The notes below the pieces were generated by a model. It did not search any database. It saw only the letters and a program-made list of their open reading frames with translations, and was not told the DNA's origin. Below, piece after piece: positions 1 through 64,000 of a stretch of DNA of 64,000 bases (positions within the stretch are counted from its first letter, which is position 1; the number at the start of each line of letters is the position of its first letter). The position numbers and the translations under genes are program-made. Source of the stretch: Yuukianura sp. NJ FZ-2021 (lineage: Eukaryota); assembly GCA_046563655.1 (NCBI GenBank), contig CM102283.1, positions 3,968,001 to 4,032,000 on the forward strand. The letters are read 5' to 3'.

Positions 1-70
1 AAACAATCTTAATATCCCACCCAACTGAAACTCATTTCTTATTAAAAGGAGGAAATAATTAAGAATTCAC

Positions 71-1194
71 CTTGCAGTCAGTCCAATAAAATCCACTTTC
101 TCCATCCACCTCCTCAGACACACACAAATGAATGCTCGGCTGAGCTCCCTCGGCCGGAGTCTACACAAACACAAATTAAGGAACAACCTTCATTAAAAGA
201 TAAAATGGGGGAATAAAGTTACCTTGAAGAAGAATTGAGAGATCATGATCATGTACTTGAAGGCTTTGCGAGCATGTCTGAAGATGGCTGTTCTAACTCC
301 ACCAGGATTCACAGCATTGGCAGTGATTCCTTCCAGCCCGGCTTCTCGGAGTCTGCGTGCCAACTCCTTCATGAACAGAATGTTGCACAGTTTGGCTTTT
401 GCGTAGATCAGCTTCGGATCCCACTTCTTCTCAGAGTTCAAATTGTCCAAGTCAAGCGTCTTTGTCCAAGTGTGAGCCACCGAAGACACAGAAATGACAC
501 GGGCTTTCCCAGTCTTTTTCATCAAACCTAAACGAAACAATACGAGATTATTGCTATTCTGTGAACAAGTCAAAAGATAGAGTACCAAGTAGGATGTTGG
601 TGAGCAGAAATGGTCCAAAGTGGTTCGTTGCAAATTGAACTTCCAGCCCCTCGTCGCTGATTGTCTTTCGGATCCCCGCGATTCCAGCATTGTTGACCAA
701 AATATCCAGTCGAGTTTCCTCTTTGAGAATTTCATCACAGAATTTGCGAACGGAGGCAAGGGAACTGACATCCAGAGCCTTCGGAATGACCTTGTTGCTC
801 CCAGTCTGCAGTCGAATTGCATCTGTTTCATCAAACAAAGAATTAAAAGTTGTTAATAGATGAAATAAGGATAAGTTTTACCAGCAGCCTCTTCAGCTTT
901 GGTCATGTCACGACAAGCCAGGATTACTTTGGCCCCACGTCGAACCAGTTCCTTGGCCGTCTCGAATCCGATACCTACCAAGATGAGAAATATTTAGTGA
1001 ATGCAAGTATGAAACTAATTTATAAGCTGAGTTGTACCGGAGTTGGCTCCGGTGATGATTGCCACTTGTCCATCCACTCTCCTCTTGCTCTTGCAAACTC
1101 CAGCCACCATTTTGAAATAGGCCTTCACTCCCAGGATCACAGCGACAATGCCCAGTGCTATGTACACCAAACAACAACAGCCACACGACCACAT
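71..1194 (-). CDS. Retinol dehydrogenase 11/12/13/14-like short-chain dehydrogenase (paralog A); last exon lies beyond the window start
   Basis: Exons 1194-1038, 974-882, 822-586, 527-223, 160-71, all GT-AG. Hydrophobic N-terminus, TGANSGIG, LVNNAG, FATNHFGPFLLTN, catalytic YAKAK, VNPGGVRT. Confidence 0.92.
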
Positions 1195-1583
1195 CTTCAA
1201 TGGACGGAAGTATTTAGTCCGCAACTCTGAAACAAAATGGATTGTTAGTCAAGTGACAAGTACTTCCATCAACTAATTTACCTTTGGACACTTACCAAAT
1301 GAAGTTCGTGTACAATCAGTCAATTGGGAATGAATGACACGCAGTGGCACTGTGTTCCCCCGGCCGATGACACTTCAAAACTAAGTAGATCCAAAGTCCA
1401 AAGTCAGATGAGATGATCACGCTGGGAGTCAGAAGCCTCAGGGAGGCAATTTTCACACGCTTGTTATCCCAAGTTGCGAAATTGTTGCGAATTTTTCACA
1501 CATTTGACATTTGAGAATTCAGATTCTGCAAAAAGAAAAAAAAAGTTAAAGTTGATTTGTTAAATTTTACATTTTCAAAATAA

Positions 1584-1710
1584 TTCCCGCCATTGTGTCT
1601 CACGTTCCTGTTCGCCAAGTCCTAATCCTCAGATAACTTTGTCACCAATTTCATCGCAACTCAGAAAATTAGACTCCAATTCAACTTCTACTTGAGACAA
1701 AGTGCGGCAA
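1584..1710. promoter_or_regulatory. Bidirectional promoter (RDH-A / mRpL23) with two inverted copies of a TTSCCGC-n4/5-TGTCTCAMGT composite motif
   Basis: TTCCCGCcattgTGTCTCAcGTTC at 1584-1607 and ACTTGAGACAaagtGCGGCAA at 1690-1710 (reverse orientation), between divergently transcribed genes. Confidence 0.55.
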
Positions 1711-1893
1711 CTCATTTTGAAAAAAAGTAAACAAAATTTAGTTCAGTAAGTTTTGTTAAAAATTTAATTTAAAATTAAATTCTGCTTACCATGAATCGAT
1801 TAGTTTTCTGTCCACTTCCGATTCCAATCGTCACACTCTGATTGAGAATCCAGCACTTCAAAAGATTCCGTTTTTCCAGTCACGACGTTCATC

Positions 1894-2506
1894 ATGTCTA
1901 CACGGTGGTAAGTGACACAATTTTGAGCTGCAAAGTTGTGATTGTTAATTGATTTGTTGATGTTGCAGGTATCCGCTGTTCCAGCTCGGAAATCCACAAC
2001 GACGTGTGTTCCTGCCTAACTTCTGGATGAAGTTGATTCGCGGTGCTGAGCAGGATATTCCTGGACGAGAACTTCCGAACTCCGTCAAGTTCATCGTATC
2101 CATGGACATGACGAGACACGATGTCAAGAACTACCTCAAACATATCTACAACGTAGATGCTTTGGGAGTCAACATTGAAGTGAGACGAGGTCCAACCAAG
2201 GAAATTGCCACGGCCACAGGGAAGATGGTCGTCAAGGAAGATGACTTCAAGGTGGCATACATCAGACTGGTAACCAACTTCAACCTTAACTTCCCTCTGT
2301 TGAAACGTTTTGTTGAAATGTTGAAACGTTTTGGTTGGACACAGGCGGAGAATGAGTCTTTTGTGTTTCCTGACATCTACCCAGTGGACAAGGCAGAATC
2401 TAAGGACAAGGAAGACAAGAAACACATCGACCAAGTGCGCCAACTCCAAGAGAAGATGAAGGCGAAGGCTGAGACTAAACCGGATTTACCTGGGTGGTTT
2501 ACTTGA
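1894..2506 (+). CDS. mRpL23: Mitochondrial large ribosomal subunit protein uL23m
   Basis: Exons 1894-1907, 1969-2269, 2345-2506 give MSTRWYPLFQLGNPQRRVFLPNFWMKL...VSMDMTRHDVKNYLKHIYNV...KEDDFKVAYIRL, the mRpL23 signature. AATAAA at 2548. Confidence 0.95.
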
Positions 2507-2582
2507 ACACTTCCTCACTTTTTAGCTTAATTGTAGAATTGTTAAACAATAAATCCAAAGTTAGACTGAGGCATACGTTAGA

Positions 2583-4199
2583 CTAACGACTGGAGTAGAT
2601 GAGTAGTTGCTTCCCTGCCAGTGCCATGAGTGCAGACTCTCCATGGATCCAGGCAATGTCCTGCACACTCTACAGCATCGGATAAACAATTAGTAATTGA
2701 CATTCAGTTCAATTAAAAGTTAAATTAAAAGTTAATGTTACCTCCCGCTTGGAAATCCAGATGGAGTTTTTGAAAGAAGTTTGGAATGTGCGTATTTCAG
2801 GACGTGGTCCCATGGTGGCTGTTGCAATTTCCTCTCTGTCTCGGCTGCTGAATTTAACAGAATGTGTTGGACCGCTGTGAGTTTCGATTCGTTTCCCACC
2901 AGCCCTAAAAATCCAATCAATTAATAATTGTTAATTAGTTCAAGTAGTTTGTGAATGTTACTCTGAGTTAAGGAGAGAGAGGTCGAAGAGATAGGCACAT
3001 TTGTTGACTCCGATGGCCACCAGTTGAGAATTGAGTGGTGCCCAGTCGGCTGAGAAGATGGGTTCCATGAGAGTGTTGATGGTGAAAATGGTAGTACGTT
3101 TGAGTGTGTTGCACATTCGAATGACACCGCACTGCTCAACCACCACCAGTTTGTAGGGCTCTGACCTGTGCCACAAACACTCAACTCCTGAAAATCAGAA
3201 AACAAACTAAGTCCACAATAAAAGTAGTGTATTTGTTGTATTTGTTCGTAACCTGGTGATTTGAGTCTAAATCGACACAGCTCCTTTCCATTGACATCCC
3301 ACACAATACATATTGGATCCTCATAAAGTGCTGCCAGCATGTCACCAGCCTCAGCATCAAACGACAAATGACGAACAGCCCCTGCCTCCCCTTCCAGCAT
3401 TCGAACCTACCAAGGACATAAAAATTGAAGATGTTTTTCCAAAAAGTAAATGTTGAACATTGTTATTGGTGACTTACATCTGCTGACTCCAAACTCTTGT
3501 TCTGAACAAGGCGTTCCCCTGCTGTTCTAACTTCTGTGACCATGTAGACCTTGGAGTCCTCGTTGAGTCCCAATGCATAACCTATCTTCTTCTCTCCGAG
3601 ATCTCCGAAGTGAGACGCAGGATTGAGTGAGAAGGCCACAATGGTTCGACCCATCTTGTGGTCGGAATTGGACACAACCATCTCCTGAATCTTGGTCACA
3701 CTCCACAGCTTCCCCTTTGGTGTCTGGAACAAAAGAAAGAAGAGTTGCATAAATGTCAAGAATGTTAAGGTAAGTGTGACTTGTGCTTACTGTTTTTGTG
3801 ATTTTGAAGAGACTGAGGCGTGTCTCAAACTGGATCCCAATGATATTGTTCCCCAGGTCGTGTTTGATGGTGGCCAGTGACACGGGGAGGTAGTTGAGTG
3901 GAAATGCTTGTGTTGGTTTGTAGTCGTTGAGATCCTGGGTGACGTTGAAGTGGTCCTTGGTTCCAGTGTGGTAATGGCTTCTTTCTGTCAGTGTCTCGTC
4001 ACCATTCAAAGTAGTATGATGTCTGAAGAAGGAGCTGTTTGTAGGGAGCGTGCGGTGTAGAGGTAGCCAGTCACCCTCTGAATCCAATCCAGTCACTTCT
4101 GTCATCTGCAAAACACAACAAATGTAATGCTAATTTAATTAACATCGAAGGGATTTTATGTTCTTTTACCTGCTCGGAGTCTTCCACCAAGACTTCCAT
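2583..4199 (-). CDS. Nup37: WD40 nucleoporin Nup37-like
   Basis: Multi-exon; first exon MEVLVEDSEQ at 4199-4170, TAG at 2585-2583. Segments LEGEAGAVRHLSFD...CIVWD...FRLKSPG, WHRSEPYKLVVVEQCGVIR and PIFSADWAPLNSQLV match my recollection of Nup37 (LEGHTDFINGLVFD...FVLHSPG, WHPEETFKLMVAEKNGTIR, PLMSAHW). The N-terminal half is divergent. Confidence 0.78.
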
Positions 4200-4422
4200 T
4201 CTTCCTTCTTTCCTTACTTCCAGAGTTGGAGATCTTGTCACTGGTACACTTTCTACTTCGAAGTGAAATTATGATCCACTATTCAAAAACACGTCACCTT
4301 ACTTTCAATAGCTTATAAACTGTAAATTAAGTTGTAATTAAGAATGTAAATTCATAACCTAGTAAATTGATGATGTTAGTCGAAACCGGAACAATTTGTT
4401 TTGATGTTATGTTTTGAATTTT

Positions 4423-4445
4423 TTCCCGCACTTTGTCTCAAGTTC
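4423..4445. promoter_or_regulatory. Composite E2F-like + TGTCTCAAGTTC motif in the Nup37 / APC16-RCCD1 bidirectional promoter
   Basis: TTCCCGCactttGTCTCAAGTTC; 18 bp (ccgcactttgtctcaagt) are identical to the reverse complement of 1690-1707. Confidence 0.55.
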
Positions 4446-4823
4446 AATTCGCATAAGTTTCTAATCGTAAGATAACCATGTCAGCGGTTTCCTGTTTTTC
4501 CGAAAATTCGCCTTCAATATGATTTGAACTTGATACAAAAGCCCGGGAACCCTTCCCTAAATTTCAAAAATAAACTCAAAACAAATTGTTCTTTTCTATT
4601 TTCTTCTCATTCAAATTCAGTTGTTTGTCTTTGAGTTACTAATTAATTGATTGTTGATTAATTCCACTGGTTGGGAATTGGGAGGTAGAATACTAATCAA
4701 TGCAAGTCATCATCGCAGTCACACTTCGTAAGCATTACAACCGTAAGTTGGAAAAAGCATTTAGAAAACGAATAAGAGCTTGAAACATAAAGTATTGTTT
4801 GATGTTTCAGTTTGTGAAATATC

Positions 4824-5153
4824 ATGAACTCGGCTGATACTGATGGAACTGCTGCTGCCGTAAGTGGACAGCTGTCAAACGACACGCTAACGACTCCTGT
4901 TCCAGCCCCAGCACCCATTCCAGCCTCCACACCAATTCTACCCACACCCAAACCACCAACCACACCAGTCATCTCCAAAGCAGACGAACGACAGCAAGGA
5001 CGATTGTGTCTAGGCAGTTTTGTAGCTGACCAAAGTGACAAAAACTCAACTGCAGAACACAAAAAGAGAATTGCTCTTCTCAGAAAAGAGGCCAAGAAGT
5101 TGGAACGCACTAACTGGCAGTACGACTCCATCGACAAGCTCCTAGGACGCTAA
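4824..5153 (+). CDS. APC16: Anaphase-promoting complex subunit 16-like small protein (109 aa)
   Basis: C-terminus RLCLGSFVADQ...HKKRIALLRKEAKKLERTNWQYDSIDKLLG resembles human ANAPC16 RFLCESVFSYQ...[33 protein letters not shown] (recalled alignment). Low-complexity N-terminus and similar length. Probable 5'UTR intron 4743-4810. Confidence 0.7.
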   Translation: MNSADTDGTAAAVSGQLSNDTLTTPVPAPAPIPASTPILPTPKPPTTPVISKADERQQGRLCLGSFVADQSDKNSTAEHKKRIALLRKEAKKLERTNWQYDSIDKLLGR

Positions 5154-5168
5154 ACAACGATTCCCACC

Positions 5169-6349
5169 ATGTCTGCTCTGTACTTCTGTGGAGTAGACCA
5201 ACTCACAGGACTAACTTCTCAAAAAGTGTGCAAAGTGCCGGAGAAAGTGGAGGATGACATTGGACATTTGGAATCATCTCTGGATCTGGTTGCCTACACT
5301 AAATCATGTGCCAAGTACACTTGGTTCCTCAAGGGATACCGAATTAACACGCCAGTTCAACTGTTTGACGAAACCTTGGAAATTGACCAAGTCCAAATTC
5401 TCAAAGCCACTCTCTATGCTCTCTCCTCTCTTCAAAACAAACTGTACAAAGTGACTCTGAACTTCAGTGTGGTGCCAGTTCACAAGAAACTGACTGAAAT
5501 TACACAAAACATCCATTCCTCTCCTAGTCTCCTTCAAATTGCAACAGACGACAATTCCCTCTTCGTCCTGGACGATGCAAGTGGAGTTTACAAATGGCCA
5601 TCGCTTCTCTTCCGCTTCGAAGGTGCCAAATTCATCAAAATGGCTATCGGTTTCGACCATGCACTGCTACTAAGTGACACTGGAGCAGTCTATGCTTTCG
5701 GTAAGTTCACTTTAGTACTAACTAATGAATTGAGTGAATAACAAAGTCCTTACCTTGATTTTGCAGGAAACGGAAGTCGAGGTCAACTTGGATTATCGGA
5801 CATCATCATGCGCGTTGACCTTCCTTTGAGACTTGAGTTTTTCGATGATCTCCCTTGCACAATTAGTGACATTGCTTGTGGTGGTTGGCACTCTCTCGTC
5901 CTCACTTCAGAAGGAGATGTTTATTCCTTTGGATGGAACCAAGTGGGTCAGTTGGGCCACTCTTCTGATCGACTGTCCAAAGTCATCAAGGATCCATATC
6001 CAGTAGACTTGGGCTCAGCTCAGAATCCAGTCACTGCAATTGCCGCTGGAGCAAGACATTCACTGGCGTTGTTGCTCAATGGAGATGTTTACGCATGGGG
6101 TAAGTTAGGAAATCTAAAAACAAAATGCAACAACTTACATGTTAAACGTCAAAGTTTTAGAATGTGTTTTACGCGGTCCGTTTTGATTTTGTTTCTTTTG
6201 TTGTAGGCTGGAACAAGTACTCTCAACTGGGAACTGGAGACAATGAGGATCGTCCCAGTCCTACGCGAATCGAGCCCATCGCCAACAAAGCTTTGAGGAT
6301 TCACGCGGGGAGGTGGAGCAGCTTCATCTACTGCCAACTGCCAGCTTAA
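5169..6349 (+). CDS. RCCD1: RCC1 domain-containing protein 1-like
   Basis: Exons 5169-5700, 5767-6099, 6207-6349. RCC1 repeats GFDHALLLSDTGAVYAFGNGSRGQLG, IACGGWHSLVLTSEGDVYSFGWNQVGQLG, AAGARHSLALLLNGDVYAWGWNKYSQLG and terminal AGRWSSFIY; strong Kozak ccaccATG. Confidence 0.85.
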
Positions 6350-6895
6350 ACTTTATTCACTTTTCCAATACTTGAATTATTAATTTAACTAACTTATTGA
6401 ATTTACTCTTAGGATCCAGCACCACTTCAGCTAATAAACTTAGAAGAAAGTCATCAAAGCACAGTCACTCATTCCAACTGCATCACTTAAAAGCCACCAA
6501 CACTTTTAGAAGGGGATCACAGCTTACGTTACACGAGCCAAGTCACAACGACTCACTTTTCTACTTTCTAACTAACATTTAAATATTGGTGTAATTTATG
6601 CAATTAGTGAAATCAGATCCAGTGCAATTTGTGCTTCTAAGCACACTTAACAAATTACACTTCACACCTTACTTTCTCCATGGACGGATGTTGGACGGGC
6701 AGGATTTGGCTGTTTCCAACCAAAATCCCAATTGTAAAGCTAATGTTATTGCTAAAAGTTTCTTAAATTACATCTTAACCTAACCACTTCAAGGTTATTG
6801 AATTCAGCAACGACAATCCATAACCTTTGACCTCCCACTTACTTTCTACCTTCTAAAACTTAGCACACTTAGGCTTCAAAGTTAGGTTGACCCTG

Positions 6896-9800
6896 TTACA
6901 TGTCTTCGTCACTTCCAGCAGACTCCTGGACTTCTTGGTAGTCCAGCTCCAGAGCAGCGATGTCCTCTCTCGCCTCAGAAAACTCACCTAAAACACAAAC
7001 AGTTAAAATCCAAACACAAGTTAATTAGTTAATTAATTGACTTGCCTTCTTCCATGCCCTCCCCCACGTACCAGTGCACAAAAGCTCTCTTTGCATACAT
7101 GAGATCAAACTTGTGGTCCAGTCGAGCCCAGGCCTCCATGATGGCTGTCGTGTTGGAGAGGCAGCACACTGCTCTTTGCACTTTGGCCAAATCACCACCT
7201 ACAATCCAAACTAAAAAGTAAGAGAGTGAAATGTGAGAGGTCAAAGGTCAAAGTGTGACCTGGGACGACAGTGGGTGGTTGGTAGTTGATGCCCACTTTG
7301 AATCCTGTGGGACACCAGTCCACAAACTGGACAGTTCTCTTCTGCTTGATGGCGGCTATGGCAGCATTCACGTCTTTCGGAACAACATCTCCACGATACA
7401 ACAGACACACCGCCATGTACTTTCCCTTACGCGGATCACACAGCACCATTTGCATCCTCAAATACAAACAACATTATATTCTCCATTTCCAAGTTTAACA
7501 ACCATCCTTAATTAATGTTAGGAATTAGGTTAGGTTAGGATAGGATAGGATAAATTAGTATAGGATAGGATAAATTAGGGTGGGATAGGTTAGGGTAGGA
7601 TAGGATAGGATAAATTAGGATAGAATAGGAAATAGGATAGGATAGGATAGAATAGCATAAATTAGGATAAAATAGGATAAATTAGGATTGGTTAGGATAG
7701 GATAGTAACCATTTGCATTCTGAAAACACAAACTGTTAAACGTGTTCATTTTAATTTAGACTCTTACGATGGATCGAAACAAGCCTTTGTGATTTCGTCT
7801 ACGCTGATCTGCTCATGGTACGCTTTTTCTGCTGACACAACAGGAGCAAAGGTCGCCTACAAAGAACAAAAAAACAAAAGTATATTTTGGAAAAAAGTAA
7901 ATTAGGAAATGTTGTGGCAATGCTGTGAATATGTTGTGACAATGTTGTGACAATGTTGTGACAATGTTGGGACAATGTTGTGAATACGTTGTGAGAATGT
8001 TGGGACAATGTTGTGACAATGTTGTGAGAATGTTGTGACAATGTTGGGACAATGTTGTGAATATGTTGTGAGAATGTTGTGACAATGTTGGGACAATGTT
8101 GTGACAATGTTGTGACAATGTTGTGACAATGTTGTGACAATGTTGGGACAATGTTGGGACAATGTTGTGAATATGTTGTGACAATGTTGGGACAATGTTG
8201 TGGCAATGTTGTGAATATGTTGTGAGAATGTTGTGACAATGTTGGGACAATGTTGTGAATACGTTGTGAGAATGTTGGGACAATGTTGTGAATGTTGTGA
8301 GAATGTTGTGACAATGTTGGGACAATGTTGTGAATATGTTGTGAGAATGTTGTGACAATGTTGGGACAATGTTGTGAGAATGTTGGGACAATGTTGTGAA
8401 TATGTTGTGACAATGTTGGGACAATGTTGTGGCAATGTTGTGAATATGTTGTGAGAATGTTGTGACAATGTTGTGACAATGTTGTGAATACGTTGTGAGA
8501 ATGTTGGGACAATGTTGTGACAATGTTGGGACAATGTTGGGACAATGTTGTGAATATGTTGTGAGAATGTTGTGACAATGTTGGGACAATGTTGTGACAA
8601 TGTTGGGACAATGTTGGGACAATGTTGTGACAATGTTGTGAATATGTTGTGACAATGTTGGGACAAAGTAGTAAATTATTAATTGGAAAATGTTACGAGA
8701 GGAAAGTGAATTCGTGGATAAGGAACCAAGTTGGTTTGGAATTCGTTCAAGTCCACATTGAGTGCTCCGTCGAAGCGCAGTGACGCTGTGATTGAAGAAA
8801 CCACTTGACCAATGAGGCGATTCAGATTCGTGTACGTCGGGCGCTCAATGTTCAAGTTTCGGTAGCATCTCAAAACAAAGTTCAAATTTTAAAAAGTCTC
8901 TCAGATTTTAAAATTTGTAAAAAGTTACAGCTCGTAGATGGCTTCATTGTCGACCATGAATGCGCAGTCGCAGTGTTCCAGAGTGGTGTGGGTGTAGAGG
9001 ATGGAGTTGTAGGGCTCAACAACAGAAGTGGACACCTCAAAGAAAGTTAAAAATAGTTAATTATGAATTAATTATTATAATTATATTAATTGAGTAGTTA
9101 CCCTTGGTGCTGGGTAGATGGAGAAGCAGAGTTTGGATTTCTTTCCATAGTCGACTGAGAGGCGTTCTTGAAGTAGAGATCCAAATCCGGATCCAGTTCC
9201 TCCTCCGAAAGAGTGAAAGATGAGGAATCCCTGGAGACCATGACACTGTTCTGCCATGCGTCTGATTCTGTCCAGAGTGAGGTCGATCACTTCCTTGCCA
9301 ATGGTGTAGTGCCCTCGGGCGTAGTTGTTGGCAGCATCCTCTTTCCACGTCACCAATTGCTCAGGGTGAAACAGTTGACGGTAAGTACCAGTCCGAATTT
9401 CATCTGAAAACAAACATTTCTCAAATTCATTCACCTTTTGGCATTTCCTCACTAATTCTAAGAAAAAAACAATTGTTTTCCAAAAATATTTTAGCCTTCC
9501 ACTTTTCTCCCAGTCTGTTTTGCATGTGTTGTAGCCACTTGGAAAAAGTTTTAGTTTTGCAGGAGAAAACTCTATCGATTGAAATTCGGGGAAAAGTCAA
9601 GTGGACTTGGACCACAAATTATTGATGTGAGTGACGCCTGTCCACTTTTCTACAAGACTTTGTCTCAAATCGAATCCAAAGTCTCATGAGGACAAGAGTG
9701 GAATTATTTTTAAAATAAGAATGGATTTAGTTAATTGATCATTGATGGTTGATGTTACCGACTACCGTTGGTTCCAAGTCGACAAAGATGGCCCTGGGTA

Positions 9801-11075
9801 CATGTTTTCCTGCACTCGTTTCTGCAAAGAACGTGTTGAAAGAGTCATCTTCTCCACCCAGAGTGTCGTCAGTTGGCATCATGCCATCAGGCTGGATTCC
9901 ATGCTCCAGGCAGTACAACTCCCAACAAGCATTTCCCATCTGCACTCCTAAATTCAGCATTCACTTTCAACTCAAATTTTAAATTTAAATTTTAGAAAAG
10001 TGGATGCTCACCAGCTTGTCCAATGTGGATGGACAGACATTCCCTCTGAACACAAAAAGAACGCTTTCAAATTCTCTGTAACTTCAATTTCAGCGTACTC
10101 TTGGACATCACAATTTCACAACTCACAAGTGAACCAAATATACAAAACGGCACCAGCACGACTAGTACTAAAAAAGCTGTAACAAGATTTTCCAAAAACT
10201 TTTGGCCGTATGACTTTAAGCAACTACAATTGAAAATTGGAAAATCTAAGTTTGATAAAATGATTAAATTTACTCTAGACTTCATGCCATAGTAGGCTTT
10301 GGGAGGTCGACTACTGAATCCACCTCCAAAGTTCATTTTAACCCTAACAACTAAAGCAACAGAGGAAGAGTGTGGAGGTCAAAGGTTAAATTTGGCCACT
10401 TTTAGTCTTGAATTGTGATTCGAGTGTGAATCGAAGGAAGACTGAGTTGGAGAAAAGTGAAAGTGGAAGAAAGTGGGAAGAGTTTTTGGGACGGAAGAAA
10501 ATGGCGGATTGAGTAGGTGGGAATTTGGAAATGATTGAAACACTAACACAACAAAAGAAACTAAAACACAACAAACAAGGCAAGGTTCCTAATCAAATGT
10601 AGTGAGAAAGTGAAGGAACTTTGCTCCTGGAAACTGTGTTGAAAGTGGAGAAAGCGACATGTGAGTAACATTGGAAAAAGGAAATGAATTTACGCTTTTG
10701 CCCCTCATGTTCCACAACCGAGTTCTTTAGTTCCCGACAAATATTTGACCCAAGGTCAATCTAAAATCCAGCGGAAATAAGTCTCCAGAGAGGTAATAAG
10801 TTATAGTCAATGTCCACAAAGAGAAATGTACTTAATAAAGTAATTAGGGTTAGCGGAAATAGGTCCTAGCCTTCTAATGCTTCCTCTCCAACTGTACAAC
10901 TTCTAATCCACTCTGCTGATCTGGAACAGGGGAATGGAAATGGAATAAAAGAAAGTCCACTAAAAAGTGAAAGGAGAAAGTAGTGGCCAGGTTTAAAAGT
11001 GGGCTAAATCCACCCACCTCCTCTACGCTTTTTCTACAAGTAAGTTTAACTAGGCCAAAACTAAAAGCTAACCAT
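6896..11075 (-). CDS. Divergent alpha-tubulin isotype (ATG exon at 11075-11073 tentative; firm from 10045)
   Basis: Exons 10045-10012, 9947-9759, 9403-9102, 9035-8929, 8868-8697, 7856-7768, 7456-7260, 7198-7046, 6987-6896. Motifs [57 protein letters not shown]. The frame is intact only with three GAG acceptors and one GC donor. Confidence 0.93.
7518..7706 (+). repeat. Degenerate pentamer satellite, (TTAGG)n grading into (ATAGG)n, inside a tubulin intron
   Basis: ttagg ttagg ttagg at 7525-7539, followed by atagg repeats interspersed with ataaa/ttagg variants. Confidence 0.9.
7908..8666 (+). repeat. 11-bp minisatellite (ACAATGTTGTG and variants), ~69 units, inside a tubulin intron
   Basis: Units acaatgttgtg / acaatgttggg / agaatgttgtg / aatatgttgtg / aatacgttgtg fill most of intron 8696-7857. 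Confidence 0.97.
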
Positions 11076-11671
11076 ATTTCTTAAGCTGCCTTCAAATGGA
11101 CTGGAGGAAACACTTAAAACAGAAGCGTTTTAGACACCGACACGCCACACACGGAGGAATTGGAGAGGGGGTGACGGATTCGGGGGTTGGAGCGGAGGTG
11201 GTGAATTGGTTAGTGATTGATGGATGTTTCGGTTGCGTAAAACTAAAAAGTAGGTGATTTTTTAGAAAGGAGTGGAGTGAATGTTGAAACTAAAATGGTG
11301 GAGCCTGCCACGAGGGACACGGTGGGTCAAGGAGTGGAAGTGCAGAGGCATTCCAGCACTCGATATTTGAGTGATTTCGTATTGATGAGCTAAGATCCAT
11401 AAGTTGGTTCCTCCGCCTTCTATCGAACGACACTTCAGTTTCCTAGCAACCATGGACTACACAATCCTAACAGACACAACTGTCTCTGTCTTATTAGGTT
11501 GGAAAAGCGATCCTGTTTCTCCCAGTCACTTCCATTTCTCCCGTCCCTGCTAATCATTCGCACAACTACTGCGCAAAGACAAAAAAAAACTTTCAGAGAT
11601 GAAAGTTTTGGCGTTAGGCTATAAGAATTTAAAAGAATCCACGACAGTTGAAGATGAGAGATTCTTTACTT

Positions 11672-13137
11672 TTATGTTTTAGACAAAGCACTTCCAGTTT
11701 CCAGCACTGGACTTGTGTTTGCTGACGGTTGTTGGTTGATGCTTGCGTACAGCCGCCCTGGCGGTCGCTTTGGTTTCAGTAGTTTCCTACAGTCTAGATT
11801 TCCAGACAGTTTCTGAACAAGTTCTTTTCTTAATCTTCCAGATGCTTGGCTCTTTTTCTTGATCTTCGTCTCAACTCCAGTTGAATCTGAACTGTGCTTC
11901 AGCTTCATGTGACTTTGTAGTCGATGCTTCGAAATCAACAGAATCATTTTAAGTTATTAGTCTAACAGAATATATAATTCCTTTACCTTGCTAGAAAAAC
12001 TTTTACTACAAACAGAGCAAGATGGACGAGGAAACTGATCTGCCTGATGAACACTTCGCATGTGGTGGCGTAGGTTTTTATCAAAGTAGTAAGATCTGGA
12101 AGTTGAAAAACTAGAAATAATTACTTCAAATACTGAATAGAGACAATTAAAAACTGACTTATCACATCCCGTATAAGGACACCGGAAAATAGTTCTGCCG
12201 GGTGAGTGGACTTGCAAGTGACAGTTGAAATTCCCCAAGTCTCTGAACGATTTTCCACAAGTAGAACAAGTCAATGCTAACAAACAAAGAATTAAACTTA
12301 AAATTCAATGTTGTAACGAAATCTACTTTACCTGCTGTTTGCTTCTGTTGATGTTCAACTGTAGCTTTATGTTTAATTAGAGACTCCAAGTTTTCAAATT
12401 CCATATCACACAATTTGCACTTTCTGGTAGATTTGAAAGTTTCAGACTGGTGACGAGCCTCGTGCTTTTTCAAGTCTGATTCACGTCGAAAGACTCTTGA
12501 GCAACTGGAACACCTACGGCAAAAGTAAACATGAGACAGACACAAAAGTATTTGATTTGATGCTGTTTTACGTGAAACTGTGAGTGGTCATGTGTTGTTG
12601 GAGTTTGGAAATGCTTGGGAATTGTAGATCACATTGTTCGCACTTCAACGTCCCTTGTGGTTTTAGTTTGTGACCAAAGTGAGCCCTTCGGAAGTGTTGG
12701 TGGAGACTTTGGTTTGAGTGGAAACTAGCCACGCAGTCCTCTGCTCCACATCTGCAATTAAAAAAAACGTTTAGGAATCGACTGAATGAATGGATATCCT
12801 ACAGATCAGTTTGTTTTACCTGAATAAGCCCTGTTCCTTCCCATGTGAGATGGAGGTGTGTCTGGTGAGATGTTGTCTGCGTGTATATGCTGCAGAACAT
12901 CCCTCTACTTCACACTTGAACGGTCTCTGCAATCATAATTAACAGAGTAATTAACACTTTAGTCCTCACGTGATTAACAATTACTTTTTTGCTTACCGTT
13001 CCTGCATGGAGGAGTTGGTGAGCCTGGAAATTGGTCAGTTTGTTGAAACGCTGTCCACAATTGGGGTGATTGCACTGGAGCAAACTATCTTGTCCAACTT
13101 CTTGACAACCAGCGTCGTTGTCAACTGTTCCTACCAT
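11672..13137 (-). CDS. GTF3A: Transcription factor IIIA (nine C2H2 zinc fingers)
   Basis: The spliced product has nine fingers (CNHPNC, CEVEGC, CGAEDC, CEQC, CSSC, CKLC, CSTC, CPYTGC, CSVC). C-x4-C in fingers 1-3 and 8, HSPGRTIFRCPYTGCDKSYYFDKNLRHH and a basic C-terminal tail fit TFIIIA. Confidence 0.75.
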
Positions 13138-13211
13138 TCCAAGTCACCATGCACACTTCCAACGGTGTTAATTAACTAATTAACAATCAAACTAAACGTA
13201 ATTATCGTAGA

Positions 13212-13308
13212 TATCGATATCGGAGGAGTTAACAATTTGTTTTCTTATTTCTTTCAATTTTAGGTTTTGAATTTATGAAAAGATTTCCCGGGGTTCTGTC
13301 TCAAGTTC
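13212..13308. promoter_or_regulatory. TFIIIA promoter: DRE element plus the TGTCTCAAGTTC composite motif
   Basis: Perfect DRE palindrome TATCGATA at 13212-13219; TTCCCGgggttcTGTCTCAAGTTC at 13285-13308; YY1/Pho-like ccATGGCGGC at ~13338. Confidence 0.6.
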
Positions 13309-14067
13309 ATGTGACAGAAGTGTCTAATTGTGAGATACCATGGCGGCAGTTTCTGTTGTGTTCAGCGGATTAGCCTCGGAAATGAGAATAATAAAAGTTG
13401 TGGAGGATTTCTTGTTACACTGGCGGTCCGCACCCGGGTCCCAAAATCACATAAATACTTCGGAAAAGTTAAATCCAACTCCTCAGAGGAGTAACCAGTT
13501 ACTCCTCTCCCCTTCATATAAAAGGGAACACAAACCAAATTCTTACATTCAGTACACAAAAGTTTCTCAACCTCTCTCTTCAACCAAAGTTAATAAGATG
13601 ACCCCAAAAGTTAATCAGTTACTTTTAGTTATTTAAATAATAAAATCCTAAGATAAAATCAGACAGAAGATGCTTTTAGTTTTTTTTAACCAATTCATAC
13701 ACGAAATGATCTGCTACTCTGCTCGGATGTAATTTTTTGTGTGATTTTGCCAAAAAGTCACCTTACATCGATGAGGTACAAGTTGACCTTGTCCACAACT
13801 AACAATTCAATTCCCTATACTCCAATGATTTCCAACCATTTCTATAAAATTCCCTATTAGCACTTTCATTTTCAACGATCTCCCATTTGAGACAATCCAG
13901 GTTGTTTTTAGTTTTCCCAAAACACAAACCTATCAGACAAATTATCAATTTAGACATTAGATTGGAAAGTGACGTGGAGTGCCGATATGGCGAGTTTGGG
14001 GTATAGATAACCGAAATTTCAAAAATTGACTCATCAGCCTAGTGTCACTTCCACAAAGTGCCTTGCA

Positions 14068-15370
14068 ATGAACATGTTCCAGTCAACAATCGTTGCATTT
14101 CTAATCCTACTTTTACTTTTTGTTTCCTTCAAATTATATTTAAAATTCTCAACCGTATTTTGCAAAAGTAGACGCCGATTAGATGGGTCCGTGGCAATCG
14201 TCACTGGATCCAACTCAGGTAAGCACAACTTTCATCAAAATTTTATAAACTGATTTCACTTTCTTCAAGAGATTTTTTGAAAAGCAGGGATTGGATTTGA
14301 AACTGCCAAGGATTTAGCACGTCGTGGAGCCAAAGTGATCCTAGCCTGTCGTGATGTTAAGAAAGCACAACTCGCTGCCGGTAGCAAAACTTTCTCCAAA
14401 ACTAAAAGTATTCTGTGCATAAAATTTCCTTTCTTTGAAGATGAAATTCGACGTGAGACGAGAAACCGTGCGGTGGCTGTGAAAAAACTGGACCTCAGTT
14501 CCATGGCGTCTGTTCGCTCTTTTTGTACTGAAATTTTGAAAGAAGAGAAGCGACTGGACATTTTAGTGAACAATGCTGGAGTGGCCTACACACAAAAAGT
14601 TACGACGGAAGATGGATTTGAAGGGCACTTTGCAACGAATCACTTGGGCCCATTCCTACTCACCAATCTACTACTAGGTAACAAAGTTTCATCCAAAATT
14701 CAAAATTTTTGAAAAGTACGATTTTTTTAAACTTCAGGCCTGATGATCAAGACTAAGAAGAGCAGAATTGTGAACCTCTCTTCACTAGTTCAAAGAAGTC
14801 CAAAGACTGTTGATTTTGAGAATTTGAATTCAGAAAAGGAGTATCATCCCAAACTGATTTATGGAAATACAAAGTTGTACAACGTTCTTTTCACAACTGA
14901 ACTGAGCAGACGCATTGAGGCAGCGGGACTGTTGAATTGCGTAACTGTTAACGCAGTGCATCCGGGAGTTGTGAAAACAGACATCTTCCGCCATGCCAAG
15001 AAAATCACAATGTACAGAATCCTCATCGGAATTATGGAGTCTTTCTTCATGGTAACTTTTCAATACTCAAATTTTAAATTGAAAAGCAATGGAAATTTTG
15101 ACTTTTGCCAATATTTAGACCGCGTTTGAAGGAGCACAAACCTCAATTTTCTTGGCAGTTTCAGAGGAAGTTGAGGGCATCAGTGGATTGTACTGGGCCC
15201 ATTGCAAGGTAAATTAAACACAACAAACACCAAACAACTCAATTTTCACAACTTCTGTATTTTAGAATGCAAAGATGAACAAACTGGCAGAAGATAAACA
15301 ACTGACACGAAAATTCTGGGACGCTAGTGCCAATTTTGTAAGACTTCAACCACAAGAATACCATTTGTAA
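14068..15370 (+). CDS. Retinol dehydrogenase 11/12/13/14-like SDR (paralog B)
   Basis: Exons 14068-14218, 14288-14380, 14441-14677, 14738-15051, 15119-15208, 15266-15370. TGSNSGIG, LVNNAG, catalytic YGNTK. Intron positions match paralog A. Confidence 0.93.
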
Positions 15371-15882
15371 AAAAAAAAAAGAAGAAAAAACAAAGAAGAA
15401 CACAAGAAAATAAATCCAACTGAAATTATAACATTTCAAAGTTGCATTTTGCAAAAAAGAAAAATTATCGTAAATTGTAGAGAAAGTTGAACTGAAACTT
15501 TGTTGGAAAAATGGGGAATCCTTTTGACGCCACTTGAAGTTCAAAATATTTTAGACCATGTACTTCATATGCTTTTTGTCTTGTGGCAAGCTTTTAATTT
15601 TTCAGGTAGCGTCAAAGGTATTCCTCATTTCAATTGAAATTCTTTTTTCCCATCGTTCTGATTTCAAAGATTTCCAACACCTATATGAGTATTGCAGTTT
15701 TGGAAGCGAGGAGAAACCAATAGAAACGGATTGAGGAATTAAAACCGAAGTAAACAATTCAAAATTTTCAACCGGCTCGGCTTTGGACTTTTGTGTTTTG
15801 AGTAATTTAGATTACTTTTTAGAAAATAAGATTTTTTAGACTTAGATTTTTGTAAACCATTACATTAGTATCGCTTGTGGCG

Positions 15883-17261
15883 ATGTCCATTAGTTCTTAT
15901 AGTGACTCTATCTCTTCATTTCGAAAACCTTTAGGCCACTTAATACCAAAATTCTCAGTGAGGAATTGCGTAACTGCAAAAGAGGATTCATCAGTGTCAA
16001 CTCGTGTCACGCTACTCAAGCCCACCAACCTCTCCAGCCAAATCCACTGGAGTGACTCTGACATCCCCACAACAGAACAAACCCACAAGGCAAAGCGAAA
16101 AGTAAAGCCCAATTCCACTATTTTCCTAAAAATCAATCTTCCAGAATCACTTTTTCAACCTTTTTACCAAAAATTCCAAATTTTTTTTAGTACTATCGAC
16201 ACAAGTCATCAAAGAATTCCAAGAAACTGGGCGATCGTGCCAGTGTTCCGGAAGACGCCTTTCGTCTCCCCAAAATTAGCCAGAGAAAGCAGAAAAGCAA
16301 AGGGACAAAATCAGTTACTTTCGCAAAACCGGTGTCAGTCCAGGGAATGCCCAAACCAAAGACTGCCGTGACCCCCACTTTGACCTCAACTTTCGACGAT
16401 TCCCGTGCCTACTCTTTCTACGTCGAAAACGAATACACTCGATTCACTTTGGAAATTCCAGAACCACCGCTCTCAGCATCAGCTTCTCCGCGTCGTGCGA
16501 CGAAGAAACAAGGCGTGTCTGCCATCCTGTCGCAGCGTCTGTTCCACCTCACGAAGCAACTGCGGAAATGTCACGTGGAGTACAACAACTTCCTGGAACT
16601 GGACGAGAGAGACACTTTCCTCACGAACGAGATTCTGCAGAGATATGTGATGGCCCTTGACCTCGCTCTCACAGAGGCCTACTTCGGCATTGCTCTGGAA
16701 ATTGTGTCCAAAATGTACGACTCCACGAAGCACATGATCCCCCTCTACGCAAACATCTTCTACGGAGTGGACGGGACGCATGCCCCTCTGCCCATCATGG
16801 TCACTGGAACCAATGACTTCTTAAAGTCCCTCACTCCCTTGATCTACGCCCTCAACAGAATCCCCTTCTCCAGCACCAGCCCAGACAAAAACGGACACTT
16901 ACGACTGGAGACTCATCTCATGAAGCTGCAACTAGAAGTGCTGGTGCTCGTCACTGCGCCTGTCCACTCGGCAGTGTTCAGAGCCACACTGGAAGTTGTT
17001 CCAAACACTGCGTTCACAGCCTACCAGCGTCTGGTGACGATGAACTTAGGACTGCTCAAGAGTAGTTTCCGGTGGGACAATGACTCTGTCATGAAGAAAG
17101 AGTATTCTGACATTCTGGAGAAGTTTGGCCTGGCAGATCAGTTGGGGTGCAAGGGGTCTCTGGCCACCATCAACCAAAACAACCAATCCAAATCCAGTCG
17201 TAGGGTCAACTGTGACTCGGAACTCGAAATGAGCGACGGAGAAAGCATCGACTTTCACTAA
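15883..17261 (+). CDS. Hypothetical protein (~429 aa), no recognised domain
   Basis: Exon 15883-16101 joins in phase 0 through GT-AG intron 16102-16190 to a 1071-nt open exon 16191-17261 with coding-like, C/G-ending codons. Basic low-complexity N-terminus, helical-looking C-terminal half. Start codon uncertain. Confidence 0.7.
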
Positions 17262-19046
17262 AACTCATTAACTTCCCACTACAACGTTTTCCAAAAATGA
17301 TTTTCATTAGCCAAAAACAGGCTCTTGATTCAATAAAACTAGCGACGAACTTATGGACCTAGTACCTGCTTGGCAAATAAGCTTTTGATTTATCTGTTTT
17401 TCTAAAACTCTATCTGGCGTCTTTTAACTTTCACGCCGGTTTCAGTTTTTCTGTTGGATTTTACTTGCTCTGTCACGAGAAAAGTCCAACGAACGAAAAC
17501 AGAAACGACCAAAATACGGGTAAATTTTAGAACTTTTAAAAAATGGAGGATGTTGAAGTTAAAAAATAGAAATCTAAAAAAGTTGAAGGAGTGGCGGAAC
17601 AAAAGGAAGAAGTTTGTATTGTTTGAGTGTGACAGTTGAGTGGTTGTTTTTAAATTGGAATTGAGTTTCAATTGTTTCAATTCTCTGCATGTGTCTTTGG
17701 AAATGGAAGAAGTGATCTTGGTTTTAATAATCCCAAGTGCAATTATTAGTTCATCTCCACAGCCACAAGGAACACAATGGGAAATAATTCCAATGTCCAG
17801 GAGCAATATGCTGCTCCTGGAAACAATGATAGGCGTCAAACCAATTCCCAACACACAGTGACTCAAAAACTAATTATAGTTTTCACACAAACAAATTTCA
17901 GTGGCGGCAAGAAACAAAACGAATCCTTCTTCCACATGCTGACAAATGACTTTTGTTTAAAAAAAAAGAGAGATGAGATTTTATGGTTGATTTGGTTTAA
18001 TGAGACGCTTACTCGTCTTCAAAATTAAAGAATCCAAAATGTAATTCACAGAATGGAACCAAGTTTTTAGACTTTGAACAATCCCGTGCTTTTCAATGTT
18101 CCTGATCTTGTTGAAAAGTTGGAACAATGAAGATGTTTTGTTGTCGCCTGTTGAACTTGTGAACAAAAGTGAATGAATTCAAAAGATCCAAAGTGAATTT
18201 CCAAAAACCAAAATCCAATTTCCATTACTCTCCAAAATTCCTTTTCACAATCTGCAACCTCATCCACCAAATTCAATTTACGTTTTTCCTCCAACCAAAA
18301 CTGCTTATAAAAATCGGGTTTTCAAAAAAAGCACATCCAGATCATCATGTAAAATGTCTGAACTTAATCCCAAATTGCTTCGCCCGTCGTTTTTTAAAAA
18401 GTGAAGTTAAAAAAGCGTTGAAATAATAACTTTATCATTTTTCGAAATTAAAAAAATACTTTCTGGAGTAGTAGTTGGTGATTATTTTTGTAATGACAAA
18501 AAGACATGTTGTTGATGCCGATGGCAGTGAAGAGACAGAGTGTAAGTTGTGATTGTTGTTTAATGAATGAGAGCGTTATGTTGTGTAATTGTAGTTTAAC
18601 ATTAGTCTAATCATTCCAATGATCACCCTCCAGTCACTAAAGTAGGAAATAGGAAGTGGTAATGGCCACATCATCGGCACTCTTATTACAGGTTCCAACC
18701 ACTTTAATTCACCCGAATTAGACGCCTCTGCTCTTTCTTACGACTGCTCAACTACTACGCCACCACACGCCCAGGGCTCAAATTCAACCCAAAACAGACA
18801 CTGGCAACACCAAAAAGCGAAAAAAAAATTTAAGAAACAACATAATACCTTCAAAAACTGCGAAAAATCTTTACAGAAACCTCAAAACTGATAAAAAAAA
18901 CACGAGAAAACCGAAAATACACGTCGCCTACAGAAAATTTTATCTAGGTTTAGTATACCCATTATACAAATTAGGACAAAATTTAGCCCGAATGGCATCG
19001 ATTTTAAACAAAATTTCAAAGATTTGAAAGCTTGAAATATTTTGGA

Positions 19047-19805
19047 TAGAGCATAGCTATTCGAATACGAATATTCGAATATTCGAATACGAATCCCTCT
19101 TTTTGGGAGCTTCGAAATTCGAATACCAGTTCGAGGTATTCGAATAATTCAGCGGAAATACAATCTGGAGGAGTGGTTTGAAATAATTTACTCATATGCA
19201 TTGTACTCGCACAGTTTACAATCTCTCTCACTCTGTTTTAAAGATTGCTGTGGGTTTGGATTACTTTTACGTAATTAAATTAACAATTGTAATTATAAAG
19301 ATAGATTGGGCGGCTCCATGCTATTGTTTTCAAAAGAATTGCTTTTTGCTTCTAAAACAGCTAAGTTTCTAAAAATTACTTCTAAAAACCCATCGTTTAA
19401 CATTATTAGAAACAAAATCTAGAAGCAACTCTCCTTTAGAAGCAATTCATTTTAGAACCAATGGCGTGCTTCCCAATCCCAGATGAGTAAAGAGCAACAG
19501 AATGCAAAGGTGGTGGAGTTAGGGTTTACCGATGTCCGAAGTAAAAGTTCTGACACTACATCAATTTGGCAGTGCCAAATTGATGTAGTGTCACTACTTT
19601 TTTCTGGAAGTCAAAGCTCATCATGCTAAATGTCAGAAGCACAGTTGTAACAAAGTTTTGAAAACACAGGGATCTACAACATGTCTGCATAGCCTCATTT
19701 GCATTTACACTGTAACTATCCGTAATTCGAATATTAATGTTTTACTATTCGAATAGATATTCGTTATTCGAATATTGGAAAGGGTATCCGAATATTTATG
19801 CTCTA
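19047..19805. mobile_element. Non-autonomous hAT-type DNA transposon (MITE), 759 bp
   Basis: TIRs tagagcatagctattcgaatac and (reverse complement) tagagcataaatattcggatac; perfect 8-bp TSD ATTTTGGA at 19039-19046 and 19806-19813; subterminal TATTCGAATA arrays at both ends; no transposase. Confidence 0.88.
19304..19478. mobile_element. Small degenerate fold-back element nested inside the hAT MITE
   Basis: Left end gattggg...catgctattgttttcaaaagaattgc resembles the reverse complement of the right end gattggg...cacgccattggttctaaaatgaattgc. Internal cttcta/tagaag motifs switch orientation at the midpoint. No clear TSD. Confidence 0.5.
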
Positions 19806-22800
19806 ATTTTGGAAGACAAGATTTCATTCTCAAAGTGTTTTGAGCTGAACCGAGGCGTTGAAAAGTACTTTTTATCAAAACAATTTATCGTAGTTCTTTT
19901 TTTAAATGTTCTGTTTTGATTCGAATCTTGTTCATTCTTCTTTCAGAATTTCTCACTCCTTTCTTGCATTTCTCTTCCTGTTTTCCTCTAAAATGTGGAG
20001 TTGTGTATAATTTTGATTTCGGTTGAAAGGGAAATAAATATTTCTGTAAGTTGAAGTATAAATTAATGATTTGTTGCCAAGTCAAACAAATCGTTTCCAC
20101 ACCCTGTGGATGGACTTTTGTCGGCTTCCTTTGTAATTTGGAGTGGTTTGTAGTAATTACTACTCCTCACACTTCCAATTACCAGCGTACCAACACACAA
20201 AATTACTAACAATTTTTTTCACGCTCAAATTTTAGTCTTCAAAAAAACCGGTTGGGGAAATGGACAGAGAAATGGAAGAAGAGTCGGAAAACAAATGGAC
20301 TTATAAAAGACATCAACCGGTCATTGTCATTTTAACAACTTTTCAAAAAAAGTACTTCTCAACACTTTTCAAAAACATTTTTCAAAAAACATCAACTCCA
20401 ATTGTGAAAAACATGTCATACGTTTTGTTCTGTAAGAAATATTTCACAGCCAAAATGACACTTTTCTCTTTCAAAAATTCAAACCAACAAAAACTCGTTT
20501 TCTACAATTTATTACAAAAACTCATTCCTACTTTTCATGCTCTTTCGGTTTCTTTAGGTTGAAAATTTGAAAACTTTTTGAAAATTTGAAAGTGAAGCGT
20601 GTATTTGGGCTGTGTCTTTTGGTTTTGTGTGTTTTTGATTGGAGCTGTGTTTACACAAGGAAAACCAATAGAAGGGGGCAGATGCTCCACCGGAACCCAT
20701 TGTCTCCTCCCTCTGCTTTCTTTAAAAAAAACACACTTTTCAAAATTTGTGTGCGTGTGAAAGAGTTCTTGAAAAAATGAAGAGCCTTCCATCTGTACAA
20801 CTGCCACTGCAAGTGTTAAAACTTTAATTAATTTGGCACGCAATAATTTTTAGTTGCAGAAATGGACAGGCTGTAAATTAATTAAACACTTTTCACACCT
20901 CAACTCACAGTGACTGTGATGCCTCAATTCCAAAGAAAAAATAACAAGCGGCGTCCAACTCTTCACCAAAAGTTGTCATCATAAACACTTCCTTTTAATT
21001 TTACTTTATTAGTCAAACGTTAGGAAAACTTTGTTGCTTTTCCAAAGTGTCAAAAACCTTTTCGAGCCTTTGAAATTCTCAGAGATTTGTTGATTGTAAA
21101 GTCTTTTAGTTTTTATGATTATTGCACCATATTTTTCAAAATATTTTTTAAAATTCAACCGTACTGTTATGTTGAATGGGTAAAAATGTAAGGTGCGATA
21201 AGGCTTAATTGGGATCAAGTGGAGGATAAGTGGGCCCTTCACGCCCTTCTACACTAAATCCACCGGATGTCCATCCACAAACACCATCATATTATTATAA
21301 TAAACAAAATGTATCAAATATATTATTCATATTTTTATACGTTTCAACTTCCTTCTCCATTTTTACATCAAGCGTCGTCGATTCGTAACAAATTTTAGCA
21401 CTTTAAAAAGTCCGCCAAAGAGATCAAAGTTTCCGTCGTGATTTGGAATTCTATTAAAAATGGATGAAATGAAAATGAAAAAGTTGAAATTGAATAACAG
21501 TTTGCACTTGCCTTGTGCTCTTCGCCTGACTCGCATAATTTCCTGCAATTAATTGTTTGTTTCAATCACTTTTTGTGGTCCTCCACTGAAGGCGGCCTTG
21601 TAGAAAGAGAAGAATTGAATTGTTTTGGCGCATGTGGAGTGAAGGTGTGAATCAATCACTCAATACTTCCATAATTACAAAGTGATGAATAATTAACAAC
21701 CACTCTATGCATACCAAATAATTGCAAAACACTCCACTCTCAACAGGACTACAACCCTCTAATTTTAAAATCCAACTTGGAAATTGAAATTTCACAAACA
21801 TACTTTCACTTAATTTCCACCAACTCCTTTTAATCAATTGAGGATGAGAGTGATGACATGCTAAGGAGAGGTCAACTGAGATTGGAGTCATGACTGACCT
21901 ACTGCAAATCCACAACTCTTTAATTAACGCCTAATTCCCACTTAATCTCCCTCTGCTCTACCAATTTCCAATCCATTTCAATTATGATCTTCTTATCTCA
22001 TTGCATAATCCACTCTAGAAACATCTTCCTTTTCCCAAAAAGTTAACATCTTCCTAACGACTCAACAATTTCCACATGTAATGATCAATCATCGATCCAA
22101 ATCACATTTACAACACCTTCTCAACCACATAATTACAACTTTCACACTCAACTTAACTGCCACACAACAGTTTTGCTCTAAAAAATTACAACTTCATCAA
22201 AACTATGCATCGCTCTCAATTCCTATTTGGCAATGAAATTGAAATTATTAAAAACTAATTCAAAATTCAACACGAAAGTTGAATGTTTCCAGACAAGAAA
22301 GAGCCAAAAGCCAGACCTATAAGATCCTCAACTTTCTTAGAATTTTTTTTTCGGAAAAAAAAATTCCGGCGTGCAAATTGAACAAAAGAAATGATGGAAG
22401 GTGATGCGTCAAGAGAAACGAAAACCAGAACGACGATAATTTTTTTTCCATTTTGGCCTGCTACCTCTGAGATGATTGTTTTTGAGAATAGTGAATGAGA
22501 CTAGTTTTTGTGTTAATTATACGTTGGAAGTTGGAAAAGGTGCGGAATGTGGGAGGATGTTTAGAAAAGAGCCAGTTCTGTGGTGATCTTGTGAATTCCT
22601 AAATAAATACAGATCGGAGTGACCTCAAGGTACCCTTGGCCAAGGGTCCTGGTGGTCCCTGGATGCTGCACAGACGTGATCTGAGGTGTGAGACTTAAGT
22701 CCACTCATTACTTTTTGAGTTGGTGTGCACAACAGGTGTGAAAGCGGCACTTTCTGCCCTTTAATCAACACCTCTCCAAAGCAACAAACAACATTCCAAG

Positions 22801-25800
22801 GAAGCAACTCAGGAAAAACAGCGGGAGCATTCAAACGAAAACAACAAAAGTTGGAGTTGGAGATCAAAGATTTATGATTCAGAGAATCGAGGGAGAGGGC
22901 CCTTGAGGATCCACACAATCTAGAGGGCCCTTAATAAGAGATGACCAAGGGCTTTTCCACTCCGGCCACAAACCATTTTGCGCCCATTTCAAAAACGAAC
23001 AAAACTTTTTGGCTTTGGCGGTTTCTGAATTTTGGTAACAATTTATCATTGACCTGCTCCACTCGAAACATTCTTTTTGAAAGAATTTGGAAAAGTGAGA
23101 GGGAGGAGTTGCGGCCTCTTAAGAGTTCAATGGCGTCGGGTCACAATTTACTTTGGAAATCTCGCGGGCTTTTTCCTGGATCAGAACAAACCTATCATTA
23201 CACTTTTACCTTTCGTCGGAAACCATCCAAAGGAAACACATTTCTCACCTTACGCTTTCATTAACATTTCTAAACAAGCGAACAACAGAAATTACTTGGA
23301 CTTTGCAAAAATATCTAAACTTCCGAGTACTTTTTAACGATTCTATCCAAACAGAAGCTTTTGAAAATTCTCGCAAAATGCTCACTATGATGTCTGACTT
23401 GAAACTGATCCCGAGAAATGTCGCAAATTAATTGGTTTTAAGATATATTTTTTAAACGGCGTACCGGTAATTCGCCTAGAGGTATTTGAGCGGTACGATG
23501 AAGGAGGTATTGGTTTCCATTACGGTGTTAATGGAACTTCAAAGGAACAAAATGAGTTCTTCGCTCGTGTGTGCTCTACTCAAAATTCAAAATTTCAAAC
23601 TTTACCGCCACGAGCATCAGACGATAGCACGTAAGGCTCCTTTGAACTCTCGCCGGCATTCCTCCTTTCTCATCAACTCTTAACCAAAAGCCCATTTGTT
23701 ACAAAACCGACAATGTTTTCCAAAATTAACGCTAGACGCACTTTCAAATTACCCCAGCACCGATTCTCCAAATTTATCTCCGATTCAGACACTGTTGATG
23801 AGCAGTTTGTGCTCATTCCCCACCAGGGGAACGAGCAGTGCGGGACTTTTCAAATTTCAAATTTTATGCCTCTCCTCTCCTCCCGCTGCTACAGCCCACC
23901 TTGGCGCTTCAACAATGAAATTCAGAAATAACAGAAGCCTCTGCAGTCACTCCTGCTCAAAAACTATTGGAAATGACAATAAATTATTTGACTACTTTTG
24001 TTCAGGGTTTCAAGGGTCCTGCGGTGGACGAAGCGGGAGATTTTTAAACGCAAAGGGACCCTCTGCAGAGTACAAGTATTTAAACCGAGGCACTTATAAC
24101 CAAAGTATTAAAAATGCAAAACCAAAAACTATTTACTCTTCACTTTTACCGTTTTGTTTGTAGTTGTGTAAGTGAAAAATACACAAAGAAATGCAGTAGC
24201 TCACACCTTCAAAATTCCAAGTGCTAACTTTTCATTCCAACAGACACCGGAGTATGGGAATAATGGTTGTGCGCAGTAGCAGAGTCAACAGTCATTGTCT
24301 TCCGTTTGTTCAAAAAATTTAAACTTTTACTTTCCAAATTTTAAATTCAAAAGTCCTTTCAGCTCTCAGCAAAAGTATTTTGTAGGATGCCGCCGTTTGT
24401 AATTTGAAAGGGGGCGTAACCAATGTTTATATAATTGTAAAATCTTTACAAAAAATTTATTTACAAGGAACGTACTTAGTAAAACCGAAATTGATCAACA
24501 GCTAAGCCAGACTTTATCGAAGAAATTGATCAGACGCATTTACATAACACGTTTTTGAGAAAACGTTTTGAAAAACTGACTTTGGGTCAAAGTCAATTCG
24601 TAGCAGTTTGAAAAGATGTTTTACTATAGTGTGTGTTTTGTAATTTTGAAAAGGAAGGCGTTAAGCAGAGTTAACGAGGACAGAGAGTAAGATAAGTGGG
24701 GGATTTGTGTTATTTTCTGTTGTTGGAGGATCCTTTGAAGAATCACAATTCCAAAAACTGAAATTTGGAAAAAGGCATAATTCAGAGTATTGTTGTCACT
24801 TTTGTATTGTTAAGAAGTGAGAATGTGGAAGGTAAGTGGAGAATGTAAACATGGATTTCCCTGGAAAAAGCGCCAAAGGATTTCCAGACTCTAAAGTCTC
24901 CCCCGCCTTTCTTTTCACTTGTCAACTTTTGACCTGGGCAGGGGTGAATTTCTAGGAATTGAAAAGTAAGATTTTGATTTGAGAATTTGTGAATTGGTTT
25001 GTGTAGGAGAGTGATGTTTTTAAGTTTGTTTGAGAGTGTGATATTGTATTAGCATATTAATGGATTAAGGAGGTGTGAGCTTAGGTGTTTGGTTGAGGGG
25101 ATTAGAGAGGGCCCTTAAGGGTCCCTTAAGATGAGCAGCGCCTTGGAGTCTCAGGTGTTTGGCTGGAGGGCAAAGGGAGGCTGGGGGACTGGAATTTCTA
25201 TTCTGTTCAAATCCATTCTTGTCTGAATCCATCTTAACCTACAGGGTTCACCCGCCTAACTCAAACATTTTACACTTCAAATTTAACGAACAAGAAATCC
25301 AATTAACCCAACAAAACTTCACAAAAAAAAATTCAACGGTTGCAAAGTGGTAGACTCAACTACGTACAAAGTCAATCTAAAAGTAAATCATAATCAATGC
25401 AAGCGGAGCTTCCTATGGTGAAAAGTTGACCATGACCTTTGACCTAGACACAATTGGAGTTATTTGGATTTTTATCAAAAGGCAGTAAGTTCCTAGGCAC
25501 GCAAGGAGAGACAGACGGACAGACAGACACTTGAATTCCACTAAGTATTCACTATTTAGCCATTAAGGCCCTTACTGTAAACAATGTGTTTGGATAAAGA
25601 GGATTTATGGGAAGAGCCCTTAAGTCCTCCTCTTGCACCAGTTGGTAAGGCACTTCAATTACAACAAACACCTTTGTTTCAAAATCTAAATTCAGCCTTT
25701 TTTAAATTTAAAGTCAGTCTTCTTAAAAAAAACTTTTGAGTGACCTCGAAGTGACCCCCCAGTGACCAAGGACAATCGGTTGGATTTCCGTGCGTGACAT

Positions 25801-28800
25801 TGTGGTTTTCCACCAAATCCCAAATAGAAATGTGACAGGAGCTTAGTGTCACGCTCTCAATTGGAACCTATGTCATCCCCCTGATTGATTGTTCCCAACA
25901 TGATCTCTTCAAAATTAACAAATCTTGTACTTTACCTTACTTTTGGAATAAAAGAGAATAAGATTGAAATCGTGCCATGCCTATCCGCCTACTTCTGTCC
26001 AAATGAATTCATGTTTCATAGGATTTTGACAGTTGAACTAAATATTATCATAGGAGATTTATGTGTTCGATTAGGAGAGTGTGTCAAGGGAAGATTCATT
26101 TCAAAGGAGGCGGGAAAGCACGGGAGCATGAAAATAGCATTTCACAAACCCTTTCCCCGCTTTCTCCTTTCTCTTTTGAATTTCTTCTCCCGAGAGACAC
26201 AAAAGTAGGAGTGACACCCAACATTCGTCATGACTTTTCTAAAAAGAGCATTTCAAACATACTCTTTTCAAATTGTAAAAAGAGCACAATTAGAACAGAA
26301 CTGGAGAAGAAGAGTGGAATTAATTCCGATTCTTCACGCAAAATAACTCAAATGTTAGTCCGGTTTTTTGTGGAAATAGATTTGATTCCTGGAAAAATAT
26401 GAGTCTGTTTCCATTGTCTTTTTACTTTCAAAAGTTCAGATGAGCGTGAAATTAAGGTTTGATTCTTTTCAAGAATTCTCTCTTTGGAAAATATGATTCA
26501 TTTCATGTTCAAACTTTTCAAAACGGAATTGTGCCGCCTCTGAGTCTCTCAAACATGCTTTTTTAAATTTTAAATTGGAAATTTCAAACATGAACCCCAG
26601 ACAGCGTGGACCCTTCAACTTATTTCATATTGCTTCAGCGTTCCTTAAGGGCTCTAACCCCCTCTCAACAATACTTCCATTGTTATTCTAAAAAACACGA
26701 TTTTGTCCAAAAGGAACAGCTTTAAGTTAAAAGATTTTAAAAAAGAACTTTTTTTTAAAAGTTGTGCAAGTGCAAATATTTTTTTTACACTTTGTCTTAA
26801 ATCGTGCACCTTCATGGGAAGCTTAAATTTGGCTTTGGTCATTGACTTTTGTCGTTCAAAGACCAAATGATTAGTCGTGGAAACAGAAATTAATTGATTT
26901 GAACAGTTTGTGTATCGTGTGAGACACAAAGTGCTAAGCATTTTTGTCACTTGACTTACTATTTACTAGACGAAACAACTCCATTGTGGTTTCAACATTT
27001 TAAAAAGAAAAACCCCAATTTTCACATCATCTCAATCGAGAACAAAAAAGTACGAAAAGCAAATGGAATTCTTTTGTGAATGCCAAAGTTAAAAACCTTG
27101 TCTTGACTTTAACCGACGAAGAAGTACAACAAATCTTTGCACTTGCCACTTCTTTGTCCTTAGAAAAATGTTGTCACTTTTGTATTTTGTGGCTTTTGAG
27201 GTTTTGAGCTTCATGGTTTTAGTTTATTCAGTGAAGGACGAAATGAAGTGGAGTGAACAGAAAATGCGTGTTTCTGTGCATACCAAATTCAAATTTAGCT
27301 TTGGTTTTGAGTTGAGAATGTCAAAAACAGAGGCTTTTTGATCCCTCTTTCCGAAAACAATGAAAAATTGAAGGGAAAGAGTGCTGAGGAACAATATTTA
27401 CGTTAAATTTTCATTCACGCCATTCAACTATTTTTGAGAAGAAAAGGAGGAGAGTGAAAAAGCATGCTTAGGAGTTGGATTAAATAGGTCCATTATAATT
27501 AATATATTCACATTTTGAAGCGTGAAAAAGTTTAAACAAAACGAAAACGGCTCCATTTTTTAAATTCACACAATTTGAGTGCACGAAACAGGAAGTTACG
27601 CCTCAAGCAAACACTGCTGAAGTGTGAGAAAAAATTTACTTTCATGTTGCACAAAAATTAAAAAGGGATTGTAGCCACATGAAAATTTTGAAAATGCATT
27701 TCCAAATACTAACGAAGAGACTTAAAAAAAGTTTATTCAAAGAACAAGTCTCCAGCAACTTAAAATTTTTGAAAAGTGGTGCGGGGTCCATGATGGAGTA
27801 GGCGTAAAATTGGACGTTGAGCACCATTTTGAGCGGCGCGTGAAACCGTGGAATTTGAAATTTAGAAAAGCGGCGGTTCAGCAGCGGTTTGTCTAATGAC
27901 ATGAGCGTTTTAATAGGATTTTAATTTGATGTGAAGTGCATTTGAGTCAAGTGGGAATCCGGGGATCGAATCCCAGTCGATCCTTACTTTCTGCTTGCGT
28001 GTTATGCACTTTATTGAAGGGATTTGTTTTGATTGTGAAAATATGTTAGAGTCAATCCATTCGAGTTCACCCATGCATCATCCCTTTGTGTTCGCATTTA
28101 GATTTTGTGCATTTTTTCAGGCAGAAGGATCGAATCCCCGGATCCCCAACAATAAAAAAAAAGAAGGAGAGTGACTGCGGTTCCCTTTATTGCGAGATCA
28201 TCCACTGCACCAGAGATCATCTTATTAAAAGGGGATCATCATGTTCACGCCTAACACACAACTTTTAAAAATATTAAATTATACTTTATGTTTTCATGTA
28301 TTCCAGAACGTTACAAAAATAAAATGTTAAATATTTTCCGAGAAATAGGGTAACTGAAGATAAATTTGAGAGACAAAAAAAAGCAAAGTGAAAATTTTTT
28401 TAAAGTTGAATGGCGGTTATGATTGTAAATCATAAAACAAGCAACAAAAAACTTTCCTTGTACTTGGAGTAAGTTTTTTAGTTTGCTGTTTTGAAACAGT
28501 TTTGTGATTGAAAATGACATTTACGTCTAAACGCATGGGCCTAATTTATTTTTGGAAAGAGGACAAAAGAACAGAAACTACTCCTGCTTTGCTTCCAAAG
28601 TCATCACAGAAGGTGCAGTTAGTTGAATATTTTCATTTTGAAAAAGTTGAAGCCATTTAGAAGAAATATGGATTTCCTCAGTCGTTTTTTGACTTTTGGA
28701 ATTTGGATCTTGACTTAAATTGACTGGAAAGAATAAAAGCGTAGAGCGGGTTCTTTAATGCTGTGCAATTCTCTTTCAAATAAAAACTCTCGTACACTTC

Positions 28801-31800
28801 AAGTGGTTTTTCAAGTGTCATAATTTCTCAAACAGTTGAACATTTGTGTTCAGCCAAAAGAAATAACAGTAAATGACAAAAGTTAAAGTGCCACTGTTTA
28901 TAAAAAGTTTTTGAGAACCTTTTCAAAAAGAGTTTGGACCAAAATATTAAAATTTGGACGGAGAGTGATTGAAACTGTAATTTTGGATTTCCAAAGGTGT
29001 TAAATTCCTAATGTGACACTTGAGCAGTAAGTGTTTATTCTTCATTGGTCATCGTCTTAACTTTCATTTTCAAAGTGTTTTGAAAAGGATTTGTTCCTTT
29101 TGAAAAAGTTGGCTGTCACCAAGCATGTTACACCTTTGGACCATTCTTCACAAATTTTCTACGCTTCCGACTTTGGACAAAACGAATCCGGGCTTTTTCA
29201 CAAGTCCAAAAGTCACTTTTCATTTGTTTGAAAAGAACACAAGCTCTTGTTCCATTTTCAAATTTTGAAAAGCTGCCGCTCTCAAGGTAGTGCATTGTCC
29301 AAAGTCATTTGTAAATTTTTATGAACCCTGCCCACCAATCAAAAGGAAAGAAAAGTTTAGCGGACTTTGAGGCCCTTAGGAGTGTCAGTTGCAAAAGACG
29401 CCGCTTTACAAGTCTGTTGAAAGGGACACTTTGATTCCTCCAAGGGCCCTATTCTGTTTGTGTGCTTAAGGACACGTCTCTTCTCCAAAAAGTCCCTCAA
29501 GGGATTGTTTTCAAAAGTCATTTGTAGCTTTTTCATTTTTATTTACTTTGAGAAGGGCCCTTCACTTTAAAACTTTTCCGCCATTCTGAACTTTTGAGTG
29601 GGATTTGGGCAGAGGGCCCTTAAGGCCCCTTGAACATGGAACCCATTGTGACTGGATCCTTTGGATTCAGTCACATCGAGTGCTGTCAAGTGCCGAAGGT
29701 AACAATGGACACCTAAATAAGTCCACAATGGACGGATGGACAGCAGTTTCAAAATTAGTGGGAGTCATTTCAAGACTTTTTAGTAACGAATGCACTACAT
29801 CAGATCATAATCGCTGAATTTTTAATGAAATAAAACCGTTCTTTCAGAAAAATACTTGGACATCGGCCAAAAAAAAATTGAAGTGCGGCTGCTATCAAAG
29901 AAAAGAGAAAAGTATTTAAATCTGTCTGGAGGTCAGCTTTCAAAAGTTGAAATTTTAATTTGAAAACGTATGGATATTTGAGCGTAAGCTCAATATTGAT
30001 TTGAAGAACGTGAGAAGTCGTGCTGAGAGTGAGTCAATGTTTGGTTCACAGCGAGGGTCAAACCCCTTAAAAAGCATCTGAGTGAATCCCCTAATTGAGT
30101 GACAAGAGAGGGGGCCCTTGACGCCTCGTGTGACACTTCAAAAAAACTTCAGCCACACAAAGTGTTAATCCTGCACTTAATCCTGTTTCCACAAACACTT
30201 CACTCCAATCAAACCCCTTCGGAAGAGTCTCATCAGTTGGAATTTGATTTCAATTTATCATGTTTCAAACGGAATTTGAGCTGTCAAACACTCCAACAGA
30301 ATCATCAAACAATATGGACACTCTGACGATGAGTGGCACACTCACTACAACGCCGCTTACCAAAACATTCACCTTTGACCTCACAAATTTTCAATGCCAT
30401 AACACATCCTACAGGAATTTCAAACACTCAAGTTTCACAAAAAAACAACAACAATATTCATTCAATCATATTTCCACCGTAAACTCAGAGCAAAAACTGT
30501 GGAACGGCGTAAAACTTAAATTTTCTTTTTTACTTCCCGACAAATATTGTTTTCAACAACATGCAAGACAGAAAGGATTTTGGCAAAAGTATTGCTGTTA
30601 AATTTTGAGCAATTTGCGAACCTAATTGCGGTGTGTTTTGGAGTAATAAAACTAATTTGAAAACTATTAATTTCAAGAGTTTTTGAAAAGTAACATGCGG
30701 GAGCTAGGAAGTTTTGAAGATATGGAGGTAGTTTCCTTGTGTTTCCTCATCTGTCAAATTCTATTAGGTAGTGGCGTTAATTTTTGGAAGGAAAACAGAG
30801 ATGACTTTGACACGCCTCCAAACATGCAACTTCATCTTCACAAAAGTCAACTTTTCCACTCAGAATTTACAACAATTTGAAGCTTCTGCCCTTGGACCTC
30901 AAGCCGGTTCGGCGGAAGTTTTGAACTTTAGAGTTGAATGGAAAGCAAATTGGAAGTGACGGACAGAGGTGAGCTGGAGGGGCTTTGGACATTCATGAAT
31001 TATGACTTTTCAAAATTACAATTTCCAAAAAACAAATTTTCATATTTACCCTTTTCAACTTTCCGGTTTTTCAAAAACTACCCCCTTAATTAAAACCACG
31101 CTTGCACTTTTCCATTTCGCATACGGAATTTTTTTGAAACTTGTTCTAAGGGAAAGCCAAAAACTTGGAAAATCTGAAAAAGCCTTTTGAAAAACCACAG
31201 GATGTAACTACCTTAAATAAGATTTTAGTTTTGGAAGCATAAAATGTGTCAAAACTGAGTTGCAAGTGCTGTTGACATTTGACCTCAATTTTCTTAAAAT
31301 TGCACCAGCCTCAAGCTATGTTGCGTCACTTTTCAGAACACAAGAAGAGAAAAACAGTTTCTCAGCTCTGTTTTTTCCAAGCCTACCCAAAGAAGTTTTT
31401 TTTTATAGTGGTAAGTTGTTTAACCACTACAGGAGAGGATTAGTGAGAAACTGAAATTATGAAATGTGAGAGTCATTAACACCTCGGCAGAAGAACAAAA
31501 GGAAATAAAAGGATTTTGAAATTCATGTTCCGTAGAGGTGTGAAGATCAATCCAAGTTCAATAACTTTTACAATCACTCCGCACAACATTCCAAAATCAT
31601 TGCACAGCTTAACATCCACACACCTCAAAACATTCGGATTCTCAAGTGCTTTAGAGTTTAAGGGAGGTCAGGAACACTTCCTTATTTATGCATTCGTAAC
31701 TCACTTTAATCGAAACTCATGAATTATCACACCTACTGATTGCTTTTCCAAATTTCCAACCAACTGAATTTTTCAATTCTAATTTTCGATTTGAATTTTG

Positions 31801-34800
31801 AGAAGAATAATGAATGGCGTTGGCGGAGAGAAGGATATCAATTAAATTTTAGCTACTAATTGATGGAATGTGAACAAAGGGAGAAGTGGCCATTGTTGGA
31901 GGGTGTCAAGAGACTAATTAAAAGGAGCTTCTTAATGAGAGTTACAGAGTGGGAGGCACACTTTGTCTTCATTATAACTCCATTAACACACAAAAACATT
32001 CAGGAATTGGGTTAGCCATAAATCACAACACACAAAAATAAAGTCACTCAATCATTCAACACTATGATCACAGAACCCATTACAATCTGCAACACTTGAC
32101 ACCAATTCAATGAATTCATCAACCAAAATTACGAATTTTCAGCCAAAAGATTCAAACTTTTGAATTTAGAGAGAAGAGAAACGCCTGGAGTAATTTTCAA
32201 ATTGGAAAATCAACAAAAACTTGCTCCAAAACAGTTTTGACATGAAATGTTTCAAGTGTGAAACTGTTCACACACCTCTTCAAAACTCACACTTTAACAT
32301 TCAATTTAAAAACTCACTTTTTTCTCTGCCTCTTCGGAAGCGCTCAAATTTAATTTAGTTTTAAATCCGAAAAAGGGCCCAGGAGCCCTTGATTGTTCAA
32401 GTTGAAATGATTAGATTGTTGTACGAGTGTCAAAAGTAGAATTTAATTGCATTTTAGTTGGACCTGACACTACGCCGGAAGAAAAAACAGAGTGTTGATG
32501 AGTTGTTTTTTCAAAAACTGTTTTTTAAAACATGGACAGAAGTAAAGTAATTATTTCCATTCCACACTTTGTGTGGTCTTCTACTTTTGTTGCCTTCAAA
32601 ATTACAAAAAGTGAAACTGCAACTTTCTTTCTTTCCGAGAAGAAACTCAAATTAATTTAAAATTGAAATTTTTGAATTTCCTATCTACGCCTAAAAGCCG
32701 CTCGCCTAAAACTATTTTTTACTCTCAAGCTTCGTAGTTTATGGGAACGGAGAAACTGCGTTTGAGTTTTTTCACTTTTAAATTTTTGAATGAAAATCAA
32801 TTTAGATTTTGAAACTTCACGCCCTTTACCTTTTTTCTTTGACTGGATCTAAATTGGTTTCTTGTAAACTTTATTGGTTCCTCTTTTTTTAACTTTAGGC
32901 GGTGAGCTTAGACTGCCTGGCTTCTTTCATAAATTTTCAAAAGCTCCTGAAATAAATTTGAAACAAAGTAAGAAGAATTTTCCAAAGTTCCTGTTTTTTG
33001 TTTCCAAAAACCTCTAACTCAAAGCCACCCGAAATTTTACAACCAGGAAACATTTCCTAAATTCCAAATTAGAATTTAAAATTGCAAAAAAACGAAAGAT
33101 TAATTTTTTCCAGAATGAAAAAAGTGAATTGTGGTTCGTGTTTGTGAACAATTGAATTACAAAGTGGTAAGCGTCTCGTGTTAGATTAAGAAAAAGACGA
33201 AGTTGTTGTTTAAAGTGTCCTTTGAGATGGCGTGAGAACTTGAAAGTACTTTTTCATAAAGTGAAGATGAAGATTGAGTAAATTGTGGTTGGAAAGGAGA
33301 AGTGGAAGTTAGTGTAAATAGGAGACGGCACCTATTGATTACAGACTCCACAATCCACGCAGTTTCCAAATTAATTTGGGAGCCAACTTTTTTTTTTTGA
33401 AAAGCAAAATACATTTAGTTTGTAAGGGCGTGAATTTTAAACTGAAATTGACTTTTTAGTTGTTTGTGAGAGAACTTTTTAAGAGTGAAGTTGAGAATTG
33501 AGTATGGGGAGATGTCAATCAGGGGAAGAGTGATGGTGGTTTGGACAGGGGTGATGTATTAATCGAGAGATGACCAAGGTGTGAAGCACCCTTAATTGAG
33601 TCTCCTTCCATTAATTAGTTCACTCTAAGTACCCATTGTCCTATTTCACCCTTTTGGGTGAAATAGTGGGCCCTTGAAGGCCCCCTTCCCTTGATCACTT
33701 GTTGTCAAGGAGCTAATTGGATTCATTATCCCTTCAAACCCAACCTACTAACTAACCAGCCACTTTCTATTTTCCAAGGTGTGAACCATGCTTAAGTATC
33801 CCTCCAAAATTAGGCTTCGTGCATAACAGCATCCCTCAATAACAAAAACCTTACAACAAATGATGACAAATGGAGCCGATCACAAAAAAACTGAATTTTC
33901 AAAAGTAAAAACTAGTGCAGTCCTGTTAATTTTGTCTAATTGGAAAATAAAGAGAACGAGAGTTGTTGGGAATGGAATGATTTGTGTTTGGAACAATTGA
34001 GAGAATGAAGAATTTAAATCAAAACTAAATTTGAAAGAGACACTTGAAAAGAACAAACGAAATGCCTAATTTATTCCGAGAGTAATTTGAATCCCTCCTG
34101 GAGAGGAAGGCCATTTACACAATCAAACTCACTTTCCGTCAATACTCCACAATTACTCTCATTGTTGTAACCTCCGTAACCATTGTAACCACTGTAACCA
34201 CCGTAACCATGTGCTCTACTGTGTGCCCTCCATTGGCCACAGTTCCACTCCAACTCAAATTCAACTCAATTCCTTTGGACCTATTTTGGGTAACCCTTGA
34301 TGTAGGTATAACTCAAATACATAATACAAGTGTAACCGTAACATTGTCACCCACTGAGAAAATGAAAGGAAATTTCAAAATTTTCAAAAAACGAAAAGAA
34401 AACAAAACAGAAAAAAGAACACTAAAAAGGAAGGGATGGATTAATTTCAACGCCACTTCAACACTCCTTTTTCATTTAATTGGAATTAGTTCATTTTACT
34501 TTTCATTTTTTCTACAAAACGAAAAGTAAAAACCGTGCCACTCTCAATGCCTTTTTCGTGATTCGCTCATTTATCTTTGAGACCCAAATTTTGAAATTGG
34601 AACACTTTCAAAATATTTCCAAATTCAGATAGTGGGTTTTAATGAAGAGAAATGACTTTTAAAAGTACAATTTTGAAATGCGCTGTTCAAATCCGGGTGG
34701 TACCCCCATTGTGGCACCTCTTCAAACTTGTTTTTTCAAAATTTCAAAAGGAGGGATTTTACTTAAACGCCGAGGCTTTTGAGCCATCTTTTCCTCAAAA

Positions 34801-37800
34801 GAGTCTAAAATTTCAATTTCCGTTTTCATTTAAAGCGTGCTGTTTCAGTACTGTTTTTTGAATGAAAAGTTACTTTTTGAACAAAGAAGAAAGAGTAACT
34901 GGTGGAATTGGTTTCTTGTCTTTGTTACTTTTTGAAAATGTTGTTGGGGTACAATACCCGAAAAGTTGAATTGTCTCAGCATGAGAGTCAATTCCCATTA
35001 TGTTTTAAGTATTTCCATTAAAAGGAGCGGTTTGAAAAAGAGTTCCATTTTGAATTGAATTTTGAATGGGGGTAATGATGATGACACTGCAAGTGGAGAC
35101 TCTGAATTTAGCACAATGATCGGATTTCCATTAAGGACTAACGGTTAGGAATAATTAACCTCAAAATGTAATTTAAAACTGAAATAAAAATCTAAAGTTC
35201 ATAACTTTTAAATTTTGTTAGGTTAGGTTAGTGTGGACTATGGGCTGGAAATGGATCGTCATGATCATTGGTCATGGTCCAGATGCTTCATTTTTATGAA
35301 CTGAGGGCGCTTTCTTTTAAAAGGCGCGACTTTTTTAAAAACAGTTTGTGAAACTGGAAGGAAACCATGACTAAATTGTGGCCCTTTTGCGGGAGAGGAA
35401 AAGAGAGCAAACTGAATTATGGAACAAAACATCATCATTACCCAAACTCATTTTTATTTGCTTTTGCAATGTAATTGCGAGGTTTCCCAAATGATTTTGA
35501 AATGAGAGTGAAAAGTATAAAAAGAATGTTAAAAGTGGCTGTGTTTGAGAGGGACAGATGTTGGTGTTATTTATTGTTATGATTATGACAATTTGGACAT
35601 AACCCCCTTTGTTCCCTCCACTTTCACATCACTCTCTTCACTTTTTACAATTCACTTTAATGTTCGACAGCAATCAAATAAAGAGAGCATTAACAACTAA
35701 ATCCACTTTGCCCAATCACCAATCACAATTCAACTCTGGAAACGACGCATCCAAAAAACAATCAGCCACTCTTTCAAAATATCAATCCAAAATAGTTGTA
35801 GCTCGAGCATTCTAAATTTTAGAACAAAAATTAAAAATAGTTGTACCTCGGACGATTCAAAATTTTAGAACAAAGAAAAGCTGAACTTGAGGAGACTGGG
35901 GTCTCGAAATAACGTTTGAGGTGAGGGGGCCCTTAAGGGCACAGAAGAAGCCTATGTTGAGGTCGTGTTTCTCACCCTCATCTTCTCTCACGAGGGATGA
36001 TTCTAATCACATCAAAGAAATAACACGTTTGGGGTGTTTTTGAAAAATGAGGTCTTGGTTTTTGACTTTGAGGAGAAAAACCGACGGAGGGATGATGATA
36101 CGGCAGGAGGGCAATTATTGTGCCAAAACCAAAGTAATCGACTCCAGAGTGTGAAATAACACACAAGTGCTCGGAACAAAGAGAAAACCGGATTTGGGAA
36201 TTATTTAGGAGAAACAGGAGCAATCTTGATTTTTGTGTTTCTAAACCCTGAGACACCTCCAGTCTATCATCATCTCATCCGAACTCCTATCCATGTCATG
36301 TCTCAAACAAGGGGATATTAATACACTCCTTTCTCAAAAACTACTTTTCCAAAATATTTTCAACTTTGAAGAAGAGAACGCCTTGGAGTCATGAGATGGT
36401 GTGAGTTGAGGTTTTATTACAAGCGTGATTAAACGATTTCTCCAGCAAACCCACACAAATTAACCCCCTCATCAACTTTCCTCACTTTTCTAAAACAACG
36501 CTCAGCCTCATTCCACAACGCTTTCGAACGGAAGTCCACACAAAAATTCTACACAATCGAGTCTCTAAAAACATTCAAATCTACAGAAATCCTCAGTGAA
36601 TTTGGAAACTTTTATCCCCATCAAAAACTTTCTAAACTAAACGTAGGACTGAATATGGAAAATTTGACAAAAAATCCGATCCGAAACGCCGCAGAACAAC
36701 TTCTTCTATCTGCCTTATGTTTTCCTAGAGAAAAGTGTTTTGTTTTAGAGTGACCTTTCCTGTTTTGGTAGTTTGTAGCCCTTAGGTACCCTTATGATAG
36801 TGGTTGGATTAAGGGCCCAGTGTAATTATTGGTACCCTTGGAAGGTGTCTGCTATTGACCCGGGGTGTCTGGTGTTGTTAGGAAGGTGTGATACAACCAA
36901 TTATTCAGACACTTCCTCTCATTCTACCAACAACAGCACCCACAATTAAAATCAAACTAATAAACTATCCACCACAAACTAAAAAACAACGGAAAATGAA
37001 ACAGAAATGGAAGTTGAGAAATTCAAACCTTCCCGCCTCTCTCTCAACTTCGGAAACATACAAAGGGTGTGACCCAGGCTGAATATTAAACCTAAATTAT
37101 ATTCCCCTCTTTCAAACACACAAAATATGGCCTCTTTCCACACCTCTTTACAAAACTACTTTCTCAATACCCGCTTTCAACCAACTCCAAATTAATCCAA
37201 ATCAATTCCACTTTCCAATAAAAACACTTTTCAAAATATTCGTTTTTGAAATTTCCATTTAAAAAAATTGAATGACCTACCCCCTATAAATGTTTAATTA
37301 AAATTGAAAAGTAGCCTCTGGACGCCGTCTGCTGAAAAATGCTTGTCCAGAACTTGTTTAACTTTTTCCTCTCTGTTTGAAGTGTAATGCGGGTATTAAA
37401 ATGGTTGTGTTTTGAAAGAGTGCGGTAGTTTGAGTTTATTGGTCGTAGTATCCCTGTTCGTTGTGAATAATGACTGTTGTATGCATAACCGTTTAGACAA
37501 GTTGTGATAGTTGAGCATAATATTCCAACTTTGTAACAATGTGAGTATGTGCTGGAAGGTGTTTGGTAGAGGCGTTTATGAAGCCTCCTTCATTTTGAAA
37601 GTGCAATTAATAACGCATTGCTCAGACACTTACTCCGTCCAGCCTCTCACACCAAAATTTTAAAAGAGAAAAGAGGTTTGGAGCGGTTTACTTTTATTGG
37701 TATTGATAAAGGACCGAAACGCCGAAAACACTTCAACTTCTAACATAAATCACAACGTGTCAGACTTTCTAAAAAGTGAGAAAAAAGTAAACACCTTTTC

Positions 37801-40800
37801 AGGAACAAACCTTCCAAGTATCTCAACCAGAGGAAAAAGTGCAGCTCCAAAATTAACAATTTCTAAACATGGCCACTCATTAAAAACCTAATCTCAAAAG
37901 GATTCTCCGAACTCTTTAACTTTTTGAATTCCAGCAGTTTTTTGAAATTCAAAATTGAAAGCAACATAGGAACCCATTTTCATTTTAGAACATAGCTTTG
38001 AAAATATCAGATTATGAAAAACATACACAAAATTTACATCATCGAAATTTTTTGCTCCAGAGTCTTCATGTATTTTTTTTTTGCCAAAAACTGAAAAAGT
38101 TGAAGGTGTGTCTGTGTTTGTAAAAAAGTAAATTGTTGACTTTACGCAAAAAAAAAGAATATGCACATCTACGAAATAGAATTGCTTATAGGATGTAAAA
38201 GTGCTAGTTAAATTTGATGGTTGGAATTGATACTGAGGGAGTTTCGAGTGTTTGGATAGAATTCTCCTGAACAACTAAATTATATTAGAGTAAAAGCGAT
38301 TAAAAGTGAAGTTAATAAATCAAAGGTGGAAAGGTGAGAATTATCCCACGCTTGCCCTTGGATTTATTGAATATTGATCTTGTGGTGATAATTAAGAAGA
38401 GGAAACAAAACCACAATACTCTCCGACCACGCCCTCAACCATTAATCCATGAACTAACACTCTTCTTGCAAAGTGGTTACGATGGTTACTCTGCCTAGGC
38501 ACATGGTTACCCAATGGTTACGATGGTTATATCACTTGATTCAATGAAATTGTTTTAGTACCACCACTTCTTTCCAAAACCATGCAAAAAGTGTGAACTT
38601 GGGCTGTTGTAAAATTAAGTGGTTTTTGTAAGTGCAAAAATCTCAAAAGTGCAAACGGAAATCCTTTAACTTTTTGAAAAACAAAACGACGCTCTAATTT
38701 ATTACCCGTGTAATCATGATCTCCTGTTGATTTCAAAAGGGGAATAAATTTTTAAAATATGAAAACTTAAACGCCATCAGAGAAAACTCCTGAAACTTTT
38801 GACACTTTGAGCGTCTTTCCCTTGTGTATTTTGTGAGTTTACAAGACAAGCGGATTTCCTTGCTCAAATTCTACCCTGTAATTACACCTACTTTGTTTAG
38901 TCAAAACTCAAATCTCAAGAGACAGGCCAAAGAATAAAAGCACTAAAATGTAATTAAATCAACTAATTGCCCAAAAACCAAATTAAAAAATAGTCCACCG
39001 AATTAAAAAACTCAATTATCAAGCGTTATAAAACTTTAAACAAAAAATTATGCCCAAATAGCCGTTCCAAAGAAAAACTTAAAAAAAATGAATACGAAAA
39101 TTACCTCTTTCTTGTTGGAAATTATTTCGTTCGGATGTTAAATTCTTCGCTTTTCAGAAATCCCTAAAATATTTGACTAAAGTTTTTACGATTTAACAAA
39201 TTCACTTTTAAAGATTTGTGCACATAATGATTGAAAAGAGCAAAAGCCTCTTGCCTCTTGCGTGTTTATGTCTTTTAGTTTAGTATTCTCTGCTTCTGTG
39301 GGTCTTTTGGCTTTTGAACTAATTGTGTGTATTTTATGTTTTGTTCCAACTTTATGAATCATAACTTCCGAACTGAGAGATGGAGGTTGAGACTAAATTT
39401 TTATTTATTTAGTCATATATTTACACTTTAGTCTCAAAATAAACTTAAAAGAGAACACGAACAGAGTGGTGGTCGTCGTTAAACCGAGCAGAGAATGCTA
39501 AATACTACCAAAAACCTGTACTCAGAAAAGTCTAATTAAAATTTGCACCGCTCTTTCATTTTCATATTTGAAAAAGTTATGGTTGCTGTGCACAGAGTGG
39601 GAATTTTCAAATGAAATCAACCCCCCACAGCTTCATTTCTTCTTTCACTTCAACTTTTAGCATGAAAAGAAATTCAAATTGCAAGATGTCGTGCGAACGA
39701 GATCTCGCCAAACGCAAATAAAAAACTGCCAAAAGTTTATAAAAACACACAGAATATTCTGAGTTATTTTCAGCCTATTTCTCATTCACCAAAGAAACTT
39801 TAAAACACACAACCAAAAACAGAAAACCTTCAAACGAAAGATTTTTCGAAACTTTTCTAAAATTCCACAGAGAGAAAACTTTAAACTCGAGAGATTTGGA
39901 GAGAAGAGAGAAGTGTAATTACTTTGAAAGTTCGTGCGAGGTGTTGAATTGAATAAAAATTGATAATTTTGAGTAAGAAAGAAGCAGAGATGGCAATTAT
40001 GTTGAGAAATTACAATTTCCCTAACCTCCAATTTCCTGAGCGGGGAAAGAGAAGCGGTGAATTACGGGTAATTGCCCATGCTTTCACCTCAACTTTGTCT
40101 TCCTGTGCGGCCTCCCTTTGCATGTCAACTCAAATGCAACTAACTGGATTCAACAATTCAATCAACTAAACATGTCATTTCTAAACTCCAATTATCATCA
40201 AATTACAACATGACCAACGACCTACTCACTGCACAGTCAAGTGCCAGGGGACAACATCACGAAATCAACCTCTCACACTAATTGAAAACCAACTTCAATC
40301 TTCACAATTTCCCAAATGAAACAAAAGTTATGACTAAACTCTCATTTGACAAATGACCAAGTAAATTTTAGAAAAAAAAAACAGAAGTAGTTGTGTTCAT
40401 CACTGCAATGTTTTTATTTTTTGCCACTTAAATAAAATGCTGGAATAAGTTACGTATACAAGGAAAACACAATTTTTGACACACTGTTCAAGATTTTCTA
40501 AAAATCTTTTTCCAAGTCCGGATACCAGGAAAATTTCTATAAATTTTCCGGGTTGGCGTAATTGTCCTTAAGCTGATTGTATTTTCTAATTTAACCTTTT
40601 CAATACTAGAAAGACCTGTCATCGTTCACTTTTTGTGTCATGGAATGTTGAAAAATGAAAGCGTTTGAGGTTGATGACTATACTTTGAAAACTTCTACTA
40701 CAAATTATGAATGTTCTAAAAACAAAATCTAGTAAACGCCGTGTAACAAAATAATAACAAAAATTAAATTAAACTCTAAATTCTACAACTAAAATTGGAA

Positions 40801-40885
40801 TGGTAATTTTTAGGAAACAATTTTGAGACTGAAAATTCCAACCACTTTTGAAACTGGTTTTTTTAAGTGGAAAAAGTGTTGAATA

Positions 40886-42569
40886 CTAACCAGATGACAA
40901 GTCTTTCGTATTGAACAAAATGGCGGGAGCGGGATGGTGGAGGTGAGAGTTGCGCGGGAGAACAGTATTTGAGATACTGGTGGCAGTATTACTGCCAGAG
41001 AAGAGATACTGGCCAGTAGTACTGCCCAGTTGGAGTGGATGTCTCTGGGGAAAGTAATGTTGCGGAGTAGTAGCGTAGAGGAGTGACTGGGCAGAGAGGA
41101 AAGCAGCAGCGTAGAAGGGGTAGACTGGCAGGAGTGCGTTGGCTGCAGCGGCAGCAGCCACCGCCACAGCGTTTCCTTCCCCATTCGGTGAATTTGACTT
41201 GAGTGCTGGAGAGGACGTGGATGCGGAGTGTATGCTCGCAGAGGGACTTGGCAAGTCATCTCGCCGCCGCGGTGGACTCAACGCACCGTGACCGTGGTGA
41301 CCGTGCTTCACAGTCGGACTACCTTCACGCCGCTCTTCTAAATCTGAGAGATCAATGTCATCCTCTTCATCAGTCCTGGGTGAACTGTGACCGTTAGTTG
41401 GCATGTCGTAGTCCGAACCCTGGTCGGATTCCGACATTGGCGAAAGTGTGCTTTGACTCTGTGAAAAAGTGTCTTCTTCTGCTCGATTTCTGTGAAGTTG
41501 TGGACTGGGTGACTTGGTGACGTTGACCTCTCGGTCTTTCGCAATGAGACTCTCGATGGAAAAGTTGTTGGAGTTAGATCCACTCCGTCGCTTCAGTTCT
41601 CCATCTTTCGCTGGATTTTCAGAAAATTCTTTGTGCGCAGTCGCAGTTCCCAGACTCTGTTCGGTGGAACTCCTCCGTTTGGTTTTGATTGACTGTTCAC
41701 GCAGAGTTCGCTTTCCGTCCCGCGAATTGAAATTCAAATTTTTCAAGTCTTTAGGTGGGGCAGAGTGCGGCAAATGGTGGGGCAGGCTATAGATGTCACG
41801 CGATGGAGGAGAAAATCCTGCTGCTGAGGCTGCCAGAAGTCGAACTTCGTTTTCATCTGAGCCGTTGAGGAAGAAAGGAGGGTGGGGCCTTGGTGGGGCT
41901 CCGGTAGGAGCCATAAACGTAGTTATATTTTGAGGAAATTGGTGATGGTGGGGGTGGTGGAGCATGAGATGTGGGTGGGGGTTGAAGTGGAGGTTGTTGA
42001 CTGGCGTTGGTGGGGCTGGTGGAGACAGTGATGTGGCGGCTACTTGTGGTGGGTTTAGCATCCCTGGCGGTGGGTGTGGAGATGACTGAGTGGATGGAAT
42101 TCCTCCAATTCCGAATAGTGGTTGTCCACTGTTGATTTTGTCCAGTATTTCCTTATCAATCGGTTGTAGTTTGAATCTTTTGCGCCTGCGTAGGAATGAT
42201 CCATTTTCGAACATGTTGAGAGCCGAGTAGTGCAGGGCCCAGTAGGCCCCCTTCCCTGGGCGATCTGGACGTCGAGGAACTTTGACAAAACAGTCGTTGA
42301 AGGACAGATTGTGTCGCAGAGAGTTCTGCCACCGCTGCGTGTTTTTTCTAGATGAAAAATAAATAATTTAAAATCTACTTTTCACTTTCTTAAAACTGAT
42401 TTTTAAAAAATATTCACCTGTAGTAAGGGAAGTGGTCCATGATGAATCTGTAAATGTCTGAGAGAGGTAGCATTTTTTCCGGAGAGCTCCAAATGGCCAT
42501 TGCAGTGAGAGAAATGTATGAGTAGGGTGGTTTCTGGTCTCCATAGCTTTCTCTCGATGGCCTCGGCAT
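40886..42569 (-). CDS. FoxB: Forkhead box class B transcription factor (fd96C-like)
   Basis: Exons 42569-42418 and 42347-40886 give [71 protein letters not shown]...[14 protein letters not shown]. Contains an eh1 motif (FSIESLI). Confidence 0.96.
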
Positions 42570-43639
42570 TTTCACCCCACCAACACTTCACTTTAATTCT
42601 TGAACTTTCACCCTTGAGACCAATAAATTCTCACTCAACATAACACTCAAATCACTTTATCCACTCTCTCTAATTCAACTAATATGTTCACCAAATGGAC
42701 CGATTTAGAACAAACACGTTCAGAAAATGGACCGATTTAGAACAAATATTTCCAAGAAATGACAAATGAGCAAACACTGCTTCACACTTTTCAAATTTAA
42801 AAACTGTGTTCCTCAATTCCCAACTTTCAGAAATTCTTAGATTCAAAAGTGGGAACTTTAAGCAATTGTACTAAAAACTACACTGTCAGTAGTTTCCTTG
42901 ACCAAATGTTGTTGGTTTATGAGGAGACTATTTTGGAATTTGTAAATTTCTACACAAGGACTGCAGGGTGTCAAGGAGGACCCTGCTAAAAAGTATGTTT
43001 TTGGTGGTAGGTGTGGAGGGTGCCAAGAGCGTTTCCTACTAACCAGGGTAGTTTTTTGTTTAAAAAGACGGCTAAAATGGTTGACTTTGGAGAGAGTGTG
43101 TGTAGTTTGAGTGGATTGTGGATACTGACACTACTGCAAGTACACAGTTCCTGGGCAGTAGTTGAGGGATGGAAAAACAACAATCACCCTCTGCCTGAGT
43201 CATTATTTGCCACTGCTAGTCCACATGCGCCATACTTGGTCCCACCTATTCCCACCCTATTGGCTCCAACTATCTCCGCCTTCACGGGGAAAAGGGCGGA
43301 CACAAACTACAACAGTCGGAACTACTCCTCAAGCATCTCAACTTCAACCAATTTACTCAAACTCTTGTAACCTTCACAAATACTTCAATTTCCAACCTAA
43401 ACATAACATTTGCTTAGAGTTCTTAAGAGAAAACAATGAATTCAACTTAACTTCCCCATAAAATATAACCTTTCTCACATCAGAGAAAGAGAAGAAAAAG
43501 AAAAGAGATGAAAAGAAAGTCAAGTGAAACTGTACTTTCTAGTTATGAACACAACAATCGTGTTCATTTACACGAGTGAGTAATTGTACCTGTACAAATA
43601 TTAAATATTAGGGAGGGCAGTACAAACAAATTACTATTA

Positions 43640-43890
43640 GTGTACTTCCAAGCGTAGTTAGATGTCCTCAAATCTACTCTAAGTTAATTCAATTATTTTC
43701 GTACACTAGGCAGTCTAATTACTTCCAAATATTCTTAAGTGTACTTCCAAATATTCTTAAACGTACTTCCAAATGTACTTTAGTATCCTTGTGAATATGA
43801 TTTAGTTAATTGCAAGAATAGCCTAGTATACTATGCAGTCTACTATTACTATAGAATACTTCCACATGTACTTAAGTACCTTCCGAATTT
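43640..43890 (+). repeat. Degenerate tandem repeat with a GTACTTCCAA core
   Basis: tacttccaaatattcttaag(t/c)g-like units at 43720-43780, plus scattered tacttcc copies. Confidence 0.6.
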
Positions 43891-44250
43891 AGCATACTTT
43901 GGAATTAATTGAGTGTGCTTGTACTCCTAACAATAATTAAGAAATGGTAAAAAATGAAATGGGAAAGTACATTACTAACAGATAGATGCAACAACCAGCA
44001 TTAAATTGGTAGGGGTAAGTGACATTGAATGGGTTTACATGAATGGAGGAAATATATAGATGAATTCATAAGAATAAGTAGGAAACAGTTGGACAGATGA
44101 AATATCTAAGGACAGTTTAATAGAAAAAAGAGTAAAGATGCCATGCCATATTACAGAGTGCACCTCAACATTGCATGGGATTGGAATATCCTACTACTGT
44201 ACATCTTTGTAACTTAACATTAGAAGGAGAGTAAGGAAGTGACAATGACC

Positions 44251-45014
44251 TTATGATGCGACGGACCCAAAGCGGGCTGACCTTGCTTTCTTCTTCTCTT
44301 CAATGTCTCCAGTTGCTTTTCCGAATCGTTCTGCTCTTGCTTTCTTCTTCTGTTCAATTTCTGGAGTGGTGGGGATGAGAGCCTTCCCTTCACCACTCCC
44401 GAATCTCTCCGCTCGTTTCGTCTTCTTCGCTTCAACGGCATCTTTCTCCGGAAGACCAAATCTCTCCAGTCGCTTAGCTGCTTTCACTGTCTCTGGTTCC
44501 AGTGTAATCTGAAAATAAACAAATCAATTAAAAGTCACTCTCAATCACTGTCGTAATAAAACATGGACAGACAACTGCCCAAGTCCAGGCACTACTCAAG
44601 CTGGATAGAGGTGACAATACTATGGATAAGTTAGGAAATGGTTAGATAGTAATTACAGTTAGACTAACTAGATAGTTAAACCGTACATGCCTTTTGGGAG
44701 GTCAGAGTTGAAACGTCGACACAACGACACTTGAACACAGCACGATAGAAAGCCACATAAGGATGTCAGGGTTATGGGAATCGTCCACACACAAGCAATG
44801 TCACTTTATGTTTACAGTAATGGTCCACACACAAGCAATGTCAATCAATTAACTTTGAATTAATCGTCCTTACTTTGGTTATGACTTTTCTTTCGGGTTT
44901 TGCCGGTTCCTCCTTGGCCAAGGCAGGATTGGCCTTCGCCTCCTTGACTGGTGACTTACGAAGCTTCGTTGGTGATGTAGAGCCAGCTACGGTGACCTCC
45001 TCCGTCTCAGACAT
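44251..45014 (-). CDS. SARNP: SARNP/CIP29/Tho1/MOS11-family mRNA export factor lacking a SAP domain (132 aa)
   Basis: Exons 45014-44874 and 44508-44251. Four family-typical motifs: KRLERFG, KRAERFG, ARAERFG, ARSARFG. Confidence 0.8.
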
Positions 45015-46036
45015 GATGAAAGTGTGAGAGTCTTCGTTAATTGAGTAGTTAATTAACTCACAATTAGTTGATTCAGAGATGATCCACTGATTTGTACAGG
45101 AGAGACGAGGAGGGAGAACCGGAAGGAGGGAGAAACAGATGATGACTGGAGCACTCATGTGAAAAAGGACGCCGCTCTCCGATGGAGACGGCGTCTCCCT
45201 CCTTTTTCCCTCTTTCTCTTCTTGTCCTTCCTTTTTTCCCTCTTTTCTTGTGTTATCCTTAATAAACACTAATTAATTACACTTTCATTCTTCCTTTGGG
45301 CAAAACTAATTACACTACTATTGCTAAAGTAATTAATATAATATATTTAAATATAATATAGATATTATACACTTATTCTAATATATTTTAATCTGTAACG
45401 GTAATACCGAGTGGGGTGCGGCCCAAACGTGTATTGTTTTTGTATTCACTGGGCCAGCTCAGCAGATGATTTTCTGAATTAGGCATATTAAAAACGTTTT
45501 AAAAACAATTATATAAAACTAAAAAACGTTTTTATTTCACCTTCCAGAAAATTACAACAAAACAAGGCGCTTTTGGTTTGCCGTAAATTTAAAAGTTCGA
45601 GTTGTCGTTTTCGCCGCATCCACTTTCCACATTTGTGTTTCCCGCCTTCGGAAAAGAGGGAGAGAGAGACGCCTTGTCACACTTTTCCGATCAAAATTTA
45701 AGGACAATAGTGGAAATCCATTGATTTCCTGGAGTAATTAATCATTAATTAAGCAACTAAAAAATTATTATTTTTGTCATTATAATTATTATTATGATAT
45801 AGTTTAACTTATTAATACTCGTAATCTTTTAATAGACACAGTAAATGGCGAAACAAGGTTCAACTGTGAATGGCTTCTTGAGGTCTGTAAATCGATTGAC
45901 TAAAAGCTCTCCAGTTGGATTAACAATACTATGCCACAGTTGAGTTAATTATAACAAGTAATTAGATTAAAATCACGCCAAGTAATTAAATTAGGAATAT
46001 AAAATTAGAGTTGCTCAGTAGTAGCTCCATCGTGCC

Positions 46037-46714
46037 TTAGTCGTCTGGATGTTCTGGACAAATTCGGTTGACTCTCCACCAAGAGTCGATGCAGGCTTTG
46101 TGGTAAATGCATAAGCAGGGTAGCCGAGCAATTCGTTGTCCAGCTTCCATGTCGTCCAGACAAATCGGGCATTCCCCTTGTGTAGTCGTCAGGATATCCT
46201 CTGTCCAGACAATCAACAACTTAGAACTTAGTAATGAGAGTATTGTTGCTAAGGAACAGTTCCTTACCGTTGTAGTTGATGCGAGGTCGAGTGAGACACA
46301 TGACTAGATGAATTTCAACGTCATCTGGATTCACAGACTTGGAGCAAATGGGACACTTGACTGAAAACACAACACACTTTTCAGTTCAAGTGAAGATTTT
46401 TAAGAAGTAAACTCAATTGATAATTGGAGTTACCGACAAGCTGGAAACTGATGCGATCGCGGATCCATTCTGCGGGAGTTATGGTGGAGGAGGAGCGTGG
46501 ACGTATTTGAAACAATTGTGAGTTGTCTCCAGATTGCTGGGCAGGATTGAAGTTGGCTGAAACCAAAGAACAAATGAGGCAGGAAGTATGGAGTAATCGA
46601 TTAACTAACAGTTGTGATTAGATTACTTGGGTCGGGAGGGGTGTCGACTCCATCGTAGTGTCCAGTGGACGTTGTTCTCACTCTCGGCTGCATCGTTGAA
46701 GCTCTGGAGCCCAT
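46037..46714 (-). CDS. ZNRF2: E3 ubiquitin ligase ZNRF1/ZNRF2-like
   Basis: Exons 46714-46627, 46556-46434, 46360-46268, 46200-46037. MGSRAS myristoylation start, zinc finger KCPICSK...HLVMCLTRPRINYNED, RING-H2 ECPICLDD...ARLPCLCIYHKACIDSW...CPEHP. Confidence 0.93.
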
Positions 46715-47904
46715 CGTCACTTGAAACGCTTAAGTGAGGGCGGATTCAAAATGGTTTCTTCTTACGTTGGTTGGAGGCTGAAGCACCACAAGTGTAGGGA
46801 CATAAGAAAGTGACAGTTTCCTGGGGTCAACACGAGTTCAAAAGGGGAGTGTGGAAGGCTGGATTTGGAGTAGATTGAAGCACATAACGATTGTCTTAGA
46901 TTCCGTTCCGACCTTCAGCGTTTGTGTCCAAACCTACGAAACAAAAACGAACTTGTTACGAGAGTAATTGGCCTTAATCTTGAATTGGATGTAAAAATAG
47001 AGGAATTACGTTAGGAAAGTTACTTTGACTTGTAGTAGAGTGAATTAGCAGCTGAGGATTATGAAGTGTAGCACCTAGACCTAATCCTATTTTCCTATTT
47101 GGTGAACTGGTGAATGACGTGATTAGTTCCCCTGCTTACTTCCTTGACTGGTGGTGTCCGTAGTATCGTCACTTCCACAATGGATTCCTGCTAGTAAAAA
47201 CAAAAACAAACAATTGAACGTGAGGACAACGATAGTTGAAGTGATGGAAGTGTAAATTAGAGTGACACCTAGAGATTAAGTTATCTGTGTATCCACCCAC
47301 CTGTGTCCAGTTGTTGACGTAGTTCCACTCAATCAGCTGACTTAATTAGTAATCCAAAAAAATCCAAATGCAGGGGGAAGTGACTGGTAACCTTGGTATT
47401 GTGAGATGGACAGCAGAATTGTCCTGTTGAAGGCTTTGAATGCTGGATTAAGCTAAGAGTAACTGTTGCCTAACTGGAGATGTTCCATTGAAAGAAAAAC
47501 GATTAACGTCAATCACTCCATTCTCACGGTGTCTCCTGCGTCCATTTGACCTTGGCTTCCAACTCACTTAAAACTGCAACACAATCAAAACAGGAATTCT
47601 CCAATAGAATCATGGATTTTTTGGAGGAAAGCTCACACAAAAAACAATAGTTTTTTTTAGACTGTGCAAAATGCACATGACACAAGGAAATGCGAATGCG
47701 AACTTACGGCTGGGTAATCGAACCAAAGTTCGCACAACGGATGTTGAGTCGTCACATTGTGGAAGTTGTGGTTTTGATGGAAATTAGTAAACAAGTGTGG
47801 TTAATTTCATGGTTTTTATTCCTTTAGCTTCTCAAGAATTTTGAATATGAAAAGTACAAATGGATAAAAATATAAAAAGACTACTCAATTACAGTTTTAG
47901 TCAA

Positions 47905-49947
47905 CTAAGCCACTGGATCCTTGGTCATTTGTGACTTGTGGGTCGCTGAGCCCTTGAAGCTCAGCATGGCACCGCTGATTCCCACGGCAGCAGCCACCCG
48001 ACGCCCAACTTCCCCTGGAACCAATCTAAACAATTTGTACAATTTAATATTTCCACAATTTTAACATTTTGTTAAATTTTACAAGCGGAGGACGACAAGG
48101 ATGTAGATGTAGCGTGGAATGACAATCAGTTCTTGGTTTGTAAGAATTCCAGCCACAATGTCATTCACTACTGGCTCAGGAGACAGCAGAGGAATCAATC
48201 TAAAAAAAACAACTTTAGTTTCCAAATTTAAAAAAATTATGATTTTTTTGAAAATGGTTTACTTGGATCGAACTCCGTCGAACATTCCAGTGTTGATGTA
48301 GTACGGACACACCAAAGTTGCATGAATCTCCTTCTGACCAAGCTCGCCCTGCAAGCAAAACCAAAAGTTAGCACAATTCACTAAATTAGGAAAAATGCGT
48401 AAACTTTAAGCTGAGTTAACAAAGAATCGGTTAGTACAAAGTAAACTTTTGTCCCTGTTTTGATTACGTTGATTTCATTTCTGAGTGCTTCATCGAATCC
48501 CACTGCTGCAAACTTTGAGGCGCAGTAGTCCACGAGGCGACTGGTTCCACAGAGACCAGCCAGTGACGCCACGGTCACAATGTGACCATGTCCTCTTGAA
48601 AGCATGTCAGGCAGGAAGGCTTTCGTCGTCTGCAACCAAATTACACTTTCAAATGTTAAATTTATAAAATATATCAACATATTTAAATTTTTAGATTGCT
48701 ACCCAGAAGTTGGAGAGTGCGTTGACTTCAAAAGTTTTGAGAATTTGTTCATCCGGAGTTTGGAGCAGTGGCTTCCCAAACACAACGCCAGCATTGTTGA
48801 CCAGAATGTCAACTTTCCCAACGTCTTTCTTGACTTGAGCTGCGGCTGCGTAGATGGCTGCACGAGAGGAAACGTCAACTGTGTAACCATAGCACAGACC
48901 ACCGCCAGACTCAATCTGTTTCACAGTCTCCTCGTTTCCTAAAAACATTCCAAAACAAATATTTTAATTTCCGTTTTACAGAAAATTATTAAATGTTTGA
49001 GCCACTTCGGGAAACCATTTTTCTAAAAATAGAAGATCTCATGGTCAACCATCGGAAGGGATCATTTGTGTTTACAACAGAAACATCCTTCCAAATCTAT
49101 TTTTTGACCTTGGATCCTCTCATTACCTCCCAAAACTTATTTTTGGTCTCCCCAACATCTCAAAATTTTGAAATCGACCAAAATTTCGAATTTCGAAATT
49201 TCGAATTGAATTGAATTACCAATAAATAATGATAGCTTAGCGAAGGTCGTGGATTTAAGTTACGATTGAGACCGTGCGAAAAGACGAAACTTTTCTCGTA
49301 GCGTGCTACCCCTAATTACTACTTGCACTTCACCGTGTAACAGTTTCGTTTTTACATTTTAACAACACAACTAGATACAAAATCAACATAATATTTTTCC
49401 AAATCTCAACATGTTTTTTTTTTTGCAACTTGTTAGTTTGCTGACCCTGTGTGTTGATGTCCCAAGCGACGACGATGGCTCCATGTTTGAGTGCCAATTT
49501 CCTTGCCATGAGTCGTCCGATGCCTGAGCCAGCTCCGGTGATGAGGACGATTTGCCCTCTGACATCCTTGTATCTGAATCTGCGCGGAACGAGGGAAGTG
49601 ACATGTGACACGAAAGTGGTCCAGATCGCAAACAAAAGAGAAGAGAGCAGCTCCAGGATCAAGTCCAGATCAAAAACGAACTTGGATGGGCCTGTCTCCG
49701 TCGGCTGGACTTTTGGTTTTGTTGGTTGAAGTGTCGTCTCTCGTTTGATTTGAGTAGAGACCATAGTAGTTCCTGGACAGGGTGACAGTTGCGGTGTGAG
49801 GAGTTGAGTGCGGAATGCTGTCTCTTCACAACATCTCTCCATCACTTTCCTTTCTCCGATGGCATCTTCCGTCCAATCAATAATTTCCGAGTCCCCTCGC
49901 CCCACAGACTCACTTCCCAAGTCCTCACAATCCCCAAAATACCTCAT
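47905..49947 (-). CDS. SDR16C-family dehydrogenase (epidermal retinol dehydrogenase 2 / 17beta-HSD11/13-like); start could instead be the Met of MVSTQ (~49764)
   Basis: [36 protein letters not shown], catalytic [25 protein letters not shown] at 47907-47905. Confidence 0.9.
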
Positions 49948-50871
49948 CCTAAAAACCAAAACAATCCAAAATCAAAACTTTTCAACTTCAATTTTTCCTA
50001 AAATTGTAAAATGTTACTTTGTGATTACTTTGCAAAGTGGGTTGAGTTTCAGAAACCGGTTTGTTAAGGTGTAAGTTGTTGGTCCACTGAAAGACGAGGG
50101 ATGAGTGGATGGTTTTGGTGAGCAGTGACCACAGGAGGACTTAAGGGTGTTGGGAGGACAGCAACTCCTAAAACAGACACAAAGCATAAGAAAAGTCAAC
50201 GACTTGGGCAGGGTTCAACTTTAAAGTGCCAATCAGTTACCTGTGGCCACAGACATCCTAAACAGCAAAAAATTAATAATTATACGCAATGTTAAATTAC
50301 TCCAAAAACATCGCCGTGATTCAAATTACATGCGAATGATGAGCAAAGAAGTTCAATTTTGTGAAGCAATTTCCTCAGAATTTAAACAATTTGTGACACG
50401 CGGCGTTGGATGACCAATCGAATGTCACCACTACGATGGCAATAGAGTTCATGTCGTGTTTCAATTTCAAGCTGAAGAAACAAAATGAATTGGAGTTCAT
50501 GCTTAGACTTAATTCTAAGTTGCATTCTAAATTCCAATCAAACTGGCACGACCACCATCCATCCTCCACTTGGCAAAATTGGAATAGAAAAAAAGAAAAC
50601 CCGTTTCCACAAAGGAAATCGTTACGCCACAAACTCACCATTTCACGAATCACCAATTACTCAAGACCCACATTCACAAAATCAGCAGTACTAAATGGTG
50701 GAACACTTTTCAGTTCAAATGGACATGCTTCTTAGAATTAAAAGAAATGTGAAAAGAGTAAGAACGTTATAAGAGAGAAGAGATTTACTTAGCATTTGAT
50801 AAATTGTTAGAATTCAAATGAATATTTGATAGATTTTGGATAAAAGAGTCGTCTGTTGATGAGAAGAGTAT

Positions 50872-52249
<1,378 letters not shown>

Positions 52250-53254
52250 TTAAGTTCAGTTTATCCAATGACTCGATAGTTATCGTATGTGGAAACTATC
52301 TCTAACTGGGATAGCTTTTAGTTCCGATAAAAGAAGTGCTGCCTGTTAGTTGTACTTACGCAGGTACTTGTTGCAGGAATCCTAAAGTACTTGTGACTGA
52401 TGGAGCAGCTGTTGTCGTGGATTTGCGGTTACAGCTGTCGCCAAACAGACAGCATCAAACACTACGCAAAAGAAGTGACAGAAGCAGAATTTGACAGCGG
52501 TTCCACACCCACACAACTTCCAGAATGCTGGGAATATCCTTCCACCTGGAAAGAGAAAAGTCAATTAGTTCAATTAACACCTTGAACGCAAGTCAAAAGT
52601 CGTAAGTTGACTTACCGGTAATCAAAGTGCCGTTGATCCCATCTCCCCAACACGCCAACTCAACTGTCAATTCACAAACACAACACTCAATGCAGACACG
52701 TCCTCAACCACACACCCAATCACAACGCTCCTTCACATTTCAAAAACTAAATATTCAATCAATTCCCGCCATCCACTTACCTTTTCCTCTCAATCTTTTA
52801 TTAGTTTACACCAATTAATTATCTTTACATTTTGTACAAATTGAAATTCAGGGGAGGATTAATTTATTAAAAGACTAATAAAAATTTACGTCACACGCAC
52901 GTCAAATTAATCTCGTTAAGTTTGTAAAAACTTAGTTATCAAATTAATTGTAAGCTAAGGAATATGAGAAAAGGAAAGTTAGAACTTACGACTGGAGTTG
53001 AGCAATATAGTCAATGTGAGGATTTCCACTAAGGCCTCGATTGCTTCAACTGAAAACAACTAAATTAATCAACTACTGCTGGAAGCTCGTCGCTTCAAGT
53101 GAGAAGCAAGTACAAAACTACAGTAGAATAGTATGTAAGGTGGTTTGTTTGTTGTTGACAATGCGTCATTGTATGGATGGCACCTCTTCAATTAATTGGA
53201 CAGATACAAAATAAGAACAGTCAATGGCACGGTTAGGGTTACGGAAGGCACGAT

Positions 53255-55189
53255 TTAGTCAGAGACGGCGTCAAATTCACGCAGTAAGTTCCTGGAAGCA
53301 GGAGTCAGAGGATCCGCCTCTTCTTCACGATTAATTCGGTTGAATCTCCCAGTTCTGAAGCGACTACACAAAAAACAAAGTTAGCCACTTTCAAAAAGTT
53401 AGATTGAGCCTCACTTACGCACTACTCCTGGGGTTCGTCTTTGTTGCAGAAATTGGAGTGGAAGCGAAGACTGGAGTGGACGTTTTGGCAGGTCTGATAT
53501 CGTCATCTACAAAAATAGTTGAAAGGGTGAATTTAAACTGAGAAGATTTACGTTGTGACTTACCATCGGAGAAGGAGGAGTCGTTGACCTGGAGTTCGGG
53601 CGGCATGACGACGATTCTGTCTGGAGTGGACGAGCAGCGTTGCCGTTGAGGTGGATTGGGAACAGGTCCCCTTCTGCGTCTTCCGATGACAATGAGAGAG
53701 GCTAGGAAACAGATGATGGCATTCCATACCCTCTTTAACGCTCTCACTTTTGAGTCCAAATATGAAAAGAACATACTCCATTTTCGGCGTTTTACTCGCT
53801 TTATCACAGACGGCAGAGCAAGGAGAGTCGCAACTTCCGGTCGACGCTCAACATCCGATTCAAGCATCAAGCTCACCACTTCACGCAGGGAGTCAGGCAG
53901 AACTAAATACAAAACAAAAATTAACATCAACATCCGAATACTTGTCAATACTTCCAAAAAAGTGCTTACGTTCGTCACATGGAGGAGGGAGAATTCCAGT
54001 TCGTAGTTTGTGCCACAAGTCTCCGCTGTTTGGGAGATCCACGTGACAAGCAATCTCCACAATGACAATTCCGAGAGAAAAGACGTCTGCCTTGGTAGAA
54101 ACTCTGCCGTGGATGACCTCTGGAGCGAGGTACCTCGAGTCTCCTTCTGTGTACTCCGTCGGATGCAATTGCTAAGAACAAACATTTGCTCAATGTCAAC
54201 ATTAACTCATTTTCATAAGAAAAAGAAATTAACTCCTTGCTGTTCTGTGTTATTTACCGTCTCTTCCAGGCTGACAGCTATTCCGAAATCTGCCAGTTTG
54301 TACAACGTAGGAGGTTCTTTGGAGAGGAGAATGTTGTCAGTCTTGATGTCCATGTGGATGAGATGATGTTTGTGGAGATGGTACAAGGCTTGCAACATGT
54401 CAACCAACACATCCCATACCTGGAACAGATCAGTAATTAACAATTGACATTCACAATTTAATTGACATTATACTTACAATGGTTTCGTCCAGTTGATGCC
54501 CCTCCTCGATGTACTGGTTGAGTGACTTAGAACACAACTCCATTTGCAGAAACAGATGACCCTCCTCCTCCCATGCATTCTCAAAAGCTACCAAGTGATT
54601 GTGCGGCGGAATGCGGCAGATTCTTTGCACCTCCAGCAGTTGTCTCGATCTGAACAAGTGAATAAGTCAAAACGGAGTTTAATTTTGCATCACTTGTGCT
54701 TTACCTGTCAAAGTCTCCAGTGTAAGTTCTGCGTGATTTCTTGACGGCGTACTCTCTTCCAGTGGACTTGTTGATGCAGTGGTAAACATCACCAAAGGAC
54801 CCAAACCCAATGCGAGACTGAATTTGGAAAATGTCTTTGAAGATGGGTTCATTGCACTCTCCGCCTTTCAATTTCCCATTCTGCATCATTTGATGGAAGG
54901 AAGAGTCAAAGTCTGCTTTGGGGTCAGTGATCATTCTGGAATGGATGAGACGAGTGCGGGGCTGCGAAGATCCAGATCTGAGAGAGTGGTGAGGTCGGGG
55001 GGCAGGGGGCACATAGCGTAATTGCTTCCTGTCTCGGTCCTAAATTCAAACAAATCAATTAGAAAGCGGAATAGTCTTTAACAATGTTTGAGTAAAGTAG
55101 TTTACCTTCTTTGAGGACAGAATGACTGGTTCTGCAAAGAATTTGGGCATGTACACTCCACTGACGTTGAGCTCCCCATCGTCCGACAT
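53255..55189 (-). CDS. Myt1: Membrane-associated Tyr/Thr CDK1-inhibitory kinase Myt1
   Basis: IGFGSFGDV, YAVKKS, AWEEEGHLFLQMELC, HMDIKTDNI, KLADFG, EGDSRYLAPE, DLPNSGDLWHKLR; hydrophobic membrane segment after the kinase domain; C-terminal RNLL motif. Confidence 0.95.
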
Positions 55190-55725
55190 CTTTGTCACTC
55201 AACACCACAAGATTCGCAATGTCCTCAAGATGTTGAGAGTCAATTAGAGGCCCAGTTCGTCCAGTTGTTGCTTCTGATGAAAAAATTAACAAACAATCGT
55301 CCGCCGATCCTCTGTCGTAGACTGACGTGAAGTGGAAATAGAACGCGAATGAGCTTACCATTAAACGATTTGTTTCCAGTGCCGCTGTTGCGTGTTGTTG
55401 TAAACTTAATTGTCACTGTCACACTCGTCCAGGAGGGATGAATTGAATAATTAATTACACAATTAAGGATTAATCACGAAAGACAAGAGGATGGTCAACA
55501 ATAGTAAACTACTATGACTATAGCACACAACCACCTGGACCCTCTATGCTTTACACCCCATGCCACCCCTTCATCCCTCTCTTTCACATCAGCAGACGCC
55601 ACACAAATACTTACATCAATACTTTCCTACTAAAAGAAATAATCTCAAATAAATTCAAAGAAAGCGACAATTATTATAACTTTTGGGAGTGGAACTCAAA
55701 TTCAAATACATCCAACAGTTATAGT

Positions 55726-56458
55726 CAGAGGCGCACAAATGTCATTGTTAACAAATGTTGTTAAAACCGGTGAAATATGTATGTAAATATGTAGTAAAAA
55801 TCAGTGAACTATTTGCTCAAATATTTTTTATTTTACGATATATTTAGCTATATGTTAAAAATTACTCCACACATAAGTTATTTACAAAACACCTTGCTTC
55901 GTCACCATAACGAAGAAAAAAAAATTGGCCGGAAATTAAAAAAAACGTTTTCACATAAAAAATTAAAAATTTTGAAAAAAAAATGGAATATTTTTCCGAA
56001 TTGCACAAAAATCGGTTTTTAAAATCGTCTAATTAATCCGTGACTATGCCGTGGCTATGTTGTGGCTATGTTGTGACTATGTTGTGGCAATGTTGTGGCT
56101 ATGTTGTGACTGTTGTGCTTATGTTGTGGCTATGATGAGAGTATGATGAGACTATGTTGTGGCTATGTTGTGGCTATGTTGTGGCAATGTTGTGGCTATG
56201 TTGTGCCTATGTTGTGACTATATTGTGGCTATGTTGTGACTATTTTTGAATATTGCATTAAAAAAAATTATCCCAACACTACATGGACCATTGATAAACG
56301 GTTTGCGCATGACAAATAGTATAAAATTTGCAAAAATGCCACTTTTTGGCAAAATCTTAGAATATTTTGGTAAATATTTTCTATATTTTTTTTGAAAAAA
56401 ATATTTTTTTTAAATATAAAAATATGGAATATGTAGGAAAATATGTTTTGCGCCTCTG
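55726..56458. mobile_element. Non-autonomous hAT-type DNA transposon (MITE), 733 bp, carrying an internal minisatellite
   Basis: TIRs CAGAGGCGCACAA and (reverse complement) CAGAGGCGCAAAA; perfect 8-bp TSD GTTATAGT at 55718-55725 and 56459-56466; very AT-rich interior, no transposase. Confidence 0.88.
56040..56243 (+). repeat. 11-bp minisatellite (ATGTTGTGGCT and variants), ~18 units
   Basis: Tandem atgttgtggct / atgttgtgact / atgttgtggca units. Confidence 0.93.
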
Positions 56459-57187
56459 GTTATAGTACAGTTGAATTATATCAATTCTAGCACGTCCAAT
56501 AAAAACGTTTATAAAAATATTGACTGAATACTATTTTGTATTAATTCCCTGTAGTATAAAAATTTTAGCTGATCATCCTTCCGTATTAATTCACTTTAGT
56601 ATAAAAATTTTGGCTGAATATCATTTCAAAAGTTAGAGTATACAGTTGAAATTTTGGCATTTACATCGAAAAGGTATAATTTGAAATATATTTTGTTTTA
56701 TAAATACTTATGGCAAGTCTGCTAGTCATTCGTACATATCCCTCTGCCTTTGTCGTGTAAAGGAGCACTGCTATATATGAGAGGATGTTCCCTCTGTGCT
56801 ATACTGCGCGTCTGTTTCCCTCTGTACACTTCTGTCCATTTTCGTAGCACCCTCCCGCGCAAGCGTCACTCTTTTCAAATTAATACTATTTCCCGCCCTA
56901 CACTTTCTATTAGCGTCACTTCCCTTACCACCACCAAAATAAAATCAATCACCCGCATTACTTAAATTATGAAATAGGAATGATTGATTACCTAAAACAA
57001 CAATTAATCCAATGAAACAAAAACAATTTACTTTGTTGTAGTACTTTTAGGTTGTAACAGTTAAAACTTAAATAATTCCATTTAACCTACTTAATTAAAT
57101 CATGGATTTCTGGAGATGAAGTTAAAATTAAGAAATTGGATGTTCTTACCTTAGGAAATGATAATTGAATAGGGAAGAATTTAGAAG

Positions 57188-60100
57188 TTACCCACGTCCT
57201 CTGCCCCACTGATTGAGAAGTGGCCCATTCTTCGGTGCTTGGTTGCGACCTTGACCTGTTCCTACCACGACTGGCCCCACCGCTGGTGAGAGTGCCCCAC
57301 TTGGTGGCTGTTTGTTGGGGAAGTTGAGTTGTCTTTCCTTCTCCATCTCCCTCCAGAAGCAAATGAGTCTGGACAAGAGGGCAATGTCTTGTCCATTCCC
57401 GTTCCTCCGAGAAGTCCTGAGAGCCAGGACGGAAACTACTTTGCGCATGAGCTGCAAGTAGGATCTGTCCAGGTAGATCTGGACGTTGATTCCACCCATG
57501 GCCCCACTGGGACTGGGATTGGCAGCCAAGTTGATCTGGTCCCAGCAGTTGCACTTTGTCATGCTCTCACAAGAACGAGAAGTAGAACTGAAGTAAGTAT
57601 TTGGAGGACAGATGAATGACTTTGGACCAGCGGATGGTTGACAGGAGTAGTAGAATCTGGGATCACGATAGCCAAACACTCCTTCTCCTGCGCACACTCC
57701 TTCCCAAGGCAGGGCGTAGTTCCACTCGATTCCAGTTCCAGCACTTCTCTCTCTTCTGAACTCGGCTCCATTCCAAGTATACTTTTCATTCTTGTCTGTG
57801 CCCAGAAGATGATGAACGTAAGAGGCCACGCAGAATCCATGGTAGATGCTAAAGTAAAGATCATCCGGACATCGGTACAGGATCTCCTCGTACTTGTTCC
57901 CGTCGTCACTCTCGTCACTGTTCCTCTCCGGTTTGTCACTGATTTCATTGGAGTTGTCGTCTTCTCCACTCTCAAGTCCCAAAGGATTTTTAGGAATGCA
58001 GGCAAAGTAGAATCGGTAGTCTGGAGTGGGTTTGAATCCGGCAGAGGTGCATTGTGGCACTTCGAATTCAATTGCCTCCATGTCCACTTTGGTCCCAAAG
58101 ACAATTGCTGGATTGGTCACAACTTGGGGTGGGCCGACTGTCAGTTTAGAGAAGGAGGGTTTAGGAGAGGTGAGTAAATCTGGTCTGGACAGTTTGACAT
58201 TTGCGAGTCTGGCGAGATCCACTCTCATGTTGTAGCTGGTTCCAGTGAGAATGTACTCATGTTGGAATCCCGGAATGCAGGAGCCAGTACGTGGACTGAA
58301 GTAGAATCCAGAGTGACAAAGGAAGAGTTGTGTGATGAGTCCATTGGGTTGTTTGCTGGTGACGTAGTAATATCGAATGTCGTTGAGTGGATACTTTCCT
58401 TCCTTGTCTGAAACTGGAACGTGGAAAGGAACAGAACCAATCTGGACAGCAACTCCAGAGCGCAGATCCAACTTCCCTCGGATTGTCCAGTGTGTTCGGA
58501 CACCTTCCCAAGATGGAAAATACTACAAGAGAGGAACGATTTTAGTCAATTAGCAATTGGAAAAGTGTTAAATGTAAAACATATACCTGGTGACCGGAGA
58601 AGAATGATGATTTGGTGCATGCTTGGTAGATTGAGTTGTAGAAGAGGCCAGTGGGACATTGGAATAACTTGCGATCGAATGAATCCCTGGACCCTGCCAA
58701 GTGGTTGCACACAAAGTAGAATCTGTAGTCGGGATAAGCAAAGTGTCCAGGAGTGACACAGTCTGGAAGATTGAACATTGGCGATCCCTTCCCAACCACT
58801 TTGCCTGGACTCTTTTGCAGCGGATACTCTTGACGTTTTCTTCCAATTTCATAGCCAGACACACACTGACCCTTACTCGGAACAAAGTAGTAGCCATAAG
58901 GACACCGACTCAGTAAACCTAAATTCAAACAAAAAAGAAAACCACAATAAAATTAAACATGAACATAGTTATAAAAAATATGACAAAAATGATTTGTTAC
59001 CAGGAGCGGAAGAAGAGCATGAAATGTAGAATCGATCGTCCAATCCGAAGGGAAGAAGCCCTTGAGCAGAGCAATGGTTTGAAATGCCCGGGAACTGAGA
59101 GAGCGGGAAGTTGCAAGGAAGTCCCGGTTGGACAATGGATGACGCTGGTCCTGGACCCAGCCGAATGCCACTGTCGTCTCTGAGAATGGAGGACCCAGAA
59201 GAATGGACACAAGCACTGGCGTAGTGATTGAAGATGTAGTTGTGTCCACATGACTTCACTTGCGAAGTGTAGCCACCATTTCCATTTCCAGCACAGGAGA
59301 TAAACGTAGAAATATCGTCCGTAGCAAAGGCCCCTGGTCGCGAACACTTCCAGTTCGATTGATCTGTCACGCGACTCCCGAATGTCAAAATGGCACCAGA
59401 AAACGAAGAGTCTCGAGTACTAAAGAACTGGTCCATGAACGACTCACTGCTGAAATCCACAGAAGAAGACTGGACAACGGAGGATGTCTGGACACTGGAA
59501 TCGAAGGAAAACGTTTCTAGGAATGTCGTCATCGTTGTGAATACTGTCACGGTTTCAATTGTTTCTAAAAAGCTGCTCGAACTGGTTTCACTCACAGATG
59601 ATTCTGATTTGGAAGCATTAATTTCAGTGTTCTGCGATTGCGAGGAGTGGGAATTTGACATGGCTGAATTGGACTGTGACCTCTGCGAGGAAGCAGCAGC
59701 AGCTTGCGACGCCGCTGAACTTTGAGATAAAGAATTTGATCCTGTGAAACTGGCTGAATTGACTGCGTTGGAGTTGCTTAAGACTGAGCTGGACTGGGCA
59801 GCTTGAGCTTGAATTGCAGCAGTGCTAGAAAATGACCCTGACAGTGACTTCGCAACGGTGGCTTCAATCTGGGAGTTTTGCGTTGCTGATTGACTGGATT
59901 GAGACATCACTGAGCTTTGTCCTGCAGCGAGAGCTTGACTACTAACTGCTGAGGTAGCTACATGCGACGTAGCTGATGCGACCAACGAATTTCCCGCCGA
60001 TGAACGTTGATCACTCTTCAGAGCTTGGACTGTTGCACTTTGACTTTGAGCAGTCATTCCGGATTGTCCATGCATTGTACCAGAACTCACAGTTTTTCCC

Positions 60101-63100
60101 ATGGAATTCATCGCTCTTGATTGCATTTGAGCATTTTGGACTGCGGCACTACTTTGAGAAGCCATATTCTGAGCAGTCATTGCAGATTGTCCATGCATTG
60201 CTCCAGAACTCACAGTTTTTCCCATTGAATGTCCTACCATGGAATTCATCGCTGCTGATTGCATTTGAGCATTTTGGAGAGCTGCACCACTTTGAGCAGT
60301 CATTGCAGATTGTCCATGCATTGCACCAGAACTCACAGTTTTTCCCATTGAATGTCCTACCACGGAATTCATCGCTCCTGATTGCATTTGAGCATTTTGG
60401 ACAGCTGCACCACTTTGAGCAGCCATATTCTGAGCAGTCATTGCAGATTGTCCATGCATTGCTCCAGAAGTCACAGTTTGTCCCATTGCAGCTCCTGCCA
60501 TGGAATTCATCCCTCTTGATTGCATTTGAGCATTTTGGACAGCTGCACCACTTTGAGCAGCCATATTCTGAGCAGTCATTGCAGATTGTCCATGCATTGC
60601 TCCAGAACTCACAGTTTGTCCCATTGCAGCTCCTGCCATGGAATTCATCCCTCTTGATTGCATTTGAGCATTTTGGACAGCTGCACCACTTTGAGCAGCT
60701 ATATTCTGAGCAGTCATTGCAGATTGTCCATGCATTGCACCAGAACTCACAGTTTGTCCCATTGAAGCTCCCGCCATGGAATTCATTGCTCTTGATTGCA
60801 TTTGAGCATTTTGGACAGCCGCACCACTTTGAGCAGCCATATTCTGAGCAGTCATTGCAGATTGTCCATGCATTGCACCAGAACTCACAGTTTGTCCCAT
60901 CGAAGCTCCCGCCATGGAATTCATCCCTCTTGATTGCATTTGAGCATTTTGGACAGCTGCACCACTTTGAGCAGTCATTCCGGATTGTCCATGCATTGCT
61001 CCAGAACTCACAGTTTGTCCCATTGAAGCTCCAGCCATGGAATTCATTGCTCTTGATTGCAGTTGAGCATTTTGGACTGCGGCACCACTTTGAGCAGCCA
61101 TATTCTGAGCAGTCATTGCAGATTGTCCATGCATTGCACCAGAACTCACAGTTTGTCCCATTGAAGCTCCCGCCATGGAATTCATTGCTCTTGATTGCAT
61201 TTGAGCATTTTGGACAGATGCACCACTTTGAGCAGCCATATTCTGAGCAGTCATTGCAGATTGTCCATGCATTGCACCAGAACTCACAGTTTTTCCCATT
61301 GAAGCTCCCGCCATGGAATTCATTGCTCTTGATTGCATTTGAGCATTTTGGACAGATGCACCACTTTGAGCAGCCATATTCTGAGCAGTCATTGCAGATT
61401 GTCCATGCATTGCTCCAGAAGTCACAGTTTGTCCCATTGCAGCTCCTGCCATGGAATTCATCGCTCTTGATTGCATTTGAGCATTTTGGACAGCTGCACC
61501 ACTTTGAGCAGCCATATTCTGAGCAGTCATTGCAGATTGTCCATGCATTGCTCCAGAAGTCACAGTTTGTCCCATTGCAGCTCCTGCCATGGAATTCATC
61601 CCTCTTGATTGCATTTGAGCATTTTGGACAGCTGCACCACTTTGAGCAGCCATATTCTGAGCAGTCATTGCAGATTGTCCATGCATTGCTCCAGAACTCA
61701 CAGTTTGTCCCATTGCAGCTCCTGCCATGGAATTCATCCCTCTTGATTGCATTTGAGCATTTTGGACAGCTGCACCACTTTGAGCAGCTATATTCTGAGC
61801 AGTCATTGCAGATTGTCTATGCATTGCACCAGAACTCACAGTTTTTCCCATTGAAGCTCCCGCCATGGAATTCATTGCTTTTGATTGCATCTGAGCATTT
61901 TGGACTGCGGCACCACTTTGAGCAGTCATTGCAGATTGTCCATGCATTGCACCAGAACTCACAGTTTGTCCCATCGAAGCTCCCGCCATGGAATTCATTG
62001 CTTTTGATTGCATCTGAGCATTTTGGACTGCGGCACCACTTTGAGCAGTCATTGCAGATTGTCCATGCATTGCACCAGAACTCACAGTTTGTCCCATTGA
62101 AGCTCCCGCCATGGAATTCATTGCTTTTGATTGCATTTGAGCATTTTGGACTGCGGCACCACTTTGAGCAGCCATATTCTGAGCAGTCATTGCAGATTGT
62201 CCATGCATTGCTCCAGAACTCACAGTTTGTCCCATTGAAGCTCCCGCCATGGAATTCATCCCTCTTGATTGCATTTGAGCATTTTGGACAGCTGCACCAC
62301 TTTGAGCAGCCATATTCTGAGCAGTCATTGCAGATTGTCCATGCATTGCTCCAGAACTCACAGTTTTTCCCATTGAAGCTCCCGCCATGGAATTCATTGC
62401 TCTTGATTGCATTTGAGCATTTTGGACAGATGCACCACTTTGAGCAGCCATATTCTGAGCAGTCATTGCAGATTGTCCATGCATTGCACCAGAACTCACA
62501 GTTTTTCCCATTGAAGCTCCTGCCATGGAATTCATCGCTCTTGATTGCATTTGAGCATTTTGGATAGCTGCACCACTTTGAGCAGCCATATTCTGAGCAG
62601 TCATTGCAGATTGTCCATGCATTGCTCCAGAACTCACAGTTTGTCCCATTGAAGCTCCAGCCATGGAATTCATTGCTCTTGATTGCATTTTAGCATTTTG
62701 GACAGATGCACCACTTTGAGCAGCCATATTCTGAGCAGTCATTGCAGATTGTCCATGCATTGCTCCAGAACTCACAGTTTGTCCCATTGCAGCTCCTGCC
62801 ATGGAATTCATCCCTCTTGATTGCATTTGAGCATTTTGGACAGCTGCACCACTTTGAGCAGCCATATTCTGAGCAGTCATTGCAGATTGTCCATGCATTG
62901 CTCCAGAAGTCACAGTTTGTCCCATTGCAGCTCCTGCCATGGAATTCATCCCTCTTGATTGCATTTGAGCATTTTGGACTGCGGCACCACTTTGAGAAGC
63001 CATATTCTGAGCAGTCATTGCAGATTGTCCATGCATTGCTCCAGAACTCACAGTTTGTCCCATTGAAGCTCCTGCCATGGAATTCATCCCTCTTGATTGC

Positions 63101-64000
63101 ATTTGAGCATTTTGGACAGATGCACCACCTTGAGCAGTCATTGCAGATTGTCCATGCATTGCACCAGAACTCACAGTTTGTCCCATGGAAGCTCCCGCCA
63201 TGGAATTCATTGCTTTTGATTGCATCTGAGCATTTTGGACTGCGGCACCACTTTGAGCAGTCATTGCAGATTGTCCATGCATTGCTCCAGAACTCACAGT
63301 TTGTCCCATCGAAGCTCCCGCCATGGAATTCATCCCTCTTGATTGCATTTGAGCATTTTGGACAGCTGCACCACTTTGAGAAGCCATATTATGAGCAGTA
63401 ATTCCGGATTGTCCATGCATTGCTCCAGAACTCACAGTTTGTCCCATTGCAGCTCCTGCCATGGAATTCATCCCTCTTGATTGCATTTGAGCATTTTGGA
63501 CAGCTGCACCACTTTGAGAAGCCATATTATGAGCAGTAATTCCGGATTGTCCATGCATTGCTCCAGAACTCACAGTTTGTCCCATGGAAGCTCCCGCCAT
63601 GGAATTCATTGCCTTTGATTGCATTTGAGCATTTTGGACTGCGGCACCACTTTGAGCAGTCATTGCAGATTGTCCATGCATTGCACCAGAACTCACAGTT
63701 TTTCCCATTGAAGCTCCCGCCATGGAATTCATTGCCTTTGATTGCATTTGAGCATTTTGGACTGCGGCACTACTTTGAGCAGTCATTGCAGATTGTCCAT
63801 GCATTGCTCCAGAACTCACAGTTTTTCCCATTGAAGCTCCCGCAATGGAATTCATTGCTTTTGATTGCATTTGAGCATTTTGTACTGCGGCACCACTTTG
63901 AGCAGCCATATTCTGAGCAGTCATTGCAGATTGTCCATGCATTGCTCCAGAACTCACAGTTTGTCCCATTGAAGCTCCAGCCATGGAATTCATTGCTCCT
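57188..64000 (-). CDS. Giant repetitive protein (partial; N-terminus beyond window): Met/Ala/Gln/Ser/Gly repeats, Ser-rich linker, six ChtBD2/peritrophin-A-like modules
   Basis: Exons >=64000-59001, 58918-58587 and 58522-57188 join in frame through GT-AG introns. Modules of the form C-x3-G..D.RFY..C..CP.G.YF...C, e.g. CVTPGHFAYPDYRFYFVC...FQCPTGLFYNSIYQAC and CAGEGVFGYRDPRFYYSC...FICPPNTYFSSTSRSC. Confidence 0.88.
60047..64000 (-). repeat. Coding tandem repeat of 138-bp (46 aa) and 123-bp (41 aa) units, ~30 copies in the window
   Basis: Consensus MNSMAGASMGQTVSSGAMHGQSAMTAQ[NMAAQ]SGAAVQNAQMQSRA; length variants are multiples of 3 and the ORF stays open. Confidence 0.97.

Follow-up and report, generated by a model that had tools for sequence, protein, structure and literature searches.

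The 64-kb stretch of springtail DNA analysed here, referred to below as the window, carries on its minus strand an alpha-tubulin gene whose coding exons extend from 10045 to 6896 (Table 1) and join into a single open frame of 444 codons followed by a stop codon. The original prediction had recognised an alpha-tubulin gene in the interval 6988..9101; the identification is borne out by the comparisons given below, whereas the extent had to be corrected, since upstream the gene extends as far as 10045 and it contains at least eight introns, intron 8 being that at 7259..7199. The open frame covers codons 2–445. For a one-codon first exon the only ATG|GT candidates are at 11075 and 11453, both of them weak donors, and the start-codon exon was not located with confidence.

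Table 1. Exons, introns and repeat features of the alpha-tubulin gene (window coordinates; intron ends are written on the coding strand).
Feature	Position	Strand	Details
Coding exon 2	10012..10045	-	codons 2-13; preceded by acceptor gtgttCAG at 10046
Intron	9948..10011	-	64 nt; GTGAGC...gaatTTAG
Coding exon 3	9759..9947	-	codons 13-76; Pfam Tubulin match
Intron	9404..9758	-	355 nt; GTAACA...gttttCAG; codon 76, phase 1
Coding exon 4	9102..9403	-	codons 76-176; matches alpha-tubulin chains of solved structures, E ~1e-55
GAG intron 1	9036..9101	-	66 nt; 15% G+C; GTAACT...ctttcTTTGAG|gtgtcc; phase 0, between codons 176/177
Coding exon 5	8929..9035	-	codons 177-212
GAG intron 2	8869..8928	-	60 nt; GTAACT...ctttgtTTTGAG|atgcta (tttgtTTTGAG|A); codon 212, phase 2
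Coding exon 6	8697..8868	-	codons 212-269
Intron	7857..8696	-	840 nt; GTAACA...ctttgTAG
Tandem array within the 840-nt intron	7908-8666		69 copies of an 11-nt unit
Coding exon 7	7768..7856	-	codons 270-299
GAG intron 3	7457..7767	-	311 nt; GTAAGA...tttgtaTTTGAG|gatgca; codon 299, phase 2
Decoy acceptor	7708..7733	-	duplicate of the last 14 intron and first 12 exon 8 bases; acceptor gtgttttCAG ending at 7720
Degenerate pentamer array	7526..7705	.	TAGGA on the + strand, some TTAGG; between the two acceptor copies
Coding exon 8	7260..7456	-	codons 299-365; Pfam Tubulin_C match
Intron	7199..7259	-	61 nt; GTCACA...gattgTAG
Coding exon 9	7046..7198	-	codons 365-416
GC-AG intron	6988..7045	-	58 nt; aag|GCAAGT...gttTTAG
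Last coding exon	6896..6987	-	codons 416-445; stop TAA at 6898-6896

Open reading frames of the exons matched two Pfam families above the curated cut-offs, PF00091 (Tubulin/FtsZ GTPase domain; 95.6 and 44.9 bits against a cut-off of 33) and PF03953 (tubulin C-terminal domain; 95.2 bits, cut-off 26.6), and when exon 4 was compared with PDB chains the best 60 of 170 matches were all named alpha chains, with E values of 8e-56 and weaker. Aligned over 434 residues with a panel of 93 alpha-tubulins, the predicted protein showed 57–88% identity, with a maximum of 87.6%, and of the 258 columns conserved at 97% or more in the panel it retained 245. It departs at the other 13, by comparison with typically none in members of the panel (median 0), and these departures include the radical changes G95W, R214Y, K304L and K430L. 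The tail is short and lacks the aromatic residue with which the acidic tail of canonical isotypes ends; and position 40, that of the acetylated lysine of alpha-tubulin, is not lysine. These two features set the protein apart from a canonical isotype but leave its place in the family untouched. No stop, frameshift or lost splice dinucleotide occurs in the 1335 coding bases and eight introns, and some 55 replacements without a stop or frameshift would argue against neutral decay. The gene is real and is probably a functional, fast-evolving alpha-tubulin paralogue of a springtail-like animal (Collembola).

Searches for an orthologue gave at best 87% identity among the 120 listed of 7905 matches to the exon 4 protein, and at best 86% among the 79 loci found by scanning metagenomes with isotype-specific peptide patterns. 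Relatives of the TRAM gene of the window were present at 87% in the same sources. A forkhead search gave no close relative, and comparison of the open reading frame at 16191–17258 with the Atlas gave no usable match.

The feature for which the gene was selected, namely that three of its introns end in TTTGAG (at 9036, 8869 and 7457), withstood re-examination: these acceptors are required, all four junctions originally proposed for the gene are placed correctly, and intron 9101..9036 has a single AG as claimed. Every GT/GC..AG pair keeping both flanking exon frames open was enumerated, and for all three introns the GAG is the sole frame-keeping acceptor, the alternatives varying the donor only and losing conserved exon sequence. 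Shifted non-canonical boundaries were rejected from the sequence. U12-type introns, which are marked by RTATCCTT at the 5' end and by a branch site resembling TCCTTAAC, were rejected as well, the donors here being GTAACT, GTAACT and GTAAGA; the GT start, AG end, pyrimidine tract and length within the species range are those of U2-type introns.

Apart from the base at −3, the three acceptors are well formed. With a score confined to the flanks (positions −20..−4 and +1..+3, leave-one-out over 54 introns) they ranked 10, 14 and 15 of 54 and reached 9.46, 8.72 and 8.35, where the median was 5.42 and that of random AG sites −7.1. Each has a T-rich tract directly upstream (5/6, 5/6 and 4/6 T at −9..−4), a purine at +1 and a branch-site-like motif (TTAAC/TGAAC/ATAAT) 12–19 nt upstream of the GAG end; no competing AG lies between this motif and the exon, nor in the first 21–31 nt of the exon. 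Four other tubulin genes (L038, L049, L055 and L065/L066) have a CAG-ending intron exactly where GAG intron 1 lies (codons 176/177, phase 0), which is consistent with a change of the −3 base in an old intron. Introns at codons 212 and 299 were shared with none of the 79 metagenome tubulin loci. The published efficiency of 3' splice sites follows the order CAG > UAG > AAG > GAG (PMC11802449).

The local background was a hand-curated set of 46 hand-traced introns from 13 other genes of this one 64-kb window. Their acceptors are 24 TAG, 20 CAG, two AAG and no GAG, in agreement with the earlier statement that they are YAG (44/46) apart from two AAG, which lie at exactly 14440 and 11927. GAG is the rarest acceptor class in the window (3/54, all in the tubulin gene), and the difference between the tubulin gene and the other genes is significant whether 3/8 is compared with 0/46 (Fisher's exact test, p=0.0023) or acceptor 10046 is also counted (3/9, p=0.0032). 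The GAG set is real and locally unusual. The two AAG among 46 mean that position −3 is not strictly YAG in this genome, and one of them is also strongly flanked (rank 11).

An open frame alone does not fix such acceptors, as 18 of the 46 introns also offer a GAG in frame, 3–45 nt downstream of the chosen YAG, and the frame is compatible with either. A dynamic-programming chain recovered the short introns, also joined neighbouring genes, and chose GAG acceptors in frame at 54644, 51347 and 48343; those at 54644 and 51347 were rejected by homologues. An AAG acceptor at 46220 was rejected for the CAG at 46201 on the reading frame of a RING domain. Two unsupervised ORF-chaining intron scans were dominated by false pairs, decoy dinucleotides being matched as often. 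Enrichment of the TTTGAG hexamer in the window (162 observed versus ~100 expected) was likewise rejected, because the excess stems from a minus-strand tandem repeat at 59.7–64 kb and none is left once this mucin-like repeat is set aside. No Rfam family reached its gathering score in the window.

The last intron had been predicted to require a GCAAGT donor at 7045, and this donor is indeed needed for an open frame: use of the sole in-frame GT donor, at 7195, would cost the entire exon before it, and an alternative GC donor at 7057 would remove four conserved codons. That the GC donor is anything special was not supported, given a second GC donor in the TRAM gene that is backed by homologues (best named matches of the TRAM exon: Orchesella, 76%; Folsomia, 69%); a 36-nt GT intron in that gene was rejected, springtail homologues favouring the GC donor. 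These best named matches of the TRAM exon also led to the rejection of a nematode origin of the DNA, to which tubulin motifs and the TTTCAG acceptors had seemed to point. GC donors make up 2/54 introns in the window, and GC-AG introns account for ~1% of human introns (PMC3167603). The tubulin donor, aag|GCAAGT, matches the consensus at its remaining bases and differs in no notable respect from such introns; it belongs to an ordinary GC-AG intron.

Intron 7767..7457 contains a feature that the original prediction had missed, a consensus acceptor at 7720 that duplicates the true one, with 22 of 26 positions identical (no shuffle in 2000 reached the score). Splicing to this decoy would lead to a stop after nine codons. 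The predicted layout resembles that of the transformer gene: a strong proximal site would open onto a premature stop, and the distal GAG at 7457, which is weak, onto the reading frame. Just 48 nt separate the decoy from the donor, fewer than the 55-nt minimum of the traced introns (n=54), and the decoy may therefore be unusable. In intron 7259..7199 an in-frame TAG 12 nt upstream of the acceptor (7211) would give an intron of 49 nt.

Our preferred explanation, to which we assign a probability of about 55%, is that these are three ordinary U2-type introns whose GAG ends are tolerated as weak sites in a functional, divergent paralogue under relaxed selection. It starts from what is observed, that is the junctions and their uniqueness, the excess of GAG over the other genes of the window, strong flanks and an intact and largely conserved protein; the conserved protein and the strong flanks together suggest that the gene is most likely functional and the sites weak but usable. 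The GAG ends would have arisen by single −3 substitutions in normal acceptors, and would have been tolerated because of the T-rich tract, the +1 purine, the branch-site-like motif and the lack of a competing AG. With no other AG on offer, the spliceosome would take the GAG, probably at lower efficiency, and clustering in one gene would follow if selection for efficient splicing were relaxed in this paralogue, whose expression is presumably low or restricted. Several observations count against this explanation: the number of conserved columns changed, some of them radically, the start-codon exon not located, the lack of a tubulin orthologue among the matches listed from sources that contain TRAM relatives at 87%, the duplicated acceptor being strong upstream and weak downstream, which is the opposite of selection for productive splicing, and the odd coincidence, under plain relaxation, that a single gene should have undergone three like substitutions.

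Several of these observations would be expected if the gene were a young unprocessed pseudogene or dying paralogue, with the GAG ends, satellites and radical replacements as early decay. The 13 departures at highly conserved columns, some of them radical, the loss of the usual C-terminal residue, the change at the acetylated lysine 40 position, satellite arrays in two introns, the decoy acceptor, the missing ATG exon and the lack of an orthologue or transcript-derived relative above 87% among the matches listed all point this way. However, the 444-codon frame is intact, all eight introns keep GT/GC and AG, 245/258 conserved columns are kept and the GAG sites lie in flanks that score above the median; random decay, moreover, would rarely strike three acceptors at −3 alone and leave 1335 coding bases free of stops and indels, and we consider this explanation unlikely. 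Less probable still is a chance cluster, in which GAG acceptors make up a few per cent genome-wide and this gene is the extreme from a scan of very many windows. The finding may well have been picked after the fact from such a scan, −3 is not strictly YAG at the two AAG acceptors, and 0/46 bounds the background only at ≤6.3% (95%), at which the probability of at least three GAG in nine would be 0.016; but at a background of 0.5–2% the per-gene probability falls to between 1e-5 and 6e-4, every in-frame GAG option in the other genes lies downstream of a usable YAG, and the two such options checked against homologues were both rejected. Errors of sequence or assembly at the three −3 positions (9038, 8871 and 7459) are favoured by no observation and are very improbable, as they would demand three independent miscalls of the same kind exactly at −3 in a gene that is otherwise clean and has no frame error, and at sites outside G or C homopolymer runs.

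Tissue-limited tubulins are often divergent, as is this isotype, and the GAG cluster could be read as a splicing gate of the kind originally proposed. The default product would then be unproductive, by intron retention at the GAG sites or by use of the decoy at 7720 with its premature stop, and the full message and protein would be made only in a cell type in which 3' splice-site recognition is relaxed or blocked, such as the germ line or one sex. Three GAG in one gene against 0/46 elsewhere, and a consensus decoy leading to a stop, are in keeping with such a gate, and there are precedents in transformer, where splicing to the proximal site ends in a premature stop and the protein depends on a weak site farther downstream (PMC5488161), and in the C. 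elegans germ line, which uses non-consensus 3' sites (PMC4484395). The 48-nt decoy intron, below the minimum of the 54 introns, weighs against it, as do above-median flanks and the lack of a competing AG, which have the look of constitutive weak sites. We regard the gate, and with it a regulatory role of the cluster, as doubtful.

As matters stand, the three-GAG tubulin gene is a verified curiosity and not a new mechanism. If its GAG junctions are constitutive, it offers a natural example of how −3 can be relaxed given a good tract, a suitable +1 base and no competing AG, and it is a cautionary case for gene-prediction programs, in which the gene model would come out broken. Were the junctions limited to certain cells, the gene would be a compact natural model of 3' splice-site regulation beyond the classic fly and worm cases, and a gated isotype, improbable as we hold it to be, would place a transformer-like switch in a cytoskeletal gene of an early-branching hexapod. 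Either way, the divergent isotype is worth seeking in springtail transcriptomes.

Among known systems, the maternal and testis alpha-tubulin isotypes of Drosophila are divergent and tissue-limited. The springtail protein resembles divergent animal isotypes in being full-length, at most 87.6% identical to the panel and altered at 13 conserved columns and in its C-terminal tail. In the transformer switch of Drosophila (PMC5488161), Sex-lethal competes with U2AF, and the weak distal site is used in place of the strong proximal one; intron 7767..7457 is similar in having an upstream consensus acceptor that leads to a stop and a weaker downstream one that keeps the frame open, but no more than 48 nt lie between its donor and the proximal site, and the two sites are a recent-looking duplication rather than a conserved pair. 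The C. elegans germ line, where of adjacent 3' sites no more than 18 nt apart the proximal one without a pyrimidine tract is taken (Ragle et al., 2015, PMC4484395), provides a precedent for tissue differences in the choice of intron end; the tubulin GAG sites, in contrast, are preceded by good T-tracts, stand without an adjacent partner and belong to a hexapod. In the base at −3 there is a likeness to the weak GAG sites of U2-type introns (PMC11802449), with which the tubulin introns share GT/GC...AG ends, a T-rich tract, a +1 purine and G at −3, and from which they differ in that three such sites, all sharing TTTGAG, occur in one eight-intron tubulin gene.

The divergent alpha-tubulin gene has nine coding exons (see table) which, when joined, give a single open frame of 444 codons plus a stop. 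Its exon ORFs matched Pfam Tubulin and Tubulin_C with scores above the cut-offs, and exon 4 matched alpha-tubulin chains among solved structures (E about 1e-55). The initiator ATG must lie in an upstream one-codon exon; this exon was not placed in the upstream sequence, where the two ATG-GT candidates (11075 and 11453) have weak donors. Against a panel of 93 alpha-tubulins the predicted protein reaches no more than 87.6% identity, and it keeps 245 of 258 columns conserved at 97% or more, departing at 13 where panel members typically have no departures; radical replacements include G95W, R214Y, K304L and K430L. No orthologue was found by protein search (87% at best among the best 120 of 7905 matches) or by a metagenome scan with isotype-specific peptide words (best identity 86%). 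We read the gene as that of a fast-evolving isotype, probably functional or very recently so.

Features of the tubulin gene and of the TRAM-like gene, in window positions
Feature	Position	Strand	Description
Alpha-tubulin gene	10045..6896	minus	9 coding exons joined at GT/GC...AG borders
Tandem array	7908-8666		11-nt unit in 69 copies (85% matches), occupying the greater part of the 840-nt tubulin intron
Degenerate pentamer array	7526-7705		TAGGA with a few TTAGG units; between two acceptor copies
GC-AG intron, TRAM-like gene	51077-51142	minus	GCAACT...gttgCAG, 66 nt

All four unusual tubulin junctions of the original prediction were recovered at exactly the positions proposed: three introns ending in TTTGAG (9101..9036, 8928..8869 and 7767..7457), the first with no AG other than its own, and a fourth (7045..6988) starting with GCAAGT. 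When all GT/GC..AG pairs leaving both flanking exon frames open were enumerated, GAG was the sole possible acceptor in each of the three GAG introns, the alternatives differing only in donor and deleting conserved exon sequence; for intron 7045..6988 the sole in-frame GT donor deletes the entire preceding exon. An in-frame TAG at 7211 would give a 49-nt version of the intron after the third GAG intron, and is not used as an acceptor because of a sharp floor in intron length: the 54 introns traced in the window have a median of 65.5 nt and are all at least 55 nt. Only five exceed 150 nt, three of them in the tubulin gene, and the commonest donors are GTAAG, GTAAA and GTAAC.

The tubulin GC donor had been taken as a special feature, which did not hold, as a second one is present in the TRAM-like gene. 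There, the ten residues added by an alternative GT donor are absent from all four aligned homologues, supporting the GC donor (GCAACT, 51142). The best matches of a TRAM exon among named proteins are from Orchesella dallaii (76%) and Folsomia candida (69%), with identities of up to 87% to unnamed transcript-derived proteins. Both named genera are springtails, and a nematode origin was rejected on these matches. In the zinc-finger gene, intron 12096-12158 (minus strand; GTCAGT...ttcCAG, 63 nt) is in frame and without a stop, and its retention would give 21 extra residues within a finger. GC 5' sites make up about 1% of human introns according to an excerpt of one study (PMC3167603).

An excerpt of another source ranks 3' splice-site efficiency as CAG > UAG > AAG > GAG (PMC11802449). 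Scored on their flanks only (positions -20..-4 and +1..+3, leave-one-out), the GAG sites ranked 10th, 14th and 15th of 54; the median lay well below them, and random AGs scored far lower. T occupies 5, 5 and 4 of the six bases immediately preceding the trinucleotide, and +1 is a purine; the nearest other AG upstream is 24 nt or more away and the next in-frame AG downstream 21 nt or more. Comparison with 79 tubulin loci from metagenome contigs located an intron at the exact position of the first GAG intron (phase 0, codons 176/177) in four distinct tubulin genes (L038, L049, L055 and L065/L066), all ending in CAG, consistent with a point substitution at position -3 in an old intron. Introns at codons 212 and 299, the positions of the other two, were found in none of the 79 loci, and a literature search on springtail splice sites gave nothing relevant among the matches listed.

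Hand tracing of introns was extended to 13 further genes that could be recognised in the window, a small catalogue (Myt1-like kinase, TRAM-like, zinc-finger, three short-chain dehydrogenases, RING, RCC1-like, WD-like, forkhead, mucin-like, an unnamed ORF and SARNP-like), and a script then tested all 54 introns for GT/GC and AG ends and for open flanks. On the plus strand, 16 nt separate the stop of a small ORF (4825-5153) from the ATG of the RCC1-like gene (5170 onward), an arrangement that could reflect a bicistronic pair or very tight gene packing. The 46 non-tubulin acceptors comprise 24 TAG, 20 CAG, 2 AAG and no GAG, and the eight in the tubulin gene 4 TAG, 1 CAG and 3 GAG (Fisher's exact p=0.0023; 0.0032 including the acceptor before exon 2); the local enrichment of GAG is real. 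Elsewhere 44 of 46 are YAG, the AAGs at 14440 and 11927 being the sole exceptions, as first described; these and the three tubulin GAGs are the only acceptors of the 54 introns with no YAG option. In 18 of the 46 introns the chosen acceptor is followed, 3-45 nt into the exon, by an in-frame GAG, which an open frame alone cannot exclude, and an unbiased chaining program picked such a site three times (kinase, TRAM and 48343). Homologue comparison covered the kinase and TRAM cases and ruled out both, by alignment to solved Myt1 structures and by the four springtail-type homologues respectively.

The raw count of TTTGAG in the window is uninformative because its excess is due to a tandem repeat in coding sequence between 59.7 and 64 kb. 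The mucin-like exon (57191-64000, minus strand) has over 1600 codons, continues beyond the window edge and contains tandem repeats (period about 138 nt) and peritrophin-A chitin-binding domains; the opposite strand is also open, for 864 codons. NAGNAG-type acceptors 3 nt apart occur at 3188 (ttttCAGGAG) and 14287 (aaAAGCAG) and could give one-codon variants. Two short-chain dehydrogenase paralogues share intron positions (14381-14440, plus; 823-881, minus), with AAG at 14440 and CAG at 823.

The most likely reading, with a probability of about 0.55, is of a functional divergent alpha-tubulin in which substitutions at -3 would have produced the three GAG ends, these acceptors being weak but still usable and tolerated. 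That the gene is instead a young pseudogene seems unlikely: it has accumulated about 55 replacements without a stop, frameshift or lost splice dinucleotide, a pattern that would be unlike neutral decay. It is quite doubtful that GAG makes up a few per cent of the acceptors in this genome and that the cluster arose by chance. Two caveats on the tally are that the cluster was singled out post hoc from a very large scan and that 0/46 sets an upper limit of no lower than 6.3% on the background, a level at which three or more in nine would still have a probability of 0.016. Sequence error is very improbable.

Intron 7767..7457 also contains a second copy of its acceptor region, which had gone unremarked. 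This 26-base upstream duplicate aligns, with 22 identities and one gap, to the last 13 intron bases of the true acceptor and the 12 exon bases that follow (a score reached by none of 2000 shuffles). Its gtgttttCAG, whose last base is 7720, is a textbook acceptor from which splicing would lead to a stop after nine codons. The pentamer array, flanked by two 25-nt direct repeats of the duplicated intron-exon border, resembles an insertion that generated a long target duplication; TTAGG is the arthropod telomere repeat motif. The decoy at 7720 is the one feature in favour of the proposed splicing gate, in which productive splicing would be limited to a certain cell type. Splicing from the donor to the decoy would, however, make an intron of just 48 nt, below the length of all those traced, and the decoy may simply be out of reach. 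We consider such a gate rather improbable. As outlined in an excerpt of PMC5488161, the strong proximal site of Drosophila transformer leads to a stop and the protein comes from use of a distal site that is weak, and to that extent the tubulin intron has the same site layout as the regulated transformer intron; an excerpt of PMC4484395 describes use of non-consensus 3' sites in the C. elegans germ line.

Follow-up and report, generated by a model that had tools for sequence, protein, structure and literature searches.

The window, by which we mean the whole stretch of 64,000 nucleotides analysed, contains at its end a gene on the minus strand in which a long methionine-rich repeat array is followed by a series of CBM14-type modules. 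An open frame of 1676 aa (58969..63999, minus strand) runs without a stop up to the window end. It includes exon A (59001..63999), whose 5' end lies outside the window and whose 3' border is a donor, G|GTAACA, at 59001. On the minus strand, as all features below, exon A carries the repeat array (59977..63999), a non-repetitive Ser/Ala/Gln-rich tract of 115 aa (59632..59976; 35% Ser, 20% Ala, 13% Gln) that reads SQSSAASQAAAASSQRSQSNS, an acidic Ser/Thr/Phe-rich segment of 91 aa (59359..59631; pI 4.05), module 1 (M1, 59209..59346) and the first half of module 2 (M2, 59002..59073), with two cysteines. Intron 1 (58919..59000; 82 nt, GT..AG, phase 1) splits module 2, which is completed in exon B (58587..58918) at 58863..58916 and is followed there by module 3 (M3, 58617..58760). 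Intron 2 (58523..58586; 64 nt, GT..AG, phase 0) separates exon B from exon C (57188..58522), which holds module 4 (M4, 58268..58432), module 5 (M5, 57821..58060), which bears an acidic insert, module 6 (M6, 57560..57706), a conserved tail (57191..57559) and a TAA stop (57188..57190). The spliced frame is open through both introns down to this stop, and the predicted product has at least 2221 aa, with its N-terminus encoded upstream of the window.

The original prediction of a single exon of at least 5 kb with about 30 near-identical units of 46 or 41 aa agrees with these boundaries. Tandem Repeats Finder reported a period of 138 with 27.6 copies and 91% matches at 60293..63998, and when the array was cut at its MNS anchor it gave 30 units: 21 of 46 aa, eight of 41 aa, which are short of the five residues NMAAQ, and a final degenerate one. 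Mean DNA identity among units is 95%. The earlier description of the repeats as homogenised was borne out, and the unit make-up given at that time (11 Ala, 7 Met, 7 Gln, 7 Ser, 5 Gly and one MHG motif) is that of unit 23. The Ser/Ala/Gln tract and the acidic Ser/Thr segment expected behind the array were likewise found downstream of it. The 1341-aa repeat region consists of 21.7% Ala, 15.7% Ser, 14.3% Met, 14.1% Gln, 12.2% Gly and 4.9% Thr; it has a single Asp and is devoid of Cys, Glu, Phe, Pro, Trp and Tyr. The array has a net charge of +39, a pI of about 12 and a GRAVY of -0.24.

A stop-free tandem repeat is bound to be open in several frames, and here two other frames are likewise open for hundreds of codons. 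The array might thus be an in-frame-open satellite, an assembly artefact or a decaying pseudo-exon lying outside the protein, the more so as short-read contigs collapse in it, its length is taken from the source assembly alone, and the five sequencing runs in which the stretch was recovered are all DNA. However, comparison of the 46-aa units, 21 in number, gives a dN/dS of 0.39 in the array frame, as opposed to 4.7 and 1.8 in the other two stop-free frames, and the repeat frame is under purifying selection. Moreover, the frame of exon A runs from the array into module 1 without a stop, DNA contigs from other runs bridge the junction between the array and the CBM14 exons (contig X4, obtained in a second study, and contig X3, from a run of the first sample, extend from these exons into the degenerate final unit), and different DNA repeats in relatives encode the same composition in frame with CBM14 modules. 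We therefore regard a non-coding array as highly improbable. Variation in other DNA assemblies was also recorded: of the 40 variants listed out of 200, 36 lie within exons, 25 synonymous and 11 non-synonymous, and 24 of the 36 occupy codon position 3. Eight of the 11 indel entries among the variants listed fall in intron 1 or past the stop, and the remaining three, which are coding, comprise one deletion of 3 nt and a 2+1-nt pair in a single contig.

The joining of the repeat exon to the chitin-binding exons, which had been proposed at the outset, is further attested by a continuous related protein of 750 aa (P0009) that aligns by tblastn first to the end of exon A and then to exons B and C in turn. 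As had been proposed, the large exon continues in frame into the modules, but it reaches only the first of them in full before it ends, at the donor at 59001 and not at a stop codon, and the modules are spread over three exons. As judged from the sequence, the repeat array and the CBM14 modules belong to one gene, and this is a real animal gene.

Eight related proteins show 40-44% identity, and four metagenome loci (L001, L002, L003 and L004) also contain relatives. By sequence similarity these form a narrow family, outside of which there were only weak protein matches, with E values of 1e-6 or worse. The source annotation of the 10 related proteins looked up never went beyond 'hypothetical protein'. 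A search for longer or fused relatives (778-2220 aa), which counts as weak evidence, yielded nothing at E <= 0.001 from 4765 candidates. The layout is conserved in relatives from other species: a frame break inside module 2 is common to L001, L003 and L004, a frame break before exon C is seen in all four loci, and in L003 and L004, which thus represent a syntenic orthologue, synteny with the window extends over the next two genes. Upstream repeats are visible in three of the four loci, over 50-129 residues, L003 and L004 being nearly identical sequences. The upstream unit in L001 and L003 differs from the repeat of the window (in L001 it is a 9-aa unit, AAAMSQQSx), while the composition is alike: Ala, Ser, Gln, Met and Gly together account for 78% of the upstream sequence in the window, 85% in L001 and 88% in L003. 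P0009 begins inside the acidic segment and has no repeats. Our guess is that it comes from a transcript contig, and the missing repeats could reflect either a collapse during assembly or the existence of a relative, or an isoform, that lacks the array.

The repeat itself had been called unfamiliar, and none of the searches changed this. A word-based protein search gave no match at E <= 0.01 among the 7998 candidates scored, the best score in the ESM Atlas was 0.80, to unrelated clusters, and the PDB sequence search returned no match at E <= 1. The sole Pfam hit on the repeat, PGM_PMM_II at 21.3 bits against a cut-off of 29.3, was taken as noise. In the open-access literature searched we found no paper on the family or on an arthropod protein combining a Met-rich repeat with CBM14 modules. 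Peritrophins are listed in supplements to the Folsomia drought proteome study (PMC12295829), and a relative might be among them.

The six ChtBD2-like modules of the original prediction are recovered by their cysteine pattern, five with four cysteines and M4 degenerate with two, but at the Pfam cut-off for CBM_14 (PF01607), 22.1 bits, only two stand: M3 with 29.5 bits and M6 with 27.5 bits. PF01607, expected in the product of 59400-57188, is thus matched by these two, and the other four modules are below the cut-off on their own. M1 scored 16.6 and M4 16.0 bits, M5 had no Pfam match, and M2 is split by the intron, with its second half in exon B, where Pfam reported two CBM_14 stretches, the second without a position. 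The predicted fold points in the same direction. AlphaFold modelled the modules of exon C with pLDDT values of up to 65-89, and when the exon C model was compared with structures (VIA) the seven best rows were all CBM14-type chains, with moderate Z scores. The best was Blo t 12 (Z 6.1, rmsd 2.5, 59 aligned positions, residues 27-86), which falls on M4, followed by Der p 23 (Z 5.5); two rows for EHEP (Z 5.4 and 5.2) cover about residues 154-327, over M5 and M6, and the rest of the seven are two Avr4 entries and CHIT1. Both Pfam and the predicted fold mark the C-terminal part as a CBM14 region of several modules.

The CBM14 consensus has six cysteines that form three disulfides. This six-cysteine motif is absent here, and on their sequence the modules are a reduced-cysteine variant of the domain. 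The cysteines that exon C does have are strictly kept: 13 Cys columns are invariant in all 13 aligned sequences, three of them in the conserved tail after module 6. Since this number is odd in the relatives, one tail cysteine may link molecules together. The tail matched no Pfam family and gave no match in the PDB sequence search; the helical VIA rows on residues 340-400 (Z 2-4) were set aside as meaningless, the AlphaFold pLDDT of the tail being below 50. The acidic segment is only weakly alignable in relatives, with F191 and D204 as the sole invariant positions (alignment A2, four sequences).

For the array, prediction gives helix alternating with coil at low confidence, and four repeat units modelled with AlphaFold had a pLDDT of 43.9, a low value that for a single-sequence fold is no proof of disorder. 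A coiled coil or amphipathic helix was considered and rejected: the maximal helical moment is 0.27 against 0.29 +/- 0.06 in 2000 shuffles, 59.5% of which reach the observed value. Judging from these models, disorder is the likeliest state of the array, with a certain tendency to form helix.

Multi-CBM14 proteins are a standard arthropod way of tying protein to chitin, and a chitin-anchored extracellular structural protein is the natural reading of the multi-module C-terminal region. We consider it likely that the gene encodes a large extracellular matrix protein that is secreted, anchors to chitin at several points and bears a long Met-rich domain of disordered, weakly cationic character; we infer its secretion, its binding to chitin, the disorder and the material role. 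In such a protein, the C-terminal part of about 675 aa, with six disulfide-stabilised CBM14-type modules, would hold several chitin chains or fibrils, and the six predicted chitin-binding modules could provide multivalent anchoring or cross-linking. The array, with at least 1341 aa of repeats that range from uncharged to weakly cationic, would behave as a long polymer, flexible and hydrated, that fills the space between chitin fibres and may confer cohesion or elasticity on them, and the acidic segment might pair with cationic repeats on adjacent molecules. As for the site, no single candidate reaches even odds: the gut peritrophic matrix comes slightly ahead of the cuticle or another epidermal lining, some other location is less likely, and an egg envelope, a spermatophore or another secreted product is a little less likely again.

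Peritrophic-matrix proteins and insect intestinal mucins also have several CBM14-type modules and a long low-complexity region. However, the linker of peritrophic mucins is made of Thr, Ser and Pro, whereas here it is rich in Met, Ala, Gln, Ser and Gly and has no Pro, and only the 91-aa acidic segment is Ser/Thr-rich. The modules also differ, having four cysteines and not six, and are followed by a conserved tail that is not CBM14. Cuticular proteins analogous to peritrophins, CPAP3 (obstructor) and CPAP1, carry CBM14-type modules in chitinous linings. CPAP3 proteins have exactly three six-Cys domains with fixed spacing and no long repeat, in contrast to the six four-Cys or degenerate modules with other spacing and the array of at least 1341 aa found here, and no CPAP-like protein was among the matches found. 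In resilin, elastic repeat domains flank a chitin-binding domain of the Rebers-Riddiford type (Chitin_bind_4), and its Gly/Pro/Tyr-rich repeats are cross-linked through Tyr. By analogy, the protein described here may share with resilin a design in which disordered repeats are anchored to chitin, but its array has neither Tyr nor Pro, and Chitin_bind_4 was absent by Pfam from the last 443 aa of exon A, from exons B and C and from 666 aa of the array.

The very large exon and the homogenised repeats biased to Ala, Ser, Gln and Gly are also features of silk-like proteins and spidroins, in which units turn over fast, as they do here. The gene could encode a secreted extracorporeal fibre, glue or cement, such as a silk-like thread or the material of an egg case or spermatophore stalk, with the repeats as the fibre that bears the load and the CBM14 end as its attachment to the cuticle. 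The unit period and sequence turn over among relatives while the composition is kept, as in silks, and the conserved Cys-bearing tail could serve for dimerisation. Spidroins, however, lack CBM14 modules and do not share the 14% Met of the array, and they have characteristic N- and C-terminal domains. In the C-terminal parts, CBM_14 was the only Pfam family matched, and neither a spidroin-type nor another silk-type terminal domain was seen in the tail or the other parts scanned, the N-terminus being outside the window. There is also no sign of regular structure in the repeats, given the amphipathicity and the AlphaFold values above, and we found nothing linking the protein to silk, glue, egg case or spermatophore. 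Silk-like structural proteins are reported to have arisen independently in many lineages (PMC4944945). A precedent that counsels caution is the spider protein ASG1, which combines ChtBD2 domains with repeats encoded in a large exon, as the gene described here does, and was first named a glue and later placed in the peritrophic-matrix family (PMC4753498). On balance we find a fibre or glue quite unlikely. Probably the gene product, so far undescribed, helps to build some chitin-based structure, and neither silk nor glue is a proven identity for it.

The chemistry of the array deserves separate consideration, as the part of it within the window has 192 Met and 34 His, with MxxM occurring 28 times and MH 30 times, and MxxM presumably resembles the 'Mets' motifs of copper transporters. 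The array could be chemically active and not just structural, by taking up oxidants (Met going to Met-sulfoxide) or soft metals, Cu(I) among them, on a chitin lining, or by serving as a substrate for Met cross-links. Relatives retain Met upstream of the modules, at 11% in L001 and at 8% in L003. The insoluble scaffold proteins associated with chitin in the pearl-oyster shell often have Met-rich regions, one such protein has a Met-rich region with Gln repeats, and the authors propose Met-based cross-linking (PMC7591529). NU-5, LMP and other proteins from shell and ligament have Met-rich regions of low complexity and are tightly bound up with a chitin scaffold, as is proposed here (PMC7591529). 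These oyster proteins, however, are not homologues: they have no sequence relationship to the family, belong to another phylum and a mineralised tissue, and are not described as having CBM14 arrays. Moreover, the MHG motif and the MxxM spacing are not retained in L001 and L003, whose units differ, which argues for the importance of composition over that of a binding motif. We give a chemically active array little probability. In the version that goes furthest, the product would be a chitin-anchored polymer confined to one lineage, in which the Met/His-rich array does the work of a redox- or soft-metal-responsive matrix, through Met oxidation, Cu(I)-type binding at MxxM or MH, or Met cross-links, all of which are ideas only. 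This is a slim prospect; if true, a gut or cuticle lining might, for instance, capture metals or oxidants and be discarded at the moult, and the protein would be an arthropod biomaterial of a new kind, which had converged on the Met-rich chitin scaffolds seen in mollusc shells.

Taken together, what had been observed at this locus is confirmed, and the interpretation first given to it is partly supported, as regards a chitin-anchored structural protein but not as regards silk or glue. A chitin-anchored matrix protein is already familiar in kind, as chitin-binding domains joined to low-complexity repeats, and the low-complexity parts of multi-CBM14 proteins are usually Thr/Pro mucins. Here, a conserved, syntenic gene has a huge, homogenised and proline-free array containing 14% Met. 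Since the composition is kept across species and the unit is not, the selected trait would be the physical or chemical character of the array in bulk. The four-Cys CBM14 modules and the unexplained conserved tail merit a structural look. The question of Met-rich polymers on chitin has so far been raised for mollusc shell proteins (PMC7591529), and this gene is a defined candidate for studying Met-rich disordered polymers on a chitin scaffold.

The minus strand of the window carries a single open frame of 1676 codons (58969..63999), which reaches past the window end and in which Tandem Repeats Finder detected a period of 138 nt with 27.6 copies and 91% matches (60293..63998). Cut at the recurring MNS, its translation falls into 30 units, of which 21 have 46 aa, eight have 41 aa and correspond to the 46-aa form without NMAAQ, and the final one is degenerate. 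The residue counts of the original prediction for the 46-aa unit (11 Ala, 7 Met, 7 Gln, 7 Ser and 5 Gly) were reproduced from unit translation. The repeat region of 1341 aa is composed of Ala (21.7%), Ser (15.7%), Met (14.3%), Gln (14.1%) and Gly (12.2%), with one Asp and no Cys, Glu, Phe, Pro, Trp or Tyr. The array (59977-63999, minus strand) shows higher-order duplication, with blocks some 8-10 units long: units 16-18 differ from units 24-26 by 2, 0 and 1 mismatches, respectively, unit 8 has one difference from unit 17, and unit 11 matches unit 20. Divergence is greatest in the edge units, which adjoin unique sequence. Block duplication with divergent edges is what unequal crossing-over is expected to produce.

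An open frame is by itself no proof of coding here, since two further frames of the array are also stop-free for hundreds of codons. Across the 21 units that are 46 aa long, dN/dS was 0.39 in the proposed frame, compared with 4.7 and 1.8 in the two further stop-free frames. On the 3' side of the array lie a Ser/Ala/Gln tract of 115 aa, an acidic Ser/Thr/Phe segment of 91 aa (pI 4.05) and the cysteine-patterned modules. In the gene model, exon A ends at 59001 (minus strand, donor G|GTAACA), an intron of 82 nt between 59001 and 58918 divides module 2, exon B spans 58918..58587, and after a second intron of 64 nt exon C begins at 58522 and closes with a TAA stop at 57190..57188. After splicing, the frame has no internal stop and encodes at least 2221 aa. 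In agreement with this model, P0009, a continuous 750-aa protein of a relative in a public collection, matches in order the last part of exon A and then exons B and C; we would guess that it derives from a transcript contig.

DNA contigs from other runs span the CBM14 exons into the final degenerate unit: one of 3795 nt from the first sample covers 57000..60143, and two from a second study cover 57283..58404 and 58375..60076. Only the second study is independent, since the other three contig sets share one sample, from which the window itself may derive. Among the 40 variants listed of 200, 36 fall in the exons of the gene, and of these 25 are synonymous and 24 are at codon position 3. Eight of the 11 indels lie in intron 1 or past the stop; the three coding ones comprise one 3-nt deletion plus a 2+1-nt pair within one contig.

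The original prediction expected PF01607 in the C-terminal part. This held for modules 3 (29.5 bits) and 6 (27.5 bits), which exceed the Pfam cut-off for CBM_14, but modules 1 (16.6) and 4 (16.0) fell below it and module 5, with its acidic insert, gave no CBM_14 match in the Pfam scan. The AlphaFold model of exon C, for which 13 aligned sequences were used, averages only 50.7 in pLDDT (65-89 in the modules, below 50 in the tail), and its top rows in Foldseek and in the second-look comparison (VIA) were CBM14-type chains only, with moderate Z values. In VIA, module 4 matched the chitin-binding domain of Blo t 12 (Z 6.1, rmsd 2.5, 59 aligned residues), Der p 23 matched with Z 5.5, and Aplysia EHEP matched over modules 5-6 (Z 5.4 and 5.2); two Avr4 entries and CHIT1 were within the top seven rows, and tachycitin ranked ninth (Z 3.9).

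The CBM14 consensus has six Cys, whereas the present modules carry four and module 4 carries two. In exon C, none of the 13 Cys columns varies across the 13 aligned sequences. The last 123 aa (57191-57559, minus strand) form a conserved tail, including CNCW, IHLDRAYL and LICFWREMEK, for which neither Pfam nor the PDB sequence search gave a match. Its three invariant Cys make the exon C total odd, and a free Cys could possibly form an intermolecular disulfide. The window protein has an extra, non-conserved Cys in the linker joining modules 1 and 2. A conserved RR lies about 60 residues ahead of the C-terminus in the family, and in many aligned members the C-terminus is Gly, or Gly with basic residues after it (GRGRG in the window protein; NLG, PHLG, IIHG, RMG, GKK and LGRK in relatives), which resembles a C-terminal amidation signal.

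A word-based search returned eight relatives of 410-454 aa with 40-44% identity over 94-96% of exon C. The family is narrow, since phmmer against 1.84 billion representatives gave eight matches at E <= 0.001 and just three at E <= 1e-30; one source name reads "hypothetical protein" and the others are nameless. A metagenome scan yielded four loci (L001-L004), all with a frame break ahead of exon C, and L001, L003 and L004 also with one within module 2. The colinearity between the window and both L003 and L004 continues through the next two genes, from 55162 down to 50872, and these two loci therefore hold the orthologue. Microsynteny is thus conserved across species whose exon C identity is only 41%.

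The two colinear genes occupy 53258-55162 and 50872-52210 (minus strand; 3591-10134 in L003). One is a protein kinase whose first exon matches Pkinase below the Pfam cut-off (26.7 versus 31.7 bits); the other has well-conserved exons. The intergenic region downstream of the array gene holds two short tandem repeats (56040-56243 and 56510-56625); the first has an 11-nt unit, GTGGCTATGTT, present 18.7 times, and the second a 45-nt unit present 2.6 times. Elsewhere on the minus strand, an exon at 49330-49971 covers the first part of a short-chain dehydrogenase domain (24.4 bits for adh_short, slightly under the Pfam cut-off of 26.6), and a large exon at 40886-42367 carries the last part of a Forkhead domain (PF00250, 59.9 bits) and, after it, a long His/Pro/Ser-rich stretch of low complexity.

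Ahead of the modules, the L001 translation shows AAAMSQQSx units in tandem, and that of L003 a AMAASRQAQSAVAGSQMAAS... sequence. Ala, Ser, Gln, Met and Gly together make up 85% of this region in L001, 88% in L003 and 78% in the window, and Pro and Cys are absent from all three. Thus composition was kept, and unit length and sequence were not. The array has a computed net charge of +39, a pI of about 12 and a GRAVY of -0.24. A four-unit AlphaFold model (pLDDT 43.9) alternates helices of about 25 residues with coil, and helical amphipathicity was not above chance, its observed maximum being reached by 59.5% of 2000 shuffles. We read the repeat as a predicted disordered, weakly cationic polymer.

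A redox, metal or cross-link chemistry of the array is a lead only. It draws on the 192 Met, 34 His and 28 MxxM of the array and, by analogy, on Met-rich insoluble proteins of the pearl oyster chitin scaffold (PMC7591529). The relatives do not keep the motif spacing, and this speaks for composition rather than for particular sites. The silk or glue function first proposed found no specific support, and the history of ASG1, a spider protein combining ChtBD2 domains with a repeat region, cautions against it (PMC4753498).

The literature searched contained no description of a Met-rich repeat/CBM14 family. Low-complexity repeats joined to CBM14 modules are a known design; what sets this gene apart is a repeat array rich in Met and free of Pro, modules with four Cys and the conserved tail. 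Domain identity and conservation are shown directly. The evidence best supports a multivalent matrix protein that would be secreted, would be anchored by binding chitin and would have a material role, and whose long Met-rich domain is probably disordered; candidate sites are the gut lining, the cuticle and a reproductive product.
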